A DNA stretch of 64,000 bases, taken from the human T2T-CHM13v2.0 reference genome, Homo sapiens. The notes under the pieces are model-generated. The model was not told where the DNA came from and did no database searches. It worked only from the letters and a program-made list of their open reading frames with translations. Shown here piece by piece: positions 1-64,000 of this stretch. The stretch lies in the NCBI RefSeq assembly GCF_009914755.1, contig NC_060947.1, one strand, 5' to 3'. The position numbers were made by a program, and so were the translations under genes. Within the stretch, counting starts at the first letter, position 1. Each line of letters begins with the position of its first letter.

Positions 1-1538
1 CAGAAGGTGAGGAGTATCTATATTTTATTGAGGCAATTTTTCCAAATTTGGCAATCTTTCAGGATGACTCCTCTATTCCTTTGCCATGACTTCATCTTTT
101 TTTTTTTTTTTTCCTCAATTCCTTACTTTCTGGTGCTATGAGATTCTCCAGGCCCATCTTGTATTTCCCCTGCCTTGGTCCTAGAATCAGTTATTTCTCC
201 AAGTAGCTCTAGTTCCTTTTATTGGAGAATGATATTAGAATCCAAGGTCTTAGCATTGGGTGTGCTTGTTGCTACTAGGGTACTATTGCTTCTAGGCCCT
301 CTCAGGACACAGGGCTAGGAACTATACATATGTATACTGACTCATGTATATACGCACATGTAATTATTTTTGTATCTATTCACCTCTATCAATATTAAGT
401 TAAACTTGAGTACATACCGATGTCTCTGAATCGAATCCAGTACCACATAGTTCATCCTAGCCTTCTTGATTATTTGTACTTCCCACCTACAGTTCATTTA
501 CTTATTTTTTCAATCTTAGTATACATGTATGGCTGTTTCAGAATTGTCTACACATATCCCCTTGAGAAACAACTTTGCCAATTAGAGTACAATATTTATG
601 TATAGTTTCTTTATATTTTGTTTTATATTTTCCAGAAGAAACACTGTTTCGCAAAGTTACTTTGAGACTATATGGTCTTTTAAAGTTTGGTAGCATTTCC
701 CTGTGAAACTATCTGGGGATTGATACTTTTTGGTAAGTAGTTCCTTATAATTTTCTCTATTTCTTCTTTTTAAAAAATGTTCTCTCTTTCTTCTATGAAG
801 ATTGAGCTCTTCAATTTTCATATCTCTAATAAAGTTGTTTTTCGTAATCTTTACTTTGCTAGGAAATTATCTCTATCATCTAGATTTTGAAATTTGTTTG
901 CACAGAGGTCTGCAAAGTAGTCTCTTATAATGTCTTAAATTTCTTCTAATAGTTATTTCCCCATTCTTTATTTTGCATACTTTTGCTTTCTCTGTTTTAT
1001 TTCAATTAATGTAGCTAATGGTTTGTCTGTATTATCAATCTTTTAAAAAATAAAGGTTTTGATTCGTTAACTAGGTCTATGCTATTTCTATTCTTTTGTT
1101 AATTCTTACTTTTTTTGTTAATCTCTTGTGTTCTTTTACTTAATTTGTTGTACTTATTCTAAGTTTCTTTCTGTTTTTTGCTGGTGCTCTACCAAGATCC
1201 ATTTGGACATTTTTTTTTAAGTTGTGTTAAAAACACATAGCTTAAAACTCATCACCTTAACTATTTTGAAGCAGAGAGTTGAGAAGTGTCAAGTATATTC
1301 ACATTGTTGTGCACATTTTAAAAATTTTTGTTAGTTCAATATTTAATCAATTTATTTTCAATCTTTTATTTTTACTAATAGCAGTGTTTAGTTATAAAAT
1401 TTCCTCTGATCACTGCTTTATATTTATCCCATGGATTCTGATATGAAGTGTTTACATCATCATTATTTGTTTTAGAGATCATGTAGTTTTGGTTTATATT
1501 TTTCTTTTAAACCAAGAGTTAATTGAAGGTTTTTAAAA

Positions 1539-1998
1539 TTTATTTTTTAAATGTATAATGGGCACATAATTGTACATATATATGGGATACAATGTGGTGT
1601 TTCAATGCATGTACACACAGTATAATGATCAAATAGGCGTAATTACCATATCCACCACTATAAACATTTGTTATTTCTTTGTGGTGACATTTAAAAACCT
1701 GCTTTTCTAGCTATCTTGAAATACATGCTACATTATTATTTGCTATAGTCACCCTACTGTGGTGAATACCAAAATTTATTCTTCCTAGGTGTAACTTTAT
1801 ACCCATTGACCAACATCTTTCAGTGCCTCTGCCTTCTTTCTCTCCCTAGCCCCTGGTAACCACGATTCTACCCTCTACTTGTGTGAGATCAACTTTTTAA
1901 AATTCCACATATGAGTGAGATCAACTTTTTAAAATTCCACATATGAGTGAGATCATGTGGTGTTTGTCTTTCTGTGCCTGGCTTATTTCATTTAACAT
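1539..1998 (-). mobile_element. L1MA-type 3' end fragment within the probable CLIC2 3' UTR
   Basis: Typical L1MA 3' UTR/ORF2-end sequence (ccacatatgagtgagatcatg...tctttctgtgcctggcttatttcatttaacat). Confidence 0.75.
1883..1955. repeat. Perfect 32-bp tandem duplication
   Basis: GTGAGATCAACTTTTTAAAATTCCACATATGA at 1883-1914 and 1915-1946, followed by GTGAGATCA. Confidence 0.95.
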
Positions 1999-3214
1999 TT
2001 CAAATGTATTCTATCAATTGTAACTTGCTAGTGCATTGCATGTATTCTGAAATATACTGATGACAGGATGTATCTCAAAGATTATCAACATGATTGCATT
2101 TCTCTGCCACCTAACCATACACTATACATTTATCTTGACTCTATGGTTTTCAAGGACAGTACTTTGAGTTTGCTCATTGCCTTACTTTTCTTTGAACCTA
2201 TTAAAACGCTACTTCATTTAAATTTTATCTAAACTCCACCCTTCCACCAAAGCCTAAAATATTTTCCTTTTTTGAAGCTGCACTTATGCTTGTGTTTCTC
2301 TTTTGAGGGAGCAAGAGTTAAGTTCAGCTTTTGTTTCCAGATTTGAATGATTTAAGAGTACTTTAACAAGTGAATCTGAATACGTATAGTAATGTAACAT
2401 TTTAACTTTTGTAGAAAGTTTTGTAATTATCTAAGGACTGTTTACCTTATCCTTTTATGGACAACAAGAAGACCTTTTGGTCAGCCACAGTTTTTATTTT
2501 CCTTTTCATTTCTATGAATAAAAGATTCAGTTGACTTTGTTTCTTATATTGTTTTTTAAAATTATGTTTTATTTAATGAGTGCTTCTTCATTTAAAAATA
2601 ATATAATCTGGTCACAAAGGCTACATTCTCATCTCTGACCATGAGGTGGTCATAGTTCTAGGCGTCAAATGCTGTTCTATGACCAATTGATCTTGAGCTC
2701 TTCCTAGAGCTGATTTTAAAAATCATTCTTTAAGAATTTGCCTCTCTGATATGCTCACTCTCTGTATTTATTATTTATATCAGAAATAAACTCATGTATA
2801 TATTAAACTAACAAAAATGTGAAATTATTTTAGCGATTTATATGGAAATGTTTCTAAGGAGCAGGGTGAGATTGTACCTCTACTTATGACATTTATAACT
2901 GCAGACATCTGTTTAGCTTATATGTATGCATTCCAGGAATTCAAGCAAAGGGCAAAAGATTGTGATGCTTTCCATGTCATTCAGGATTGCAGTGGTTTGC
3001 CATACAGATAAAGAAAATTAAGTAAAAGTATGAAGACCTGTAAAATACAGTGGACAGATTATTTATGGCTAATAGAAAATACAGAGTTCCTTTTCATAAG
3101 AGAGTTGGATAGAAGAAACAGTATTTTTCATATTCTTATTTGCAAAAACCTTTCTAATATGTCAATAAGTAAAATCTGATCACAAATATAGCCTTTTCTC
3201 CTGTAAGAGCTCTC

Positions 3215-3376
3215 CTAACTCTTCTGTTTAGCCACATTTGCGTAAGTATTTTCAATTTCTTTGTCTTCAGGACACGTGTGGGTAAATTCTTCACGGGCAT
3301 AGGCATTGTGGAGATAACGCCAGACTCCTGAGAATTCTGCTGGAATGTCAAAGTCACGATATTTCTTGGCAGCAAC
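3215..3376 (-). CDS. CLIC2: CLIC2 coding exon 6 ([53 protein letters not shown])
   Basis: Acceptor AG 3377-3378, TAG stop at 3215-3217. Total CDS 744 nt = 247 aa plus stop. Confidence 0.97.
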
Positions 3377-3816
3377 CTAGAATTTTGCAAAAAAAAGAGG
3401 AAAAAGAAGGCATCAGTAATATGCCTACTATGTAGAAATGTTTCTTAGAAGTCAAGATTATCAAAGGCATCTTATCGACACAAAAAGCACTATAAAATAA
3501 ACTATGAAGTAGACACGAATCTTGGACTATTTTGATGTTTTGTCTACAAATGTTGACAAAACTACATGCTTACAATCATGTTGATATTGATTCTGTATTT
3601 AATTATGACTATATTTAGAGGAAGGAACCACAGAAAATGAGCACATATCCACCACGACTAGACTAAGAGTTTATTTAGAGTCCTATGTCTTCTTTCTTTA
3701 CATATTCTCTGTGTTTGGCATAGGACTCAAAGAGTAAATTCTGTGTAAGTCTATGCAATAAATATTTATTAAATTTATGATTAATTCATCATAATACTAA
3801 TAGCCCAAATTGGTTA

Positions 3817-4260
<444 letters not shown>

Positions 4261-4460
4261 AGAAACAAGTTTTAATACTTCCCAGAAGAGAACATTATGG
4301 ATCTTCCCTCTAAAGAGAAAAGAGATGTATATAGTACACATGATGATGATGATAATGACAAAGCTATAATATAATAATACCGCACTGGAAGGTCACTATG
4401 CTTTGTGCTGGCAACTGGCAAACCCCTCCCACCCATTCAGCCTGCCTTATAAAGACTTAC

Positions 4461-4642
4461 TTTAATAATGTTCAGCTTGGGTAACAAGCTACAATCAGCC
4501 AGTGTTAGCTGGTCCCCATCCAAGAATAGTCTTCTGGAAACTGGGGGTTCCTCAGCACTGTCTGGATCAATTTCATCCAGAAGTGGGGTGTTTAAGTAGT
4601 CATCCAGACGCTTGAATTCTTTGAGCAGAGATTTTTCAAAAT
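4461..4642 (-). CDS. CLIC2: CLIC2 coding exon 5 ([60 protein letters not shown])
   Basis: Acceptor AG 4643-4644, donor GTAAGT 4455-4460, 182 nt. GST-fold motif LTLADC. Confidence 0.97.
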
Positions 4643-5273
4643 CTGAGGCAATGAAGTAATAGAGTTACTTGTAAATGTATTGTCTTTTGACTAAATACAT
4701 TCTAAATATGCTTTCCACACATTTAGACACCTCTATCTATACATACTACTTACACTGGCTCTTCAATATCTAGTTAACTATTTAGAATGCTCAGCTACTC
4801 ACTGATAAGACAAAGTAAGATGAAATAGTGAGTGTTAATCTTTTGGGCTTTTCTTAGGGAGGTGCATTGGCAGGAGAGTAAAAGAAAGAAAGAAAAGTGA
4901 TCAGAAGAGTTAGAAAGTGAAAGAAAAAACACAGTTCTTGTGACTCAGAGGATAATAAATCTATTTAAGAATGTTCATGGGAAATGGTAGGTGCCACAGT
5001 TTAAGAAACCTTAAAGGTACACAGTCCTGCAGTTAGTTCACACCTAGTATGTCAATATTCTAATTGAGCTATGGTTGGTAATAGCTATATTGAATCTTGA
5101 GTTCTAAATCTAATACAACTTCATGCGAGGGAATTTCAGAGGAGAGTATAGAGAATGAGGGGAAGACTAGGCCAGTCCCCAAAATATACTATATATTCAG
5201 GAAAATTCTATTTTTGCTGAGTGAGAAGATGAAGAGTGAGAGAAAAATAGAGATTTAAAGAAAGGTATCTTAC

Positions 5274-5380
5274 TCTTATTTGCCTCCTTTTGTGTATTCT
5301 TAATGTATGCAGAAAACTTGGCAAAGAGGTTACAGCCCACATCAAAAGACTCCTTGTACTTGGGACTCAGGTGAGGGTAC
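5274..5380 (-). CDS. CLIC2: CLIC2 coding exon 4 (YPHLSPKYKESFDVGCNLFAKFSAYIKNTQKEANK)
   Basis: Acceptor AG 5381-5382, donor GTAAG at 5269-5273, 107 nt. Visible in ORF 5197..5415. Encodes H101 and S109. Confidence 0.97.
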
Positions 5381-5622
5381 CTTAAAAAGAAACATGCGTC
5401 AACTATCATTTGCACATAACATGACAGAGACCAGGTGCCCTAGCTTGCACTATACTGAAAATGGAAGTTCTGGAACATTGTGCTGGAAACTAAACACCCT
5501 TAGAAGTCTCTCAGTAGAAGTTTATATTTTTTCCAATCTCAGAACACTTTGGTTTCTAAAGTTCACAGGGTAATCAGTTGTCTGGAATCCAAAGCTCATT
5601 TATCTGTAGAAACAATGTTTCA

Positions 5623-6042
<420 letters not shown>

Positions 6043-6194
6043 TTACAACTTATAAAACAAATGGTGGAATAAATAGGATGGAGAAAATGGGAAAAAAGTA
6101 GCCAATATAATTCACCACATTAACAAATCAAATAAGAAAACCCATTTGATAATGACTAGATGCAGAAAAGTATTCAATAAAAAATCAGCACCTC

Positions 6195-6800
6195 ATGGAG
6201 ATATCTGTGCTGCCATGTTCACTGCAGCATTATTCACAAAAGCTAACATATAGAAACAACCTAAGTTCCCATCAACAGATGAATGGATATAGAAATTGTG
6301 AGATATATATATATATATATATATATATGTAATAGAATATTAATCAGCCTTAAAAAGAATGAAATCCTGTCATTTGCAACAACGTGGATGAGCCTGGAGG
6401 ACGTTATGTTAAGTGAAATAAGCCAGGCACAGAAAGACAAATACTCCATGATCTCACTTATGTGTGGCATCTTTAAGAGGTCAAATATATAGAAAAAAGA
6501 ATAGAGCAGTGATTACCGGGGCAGTGGGGGGAGGAAAGAGGGAGATGTAGGTCGAAGGGTACAAAGTTGCAGTTATGTAGAATGAGTAAGTCTAGAGATA
6601 TAATGTATAATATGAGGACTAATAATATTGTATACTGAAAATTTGCAAAGGGTAGATTTTAGGTGCTCTTACCATATAAAAAAGATAACTATATGAAGCG
6701 ATGGATATGTTAATTTACTTGACTGTAGTAATCATTTCACTATATATATGTATATCAAGACATCATGTGATATACCTTAAATATATACAATACAAACAAA
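6195..6800 (+). mobile_element. Old L1 (L1MA/MB) 3' end with an (AT)n tract at 6303-6328
   Basis: ORF2 C-terminal remnant (NEILSFATTWMSLEDVMLSEISQAQKDKY) followed by 3' UTR. Confidence 0.8.
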
Positions 6801-6854
6801 GGCTAAAACACTCAATTCCTTTTCATAAAAAAAAATTCACTGGAAGCTAGAAAT

Positions 6855-7670
6855 GGTCAGGTCAAAAACTTAGGTATCTTCCTTGATTCCTCTCTTTCCT
6901 TCTAACTCCACATTTGATCTATTAGCAACTCTGGTCAGCTTACCTTTCAAAATGTATCCAGAATCTGTCCACCCCCGCGCCCCTGCCCAGTCCAAAGCCT
7001 ATATTACTGTAACAGCCTCCTGACTATTCTCCCTATTCCCATACTTGTCCCTCATACACCTGGAATATTCTCCACCCATAGACAGAGCAATCATGTTAAA
7101 ATGTAAGTCATGTCATGTCTTTCCCCTACTCATTAGCCTGCAATGTCCTCATCTCAGAGTTAGAGCCCAAGTGCTCATAGTGGTCTACAAGGACCCACAT
7201 GATATGAACCACCTTCTTTCCCACCCAGTCTATTAACCACCCAGAAGCCAGAGTGATGGCTTTCCCCTACTCAGTAGTCTGCAGTCGTCTCATCTTACCG
7301 AGTCACAGCCTAACTCATTACAGTAGCCTATAAGGATCCACATGATGTGATCCCACCTTACCTCTCTTCTCTCATATCCCTCACTCGCTCAATTATGACA
7401 CAGACCTTCTTGCTACCATTCAAATAGGCCTGGAAAGCTCCTACCCCAGAGCCTTTTAACTTGGTCTGCCCGTAGGTGAGGGGGACACATGGACATCCCT
7501 TGCTCCCACTTTTCTTTCAGGTCTTTTTCATGGGTATCTCTTTCTAAGTGAAGCCTTTCTCTGGACGCTCAATTGTAACGTTGCAACATCACTCCTTTCC
7601 CTAACATCACTACTTCTCTTTTTTGCTTTATTTTTCACCTTAGCAGGACAGTTTTAAATTACCTGTGTTA
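6855..7670. mobile_element. L2 LINE remnant
   Basis: Diverged L2-like motifs (atcttccttgattcctctctttcc, aaaatgtatccagaatctg, aaaatgtaagtcatgtcatgtc). Confidence 0.6.
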
Positions 7671-7789
7671 TGCCTTCTCCAACCCACAGTATGGAGAGAG
7701 ATGCCCTTTGCTTGGGAGAAGAAGAGGTAAGTGAACACCAGACTTTGCCTCAGACCCAAACACTGGGCCCAACACAGTAAAGTCTAGCC

Positions 7790-8415
7790 CTGGACAGGCC
7801 ATGATTACCCCAGACTTTAGGCTGGTCCCCACAGACTTGGGCAGTAGGCCAGCCCTTGTAGCCCCAATGTCCAGGCCATCCCTGCAGATGTAGTCTCCCA
7901 GCCCTGGGCCAGTAGCCCCAGACTCCAGACTTCCTTCAGCACCAGATCATACCTCCAGGCTTGCACCCCTCCAAGACAGCCCCTTTGCTTCAGGACAGCC
8001 ACTGTACCCCCAGACTCAGCTTTCAGGCCCTCTCCATCACAAGACTAGCACCTTTGGACCCCAGTTTAAGGCCAATACCCACAGACCCAGTATCCAGACC
8101 AACTCAGCTCCAGGCTGGCCTTCACACTCCCAGGCTTTGGGTCTGTCCCAGTGCCACGTTGACACCCATGGACCTCAGCTCCAGGCTGGCCCCCATGGCC
8201 ACAGGTACCAGGTCAGCATCCAAACATTCAGCCTCCAATACAGCCCTCATGGGTACAGACTCCAGGCCATCCCTGGTGGCCCCAGATTTCAGGCTGGCCC
8301 ATTCAAGCTCAGGCTTCAGGCCCAGACCAGGCTCCAACCGAGTCCAAAAAAGGCTGACCCACAGAGCCCCAGGCTTCAGGCCCGACCCAGAACTAAGCTG
8401 GCTTCTTCAACCCCA
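7790..8415 (+). repeat. C-rich degenerate tandem array, probably the 5' UTR repeat region of an ancient L1M
   Basis: Recurrent ccaggctccaggctggccccc/gacccag-type units, followed directly by an L1 ORF2 endonuclease-region fragment (8426-8560). Confidence 0.6.
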
Positions 8416-8734
8416 GATTTTGGGCAACTGTAGCAGAATACACATTATTTTCAAGTGCATACAGAATATTCACCAGGATAGATCATATGTTAGGCCACAA
8501 AACAATTCTTAACCACTTAAGAAGATTGAAATTACATCAATTATTTTTTCCAACCACAATGAACATCCTTGTCTTGTTTCTGATCTTAAGGGGAAAAACT
8601 TCAGTCCTTCACTATTGAGTACAATGTCAGCTGTGGGTTTTTCTTTTTGTTGTTGTTGTTTTATTGAGTATTTTATTATGTCAGGAATTGTGCTAAATGC
8701 TATAAATGTATGATCGTATTTCTTCTATGCAATG

Positions 8735-8990
8735 TATTTTTTTCATTTCTTTTTTTATTATACTTTAAGTTCTAGGGTACATGTGCACAACATGCAGGTT
8801 TGTCACATATGCATACATGTGCCATGTTGGTGTGCTGCGCCCATTAGGTATATCTCCTAATGCTATCCCTCCCCACCCTCCGACAGGCCCCGGTGTGTGA
8901 TGTTCCATCCTGTGTCCAAGTGTTCTCATTGTTCAATTTCCACCTATGAGTGAGAACATGCGGTGTTTGGTTTTTTGTCCTTGCCATACT
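8735..8990 (-). mobile_element. 5'-truncated L1PA 3' end
   Basis: ttattatactttaagttctagggtacatgtgcacaac... is the L1PA 3' UTR in reverse. Confidence 0.88.
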
Positions 8991-9568
8991 TTCTTGTTTC
9001 CTCACATGCCTCAGTTTTTTTTTTTTCTTGAAAACCAGATGTTTTGAATGTTATAATGTAGAAACTCTGGAAATCTGATTGATTCTCCCAGTCCCCTGGT
9101 CTTGTTGTTGCTGCTTATTGTGGTTGTTGTTGGTTTAGTTAATTTTCTTAACTAATTTTGTAAAGCCTATATTTTTTTGGTATGTGTGGCCTCTGAAATA
9201 TTTGTTCCATTAGCTTTAGTCAGTTATTGATTTTACAGAGATTTTATTAAACTCCTGGAAGCAAAACAAAGAAACAAACTATGAAAACAAAAAGCTTTCT
9301 TAGTTTTTGAGGGTTGGTTCTGTGTTGGGGCTCTCCTTCATTGCTTAGCTATACAGTTTAAAGTTCTGCCTTTGCCTTCATTTTCTGCTTGTGCAGTGCC
9401 TGAAATTTAGCCAGAATTGAGAGCCTAGTCTTCTCAGTTCTTTTGTGAGCACACATCTAGAAATGGGTCCATGCATAGTCTTCTATAGTCCTCAGAATAC
9501 ATAAAATGTTTTGAAGCCATTATTTCCCTAAGCATCCCCCAAGTATCTCAGCCTCTTTCTCCCTGGGA

Positions 9569-9873
<305 letters not shown>

Positions 9874-11136
9874 CCTTCCTGGGATTTTTCCATTTGTCTA
9901 TTGCTTTTCCCAGATGTTATTCCTTGTTCTGTGTAGCTGTGACTAATACATTTGCTTTAAAATTCTTTCCACAACCAGCACCAGGGAAGGTGCCTCAGCC
10001 CTGGGGAAGCTCTAGTGCAGGTGATAAAAAGGTAAACCATTGAGGTAATCCTTCAGGGAACCACCAGATAGATCAAACTACACAATCACAGTTCATTGAA
10101 AATAAGGTCAATATCGCTTCCTCTGGTACCAGTAACCTGCACCTGCAATATAAGCTGCCATTTTTAAGACTATTGATGGGCTGAGGGTTGGAGGATGGTC
10201 TCAAGGTAACCAAAAATGCCACAGAACTCTCACTGAAATTTAAATTTTTTATTCATTAAGTGTTCTCCTGGCTGCTGTAATTTTTGCTTAGATTCCAGAG
10301 TTCTGAAAAAGTTGCTTCTGACAGTTTTGCCAGCCTATTCATTGCTTTTATGAAAGAATGGAGTTCTGGAATTCCCTACTCCACCATTTCCATTAATGTG
10401 GGTGTTTACAAGGCTTTTAAAAAGTAGATAAAACAAAGTTCATATGGAAGGGTTCCCATATCCAGCAATATGGAAGACTAACCGTTGTGGAGGGCCTTGT
10501 AAAAAGACAATTCCTTTTAGCAGTGTTTGTAACAATAAAACGTAGAAACAATATTTCAGTCCTTTTTCAAGTCATGGTAACTATTATGAACTAGTATGAA
10601 CCAGTGGTTGTTGTGTGTTATCGAATCTTCACTTTTAAAAATGGGTGTGTCAAAGAGTGGGTGGAGATAATTTTTAATATATTTGACTGCTTGACCATTA
10701 GTATCTAATGGAGATATTGCACATCATCCAAAGGTACTGGACTTTAAGCCGACTGTAGTAACTGTGTGTTCCATATGTGAGAAGAGGGATACATACATTT
10801 ATTTGGGTGGTCAGAGGGGCAAACTATGGCAGATAACACACTTATATACCACTACTTAGATCTAACCACATGAATTACCTCTGGACAATGAGCTGTAAAT
10901 GGAAATTTTTGGGTGTGGCTTCTGTGAAAACTCCTTAGAGCTGACTTGTATATTAGATCTGTTGCCTGGAGTTCCAGCAGACATATTGTCACCATGAGTT
11001 AACTTTGAGACTGGAAGCCTCACTTGAAGGATGGCAGAGAAGAAAGATTAGGAGTTGAAATCCCTAATGAAATTACGGAGCTATCATCCTAGGTTCATTC
11101 TGAGTTTCTTATGTGAGAAAAATAAAAACCATATTT

Positions 11137-11277
11137 CTTTCTTTCTTTTTTTTTTATTTTGGTTTTAAGGAGCGGAGAGTTTAATAGGCAAGAAGGAAGG
11201 GAGAAGACAGAAGGAAGAAACTCCCCCATACCGAGACAGAGGGAGGGGGGCTCCAAAGCCGAAAGAGGAGGCCCCCC
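11137..11277 (-). mobile_element. Polyadenylated ERV LTR fragment (LTR10/HERV-I-like) inserted as an L1-mediated retrocopy
   Basis: Minus strand reads ...cttgcctATTAAActctccgctccttaaaacc plus an A-rich tail. Perfect 13-bp TSD aaaaaccatattt at 11124-11136 and 11278-11290. Family call from memory. Confidence 0.7.
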
Positions 11278-12636
11278 AAAAACCATATTTATTTCATTAA
11301 AAAAATTTATTTTAGTTTCGGATACATGTGAAGGTTTGTTACATAGGTGAACTCATGTCATGGGAATTTGCTGTACAGATTATTTCATCACCAAGGTATT
11401 AAGCTCAGTACCCAGTTGTTATCTTTTCTGCTCCTTTCCCTCCTCCAACCCTCCACCCTCAAGAACACCCCAGTGTGTATTGTTCCCTTCTTTGTGTTCA
11501 TGAGTTCTCATCATTTAGCTCCCGCTTATATATGCGAACATGTAGTATTGGATTTCTGTTCCTGTGTTAGTTTGCTAAGAATAATAGCCTGTAGCTCCAT
11601 CCATGTTCCTGCAAAAGACACGATCTCATTCTTTTCTATGGCTACATACTATTCCATGGTATATATGTACCACCTTTTCTTTATTCAGTCTGTCATTGAT
11701 GGGCATTTGGGTTGATTCCATGTCTTTGTCATTGTGAATAGTGCTGCAATGAACATTCTCATGCACGTGTCTTTATGGTAGAATGATTTATATTCCTCTG
11801 GGTATATATCCAGTAATGGGATTGCTGGGTCAAATGGTAGTTCTGCTGTTAGCTCTTTGAAGAATCACTACACTATCTTCCACAATGGTTGCACTAGTTT
11901 ACACTCCCACTGACAGTGTATAAGTGTTTGCTTTTCTCCACAACCTTGCCAGCATCTGCTATTTCTTGACTTTTTATTTTTATTTTTAGCCATTCTGACT
12001 TGTGTGAGATGGTATATCATTGTGGTTTTGATTTGCATTTCTCCAATGATCACTAATGAGCTTTTTTCATATGCTAATTTGCCCCATGTATGTCTGTTCA
12101 TCTGTTCATGTCCTTTGCCCACATTTGAATGCGATTTTTTTCTTGTAAATTTATTTAAGCTCCTTATAGACACTGGATATTAGACCTTTGTTAGATGCAT
12201 AGTTTGTAAAAATTTTCTTCCATTCTGTAGGTTGTCTGTTTACTCTGTTGATTGTTTCTTTTGCTGTGTAGAAGCTCTTTCATTTAATTAAATCCCATTT
12301 GTCAATTTTTGCTTTTGTTGCAATTGCTTTTGACATCTTTGTCATGAAATCTTTGCCTGTTCCTATGTCTAGGATGGCATTGCCTAGGTTGTCTTCTGGG
12401 TTTTTGTAGTTTTGGGTTTTACACTTAAGTCTTTAATCCATCTTGATTTTTGTATATGGTATAAGGAACGGGTCCAGCTTCAATCGTCTGCATAGGGCTA
12501 GCCAGCCCAGCACCATTTATTGAACAGGGAGTGCTTTCCCCATTGCTTTTGTCAGCTTTGTCAAAAATCACATGGTTGTAGGTGTGCGGCCTTATTACTG
12601 GGCTCTCTATTATGTCCCATTGGTCTATGTGCCTGT

Positions 12637-12930
12637 TTTTTTCTTTCTTTCTTTCTTTTTTTCTTTTGAGACAGAGTTTCACTCTGTTGCCCAGGCTGGA
12701 GTGCAATGACGTGATCTTGGCTCACTGCAACCTCCATCTCTCAGGTTCAAGCAATTCTCCTGCCTTGGTCTCCTGAGTAGGTGGGATTACAGGCGTGTGT
12801 CACCAAGCCTGGCTAACTTTTGTATTTTTAGTAGAGATGGGGTTTCACCATGTTGGCCAGGCTGATCTGGAACAGCTGACCTCAGGTGATCCACCTGCCT
12901 CGGCCTCCAAAAGTGCAGGGATTACAGGTG
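12637..12930 (-). mobile_element. Alu (AluS-like) inside L1
   Basis: Reverse Alu, slightly 5'-truncated, T-rich tail. Confidence 0.9.
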
Positions 12931-13487
12931 TTGTATCAGTACCATGCTGTGTTTTGCTTACTGTAGCCTTGCAGTATAGTTCGAAGTTGGCTAATGCGAT
13001 ACTTCCAGCTTTGTTATTTTTGCTTAGAATTGCCTTGGCTATTCGGGCTCTTTTTTGGTTTCATAAGAATTTTAAAATAGTTTTTTCTAGTTCTGTGAAG
13101 AATGTCATTGTTAGTTTGTTAGAAATAACACTGAATCTTTAGATTGCTTTGGGCAGTATGGTCATTTTGTTGATATTGATTCTTCCTATCCATGAGCATG
13201 GGATATTTTTCCATTTGTTTGTGTCTTCTCTTATTTCTTTGAGCAGTGTTTTGTAATTCTCATTGTAGATATCCTTCACCTCCTGAGTTAGCTGTATTCC
13301 CAGGTATTTTATTTTTTTGTGTGTGGCAATTGTGAATGGGATTGCCTTCCCAATTGGGCTCTCAGCTTGGCTGATGTTGATGTATAGAAATGCAAGTGAT
13401 TTTTGTACATTGATTTTGCATCCTGAAACTTTGCCAAAGTTGTTTATCAGCTGAAGGACCTATTGGGTTGAGAGTATGGGGTTTTCT

Positions 13488-16735
<3,248 letters not shown>

Positions 16736-17191
16736 GAGTATGGGGTTTTCTAGATATGGAATCATGTCGTCTGCAAACAGGGATAGTTTGACTTTCTATG
16801 TTCCTATTTAGATGCCCTTTATTTCTTTCTCTTGCCTCACTGCTCTGGCTAGAACTTCCAATACTATTTTAAATAAGAGTGGTAAGAAGGGCATCCTTGT
16901 CCTGTGCCTCTTTTAAAGTGGAATGCTTCCAGCTTTTGCCTATTCAGTATGAAGCTAATAGAAAATCAGACGGATTTGACAAGATGATTCACAGGAGAAC
17001 AAAACCAAATGATCAAACAACATAGGTAAAGATGCTTAAATGTATCTATCATTCAAGGAAATACAAGTTAAGTATCAATGAGATGTCACTACACCTGTTA
17101 TATTGGCACAGATGTAAAAAGAGTGCTAATGCCTAGTATTACAGATATGTTGGGAAAGAGTATGCTGAATAAAACAGATATTTAAAAAAAT

Positions 17192-18756
<1,565 letters not shown>

Positions 18757-21700
18757 AAAGAAAATAAAGGACTCAAATATTACCACTACACAAAACCACC
18801 AAACTGTAATGATAAATGACAAGAGAGAGAGAAAAAAAACAAAGAATATACAAAACAACCAGAAAAAAATAACAAAATGACAGAAATAAGTCTTCACATG
18901 TAAACATAAACAGATTAAATATTCCACTTAAAAGACATACACTGGATGAATAGACTTAAAAAACATAATCCAACTACATAGTACTTACAAGAGACTCACC
19001 TCACTAGTAAAGACACATATAGACTGAAATGGGTTGATAAAGATATTTCACACAAACGGAAACCAAAAGTGAGCAGGATTAGCTATAATCATATAAGACA
19101 AAACAGACATTAAATCAAAAAAAGTGAAAAAAGGACTAAAACTATCATTATATAATGACAGATCAACCCAGCAAAAAAGATATAACAATCCTAAATATAT
19201 ATGCACCCAATACTGGAGCATCCAGATTCATAAAGCAAACATTACTAGATCTAAAGGTAGAGACAGACTGCAGTGCAATAATAGGAAGGAACTTTAACAT
19301 CCCACTGTCAACATTAGATAGATAATCTAGACAGAAAATCAACAAATAAACATTAGACTTAAACTGGACTTTAGACCAAATGAACCAAACAGACATTTAC
19401 AGAACATTCTATCCAACAACTACAGAATATACATTCATCAGCACATGGAATATTCTCCAGGATGGACCATATGTCAGGCCACAAAATGTCTCAATAAATT
19501 TAACACAATGAAAATCATACCAAGGATATTCTCAGGCCACAATGAAATCAAATCAACTATAAATAAACACCAAGAGGAACTTTAGAAACTGCATAAATAC
19601 ATAAAAATTAACCAACATGCTCCTGAACAACCAATGGTCAATAAAGAATTTAAGAAGAAAAAAAATTCTTGAAACAAATGAAAATTGAAACATAACATAC
19701 ATAAACCTGTGGGATACAGCAAAAGCAGCACTAAGAGGCAAGCTTATAGCAATAAATGCCTACATGAAAAAAGTAGGAAAATGACAAATTAACAATCTAA
19801 TAATGTATGTGAAGCTGCTAGAAAAGCAAGAACAAACCAAATACCAAATTAGCAGAAAAAGGAAGTAATAAAGAACAGAACTAAATGAAATACAGACTAA
19901 AAAATACAAAGCATCATGATTGAAAAAGTTGGTTTTTGTTAAATTGATAAACTGCCAGCTAGACTAACCAAAAAAGTAGAAGACCCAAACAAACAAATTA
20001 GAAATGAAAAAGGACACATTAAGTCATATATGTAAGAAATACAAAAGATTACCAGAGACCATTATGTACAACTGTATGCTGACAAACTGATAAACCTAGA
20101 GGAAATGGATAAGTTCCAGGAAACATACAATGTGCTGAGACTGAATTGGGAAGAAATAGAAAACATGAACAGACCAATAATGAGTAGCAAGATTGAGTCA
20201 GTAATAAAAAAGTCTCCCAATGAAGAAAAGCACAGGACTGGACAAATTCACTGACAAATTCTACCAGAAGAACTAATACCAATTCTCCTGAAACTATTCT
20301 AAAAAATGGAAGAGGAGAGAACTCTCCTTAACTCATTCTATGAGGCCAGCACCACCCTGATACAAAAACCAGACAAGAACACACACATAGAAGAAAACTA
20401 CAGGCCAATATTTCTGATGAACATAGATACAAAAACTCTTGACAAAATACTAGCAAACTGAATCCAATAGCATATCAGAAAGATAATACACCATGATCAA
20501 GTGGGATTTATACCAGTGATACAAGAATGGTTCAACATGTGCAAATCAATAACCTCAATATATGACATCCATAGAATAAAGGACAAAAAACATATCATCA
20601 TCTCAATAGATACAGAAAAAGCATTTGATAAAATTCAACACCCCTTCATGATAAAACCTCTCAACAAATGGGGCATAGAAGGAAAATATGTCAAAATAAT
20701 AAAGGCTATATATGACAAACCCACAGCTGATATCATGCTGAATAGGGAAAAATTGAAAGCCTTTCCTCCAAGAAATGGAAAAAAACAAGAATGCCCACTT
20801 TCACCACTCCTATTCAACATAGTATTGGAAGTCCTAGGTATGGCAATCAGGCAAGAGAAAGAAATAAAAGGCATCCAAATTGGGAAAAAGGAAGTAAAAT
20901 TGTCCCTTTTTACTGGTGCCATGATCTTGTATCTAGTAAAACCTAAAAACTCCACCAAAAAATTCTTAGATTTGATAAGTAAATTCAGTAAAGTTCCAGG
21001 TTAAAAACATCAACACTAAAAAATATGTAGCATTTCTATACACCAATAATGATCTACCCACAAAAGAAATGAAGATGGCAATTCCATTTACAATAGCTAA
21101 AAATTAAAATATCTAGGAATAATTTTAATCAAGGAGGTGGAAGATCTTTACAATGAAAACTACAAAATGCTAATGAAAGGAATTGAAAATGATAAAAATA
21201 TATGGGAAAACATCTCATGCTCATGGATCAGAAGAATGAATATTATTAAAATTGTGATTTTCCCAAAGTAACCTACAGATTCAATGCAATCCCTGTCAAA
21301 ATACCAATGTCATTTTTCACAGAATTACAAAAAAAGAATACTAAAATTCACATGTAACCAAAAAAGATTCCATATAGCCAAAGCAATTCTGAGCAAAAAG
21401 AACAAAGCTAGAGGCATCACATTACCTGACTTTGAAATATATTACAAGGCTATAGTAACCAAAATAGCATGTTATGGTATAAAAATAGACACACAGAGCA
21501 ATGGTCAGAATAGAGAACCTAGAAATAAATTCACATATTTACTGCCAGCTGATCTTTGACAAAGTTCACAAGAACATTGGGGAAAGGACACCTTTTTCAA
21601 TTAATGGTACTGGGAAAATTGGACAGCCATATGCAGAAGAATGAAACTTGATCCTTATCTCTCACTGTATACAAAAATCAACTCAAAATGGACTGAAGAC

Positions 21701-22865
21701 TTAAACATAATACTCAAAACTATAAAAATAATAAGAGAAAACCTAGGGAAAATTCTTCTGGACATTGTTCTAGACAAATAATTTATGATTGAGATGTCAA
21801 AAGCACAGGCAATAGAAACAAAAATAGACAAATAGGACTCAAGTAAACTAAAAAGCTTCTGCACAGCAAAAGAAATGAGTGAAGAGACAACCTTTTGAAT
21901 GAGAGGAAATGTTTGCAAACTTCAACAGGGGACTAATATCCAGAATATACAAGGAAATCAAACAACTCAACAATAAAAAAAATCTCATAAAATATGGGCA
22001 AAGGGCATGGCCAAAATGTACATAAAGAAATGCTCAACTTTACTAATCAACAGAGAAATGCAAACCAAAACCAAAATGAGATATCATCTCACCTCAGTCA
22101 GAATTGCTATTATTAAAAAGACAAAAAAAAATTAACAGACGTTGGCAAGGATGTGGAGAAAAAGGAACTCTTATACACTGTTTTTGGGAGTATAAATATA
22201 GCCACTATGGAAAACAGCATGGAGATTTCTGAAAAAACCAAAAGTAGCACTACCATAAGATCCAAAAATCTCACTAATTGGCATTTATCCAAAGCACGAG
22301 AAATCAGTATGTCAAAGGGATACCTGCACTCTCATGTTTATTATTGCATTATTCACAATAGACAAGGTATGGAATCGATCTAAGTGTCCATCAACAGATA
22401 AATGGATAAAGAAAGTGTGGTATACATACACAATGAAATAGTATTCAGCCATTAAAGAGAATGAAATCCTGTCATTTGGAACAACATGGATGGAACTGGA
22501 GTTGTTATGTCAAGTGAAATAAGCCAGGCACAAAAAGACAAAAATAGCATGTTCTCACTTATATGTGGGAGTTAAAAAAGTTGATCACATGAAGATAGAG
22601 AATGGAAAGAGAGATAACAGAGACTGGGGAGGGTGATTGGGAGGAGAAGGGAAGATGAAGAGAAGTGTGTTAAAAAGTACACACATAAATAAGATAGAAG
22701 GAATAAATTCAATGTTTGATAGAAGAGCAGGGTGACTATAGTTACAAAAATGTATTGTATTTGGGTTATGGACACCGTAGATACCTTGACTTTATCACTA
22801 TGCATTACATACACATAATAGAATTTCATATGTATCCCATAATTTGTACTGATAAAAAAATTTAA
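18757..22865 (+). mobile_element. L1MA-type element: inter-ORF region, decayed ORF2 and 3' UTR
   Basis: RT-domain remnant in ORF 20501..21004 and an L1MA 3' UTR ending in an A-rich tract near 22860. Confidence 0.87.
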
Positions 22866-22882
22866 AAGAAAGTGAACCATCA

Positions 22883-23180
22883 GGCCAGGCGCAGTGGCTC
22901 ACGCCTGTAATCCCAGCACTTTGGGAGGCCGAGGCCGGTGGATCACAAGGTCAGGAGATTGAGACCATCCTGGCTAACACGGTGAAACCTCATCTCTACT
23001 AAAATTACAAAAAAAAAAAAAAAAAATTAGCCGGGCGTGGTGGCGGGCATCTGTAGTCCCAGCTACTCGGGAGGCTGAGGCAGGAGAATGGCGTGAACCC
23101 GAGACCCGAGAGGCGGAGCTTGCAGTGAGCCAACATGTGCCACTGCCCTCCAGCCTGGGCGACAGAGCGAGACTCCGTCT

Positions 23181-23221
<41 letters not shown>
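22883..23221 (+). mobile_element. AluY with a 40-nt pure A tail
   Basis: AluY diagnostics, tail 23182-23221, TSD aagaa(a/g)gtgaaccatca. Confidence 0.94.
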
Positions 23222-23223
<2 letters not shown>

Positions 23224-23239
23224 AGAAGGTGAACCATCA

Positions 23240-23625
23240 GAGAGACATTCTCCTGCAGGTTTTAGAGGAAGAGAACAATCAGCCATGTTGCGAAATGCCT
23301 ATACAGAGGGGCAGCCTCTAGTAATTGAATGCCAACCCAACCCCAACAAACAGCTACCCAATAACCTAAGACCTCAGTCATATAGCTGCAAGGAACTGAA
23401 TTCTGCCAAAAACTTGAATGAAGATGGAAGAGTCACCTGGGCCCCATATGATAACTGTGTTCCCGACCAACACCTTGAATGCCACTTTTTGATACCCTCA
23501 GCAGAGGACCTTAGCAGGCTATGCCCAGACAACTGACCAATGGAAGCTGTGAGATAATAAATAGCTGTTGTTTTAAGATACTAAGTTTGTGGTAATTTGT
23601 TACACAGCAATAGAAAATTAATACA
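23240..23625 (+). mobile_element. MLT1-family (MaLR) LTR remnant
   Basis: Ends with the typical ...gtggtaatttgttacacagcaatagaaaattaataca. Confidence 0.75.
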
Positions 23626-24122
23626 GCATGCTTCTTGTTTCTAGACCTATCCTGGGTAGACAGAGATGTGCGGTTGTCATTCAAGTGTAGGCAGTACAGT
23701 TCTGGCCTCTGGTTAACTGCTTGAAGTCTATGTCCTGGCCACTAGCCCTCGTGTTGGGTATGTTCTGTCATTTCGTCAGTGGTGTTAAGGACCAGTCATG
23801 ACCAATCCTTATGAATTACATAGTGTTAGTATCCCATTCCCTCACTCCCATCTCACTATATGTTCCTACTCTATTTCTAGAGCACAGAGAACTTACCTTC
23901 TTGTGTTATGTATGTTATGCAGCTTTTAAAAATTATTTGAAATATTACACATATCATCTTTTTGTATTTGAAGTTGGAGGGGTATGTTTATGCATGTGTG
24001 TCATTTGACATGTAGGCCCAGAAATCCAAAAGTACTTAAATTGGTAAGAATACTAAATCTGCAATAAACAAGCCAGTAAAATAGATTATCTTCAGCAAAA
24101 TAGTATCTTGTAAATGCTGTAC

Positions 24123-24248
24123 CTTGGAGGAGCCAGGGTTTGTTCTAAAAACTCCTCAATTTTAATGAAGTCTGTTTTCAACTCCTTGTTATACACCAGG
24201 AACGGAGGATTGGTACCTGGGGCTAAGTCCTTTAGTTCTTCAGGCTTT
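24123..24248 (-). CDS. CLIC2: CLIC2 coding exon 3 ([41 protein letters not shown])
   Basis: Acceptor AG 24249-24250, donor GT 24121-24122, 126 nt. Visible in ORF 24092..24298. Confidence 0.97.
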
Positions 24249-24373
24249 CTATGATTATTAAAAATAAGCAGAGTTAGGTCTCTAGATAAAGTACACATTA
24301 AATAAACACCAATATTTTATTGGTATCTACCAATCTCAATTCCTAGAATTTAACATGTCCTGATTTCTCTTAC

Positions 24374-24483
24374 CTGGTCATGTCAACAGTTGTCACATTA
24401 AATTTAACTCCTTTAAGCCAGAGGATCATGAAAAGGCGTTGGCAAAAGGGACAGTTTCCAATACTCTCTCCATCACTTCCAGC
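24374..24483 (-). CDS. CLIC2: CLIC2 coding exon 2 ([36 protein letters not shown]), contains the CPFC redox motif
   Basis: Acceptor AG 24484-24485, donor GTAAG 24369-24373, 110 nt, phase consistent with neighbouring exons. Confidence 0.97.
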
Positions 24484-25131
24484 CTATTAAGATAAAGAGA
24501 GACCTCAGTTCATTTGTTTGTTCAATAAGTATGTATTTAGTTCCTAATAGGAAATGAGCCAGTTGCTAGAGACAAACATGGACATTCTTAATCTCATGTA
24601 CTCCATCATCTATGGACAGAGAGATATAGGGAAGCAAATAATCTCATTATATGTAAAGTTACAACTGTGATGGGTACATAATAATAATAATAAATTTTAT
24701 ATATTATCAGAATTTATATAATTTTCCTATTGATAGACATTTAAGATATTCCAAAATTATTACTACTCTAAGCACTTCAGAAACAAACATTTCTGGGCAT
24801 ATAGCTTCTTCCACTTCTGAGATTATATCTTTAAGGTTAATCTTTAAAATGAAAATGGTCAGTAAAATGTATGCACATTTCCCATTTTGATAGATCTTAC
24901 CAAATTTCCTTTCTTTTTTTTTTATTATTATACTTTAAGTTTTAGGGTACATGTGCACATTGTGCAGGTTAGTTACATATGTATACATGTGCCATGCTGG
25001 TGCGCTGCACCCACTAACTCGTCATCTAGCATTAGGTATATCTCCTGATGTTATCCCTCCCCCCTCCCCCCACCCCACAACAGTCCCCAGAGTGTGATAT
25101 TCCCCTTCCTGTGTCCATGTGATCTCATTGT

Positions 25132-28986
<3,855 letters not shown>

Positions 28987-29022
28987 TTAGTTGATGCAGT
29001 TTCTTCCTAGTCTCGATGGTCT

Positions 29023-30039
29023 TTACATTTTGGCATGATTTTGCAGCGGCTGGTACCGGTTGTTCCTTTCCATGTTTAGTGCTTCCTTCAGGAGCTCTTG
29101 TAAGGCAGGCCTGGTGGTGACAAAATCTCTCAGCATTTGCTTGTCTGTAAAGTATTTTATTTCTCCTTCACTCATGAAGCTTAGTTTGGCTGGATATGAA
29201 ATTCTGGGTTGAAAATTCTTTTCTTTAAGAATGTTGAATATTGGCCCCCACTCTCTTCTGGCTTGTAGGGTTTCTGCCGACAGATCCGCTGTTAGTCTGA
29301 TGGGCTTCCCTTTGAGGGTAACCCGACCTTTCTCTCTGGCTGCCCTTAACATTTTTTCCTTCATTTCAACTTTGGTGAATCTGACAATTATGTGTCTTGG
29401 AGTTGCTCTTTTCGAGGAGTATCTTTGTGGCGTTCTCTGTATTTCCTGAATCTGAACGTTGGCCTGCCTTGCTATATTGGGGAAGTTCTCCTGGATAATA
29501 TCCCGCAGAGTGTTTTCCAACTTGGTTCCATTCTCCCCGTCACTTTCAGGTACACCAATCAGACGTAGATTTGGTCTTTTCACATAGTCCCATATTTCTT
29601 GGAGGCTTTGCTCATTTCTTTTTATTCTTTTTTCTGTAAACTTCCCTTCTCGCTTCATTTCATTCATTTCATCTTCCATTGCTGATACCCTTTCTTCCAG
29701 TTCATCGCTTCGGCTCCTGAGCCTTCTGCATTCTTCACGTAGTTCTCGAGCCTTGGTTTTCAGCTCCATCAGCTCCTTTAAGCACTTCTCTGTATTGGTT
29801 ATTCTAGTTATACATTCTTCTAAATTTTTTTCAAAGTTTTCAACTTCTTTGCCTTTGGTTTGAATGTCCTCCCGTAGCTCAGAGTAATTTGATCATCTGA
29901 AGCCTTCTTCTCTCAGCTCGTCAAAGTCATTCTCCATCCAGCTTTGTTCTGTTGCTGGTGAGGAACTGCGTTCCTTTGGAGGAGGAGAGGCGCTCTGCTT
30001 TTTAGAGTTTCCAGTTTTTCTGTTCTGTTTTTTCCCCAT
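29023..30039 (-). pseudogene. L1 ORF1 (338 codons) with one premature stop at codon 49
   Basis: ATG at 30037-30039 (MGKKQNRKTGNSK), TGA at 29893-29895. The remainder is open in the same frame (ORF 29023..29769). Confidence 0.92.
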
Positions 30040-30493
30040 CTTTGTGGTTTTATCTACTTTGGTCTTTGATGATGGTGATGTACAGATGGGTTTTTGGTGG
30101 GGATGTCCTTTCTGTTTGTTAGTTTTCCTTCTAACAGAGAGGACCCTCAGCTGCAGGTCTGTTTGAGTACCCTGCCATGTGAGGTGTCAGTGTGCCCCTG
30201 CTGGGGGGTGCCTCCCAGTTAGGCTGCTCGGGGGTCAGGGGTCAGGGACCCACTTGAGGAGGCAGTCTGCCCGTTCTCAGATCTCCAGCTGCGTGCTGGG
30301 AGAACCACTGCTCTCTTCAAAGCTGTCAGACAGGGACATTTAAGTCGGCAGAGGTTACTGCTGTCTTTTTGTTTGTCTATGCCCTGCCCCCAGAGGTGGA
30401 GCCTACAGAGGCAGGCAGACCTCTTTGAGCTGTGGTGGGCTCCACCCAGTTCGAGCTTCTGGGCTGCTTTGTTTACCTAATCAAGCCTGGGCA

Positions 30494-30796
30494 ATGGCGG
30501 GCGCCCCTCCCCCAGCCTCGCTGCCACCTTGCAGTTTGATCTCAGACTGCTGTGCTAGCAATCAGCGAGACTCCGTGGGCGTGGGACCCTCCGAGCCAGG
30601 TGCGGGATATGTGGTGCGCCGTTTTTTAAGCCCGCCGGAAAAGCGCAGTATTCGGGTGGGAGTGATCCGATTTTCCAGGTGCCATCTGTCACCCCTTTCT
30701 TTGACTCAGAAAGGGAACTCCCTGACCCCTTGCTCTTCCCAAGTGAGGCAATGCCTCGCCCTGCTTCGGCTCGCGCACGGTGCACGCACCCACTGA
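30494..30796 (+). CDS. L1 ORF0-like antisense ORF (MAGAPPPASLPPCSLISDCC...), 100 codons
   Basis: Part of ORF 30425..30796 in the L1 5' UTR. The N-terminus matches primate ORF0 and the C-terminus is longer. Expression unknown. Confidence 0.55.
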   Translation: MAGAPPPASLPPCSLISDCCASNQRDSVGVGPSEPGAGYVVRRFLSPPEKRSIRVGVIRFSRCHLSPLSLTQKGNSLTPCSSQVRQCLALLRLAHGARTH

Positions 30797-31440
30797 CCTG
30801 CGCCCACTGTCTGGCACTCCCTAGTGAGATGAACCCGGTACCTCAGATGGAAATGCAGAAATCACCCGTCTTCTGCGTCGCTCATCCTGGGAGCTGTAGA
30901 CCGGAGCTGTTCCTATTCGGCCATCTTGGCTCCTCCCTCCACCAAATTTCCTTTCTGAAAGGTGCCTTTCCATATGGCCATTGGCCATTTCCTTATTTTG
31001 TGAATTGTTTGTTTATGACAGTTTTTAATTTTTTTATGAAGGTAATGACTTTTTCTTATTGTTTGGAAAAATTATTTGTATTTTAAAGACATTAACTCTT
31101 TGTGATATATGTTACATGTAATTTTAAAAACATGGATTATGTAAAATTTAAATTTACATGAGATCTACCATGCTTTTTCTCTACGTGGTCTGGCTTTTCT
31201 GATCTGCTTATATACATCAAGATTACAAAAAACATATTTCCTTACTTTATTTTTATATTTTGATTTACCATAAGGATTTTCTATCACGTTTTCTTCTAGT
31301 ACCATCATGGTTTAATTTTTGCATTTGTTTCATTTATTTGGATTTTGTTTTGGTGTAAGAAGTGTATGAGGACTTCTTTAGTATTTTTAAATTTTTACAA
31401 ATAGTTAATAGTCTTATGCCTTTCATTAAATAAATCCATC

Positions 31441-31859
31441 TGATATGGTTTGGATATTTGTCCCCTCCAAATCTCATGTTGAAATGTAATCTCCAATGTT
31501 GGAGGTGGGGCCTGGTAGGAGGTGATTGGATCCTGGGGGCGGATCCCTCATTAATGGTTTAGCACCATCATCTTGTTAATAAGTTTGTTCCTGCTCAGTT
31601 AGTTCCCTCGAGATCTGGTTGTTAAAAGTATGTGGCACCTCCCCCCTTGCTCTCTTGTTCCCACTTTCAGCATGGAGACACCTGCTCCCTCTTCACTTTC
31701 CACCATGATTGTAAGCTTCCTAAGGCCCTCACCAGAATCAGATGCCAGCACCATGCTTCTTGTAATATCTGCAGAACTATGAGTCAATTAAACTTTTTTT
31801 CTTTATAATTTACCCAGGCTCAGATTTTTTTTATAGTATTGCAAACACAGCCTGATACA
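31441..31859 (+). mobile_element. MST-family (MaLR) solo LTR
   Basis: TGATATGGTTTGG...TGATACA termini. Confidence 0.85.
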
Positions 31860-31863
31860 TCAT

Positions 31864-32277
31864 TGTATTAGGTCACTCTTGCATTACTCTAAAGAAATAC
31901 TTGAGACTGGATAATTTATAAGAAAAGAGGTTTAATTGGCTCACAGTTCTGCTGGCTGTACAAACATGGCACCAGCATCTGCTCAGCTTCTGGGGAGGCC
32001 TCAGGGAAATTTTACTCATAGCAGAAATTGAACTGGGAGCAGACACTTCACATGGCGAAAGCAGGAGTGAGAGAGAGAGAGAGAGAGTGGGGGATGAGAT
32101 GCCACACTTTACAACAACCAGATCTCATGAGAACTCACTCACTATCATGAGGGCAGCACTAAGCCATGAGAGGTTTGCCCTCATGATCCAAACACTTTCC
32201 ACCATGCCCCACCTCCAGAATTGGGAATTAAAATTTAACATGAGATTTGGGCAAGGAGAAATATCTAAACTATATCA
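31864..32277 (-). mobile_element. MST-family (MaLR) solo LTR, inverted relative to its neighbour
   Basis: tgtattagg...aaactatatca on +, with a (GA)n tract near 32070-32087. Confidence 0.85.
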
Positions 32278-32940
32278 GCCATCATTTTTTCTACTGATGG
32301 AAAACACTTTTTCTGCTTTGAAATTTTATATGCACTTGAGTTTATTGGTGGACCCTCTTTCTTCACTTACTCATTTACTTACCCAATGAATATTCACTGA
32401 ACAAATTATGTGTGTAACATATACCAGACATATACATATATATATACACACCAGATATTAAAATAAAAATATTCCCCCAAATTAACTCTCAGTTTTAAAC
32501 AGAGATAAATTATTTGAAGAAAGGAAGTGCATTTTATGAGTGTATAACAGAGAAACTCTGAGAAATCTATATGGGGTCTGTCAGGGAAGGCCTTCCCTGA
32601 GGAAGTAGCATTTAAACTAAGTTCAAAGGATAAGTAACAGTTAATTAGATGAATGGGCACGAAGAGGGCATTCTAAACAGGGAATAACATGTGCAAAGGT
32701 CTTGCAATAGGCTTGAGCATGGCATGTATAAAGAACTGAAAGAAGGTCAATGTGACTGGAATTCAGAGGAGGGAGAGAAGAGAAAAATTCAATAAGCTGG
32801 GATAGAGCAAAAATAAAATGTCCTGCTTTTCAAAAGAATTATTAAGAAAATAAAAAAGTCCTGTATCTATAACATATAAAAATACAAATAAAGAACACAA
32901 CTCAACAACTAACTACCCAACTTTAAAAATGGGCAAGAGA

Positions 32941-33490
<550 letters not shown>

Positions 33491-34814
33491 CTAAAAAAAA
33501 ATTGAGATAACACAGAGAATTCTATCAGGTAAACCTAACAAAGAGATTGAAATAACTTAAAAGAATCGAGTGGAAATTCTGGAGTTGAAAAATGTAACTG
33601 ACATACCGAAAAATGCATCAAAGTCTTTTAATAGTAGAATTGATCAAGCAGAAGAAAGAATTAATGAGCTTGAAGGCAGGCTATTTTAAAACACACAGAC
33701 GAGAAAAAAGAAAAAAATCATAAAAAAGAATAAAGCATGCCTATGAAATCTACAAAATAGCTTCAAAAGGGCAAATCTAAGAGTTATTGGCCTTAAAGAG
33801 GAGGTAGAGAAAGAGATAGGATAGAAAGTTTATTCAAGGGATATCAACAGAGAACTTCCAAAACCTAGAGAAAGACATTGATATGCAAGTACGAGAATGT
33901 CATAGAACACCAAGTAGATTTAACCCAAAAAAGACTATCTCAGGGCATTTAACGTCCAACTCTCAAAGGTCAAGGATAAAGAAAGGATCTTAAAGCAGCA
34001 AGAGAAAAGAAACTAATAACATACAATGGCACTTCAGTGCGTCTGGAAGCAGACTTTTCAGTGGCAATCTTACAGGTCAGGAGAGAGTGGCATGACACAG
34101 TGAAGGTGTTGAAAGAAAAACACTTTTACCCTAGAATAGTATATCCAGCAAAAACATCCTTCAAACATGGAGAAATAAAAATCTTCCCAGACAAATGAAA
34201 GCTGAGGGCTTTTTATCAACACCAGATATACCCTACAAGAAATGCTAAAGGGAGTACTTCAATCAGAAAAAAAATAAGGTTAATGACAAATAAGTAATCA
34301 CCAGAAGGCATAAAACTCACAGAAAAACACAGAATATTATAATACTGTAACTGTGGTTTGTAAACTACTCTTAAGTAGAAAGACTAAATGATGAACCAAT
34401 CAAAAATAATAACTACAACAATGTTTTGAGACATAGACAGTACAATAAGATACAAGTAAAAAAAACCCTCTGTCTCTACTAAAAATATAAACAATTATCC
34501 AGGCATGGTGGCACGTGCCTGTAGTCCCAGCTACTCAGGAGACTGAGGTAGGAGGATCACCTGAGCTTGGGAAGTCAAGGTTGAAGGGAGCTAAGATTGT
34601 GCCACTGCACTCCAGCCTGGGCAACATGAGTGAGCCCCTGTCTCAAAAATAAAAAAATAAAAATAACTCACACCAATTCTACTCAAACTATTCTGAAAAT
34701 TATAGGTGGAGAAAATACTTCTAATATCATTCTACAAGGCCAGTATTACCATGATACCAAAACCAAAGACACATCAAAAAAGAAAACTATAGGCCAATAT
34801 CACTGATAAATATT

Positions 34815-37370
34815 TGTATTAGTCTGTTTCCATGCTGCTGATAAAGACATACATGAGACTGAGCAATTTACAAAAAAAATAAAAATAAAAAGAGGTTTAA
34901 TGGACTCACAGTTCCACGTGGCTGGGAAGGCCTCACAATCATGGAAGAAGGTGAAAGGCACATCTCACATGGCAGCAGACAAGAGAAGAGAATGAGAGCC
35001 AAGTGAAAGGGGCCCTTATAAAGCCATCAGATCTCATGAGACTTACTACCATGAGAACAGTATGGGGGAAACTGTCCCCATGATTCAATTATCTCCCACT
35101 GGGTCCCTCCCACAACATGAGGGAATTATGGGTGTTACAATTCAAGATGAAATTTGGGTGGGGGCACAGCCAAACCATATCATTCTGCCCCTGGCCCCTC
35201 CCAAATCTCATGTCTTCACATTTCAAAACCAATTATGCCTTCCCAACAGTCCCTCAAAGTCTTAACTCATTTTAGCATTTACTCAAAAGTCCACAATCCA
35301 AAGTCTCATCTGAGACAATGCAAGTCCCTTCCATCTATGAACCAGTAAAATCAAAAGCAAGTTAGTTATTTCCTAGATACAATGGAGGGGTACAGACATT
35401 GGGTAAACACAGTCATTCCAAATGGGAGAAATTGGCCAAAACAAAGGGGATACAGGCCCTATGCAAGTCTGGAATCCAGCAGGGCAGTCAGATCTTAAAA
35501 CTCCAAAATGATCTCCTTAGACTTCATGTCTTGCATCTGGGTCATGCTGATGCTTGAGAGATGGGTTCCCATTGTCTTGGGTTTATAAGGTTTAGCTTAG
35601 GTGTCTTCTTGTTTATTTTGGGAATGGAAATCAACATTTATAGTGACTGTATATAGTGCCAGGTCAGGAAGCCTGGAGAAATAACCTATAGGAATCCACA
35701 AGGTGGCTTGTTTATGTATGTTTCTGAAGCCAATTTCCCCAGTGAGATCACTGAATGGATTGGCTATGCCCTGGCCACTTGGTCCATCCTGACACTTGCA
35801 TTTGCATTTTTCTCACCTTGTTTCCTTGGGCAGCTCTGCCCCTGTGGCTTTGCAGGGTACAGCCTCTCTCCTGGTTGTTTTCACAGGCTGGCATTGAGTG
35901 TCTGTGGCTTTTCCAGGCACATGGTGCAAACTGTCAGTGGATCTACCATTCTGGGGTCTGGAGGATGGTGGCCCTCTTCTCACAGCTACACTAGGCAGCA
36001 CCCCATGGGGACTCTGTGTGGGGGCTCCAACCCCACATTTCCCTTCCATACTGCCCCAGCAGAGGTTCTCCATGAGGGCCCCACCCCGAAGCAAACTCTG
36101 CCTGGACATCCAGGTATTTCCATACATTCTCTGAAATCTAGGCACAGGTTCCCAAACCTCAATTCTTGACTTCTGTGCACTGCAGGCTCAACACCACATG
36201 GAAGCTGCCAAAGCTTGGGGCTTGCATGCTCTGTAGCCACAGCCTGAGCTATACTTTGGCCGCTTCTAGTCATGCCTGGAGTGGCTGGGATGCAGGGCAC
36301 CAAGTCCCTAGACTGCAAACAGCAGAGGGACCCTGCGCCCAGCCCACAGAATCATTTTTCATTCTTAGGTCTCAGGGCCTGTGGTGGAAGGGGCTGCCAC
36401 AAAAGTCTCTGACATGCCCTGGAGACATTTTCCCCATTGTCTTGGTGATTAACATTCTGCTCCTTGTTACTTATGCAAATTTCTGTAGCTGGCTTGAATT
36501 TCTCCTCAGAAAATGGGATTTTCTTTTCTATCACACTGTCAGGCTGCAAATTTTCTGAAATTTTATGCTGTGTTTCCTTTTTAAAAGTGAATGCTTTTAA
36601 CAGTACCCAAGTCACCTCTTGAATGCTTTGCTGCTTAGAAATTTCTTCTGCCAGATACCCTAAATCATCTCTCTCAAGTTCAAACTTCCACAAATCTCTA
36701 GGGCAGGGACAAAATGCTGCCAGTCTCTTTGCTAAAACATAACAAGTGTCACCTTTGCTCCGGTTCCCAGCAAGTTCCTCATCTCCATCTGAGACCACCT
36801 CAGCCTGTATTTTATTGTCCATATCATCAGCATTTTGGTCAAAGCCATTCAACAAGTCTCTAGGAAGTTCCTAGCTTTCCCACATTTTTCTGTCTTCTTC
36901 TGAGCCCTCCCATGTGTTCCAACCTCTGCCTATTACCCAGTTCCAAAGTTGCTTCCACATTTTTGAGTATCTTTTAAGTAGCACCCTATTCTTGGTACCA
37001 ATTTACTGTATTAGTCCATTTTCATGCTGCTGATAAAGACATACCCGACACTGGGCAATTTACAAAAGAAAGAGGTTTAATGGACTCATAGTTCCTTGTG
37101 GCTGGGGAGGCCTCAAAATCATGGCAGAAGGTGAAAGGCACATCTCACATGGCAGCAGACAAGAGAAGAGAATGAGAGCCAAGGGAAAGCGGTTTCCCCT
37201 TATAAAACTATCAGATCTTGTGAGACTTATTCACTACCATGAGAACAGTATGGGGGAAACTGTGCCCATGATTCAATTATCTCCCACTGGGTCCCTCCCA
37301 CAACATGAGGGAATTATGGGAGCTACAATTCAAGATGAAATTTGGGTGGGGACACAGCCAAACCATATGA
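34815..37370 (-). mobile_element. Complete THE1 (MaLR) element: LTR 34815-35182, internal region, LTR ~37007-37370
   Basis: Two similar ~365-bp LTRs. The internal MaLR ORF remnant is ORF 36352..36855. 5-bp TSD atatt/ttatt within L1 ORF2. Confidence 0.92.
35585..35830 (+). pseudogene. Spliced cDNA fragment of steroid 5-alpha-reductase 2 (SRD5A2), about codons 144-225
   Basis: 82 codons: IRFSLGVFLFILGMEINIYSDCI*CQVRKPGEITYRNPQGGLFMYVSEANFPSEITEWIGYALATWSILTLAFAFFSPCFLG. Collinear without gaps to SRD5A2 IRFSLGVFLFILGMGINIHSDYILRQLRKPGEISYRIPQGGLFTYVSGANFLGEIIEWIGYALATWSLPALAFAFFSLCFLG (recalled sequence). Confidence 0.9.
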
Positions 37371-40300
37371 TTATTGTTGCAAAAATTGTCAATAAAATAC
37401 TAGCAAACTGAATTCAACAACATATTAAAATGATCATTCATTCTGTAGGTTGTCTGTTTACTGTGTTGATAGTTTCTTTTGCTGTGTAGGAGCTCTTAAG
37501 TTTAATTAGACCCCATTTGTCAATTTTTCCTTTTGTTGCAGTTGTTTTTGGTGTCTTCATCATGAAATCTTTGCCTGTTCCTATGTCCAGAATGGTATTG
37601 CCTAGGTTTTCTTCCAGGGTTTTTGCACTTTTGCATTTTGCATTTCAGTACTTCACCCATCTTGAGTTTATTTTTGTATATGGTGTAGGAAAGGGGTCCA
37701 TTTTAAACCTCCTGCATAGGGCTAGCCAATTATCCCAGCACCATTTATTGAATAAGGAGTCTTTTCCCCAATGCTTGTTTTTGTCAGGCTTGTCAAAGAT
37801 CAGATTGTTGTAGGTGTGTGGCCTTATTTTTGGGCTCTCTATTCTGTTCCATTGTTCTATGTGTCTGTTTCTGTGCCAGTACCATGCTGTTTTGGTAACC
37901 ATAGCTCTGTAGTATAGTTTTGAGTGAGGTAAGGTGATTCCTCCAGCTTTGTTCTTTTTGCTTAGGATTGCTTTGACTATTTGGGCTCTTTTTGTGATTC
38001 CATATGAATTTTAAAATAGTCTTTTCTGGTTCTGTGAAGAATGTCATTGGTAGTTTGATAGGAATAGCATTGAATCTATAGATTGCTTTGGGCAGTATGG
38101 CCATTTTAATGATATTTATTTTTCCTATCCATGAACATGGAATGTTTTTCCATATGCATCTGATGAAGGCCTAATATCCAGCATCTATAAGAAACTTAAA
38201 CAAATTTACAAGAAAAAGCCTATGAAAAAGTGGGCAAATAACATGAATAGACACTTTTCAAAAGAAGACATGCATGTGGCCAATGAGCGTATGAAAAAAA
38301 AGTTCAACACCCCTGATAATTAGAGAAATTCAAATCAAAACCAGAATGAGACACCATCTCACGCAGTCAGAATGGCTATGATTAAAAAGTCAAAAATAGG
38401 CTGGGCACCATGGCTCATGCCTGCAATCCTAGCACTTTGGGATGCCACGGAGGGAGGATGGATCACTTGAGCCCAGGAGTTCTAGACCAGCCCAGGATAC
38501 ATAGCAAAATGCCACCTCTCTATATAAATAAGGCAAAAAAAAAAAAAAAAAACAAAACTACTGTCAAAGTTGCAGGGAAAAAGGAACACAGACACTGTTA
38601 AGTGGGAGTCTAAATTAGTTCAACTATTGTGGAAAGCAGTGTGACATTTTCTTAAAGACCTAAAAATAGAACTACCATTTTACCCAGCAATCCTATTACT
38701 GGGTATCTACCCAAAGAGATATAAATTATTTTATCATAAAGATGCATGCACACATGCTCACTGCAGCACTATTCACAATAGCAAAAACATGGAATCAACC
38801 TAAATGCCCATCAATGGTAGACTGGATAAAGACAATGTGGTACATATACACAACTGAATATGATGCAGCCATAAAAAAGAATAAGATAATTAAGATGGCA
38901 GATAGGAGGCAGCACTAGCTTGCAGCTCCCACTTGGACAGACAGAGAGGTGTGGAGGCTCACATCATGATCTTTTGCTCCAAGAAGTACCACAGCAACAT
39001 TCCAGGGAAGCTGAGATAATCCACAGACCCTTTGAAGGAACTGGAGCACTGCTGCATGCTCCCTGAGATGCTGAAAAACTGTGAGTCTCCTTGCTTTTTA
39101 GCTGGGAGGCTGGTGGTCTGGGGCAAGTTCTCAGCCTTGATCACCAGATTCCCAGAAATAGACTCGGTGCTGTTGAGGGGGCACAGTGGGAGTAAGACTG
39201 GCCTTTAGGACTGCAGGCTGCATGGGTGCGGGATGAGCCTGTGACTGCCAGCTTTCCCCTACTTCCTTGGTGATCTGTATGACTCAGCAGAGGCAGCTAT
39301 TATCCCCGTGGGAACATAACTCCATTGGCCTGGGAACCACACCCCCATCCCCTACAGCAGCCACAGCAAGCTACACTCAAGGAGAGTCTGAGCTCAGACA
39401 TGCCTAACCCTGCCCCCACTTGGTGGTCTTTCTCTACCCACCCTGGTTGCAAGGACAAGGGACATAATCTCTTGGGAGCTCTATGGCTCTGCCCACCACC
39501 CGAGAAACCTGAATACTTAACCAGGTGACCCTAGGGAAAGTTTGCTTCCTCCCTAGACTACTACAACTGATGTGCTCTTGAAAGCACCACCTCCTGGCTG
39601 GAGGCCAACCAATACAAATCCAGCACATTAAATAAAAATACAACCAAAGACTCTCACAGAATCCACTTCACTCCCCTGCTATCTCTACCAGAGCAGGTGC
39701 TGGTATCCATGGCCAAAAGACATGAAGATGGGTCATATCACAGGACTCTTTGCAGATACTCTCCAGTACCAGCCTGAAGCCAGTAGCTCCGCTAGGTGGC
39801 TAGACCTAGAAGAGCAAAAACAATCACCGCAGTTCGGCTCTCAGGAAGCCCGAATTCTAGAGGAAGTGTGAGAACAACAATCAAGGGACCACCCCGTGGG
39901 AGAAAAGAATTTGAACAGCCCCTCCCAGATCTTCCCTCTGACATAGTCTAAGCAAGTGAGAAATAACTAGAAAATCAATTCTGGTAATACAACAAAACAA
40001 GGTAATTTAACACTCCCAAAAGATCACACCAGCTCACAAGCAATGGATCCAAACCAAGATAAAATACCTGAATTGCCAGAAAAAGAATTCAGAAGGTAGA
40101 TTATTAAGCTAATCAAGGAGACATCAGAGAAAGGTGAACTCCAACTTAAAGAAATCATAAACATGATACAGGATATGAAAGGAAAAATCTTCAATGATAT
40201 GAAAGCAAAAATCTTCAATGAAATAGATAGCATAAATAAAAAACAACCACAACTTCTGGAAATTAAGGACACACTTATAGAAATGCAAAATGCACTGGAA

Positions 40301-41950
40301 AGTCTCAGCAGTAGAATCAAACAAGCAGGAGAAAGAACTTCAGAGCTTGAAGATAAGGCTTTCAAATTAACTGAATCCCTCAAAGACAAAGAAAAAAATA
40401 ATTAAAAAACAAAAAAAGTGAACAAAGCCTCCAAAAAGCTTGGAACTATGTTAAACACCCAAACCTAAGACTAATTGATGTTCCCAAGGAAGAGGAGAAA
40501 TCTAAAAGTCTGAAAACCATATTTGAGGGAATAATCAAGGAAAACTTCTCCAGCCTTTAGATATCTAGGCATCCAAATAAAATAAGCTCAAAGAACACCT
40601 GGAAAATTTATCACAAAAAGATAATTGCCTAGGCACATAGTCATCAGGTTATCTAAAATCAAGACAAACAAAATAATCTTAAGAGCTATGAGGAAAAAGC
40701 ATCAGGTAACCTATAAAGGAAAACCTATCAGAGTAACAGCAGGTTTCTCAGCAGAAACCCTACAAGCTAAAAGGAATTGGGGTCCTATTTTTAGCCTCCT
40801 TAAACAAAACAATTATCACCCAAGAATTTTGTATCCAGTGAAACTAAGCTTCATAAATGAAGAAAAGATACAGTCTTTTACAGACAAACAAATGCTGGGA
40901 GAATTCGCCACTACCAAGCTGGCAATACAAGAACTGCTAAAAGGAGCTCTAAATTTTGAAACAAATCCTTGAAATACACCAAAATGGAACCTACTTAAAG
41001 CACAAATCTCACAGGATCTATATAACAATAACACAATGAAAAAAAAACCAAGGTATTGAGGCAACAAATAGCATGATGAATAGAATAGTACCTCACATCT
41101 CAGTACTAACATTGAATGTAAATGGCCTAAATGCCTCACTTAAAAGATATAGAATCCATTCTACAATGGATAAGAATTCACCAAACAAGTTTCTGCTGTC
41201 TTCAGGAGACTCACCTAACACATAAGGACTCAGGTAAACTTAAGGTAAAGGAAAAAGATATTCCATGCAAATGGACACCAAAAGTGAGCAGAAGTAGCTA
41301 TTCTTATATCAGACAAAACAAACTTTAAAGCAATAGCAGTTAAAAAAGACAAACAGAGACATTAAAGAATGATAAAAGGACTAGTCCAACAGGAAAATAT
41401 CACAATCCTAAATATATATGCACCTAACACCAGAGCTCCTGAATTTATAGAACAATTACTACTAGACCTAAGAAATGAGATAGATGGTAACACAATAATA
41501 GTGGGGGACTTTAAGACTCTACTGACAGCACTAGACAGGTCATCAAAAAAGAAAGTCAACAAATAAACCATCAACTTAAACTATACCCTAAAACAAATGG
41601 ACTTAACAGATATTTACAGAACATTCTTCCCAACAACTGCAGAATATACATTCTATTTATCAACACATGGAACATTCTCCAAGATAGACCACATGATAAG
41701 GCACAAAACAAGTCTCAGTAAATTTAAGAAAATCAAAATTATATCAAGTATTCTCTCAGAACACAGTGGAATAAAATTAGAAATAAACTCCATAAGGAAT
41801 CCTCAAAACCACACAAATACCTGAAAATTAAATAACCTCCTGAATGATTGTTGGGTCAAAATGAAATGAAGATGGAAATCAAAAATTGTTTGAACTGAAC
41901 GATAACAGTGACACAACTTATCAAAACCTCTGGGATACAGCAAAAGTGGC

Positions 41951-42398
41951 TGTATTTGTCAGGGTTCTCTAGAGGGACAGAACTAACAGGATATATATTA
42001 TATATATCCTATTAGTTTATTAAGTATTAACTAACATGATCACAAGGTCCCACAATAGGCTGTCTGTAAGCTGAGGAGCAAGGAGAACCAGGCCAAGTCC
42101 CAAAACTGAAGAACATGGAGTCCAATGTTTGAGGGTAGGAAGTATCCAGCACGAGAGAAAGATGTAGGCTGGGAGGCTAAGTCAGTCTCATCTTTTTATA
42201 TTTTTCTGCCTACTTTATATTCTAGCCATGCTGGCAGCTAATAAGATGCTGCCCAATCAGATTAAGGGTGGGTGTGCCTTTCCCAGCCCACTGACTCAAA
42301 TGTTAATCTCCTTTGGGAACACCCTCACAGACACACCCAGGATCAATACTTTGCATCCTTCAATCCAATCAAGTTGACACTCAGTATTAACCATCAGA
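41951..42398 (-). mobile_element. MLT2A (HERV-L) solo LTR inside the L1PB
   Basis: Minus strand begins tctgatggttaatactgagtgtcaacttgattggattgaagg. 5-bp TSD gtggc/gtggt. Confidence 0.85.
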
Positions 42399-44593
42399 GT
42401 GGTGCTAAAAGGAAAGCTCATAGTATTAAATGCCTACATCAAAAAGTCTGAAAGAGCACAAATACACAATCTGAGGTCACACCTCACAGAACTGAAGAAA
42501 CAAAAGCAATCCAAACCCAAACCCAGCAGAAGAAAAGAAATAAAGATCAGAGCAGAACTAAGTGAAATTGAAACAAACAAACAAGACACAAAAGATAAGT
42601 GAAACAAAAGCTTGTTATTGGAAAAGATAAATAAAATTGATAGACAGTTAGTGAGATTAACCAAGAAGAGAGAAGATCCAAATAAACTCAATTAGAAATG
42701 AAATGAGAGATATTACTACTGATACGACAGAAATACAAAAAAATTATTTAAGGCTTCTGTGAACATCTTTACATGCATAAACTAGAAAGCCTAGAGAAGA
42801 GGATAAATTCCTGGAAATACAAAGATCTTCTAGATTAAACCAGGAAGTTATAGTAACTCTGAACACACCAATAACAAGCAGCAAGATTAAAATGATAATT
42901 TAAAAATTGCCAACAACAACAACAAAAGTCCAGGACCAGACAGATTTACAGCTGCATTCTATCTGGCATTCAAAGAAGAATTGGTACCAATCCTATTGAC
43001 ACTATTCCATTGGATAAAAAGGAAATTATCTCTAAATCATTCCAGGAGGCCAGTATCCCCCTAATACCAAAACCAAGGAAGGACATAAAAAAAGAAAACT
43101 ACAGACCAATATTCATGATGAACATATATGCAAAAATCTTTAACAAAATGCTAGCTAATTAAATCCAACAGCATATCAAAAAGATAATCCACCATGATCA
43201 AGTGAGTTTCATACCAGGGATGCAGGGATGGTTTAACATCTGCAAGTTAACAAATGTCATACACCACATAGAAATAATTAAAAACAAAAATCACATGATC
43301 ATCTCAATAGATACATAAAAAGCATTCGACAAAATCCAGCATCTCTTTATGATTAAAACCTTCAGCAAAATTGGCAGAGAAGAAACATACCTTAAGGTAA
43401 TAAAGGCCATCTATGACGAACCCATAGCCAACGTTATACTGAACAGGGAAAAGATGAAAGCATTCCCCCTGAGAACTGGAACAAGACAATGATGCTCACT
43501 TTTACCACTTATATTCAAGATAGTACTGGAAGTCCCAGCCAGAGCAATCAGAAAAGAGAAAAAAATCAAGGGCATCCAAATTGGTAAAGAGGAAGTCAAA
43601 CTGTTCCTGTTTGCTGATGATATGTTTGTATACCTAGAAAACTCTAAAGACTCATCCAAAAAGCTCCTAGAACTGGTAAATAAATTCAGCAAAGTTTCAG
43701 GATACAAAATTAATGTACACAAAACAGTAGCTCTCCTATATACCAATAGTGACCAAGCTGAGAATAAAATAAGAACTCAATCCCTTTTACCATAGTTGCA
43801 AAAAATAAAATAAAATGAACAACTCAGGAATATACCTAACCATGGAGGTGAAAGACCTCTACAAAGAAAACTACAAAACACTGCTGAAAGAAATCATAGA
43901 TGACACAAACAAATGGAAATACATCCCATGCTCATGGATGGGTAGAATCAATATTGTGAAAATGACCATACTGCCAAAAGCAATCTACAAATTCAATGCA
44001 ATTCCCATGAAAATACCACTGTCATTCTTCACGGAACTAGAAAAACAATTCTAAAATTCATATGAAACCAAAAAAGCCCACATAGCAAAAGAAAGACTAA
44101 GCAAAAAGAACAAATCTGGAGGCATCTCATTACCCGACTTCAAACTAGACTATAAGGCTATAGTCACCAAAACAGCATGGTACTGGTATAAAAATGGACA
44201 CATAGACCAATGGAACTGAATACAGAACCCAGAAATATAGCCAAATACTTATAGCCAACTGATCTTCAACAAAGCAAACAAAAACATAAAGTGGGGAAAG
44301 GACACCCTATTCAACAAATAATGTCGGGATAATTGGCAAGCCACATGTAGAAGAATGAAACTGGATCCTCATCTCTCACCTTATACAGAAATAATTCAAG
44401 ATGAATCAAAGACTTAAATCTAAGACCTGAAACCATAAAAATTCTAGAAGAAAACATTGGAAAATCTCTTCTAGACATTGGTTTAGGCAAAGACTTCATG
44501 ACCAAGAACCCAAAAGCAAATGCAATACAAACAAAGCTAAATAGATGGGAATTAATTAAATGAAAAAGCTTCTGTATAGCAAAAGAAATAACT

Positions 44594-51092
<6,499 letters not shown>

Positions 51093-51099
51093 AGAAAAT

Positions 51100-51102
<3 letters not shown>

Positions 51103-51146
<44 letters not shown>
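51103..51146. repeat. (AT)22 microsatellite
   Basis: Perfect dinucleotide run. Confidence 0.95.
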
Positions 51147-51153
<7 letters not shown>

Positions 51154-54100
51154 TACACACACCATGGAATACTACTCAGCCATAAAAAGGCACTAAATAA
51201 TGGCATTTGCAGCAACCTGGAAGGAATTGGAGACTATTATTCTAAGTGAAGTAACTCAGGAATGGAAAGCCAAACATGGTATGTTCTCACTTATAATTGG
51301 GAGCTAAGCTATGAGGACGCAAAGGCATAAGAATGATACAATGGACTTTGAAGACTCAGAGAAAGGGGTGGGGGAGTGAAGATAAAAGACTACACATTGG
51401 GTACAGTGTACACTGCTTGGGTGACGGATGCACCAATATCTCTGAAATCACTACTATATATCTTATTCATGTAACCAAACTTCACCTGTTCCCCAAAAAC
51501 CCATTGAAAAATAAATAATTCTTTTTAAAAAGAAACAAAATCATTGTGTTGTATACATTGAATATATACAATCTTTATTTGCCAACTAAATACTCTAAAA
51601 TAAAAAAGGAAAAAAGAAAATTAGCAAAGGACATGGACAGACATTGCACTGAAGAGGACATGCAGATGACAAATAAGCAGACAAAATGTTCAATTTTATT
51701 AGCCTTTTGGGAAATGCAAATTTAAACAATAAAATGTCACTACACAGCTTTCAAAATAGTTAAGATAATAATAGTGACAACACAAAATGCTGGTAAGAAT
51801 GCACAGAAATATTGCTGGTTTTAATGTAAAATAGTATGACCACACTGGAAAGCACTTTGGCAATTTCTTCCAAATCTAAACATGCAGCTGCTACGCGACC
51901 AAACAACTAGACCCTTTGGCATTTATCTCAGAGAAATGAAAACTTATGTCCATAAAGAAACCTGTAAAAGAGGATTTATACAGCCTTGTTTGTAATAACC
52001 CAAAACTAGTGACAACCAAAATGTCCTTCAACAGCTGAATAATTAAACAAACTGTGGCATATCAGTATCATGGAGTAGTACTCAGCAATAAAAAGGATCA
52101 AACTGTTGATACACACAACAACTTGGATGAAGTTCCAGGGAATTGTGCTGAGTGGGGAAAAAAAAGACAATCCCAAAAGGTGATATACTGTTTTATTCCA
52201 TTTACGTAACATTCTTGACATGATAAAATTATCAAAGCAGAAAAGAGATTAATGGTTGAGGGACTGGATGAGACACAAGTGGATGTGGCTTTAAAAGGGC
52301 AACACGGATCTGTGTAGTGATGAAAATCTTCTGTATCTGACTGCATCAATGTCAATAATGTCCTGGTTTTCTTATCATACTATAGTTTTACAAGATGTTA
52401 TCATTAAGGGAAACTTGGTAAAGGGCACACAGCATCTCTCTGTATTATTTCTTAAAACTGCATGTGAATCTTCAACTATCTCAACATAACAACGCCTTAA
52501 TTTTAAAAAATTTTAGTCATAAGAAACCAAGACACACATACATACAGATAATATATTTAATGTTATAGAAATAAATTCATAATATATTGTGAAATAAAAA
52601 TAGTTTGCAAAACAATGTATTAAAAGTAATGGCAAAAAGCGCAATTAATTTTGTACCAACTTAATATATGAAATAACCTCTTTTTGATGAATGTATTTAT
52701 CTATATATGTGAGGAAATAAAGCATAAGAGGCTATACACATAAATGTTAAAGTGGGTGGTATCATGGATGATTTTTATTGATTTTATTTTCACTTAGTGA
52801 TATTTTGTAATTTATGTAACTAAAATAAAATAAAGTCACTTTTTTAAAAAAGAATGAGATCATGTCCTTTATAGGAACATGAACAGAGCTAGAAGCCATT
52901 ATCCCTAGCAAATTAATGCAGCAACAGAAAACCAAATACCACACATTCTCACTTACAAGTGGCAGCTAAAAGATGAGAATACATGGACTCAGAAAAAAAA
53001 ATAGCTAATGGGTACTAGGCTTAATACCTGGGTGATGAAATAATTTGTACAACAAACACCCATGACACAAGTTTACCTATATAACAAATCTGCACATGTA
53101 CCCCTGTACTTAAAAGTGAAAACAAAAACAAAACAAAAGATCATTTATCATGACCAAGTGCAATTTATTCCAGTGATGCAAGAATGATTCAACATACACA
53201 CATCAATTAATGAGATACATCATATCAACAGAATGAAGAACAAAAACCTCATGATCATTTTAATTGTTGCTGAAAAAGCATTTGATAATATTAAACATCC
53301 CTTTATGACAAAAAACCCTCAAAAACATGGGTATAGAGGGAACATACCTCAACAGAATAAAAGCCATATATGACAAACCCATAGCTAGTATTATACTGAA
53401 TGGACAAAAACTGAAATCCTGTCCTCTAAGATTGGGAACATAACAAGGATGCCCACTTTCACCACAGTTATTCAACATAGTACTGGAAGTCCTAGCCAGA
53501 GCAATCAGACAAGATAAAGAAATAAAAAGGCTTCCAAATTGGAAAGGAGGAAGTCAAATTACCTTGTTTGCAGATGATATGATCTTATATTTGGAAAAAC
53601 CTAAACACTCCAATGAAAACTCTTAAAGTTGATAAATTCAGTAAAGTTGCAGGTTACAAAATCAACGTACAAAAATCAGTGACATTTCTATATGCCAACA
53701 GTGAACAATGTGAAAAAAAATCAAGAAAGTAATTCCATTTGCAATAGCTACAAATGAAATAAAGTACATAGTAATTAACAAAAATACTAAAAGATTTCTA
53801 CCTGAAAACTATAAAACATTGATACAAGAAATTGAAAAAGACATACAAAAATGGAAAGATATTCTATATTTATGAATTGGAAGAATAAATATAGTTAAAA
53901 TGTCCATAGTACCCAAAGCAATCTATAGATTTAATGCAATCCCTATCAAAATGACAAAGACATATATTCACAGAAATTTTTAAAAATCCTAATATTTATA
54001 TGGAACCAGGAAAGACCCAGAATAGCCAAAGCTATCTCCTAAGCAATACCTGACTTCAAATTATACTACAGAGCTATAGTAACCAAAATGGCATGGTCCT

Positions 54101-54761
54101 GGCATAAAAAAAGACACATAGATCAGTGGAAAAGAATAGAGAACCTGGAGATAAGTCTATACATTTACAATGAACTCATTTTCAGGAAAGGTGCCAAGAT
54201 CATACACTGGGGAAAGGTGCTGGGAAAACTGGATATCCATATGCAAAAGAATGAAACTAGACCCCTATCTCTCACCATATACAAAAAATCAAATACAAAT
54301 GGATTAAAGGCTTAAATCTAAGACCTGAAACTATGAAACTACTAAAAGAAAACATTAGGGAAACTCTCCAAGACATTGGAGTGGGCAGAGATTTCTTGAA
54401 TAATATGCCATAAATACAGGCAAGCAAAGCAAAAATGGACGAATGGGATCACATCAAGTTAACAAGCTTCTGCACAGCAAAGGAATCAACAATGTGCAAA
54501 GACGACCCACAGAATGGGAGAAAGTATTTGCAAACCACCTATCTGACAAGGGATTAATAACCAGAATATATAAGGAGCTCAAATAACTCTATAGGAAAAA
54601 ATCTAATACTGTGTTTGACAAATGGGCAAAAGATGTGAATAGACATTCCTCAAAAGAAGATATACAAATGGTGAAGAGCCATATGAAAAGGTGCTCAATG
54701 TCATTGATCATCAGAGAAATTCAAATCAAAACTACAATGAGATATCATCTCAGCTCAGTTA

Positions 54762-54840
54762 TTAGGTTGGTGCAAAAGTAAATGCGGTTTTGCCATTACT
54801 TTCAATTGCAAAAACCGCAATTACTTTTGCACCAACCTAA
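54762..54840. mobile_element. MADE1 (Hsmar1-derived MITE)
   Basis: 79-bp near-palindrome ttaggttggtgcaaaagta...tacttttgcaccaacctaa flanked by a TA duplication. Confidence 0.93.
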
Positions 54841-56844
54841 TAAAATGGCTTTTATCCAAAAGACAGGAAATAACAAACGCTGGCGAGGATATAGAGAAAA
54901 GGGAATCCTCAAACACTGTTGATGGGAATGTAAATATTAGTACAACCACTATGGAGAACAGTTTGGAGGTTCCTCAAAAAAATGAAAATAGAGCTACCTT
55001 ATGGTCCAGCAATCCCACTGCTAGGTATCTACCCCAAAGAAAGGAAATCAGCATATCACAGAGATCTCTGCACTCCCACATTCATTGCAGTACTATTCAC
55101 AATAGCCAAGATTTGGAAGCAACCTAAATATCCCATCAACAGATGAATGGATACAGAAAATGTGGGCATATACACAGCAGAGTACTATTCAACCATAAAA
55201 AAGAATGAGATTCAGTCATTTGCAACAACATGGATGGAACTGGACGTCATATATTACATAAAATAAGCCAGGCACAGAAAGACAAACTTCACGTGTTCTC
55301 ACTTATTTGTGAGAGCTAAGAACAAAAACATTTGAACTCATAGAGAGAGTAAAGGATGGCTACTAGAGGCTGGGAAGGGTAGTGAGTCTGTGTGTGTGGG
55401 GAGGTGAAGAGTGTTAATGGGTACAAAAAATAGCTAGGAAGGATGAATAACACCTAGTATTTGCTAGCACAATAAGGTGACTGCAGTGAAAAATAATTTA
55501 ATTGTACATTTAAAAATAACTAAAACAGTATAATTGAATTGTTTGTAACCCAAAAGATAAATGCTTGAGGGGATGAATATCCCATTTACCTGATGTGATT
55601 ATTACATGTTGCATGCCTGTATCAAAATATTCCATGCAACCCATAAATATATATACCTACTATGTACTCACAAAAATTAAAAATTAAAGTTAAAGAACAA
55701 TTAAAATGGGGAAGAGATTTGAAAACTTTACAAAGGAAGATATACAGATGATAAATAAGGACATGAAAAGATGCCCAATATCATTAGACATGTGGGAAAG
55801 GCAAATTAAAACCACAATGAGATACCATGATAAACACATTAGAATAACTGAAATGAAAAAGAATGACCATACCAAGTGTTGACAGGAAAGTGGAGCAAGT
55901 GGAACTCTCACATAATGAAGTGAAGTGTAAAATGGTACAACTGCTTTTTAAAGTATTTTGTCAAAGTTAAACATGTACCTATGAAAATAGAGAAGTTCAA
56001 AAAGAAGAACAAAAAACACCCCCAAATAAATGATATTATGCAGAGGTTGCAGACATTGCAATGACAAAGGTAAGCGTATGACTATGGGAAGAAGCACCTG
56101 AGAGATGATGAGGACTAAGATCCCTGGAGGAGGGAAAGTCAGGGATCTGAGGGGCTAGAGTGTTGGAAGAATCATCTGTGTAGATATTAAAATCACCAAG
56201 AATTATGATAGGAAAGACTAGAGAGAGTAGCCTATAGAAGGAAATAAAAGGTACTTCATCTTACGGCTGCTCTGATCTATTATGCGTAGAATTATTAAGG
56301 TCCAGAAACACTGGACAAAATTTCAATTTTTTGACAAAATTTTCTTTCCCTGATAGTGGATGTGACAAAGAAAATGATATTGTTGATCTTTATGATGGCA
56401 GGGTGTGAAGAGGAATGGGAAGAGGCAACCAACCTTACCAGCTGCATTTGTTTTGTAATAGAAGTCAGACTAAGGATCCAATCAAAACTAGGTTTAGTGA
56501 GTGGAAACATGATTAAGGGTGGGAGGCAGGAAGAAGAATGGAGTCTGATAATAGATACAGCAGGAAGGGTGGATCGCCTTTGGCAAAAGGAAAATCAAAA
56601 CACTGAGGTGTGGGGGAAATGCAGTAAAGTTTTACAGGAAAACTGAAGGGTTTTTTTTTCTGTTATGTTATGCTGATTTAAAGTGCCATCACATACAATT
56701 TTAGGATATAAATTCGCTAGCCTGATTGATGAATTACTGATCTCTTAATTATCTTCAGCTGGCAAAGACAGGATGCAGCCATTCACCAAAACAATTTTTT
56801 TCTTTGTGTTTGTGATCTAAGTTTTTAAACATGAAAAATAATAA

Positions 56845-57120
56845 TGGCAACAATAGTTAACATTTATAAAGTGTTTACTACATTGCCAACTACTGTGCTT
56901 TATACACTTGTTTTATTTAATCCTTACAAATAGGATGATGCTATGAGGTAGGCTCTGTTATTACACTTGTTTTACAGGTGAGGAAACTGAGGCTCAGAGA
57001 GGCTGACTTGCTCAAGTACAGTCGGCTAATCAAGAGTTGATGACATACATCCTCTTCTCACTCAGTAAATTCAGGACCAGGACTATATCCTCCAGACACC
57101 ATACTCTTAAACACTGCCTT
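56845..57120 (-). mobile_element. MIR SINE remnant
   Basis: Core motif ttttacaggtgaggaaactgaggctcagagagg. Confidence 0.75.
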
Positions 57121-57879
57121 CTCTCATTTAATAGTTTTGTTGAATTTTTATATTAATCAGTCTTTATAAGTATTTATAATAGCTATAAGATACTTTGAAA
57201 TGGTCTGAACACTCAGAGTAGAGTATCATCTCTTCCTTCTTTCCCCCACACATTAAAAAAAGTTTTTGACAAAAGTATTACATTCAGAATTTTGGCCCAA
57301 ATGTTAAATTCCATAATTTTATGTACAAATATACTAAAACTTAATTTTAGAGTCTTTGGTACAGAATGCAAACATTCCATTTAACAACAAACAACAAATC
57401 ATTAAGATTATTTCATCCCTACACTTAGAGAAAATAAAATGTGTGTTATGAAATCTTTGTTCTTAGTTATTGGATAGAAACCTTGCTCAAATCATTCAGA
57501 GCTAAAAGACAATGTTTTTATTGACTACACAGAACACATAGATATCGTAGTATAAATTCTTAATTGTGACAGGAGAATGCTTAATCTCTTGTAGTAATGC
57601 CTTTTAAAAATTACTCATTAGCACTTTTAGTCTTTCTCAACCCCTATTTCCCCTCCCAGTATCTTCCACGAAACTTCTAGAGATCTGTGGAACACAGCTT
57701 AAAATAAAACAAAAACCTGGACCAGATGATATTTGAGGTTCTTCCAGAAAATCTGTAATTTGTATCAATGTCATTAGATAAGCTTACATCTAAAGCACTC
57801 CACCTGATAAAATTCTGGACTAGTTTACTAAAAAGTTCACACAACTGAAAACAATTGAATAATATTAGACATAGCTATT

Positions 57880-58032
57880 TTAAAGGAATAGAATTCTAAC
57901 TCTGCCACTAACTAGCTATGTGACCTTGGACAAAGTTACTTAGCTGCTCTTTGCTTTAATTTCTGTATTCATAAAAGAGGGTTAATAAACCACTTAGCAC
58001 AGTGCCTACCATATAGTAAGTACTCAATAAAT
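57880..58032 (+). mobile_element. MIR SINE remnant
   Basis: ctctgccactaactagctatgtgaccttggacaaagttactt core. Confidence 0.7.
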
Positions 58033-59706
58033 TATTGGTTCCTTTGAAAGTTATTATTTAATTCAACATTTTCTCATCCATGTGTGACTTGCTAAAGTTT
58101 CCTGTCCAGATTACCACCCAAATATGAAAAGTCTATGAAGATAAACACATAGGTGAAAGCCAACAATTGATTTCAGGAGTCTAATTGAGTTGAATGAACA
58201 GTTCAGACAAAGGGAACACTTTAGTTACCCAGTGAAGAGACATTACTTCTGATTTGGAATTGGTAAATGTAAAAAGCCAGTTAGGAAATTACAGCTCATT
58301 TATATCCTATCTGAGCAGTTATATGTTTTGCTACAACCCAGAGATAGAAGAAGTCGCTCTTATGCCCGATAGTTTAGCAAACACTTAATTGCATTACCTA
58401 GCACTGCAGGAATTCAAGGGTCTTTCTCTTACAATTTTGAAAAGACAGGTTGATGATGTCCTTGGTGTATATATGTGACAAGCTGTTAAATAATCTAACT
58501 GGCTGTAAAAGCATTACTTTTGCCAATAGGTATTTAACTTAACATTTGGTAAGTATATCTTATTTTATGTCTTTGTAAGCCATCAGGGAGCTGTATAGTT
58601 TTAGAGGCAAGTTACTTAAACTTTAATGCCTTAGTTTACCTATCTAGAAATGATGAGAACAACATTATAATATTGTAATAACTAAAAGTTGTAATGAAGT
58701 AGTAATAACTACTACTATCACTACTACTACTGATGATGCTAGTACTATACAAGCACCATTAATAACAACCTATCTCCTAAGTTGTTAGGACTAAATTAGG
58801 TAACATATGTAAAGTATTTAGAAAAGAGCCAGGCACAATATGAGTTTGTTATTGTTCTTATTATCCTGAATACTATCCAATAGTCAGTGAAAATAAAGGG
58901 AAAAGCTACACAGTTAATGTAAGCGAGGATTTAGTAAGCTGTTTAATTTCTACTGGGAATAACCCATATAAATTTTTCTTTCTTGATGAGCTAATTTGGA
59001 AACACATGTTCCTTTCTCTTGATTTAGGGGTTTTCCAAAGTGCTTTTCTGAAAAGTTGACATGTTAAAAAAAAAAAAAAACAACTCCATGGCAGACCAAA
59101 AAGAAGAAGCAGAGCATTCTAAAATGTCCCCCTCCTCACATAACAAGCACACAGACTCCTGTTTTTTTTCTCCCAGTGTCCATGTGACCCTGCTGTGATG
59201 TTTGTCCATTGTAGAAGTTTAGAAAGTTCTGTCTAGGCTATGTGTGGGAATGGAGTTCTCAGGTCATTCTCGGCCCTCTCCTCCACCCAGTCAGGCCTTC
59301 CAAAACCTATCTCATAAAACACAGATTTTGAGACTTGGAAAGCCCTTAAGGATCATCTTGTCATGCTCCTTCATTGTATAGATGGAGAAAAAAAAGTCTG
59401 GAGAGAAGGAGGGATTTTTCTAAGGTTATATAGGAAGCCATTAAGAATATAATTTAGTCGCTCACTACAAACCAGTCTAGTGCTTTTCCACCATATCACC
59501 TTGCCTTTTTCAGAAGAGATCTGTTTTCCTGTTGTCATCTAAGAACAGTCACACACCCGGGCATTCTTCTAGAACTCAGAGTAGGAAAATAATCACAACA
59601 TTCTTTCCTATCTCTAGCCCAAATGTGGAGAATTTTTAAAGACATTGGACTTCAGTGTCAAAAACTAATATATTCTACATGCAGTTATTATAACTGGAAA
59701 ACTTAC

Positions 59707-59763
59707 CTTTACAAAAAGCTCAATCTCAGGGTCCACTTGAGTGCCGGGCCGCAGGCCTGACAT
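59707..59763 (-). CDS. CLIC2: CLIC2 coding exon 1 (MSGLRPGTQVDPEIELFVK)
   Basis: ATG at 59761-59763 (cat on +), 57 nt, donor GTAAGT at 59701-59706. Peptide matches the CLIC2 N-terminus. Confidence 0.97.
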
Positions 59764-60300
59764 CTTTGTCTTTACTGCCAGTTGTCAGCCTCCTGCCTCC
59801 TGTAGAGTCCACAATACTTGTAGACTCTTTTCTCAATTTTATCCAAAGACTCAAGTAATGTTGGTGCTTTAAGAAGACCGTCTAGCTTGTAGTGGACTGA
59901 GTCAGACCTGGAGCCAGTCTCTTCTCTCAAGAGGTGTGACGCAGAAAATTCTAGATGCTTAAGTGCAGCTCTTGAAATCGTTTTCCTTCTTCCTCGTGAT
60001 CTAACATTTAAATCAAGGAGGAGCCAAAGGGGTGTGTATAAACTGCCTGGCTAGAAGGGTGGGGGTGTTTCCAGAGAGGCTTCAATGCCATGAGTCAGCA
60101 CAGGAGAAACACATGCACAGAAACACACACATGCAGTGCTAGTTTCTATATATCAAGCAGACCAGATGTTTTCTAGAGCCTCCCTTTGAGACCTGGGCTC
60201 CATGCCCAGAAAAGGGCCTCTTATTGGTGTTCCTGTAACTTGAAAGCACTTCCAGGAAAAGGGCCAGAAATGACTTGGATTTTTATTATTGAAAAGGATG
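59764..60300 (-). promoter_or_regulatory. CLIC2: CLIC2 5' UTR and proximal promoter (no CpG island)
   Basis: Unique sequence upstream of the ATG. AP-1 TGAGTCA at 59898-59904 and 60091-60097 (the latter within ATGAGTCAGCA, MARE/ARE-like). GAS-type TTCCAGGAA at 60250-60258. Motif function is untested. Confidence 0.5.
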
Positions 60301-61823
60301 TTTATCCAGTGATACTGTCTAAAAGAGGGTTAAAAAATTGTACTTCATTAAATGTTTCCACCCCCAATCCTACTGCTCACACAGCCAGATTTCTGTTCTG
60401 GGTTGCAAATTTCACTTCTCTCTACAACCAGGGAATGTTCACTGGGGTGGTTGAGTCTGGGGGCTTGTTTAGTGTGCCCCACCTAGTTCTTTATTTCTTG
60501 GAAGCTTGGACTGGAACAGATCACTTCCTTGTTTTGGCGTCTGTATCAGGAACCATGATTAGTTCTGTATTTCTGCTTGTCAACCCTGGGAACAGCAGTA
60601 AAACCAGTCAAACTGAATGTCTCTGTGAGATCACTCTGTGTCTGCAATGTTTCTGACAGCTGTATCTGATGCCTCCAGGGGCTGGGAGGGGGACCCCGGG
60701 ATTAACAAACCTCTTTGGTGGGAAGAGTCTCTTCCTGCTTGGAGCCAAACTGAACATAGATCCATCAGTTGGGCACCACTGTGATCCCCTTTCTATAACA
60801 CCAAGCATTCCCCATGCTCATATGGGCTGTACATGCACCTGCCATTGCCCTGTGTAAAGATTTACAGGATAAGAGGCTCTTGAAAAAACCCAGCCTGCTC
60901 CATACCTGTAGGTTCTAGGGAAGGAGTGGCTGATATGTAGGTGAGTGTTCTTCTGGATGAGGGAAAGACCTCATGATTCCCCAAATGGTTTGAAAAGTGA
61001 GAAGAAAATTGTGCTGGACATCTGCTGAGCCAACCTTAATGGTGAGTTTTGTACTGGCTATTTGGCAGGACCTGGTGTCTGCCTTGTTTAGCTATATTTT
61101 CACTCTATTAATCATACTCTGTTCATTCACTCCAAAGGCAATCAATGAATGTCAACTCTGTGCCAGGATGCTGATCCATTCACTGAGATTGGCAGCACAG
61201 GACAGCCAGTTCGGGAGGACAACAGGAATTCAACTTTAAGCATACTCAGTCTGAGGCCTCCTCACCTTTCCCCACTCCCTATATCTAACTGCTACAAAAT
61301 CTTGTCACTTCTACATCCTGAATATTTTAAAAAATCCATCCACTTCTCTTTGCCCCATGACTACTCCAAATTTCAAGCCAGCAATATTCTTTTTTAATTG
61401 ATTTAAAAATTTTTATTTTAAAAGACCAAATGGTTGCATGACCCTCGACTCTCATGGGAAAACCACAACCCACCACCACCACAGCAACAACAACAAACAG
61501 CCTAATGACCTCTGTATGATCCCTAATAAATTGCCAAAGTAAGGAGATGAAAGTTCTCTTTTTTTCTTGATGCTCACAGTGTTTAAATATTGTATTTAGG
61601 ATAATTTACATGCCATAAAATTTGCATATTTAAAGTGATTTTATAAATTTATTGGGTGGTGCAACCATCACTACAATCTAATTTTAGAACATTTGCATCA
61701 CGTCAGTGACATCTTTCTTACCCATTTGTAATCAATCTTCATTACCACTCCCAGTATTAGGCAACCATTAATCTACTTTCTGTACCTATGGATTTGCCTA
61801 TTCTAAATATTTCATATAAATGT

Positions 61824-62165
61824 TGTGTTAATCCATTTTTGCTTTGCTATAAAGAAATACTTGAGGCTGAATAATTTATAAAGAAAAGAGGTTTAATTGG
61901 TTCATGATTCTGCAGGCTGTACAGAAAGCATGGTGCCAGCATCTGCTTCTGGTGAGAGCCTCAGGAAGGTAGAGTGGGAGCATGCATCTCACATGATGAA
62001 AGTGGGAGGAAGAGAGAAAGTGGTGGGGGGACATGCCACACTCTTTTAAACGACCAACTCTTGCAATGAATTCAGAGGGAGAACTCACTCATTACTATGA
62101 GAGTGGTACCAAGCCACCCATGAAGGACCTGCCCCCATGATGAAAACACCTCCCACCAGGCCCTA
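61824..62165 (-). mobile_element. MST-family LTR (partial)
   Basis: tgtgttaatccatttttgctttgctataaagaaatacttgaggctg..., similar to 31864-32277. Confidence 0.75.
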
Positions 62166-62244
62166 CCAAAACTTGTTTGCTCTTTGCTTTGTTTGCTTAT
62201 AATAGTCATTCCAGTGGCTGTGAAGCGGTATCTTACGGTGATAT

Positions 62245-64000
62245 TTTTCGATTTTAAAAATGGATTTAGAGGGTACAAGTGCAGATTTCTTACATGCATA
62301 TATCGCATCGTGGTGGAGTCTGGGCTTTTAGTGTACCCATCACCTGAAGAGGGAACATTGTACCCAAGAGGTAATTTTTCAACCCTTGTCAACTTCCCAC
62401 CCTTTTGTAGTCTCCAATATCTATTATGCTACTCTATATGTCCATGTGTACCCATTGTTAAGCTCTCACTTACAAGTGAGAATATGTGATATTTGACTTT
62501 CTGTTTCTGAATTATTTTACTTAAGATAACGTACTCCAGTTCCACTCATGTTACTGCAAAACACACGACTTCATTATTTTTTTATGGCTGCATAGTATTC
62601 CACGTATATGTAAAATGCAGATGGGTAGATACCCAGTAGTGAGATTGCTGGATCAAATGGTATTTCATTTTTTACCATGTTTAGTTCTTTGAGAAATCTA
62701 TTTTTAGTTCTTTGAGAAATCTCCATACTGTTTTCCATAAATGTGATAATTTACATTCCCACTAACAGTGCATAAGCATTACTTTTTTCTCCACATCCTC
62801 ACCAACATCTGTTGTTTTTTGATTTTTAAATAATAGCTATTCTGACTGGTGTAAGATAGTATTGTTTGGTTTTAATTTGCATTTCTCTGATAATTAGTGA
62901 TATTGAGCATCTTTCATATGTTTGTTGGCCACTTGTATGTCTTTCAAAAAACACCCATTCATGCCCTTTGCCTACTTTTTAATGGCGTTACTTGTTTTTT
63001 GTTTTTGTTTTTGTCGTTGTTGTTGTTGTTGAGTTGTTGGAGTTTCTTGTAGATTCTGGATATTAGCCTTTGTTAGATACATAATTTGCAAATATTTTTT
63101 CTCATTAGGTAGGTTTACTCTGTTGATTGTTTCTTTTGCTGTGTGGAAGGTTTTTAGCTTAACTGAGTCCCGTCTGTTTATTTTTGTTTGTGTTGCATTT
63201 GCTTTTGAGGACCTGGTCAAAAATTCTTTGCCTAAGCCAGGCCAATGTCCAGAAGAATTTTTCCTACATTTTCTCACAGGATTTTTACAGTTTCATGTCT
63301 AAAGTATAAATCTTTAATCCATCTCGAGTTAATTCATGTATATGGTGAGAGACAGGGGTCCAGTTTCATTCTTCCGCATATGGCTAGCCAGTTTTCCTAG
63401 CACCGTATATTGAAGAGGGTGTTCTTTCTCTATTGTTTAATTTTGTCAATATTGCAGAAGATCAGTTGTTAATAGGTACTTTATTTCTGGGTTCACTATT
63501 CTGTTCCGTTGGTCTATATGTCTATTTTTATACCAATATCATGACGTTTTGGTTACTATAGCCTTGTAGTATAATTCAAAGTCAGAATGTAATACTTCAA
63601 GCTTTGTTCTTTTTGCTTAGGATTGGTTTGGCTATTCAGACTCTTCTTTCGGTTTCATATGAATTTTAAGTTTTTTTAATTATGTGAAAAATTGTGTTGG
63701 TAATTTGATAGAGACTGCACTGAATCTGTAAATTGCTTTGAGCAGTGTGGTCATTTTTAATAATATTGGTTCTTTTGATCCATGAGCATGGGATGTGTTT
63801 TCATTTATTTGTGTCATACACAATTTTTTCATCAGTGTTTTGTAGTTCCTCTTGTAGAGATCTTTCACCTCCTTGATTAAATGTATTCCTAGGTGTTTTA
63901 TTTTTTGTGGCTATTGTAAATGGGTTCTTCATTTGGTTCTTAGCTTGAATGATATTGGTGTAGAGAAATGCTACTGTGTTTTGTACATTGATTTTGTATC
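62245..64000 (-). mobile_element. Old L1 (L1MA/PB-type) 3' UTR and ORF2, running off the window
   Basis: Decayed ORF2 peptides in ORFs 62972..63277 and 63680..63868. Confidence 0.85.

What the first reader, a model, noticed from the sequence alone, without database searches (positions are those of the whole stretch)
35576..35831. Spliced SRD5A2 mRNA fragment inside a THE1 LTR retrotransposon, without L1 hallmarks
Seen: the THE1 internal sequence ...ttcccattgtCTTGGG|cagctctgcccctgtgg... is interrupted by 249 bp (35582-35830). Of these, 246 bp translate gap-free to a 5-alpha-reductase type 2 segment. CTTGGG sits at both junctions (35576-35581 and 35825-35830). There is no poly(A) and no long TSD, and the insert is antisense to the THE1. 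Knowledge (recalled): SRD5A2 introns fall after c.445 and c.547 (codons G149 and G183), and both positions are crossed with no intron here, so the template was spliced RNA. The parent also reads CTTGGGC at the right junction, so that end is microhomology. Inference: either template switching to a co-packaged cellular RNA during MaLR reverse transcription (retrovirus-like gene capture) or RNA/cDNA-templated double-strand-break repair. It is distinct from the known X-linked SRD5A1 pseudogene and is easily hidden by repeat masking. It also creates the chimeric ORF 35708..36169.
Basis: partly seen in the sequence, partly recalled or inferred. Interest (0 to 1): 0.8.

Follow-up and report, generated by a model that had tools for sequence, protein, structure and literature searches.

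The report
Spliced SRD5A2 cDNA patch inside THE1
A 246-base piece of spliced SRD5A2 messenger RNA was copied into DNA and pasted into an already resident THE1 retroelement tens of millions of years ago, most likely as a repair patch at a chromosome break; it is a clean but ordinary example of a known process.

Summary
Window 35585-35830 (+) matches three separate chr2 pieces with no gap: the last 16 bp of SRD5A2 exon 2, all 102 bp of exon 3 and the first 128 bp of exon 4. Identity is 221 of 246, and introns of 2162 and 1913 bp are missing. The template was therefore spliced RNA. RefSeq already lists the locus as SRD5A2P1.

The host is a full-length LTR element on the minus strand. In 5 of 5 and then 23 of 25 other copies the two flanks are contiguous and share a single CTTGGG. 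No element sequence was lost.

At the right junction the parent mRNA and the element share 7 exact bases. At the left junction there are 3 bases that match neither. There is no poly(A) and no L1 nick site.

The insert occurs nowhere else in the genome. Its age cannot be told apart from the element's age (ratio 0.99, CI 0.64-1.46).

Best reading (about 0.85): insertion after integration, by microhomology-primed reverse transcription or cDNA capture at a break. This is an ancient, fixed class 2 templated insertion of the endonuclease-independent type. Capture during THE1 replication is disfavoured (about 0.03). Interest is low to moderate.

The parts
34815..35184 (-). 3' LTR of the host element (called THE1/MaLR from recall; no tool here names repeat families)
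   Evidence: Pairs with 37007-37372. Alignment gives 358 aligned positions with 25 substitutions, K2P 0.074. A purine-rich tract on the minus strand at about 35185-35204 abuts it (printout), which sets the element's orientation as minus.
35185..35581 (-). Internal part of the element to the left of the insert; the last 6 nt (35576-35581) are CTTGGG
   Evidence: Other copies align up to 35581.
35582..35584 (+). TTT: three bases that match neither the element (other copies continue with CAG) nor the parent mRNA (GAC); filler or non-templated bases
   Evidence: parent upstream context compared with window context.
35585..35600 (+). Last 16 nt of SRD5A2 exon 2 (C2:31578383->31578368)
   Evidence: 14 of 16 identical. 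In the genome this piece is followed by a GTAAGT donor site.
35601..35702 (+). Complete SRD5A2 exon 3, 102 nt (C2:31576205->31576104); holds the in-frame TAG at 35654-35656
   Evidence: the stop codon is.
35703..35830 (+). First 128 nt of SRD5A2 exon 4 (C2:31574190->31574063). The last 6 nt, plus base 35831, form the 7-nt stretch shared by the parent mRNA and the element
35831..37006 (-). Internal part of the element to the right of the insert
   Evidence: 85-87% identical over its full length to 39 other genomic copies. Star-tree private branch 0.0715.
37007..37372 (-). 5' LTR of the host element
35714..36169 (+). 151-aa ATG-ORF that runs from the insert into antisense element sequence; judged a chance frame
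   Evidence: The ATG arose from a substitution in codon 187.

Best explanation
The element had already integrated in what is now CLIC2 intron 1 when its DNA was nicked or broken at ...CTTGGG|CAGC.... A spliced SRD5A2 mRNA paired through its own CTTGGGC (10 of 11 bases match) with the exposed minus-strand 3' end on the right side of the break. A cellular reverse transcriptase, most likely L1 ORF2p acting in trans, copied the mRNA from that internal site back through exon 3 into the end of exon 2, about 240-246 nt. It then fell off. The cDNA end was joined to the left DNA end by end joining with three extra bases. A variant of the same idea is that a ready-made cDNA fragment was captured by microhomology-mediated end joining.

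The product is a dead, unexpressed 246-bp pseudogene fragment.

What is shown and what is inferred:
- Shown: the spliced RNA origin, the junction anatomy, the intact target, the single copy and the great age.
- Inferred: the order of steps, the identity of the enzyme, and whether the right-hand CTTGGG came from the mRNA or from the element.
For: Spliced origin. The insert corresponds to three chr2 pieces separated by 2162 and 1913 bp. It aligns to them over 246 bp with 0 gaps and 25 mismatches, and canonical splice sites flank each piece in the gene.

Target intact. The flanks are contiguous with one CTTGGG in 5 of 5 other copies and in 23 of 25 clean pairs from 29 further copies.

Right junction. 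Seven exact bases are shared by the parent mRNA and the element. The chance of this at a random junction is 6e-5.

Left junction. Three unmatched bases.

No L1 hallmarks. There is no poly(A). The putative minus-strand nick sites match the TTTT/AA consensus at no more than 1 of 6 positions (read; the consensus is as given in PMC1920257).

Single copy. A genome search with the insert alone returns 3 of 3 places: the locus itself plus the two parental exons.

Fit to described kinds:
- Class 2 templated insertions have no TSD and no poly(A). They show microhomology and non-templated bases, can have spliced cDNA templates, and measured 73-414 bp in the experimental system (PMC5110952, parts 1-2 read).
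- Endonuclease-independent L1 insertions had extra nucleotides in 15 of 21 loci and junction microhomology, and 3 of 21 had no target deletion (PMC1920257, passages read).

Contrast within the window. TWF1P2 carries a 16-bp target-site duplication.
Against: Dating does not show that the insert is younger than the element.
- The insert's own lineage is about 0.074 substitutions per site (dS 0.165, dN 0.094). The element's private branch is 0.0715. The age ratio is 0.99, CI 0.64-1.46.
- Measured against this copy's own LTR-LTR distance (K2P 0.074, so 0.037 per lineage), the insert even looks older (binomial P 0.01-0.04).
- I attribute this to LTR homogenisation. 0.074 is the lowest of 27 copies (the other 26 have a median of 0.142), while the interior of this copy is typical (rank 10 of 30). 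No direct trace of gene conversion was found, however: halves 15/179 versus 10/179, P 0.41.

The absence of any target deletion is the minority outcome for endonuclease-independent insertions (3 of 21).

The 6-nt repeat could be read as a short true target-site duplication.

The pre-insertion state is inferred from paralogous copies, not from an orthologous empty site.
Confidence: 0.85

Rival explanations
1. L1 endonuclease-dependent target-primed reverse transcription at an atypical site. In this reading the two CTTGGG copies are a true 6-bp target-site duplication made by staggered nicks, and priming occurred on an internal mRNA site rather than on the poly(A) tail.
For: The geometry fits: left flank, repeat, insert in sense orientation, repeat, right flank. 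A minus-strand 3' end ending in the complement of the repeat would pair with 7 nt of the mRNA. Repeats of at least 5 bp count as duplications in the class 1 definition (PMC5110952, part 2).
Against: The implied nick site matches TTTT/AA at 1 of 6 positions. There is no poly(A) and no polyadenylation signal. The parent mRNA itself supplies the same 6-7 bases, so no duplication needs to be assumed. Six bp is short for an L1 target-site duplication; the classical neighbour TWF1P2 has 16 bp.
Confidence: 0.07
2. Retrovirus-like capture. During reverse transcription of the element's RNA in a virus-like particle, the polymerase switched to a co-packaged SRD5A2 mRNA and then back. The chimera was therefore made before or at integration, either in this cycle or in a lost progenitor.
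For: The insert lies between two parts of one LTR element and has no L1 hallmarks. There is 7-nt microsimilarity at one switch point. The insert's age equals the element's age within error, and it exceeds the age implied by this copy's LTR-LTR distance. LTR-mediated retroposition is documented, including three human cases (PMC5131818, section 6 read).
Against: The element is not discontinuous. Departure and return would have to hit the same nucleotide, whereas the published cases replace part of the interior and a gap of more than 20 bp is the filter (PMC5131818, passages).

The insert is antisense to the element. A switch during minus-strand synthesis to an mRNA gives the sense orientation, so a switch during plus-strand synthesis onto RNA would be needed (my inference from the mechanism).

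There is no microsimilarity at the second junction, only 3 unmatched bases.

No other copy of the insert exists in the genome.
Confidence: 0.03
3. DNA-level copying, by gene conversion or replication template switching, from another SRD5A2 retrocopy that has since been lost.
For: Microhomology junctions and short filler also occur in replication-based template switching (established knowledge, recalled).
Against: No other SRD5A2-like retrocopy was found, either by DNA search (3 of 3 places are the locus itself and the parental exons) or by Pfam profile (16 matches, none an SRD5A2 retrocopy other than this one). This reading needs an extra, unobserved locus.
Confidence: 0.03

Closest known systems
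Class 2 templated sequence insertions (Onozawa and Aplan; review PMC5110952, parts 1-2 read)
   Same: Both are RNA-derived and can come from spliced cDNA. Both have no poly(A), no real target-site duplication and no L1 site. Both show microhomology at a junction and non-templated bases at another. The size is within the experimental range of 73-414 bp.
   Different: The described cases are polymorphic or experimentally induced. This one is fixed and roughly as old as the surrounding element (about 7% neutral divergence). No microdeletion is seen at the target.
Endonuclease-independent (non-classical) L1 insertions, NCLI (Sen et al. 2007, PMC1920257, passages read; Morrish 2002 as cited there)
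   Same: All four criteria have counterparts here: 3' truncation, no poly(A), no target-site duplication and a non-consensus site. Junction microhomology and extra nucleotides are also shared.
   Different: The template here is a cellular mRNA, not L1 RNA. 18 of 21 NCLI loci deleted target DNA, whereas none was lost here.
LTR-mediated retroposition by template switching (Tan et al. 2016, PMC5131818; FAM8A1 in HERV-K as cited there)
   Same: A partial mRNA copy lies inside an LTR element, with microsimilarity at a junction and no L1 hallmarks.
   Different: The host element here is uninterrupted apart from the insert (0-bp gap). The insert is antisense. One junction lacks microsimilarity. No propagated copies exist.
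Classical L1-made processed pseudogenes (for example TWF1P2 in this window; the SRD5A1-type retrocopy at C23:137757337-137757783)
   Same: Reverse-transcribed spliced mRNA that is disabled.
   Different: Those are long or full-length copies. TWF1P2 carries a 16-bp target-site duplication. This fragment is internal to the mRNA, truncated at both ends, and lacks the hallmarks.

Membership tests
SRD5A2-derived processed pseudogene fragment | The closest genomic relative is SRD5A2, not SRD5A1 or another family member | tested here: met
   The only DNA matches in the genome are chr2 exons 3 and 4 at 89-92% identity. The SRD5A1 exons on C5 are found by profile but not by DNA search. PDB 7bw1 (SRD5A2) matches at E 6.4e-37.
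SRD5A2-derived processed pseudogene fragment | Exon-exon junctions are crossed without intron sequence | tested here: met
   Two junctions, at 35600|35601 and 35702|35703. The corresponding introns of 2162 and 1913 bp have GT/AG ends in the gene.
SRD5A2-derived processed pseudogene fragment | Disabled and not under coding constraint | tested here: met
   There is an in-frame TAG. 17 nonsynonymous and 8 synonymous differences give dN/dS 0.57 against a constrained parent. The fragment covers only 82 codons.
Classical L1 (endonuclease-dependent) retrocopy | Poly(A) tail at the 3' end of the insert | tested here: not met
   The insert ends inside exon 4 and abuts element sequence directly.
Classical L1 (endonuclease-dependent) retrocopy | Target-site duplication made of target sequence | tested here: inconclusive
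   Only a 6-nt repeat is present, and the parent mRNA carries the same 7 nt at that point.
Classical L1 (endonuclease-dependent) retrocopy | Nick site resembling TTTT/AA | tested here: not met
   No more than 1 of 6 positions match at either candidate nick (read).
Class 2 templated insertion / endonuclease-independent type | Microhomology and/or non-templated bases at the junctions | tested here: met
   7 nt at the right junction; 3 unmatched bases at the left.
Class 2 templated insertion / endonuclease-independent type | Pre-insertion (empty) site demonstrated in an orthologous genome | not testable with these tools
   No other primate genome is held. The empty state is inferred from 28 paralogous copies.
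Class 2 templated insertion / endonuclease-independent type | Donor locus left intact (copy, not cut) | tested here: met
   SRD5A2 exons 2-5 are present on chr2.
LTR-mediated retroposition (template switch in the particle) | Flanking LTR element is discontinuous, with part of its interior replaced (gap of more than 20 bp) | tested here: not met
   The gap is 0 bp and the flanks overlap by the shared 6 nt. The criterion is from PMC5131818, methods passage.
LTR-mediated retroposition (template switch in the particle) | Microsimilarity at the switch points | tested here: inconclusive
   Present at the right junction (7 nt) and absent at the left (3 filler bases). The paper also reports some junctions with de novo bases.
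LTR-mediated retroposition (template switch in the particle) | Same element type on both sides, and no L1 hallmarks | tested here: met

The most novel reading that the evidence does not exclude
The chimera was made inside the replication cycle of the MaLR/THE1 element, either in this cycle or in a progenitor later reduced to a solo LTR. It would have formed by a switch during plus-strand synthesis onto a co-packaged SRD5A2 mRNA. This would explain why the insert is exactly as old as the element, and it would be the first cellular gene capture documented for a primate MaLR. A milder version is that the reverse transcriptase that made the patch was the ERV-L helper of THE1, active in the germ line at that time, rather than L1.
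Probability: 0.04. Interest if true: 0.6.

Novelty: new member of a known kind. Interest (0 to 1): 0.25.

Why it matters
In itself this is a dead 246-bp pseudogene fragment in an intron, with no sign of function.

Its value is as a clean, nucleotide-resolved and very old example of a non-canonical, reverse-transcriptase-dependent insertion that lacks L1 hallmarks.

It also suggests a method. When such a patch lands in a high-copy repeat, the other copies of the repeat serve as a proxy for the lost empty site. Ancient events can then still be classified: junction microhomology, filler bases, and whether target sequence was lost. A systematic scan for spliced gene fragments nested in otherwise contiguous repeats could measure how often RNA-derived break patches became fixed during primate evolution. 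The polymorphism-based surveys cannot reach that far back.

Tried and rejected
1. First spliced alignment. It had an off-by-one exon 3 boundary and gave a false 60% identity. I discarded it and repeated it correctly.

2. Fisher test on 'LTR halves'. It used numbers I had miscounted by eye, so I discarded it. The proper split shows no significant heterogeneity (15/179 versus 10/179, P 0.41; thirds 14, 6, 5). There is therefore no direct evidence for a conversion tract. Homogenisation is inferred only because this copy's LTR-LTR distance is the lowest of 27 while its interior is typical.

3. APOBEC-type editing as a cause of the excess divergence. The 25 differences comprise 17 transitions and 8 transversions. 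By my own count from the table there are 5 G-to-A and 6 C-to-T changes, which shows no strand bias. Rejected.

4. A second microhomology at the left junction. TGGGT occurs in the parent 16 nt upstream, but using it would need an extra 11-nt deletion plus 2 new bases. Rejected.

5. The THE1 copy about 85 kb from SRD5A2 exon 4 (L007) as a source. It is less similar to the window copy (76-87%) than 29 other copies are (85-87%). With 8092 first-look candidates in 3.1 Gb, a copy within 100 kb is expected about half the time. Rejected as coincidence.

6. Target-site duplication of the host element. ATATT versus TTATT (4 of 5), if the right LTR ends at 37370. Inconclusive (printout).

8. Supplements of PMC5131818. 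Two of three files were searched and held no hit for SRD5A2, THE1 or FAM8A1. File 1 was not searchable, so I could not see which three human loci that paper lists.

9. Literature. 'SRD5A2P1' gave 0 papers. 'SRD5A2 pseudogene', '5-alpha reductase pseudogene', 'SRD5A1P1' and 'SRD5AP1' gave 4 papers; judged from the search listing only, none is about this locus.
Full report
**What is there.** The window is chrX:153512001-153576000 of T2T-CHM13 (hub note; confirmed as G000:C23). Between 34815 and 37372 lies a complete LTR-bounded element.
- Its LTRs are 34815-35184 and 37007-37372.
- A purine-rich tract on the minus strand abuts the left LTR (printout), so the element is on the minus strand.
- The interior of the element is interrupted at 35582-35830.

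**The insert is SRD5A2 and it is spliced.**
- The translation of 35582-35830 matches Pfam Steroid_dh (E 1.2e-24).
- It also matches the solved human SRD5A2 structure 7bw1 (E 6.4e-37; chain residues 148-229).
- It contains one in-frame TAG.
- A DNA search of the whole genome with the insert alone found 3 of 3 candidate places. They are the locus itself, C2:31574063-31574192 (92% identity) and C2:31576102-31576207 (89% identity).
- A Pfam-profile search of the genome placed SRD5A2 exons 2-5 on chr2. It also showed the separate, full-length SRD5A1-type retrocopy at C23:137757337-137757783.
- Reading the chr2 loci shows exon 2 ending before a GTAAGT donor, exon 3 (102 bp) between AG and GTAATG, and exon 4 after an AG.
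- The window segment 35585-35830 aligns without a gap to three joined pieces: the last 16 nt of exon 2, all of exon 3 and the first 128 nt of exon 4.
- Identity is 221 of 246. The 25 differences are 17 transitions and 8 transversions, giving K2P 0.110. An earlier attempt had a boundary error and is void.
- The introns skipped are 2162 and 1913 bp long.
- Codon numbers (144-225; junctions in codons 149 and 183) follow from the PDB chain numbering minus 4. That offset is my recollection of variant names, not a tool result.

**The target is intact.**
- Five other copies of the element (L004-L008) align to the window up to 35581 and from 35824/35825 on. Their own coordinates overlap by 6-7 nt.
- Of 29 further copies, 25 gave a clean pair of alignments.
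  - In 23 of them the overlap was 5-7 nt.
  - In two the alignment ends were trimmed (overlaps 2 and -5).
- The remaining four failed my 200-bp length filter on the left side. Their right alignments still begin at 35825/35826.
- None of the copies has an insert.
- The uninterrupted element therefore reads ...CTTGGG CAGC... once, and nothing was lost or duplicated beyond those 6 nt.

**Junctions.**
- Right junction: the parent mRNA reads CTTGGGC, then T, then GC. The element reads CTTGGGC, then A, then GC. That is seven exact shared bases and 10 of 11 overall. The window has the element's A, so the crossover lies within 35825-35831. A 7-nt match at a random junction has probability 6e-5, so this join was homology-guided.
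- Left junction: after the element's CTTGGG come TTT and then the parent from ATA on. At those three positions the parent has GAC and the element CAG, so they are filler.
- There is no poly(A).
- The two conceivable minus-strand nick sites match the L1 endonuclease consensus TTTT/AA at no more than 1 of 6 positions (read).
- By contrast, the classical processed pseudogene TWF1P2 in the same window is flanked by a 16-bp target-site duplication at 13472-13487 and 16736-16751.

**Age.**
- Between insert and parent, dS is 0.165 (8 changes) and dN is 0.094 (17 changes).
- I assumed that the pseudogene evolves neutrally on the X and that the parent is constrained on an autosome. The assumed values are omega about 0.2 and an autosome/X rate ratio of about 1.25.
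- Under those assumptions both classes give about 0.074 substitutions per site for the insert's own lineage.
- For the element I used pairwise distances only, without building a consensus.
  - A least-squares star tree was fitted to 30 copies over 35831-37006.
  - It gives the window copy a private branch of 0.0715 (SE about 0.008; non-CpG 0.0626).
  - That is rank 10 of 30; the median of the others is 0.0785.
- The ratio of insert age to element age is 0.99 with a Poisson CI of 0.64-1.46. With other assumptions for the parent's share it is 0.84 or 1.14.
- This copy's two LTRs differ by only K2P 0.074 (25 of 358). That would make the insert look older than the integration (P 0.01-0.04).
- I tried 33 other copies, and 26 gave usable LTR pairs. 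Seven were dropped: six had fewer than two long LTR hits and one had discordant orientation.
- Their LTR-LTR distances have a median of 0.142 (range 0.084-0.198). Half of that equals the star branches.
- The window copy's LTRs are therefore the most similar of 27 while its interior is ordinary.
- I read this as LTR homogenisation. I found no conversion tract, however (15/179 versus 10/179, P 0.41). The Fisher test printed used miscounted numbers and is void.
- Conclusion: the insertion happened at the integration of the element or within roughly the first third of its residence. Dating does not separate the hypotheses, and it mildly favours 'at integration'.

**Mechanism.** Two described kinds fit.

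*Class 2 templated sequence insertions.*
- They lack a target-site duplication and poly(A).
- They show microhomology, microdeletion and non-templated bases.
- They are sensitive to reverse-transcriptase inhibitors and can derive from cDNAs with several spliced exons.
- They measured 73-414 bp in the experimental system (PMC5110952, parts 1-2 read).

*Endonuclease-independent L1 insertions.*
- They are defined by 3' truncation, no target-site duplication, no poly(A) and a non-consensus site.
- They had extra nucleotides at 15 of 21 loci, microhomology at both ends, and target deletions at 18 of 21 loci (PMC1920257, passages read).

The present locus matches these in every junction feature. The one exception is that no target DNA was lost, which is the minority outcome.

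*Retrovirus-like capture.*
- It is documented for LTR elements, including three human cases (PMC5131818, section 6 and passages read).
- That paper states that in its cases part of the element's interior was replaced, and that no element looked like a continuous one interrupted by foreign DNA.
- It excludes loci with a gap of 20 bp or less as insertions into pre-existing elements. The gap here is 0 bp.
- The insert is also antisense to the element. A switch from element RNA to an mRNA during minus-strand synthesis would give the sense orientation (my inference).
- One junction has no microsimilarity, and no sibling copy exists.

I therefore put post-integration patching at about 0.85. The alternatives are an atypical endonuclease-dependent event with a true 6-bp duplication at about 0.07, capture at about 0.03 and DNA-level copying from a lost retrocopy at about 0.03.

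**Function and novelty.**
- The 151-aa frame 35714-36169 starts at an ATG created by a substitution. It runs into antisense element sequence and is one of 8 ATG-ORFs of at least 140 aa in 64 kb. Nothing suggests that it is used.
- The fragment lies in CLIC2 intron 1, on the opposite strand (hub table).
- The locus is already catalogued as SRD5A2P1.
- No paper in the searched library mentions it. 'SRD5A2P1' returned 0 papers. Four related terms returned 4 papers, none of them about this locus as judged from the listing only.
- It is a new, well-resolved member of a known kind.

**What remains open.**
- The orthologous empty site could not be examined, because no other primate genome is held.
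- The enzyme responsible is unknown.
- It is also unknown whether the right-hand CTTGGG is mRNA-derived or element-derived.
- One supplementary file of PMC5131818 could not be searched, so I cannot say whether this locus was among the 518 human candidates that paper screened.

Noticed in passing
window 25132-28959 (-) and 29023-29769 (-): An open frame of 1275 aa, followed upstream by one of 248 aa, lies inside the roughly 6-kb masked block 24899-30942. It looks like a full-length L1 whose second reading frame is still open (length recalled as that of ORF2p). It sits in CLIC2 intron 1.
   Followed up: no
window 13472-13487 and 16736-16751: TWF1P2 is flanked by a perfect 16-bp direct repeat, a classical target-site duplication. 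The flanking sequence itself looks like old L1.
   Followed up: partly
window 34815-35184 versus 37007-37372: The two LTRs of this element are the most similar pair among 27 full-length copies compared (K2P 0.074 against a median of 0.142), although the interior is of ordinary age. LTR-LTR gene conversion is suspected, but no tract was detected.
   Followed up: partly
L007 = G000:C2:31657673-31660749: A copy of the same element family lies about 85 kb from SRD5A2 exon 4, on the gene's strand and on its upstream side. It is judged a coincidence: it is not the closest relative of the window copy, and about 0.5 such copies are expected within 100 kb.
   Followed up: partly
G000:C4:90279061-90279501 (-) (L012) and C4:127765426-127765737 (-) (L016): Two further intronless Steroid_dh-type matches on chr4. 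One has a 167-aa frame with no stop. They are probably retrocopies of another family member.
   Followed up: no
L047 and L052: Two other copies of the element have LTR spacing about 300 bp longer than the usual ~1930 bp, so they also carry an insertion of some kind, possibly an Alu.
   Followed up: no
window 36352-36822 (-): A 156-aa ATG-ORF on the element's sense strand, presumably a remnant of the element's own reading frame.
   Followed up: no
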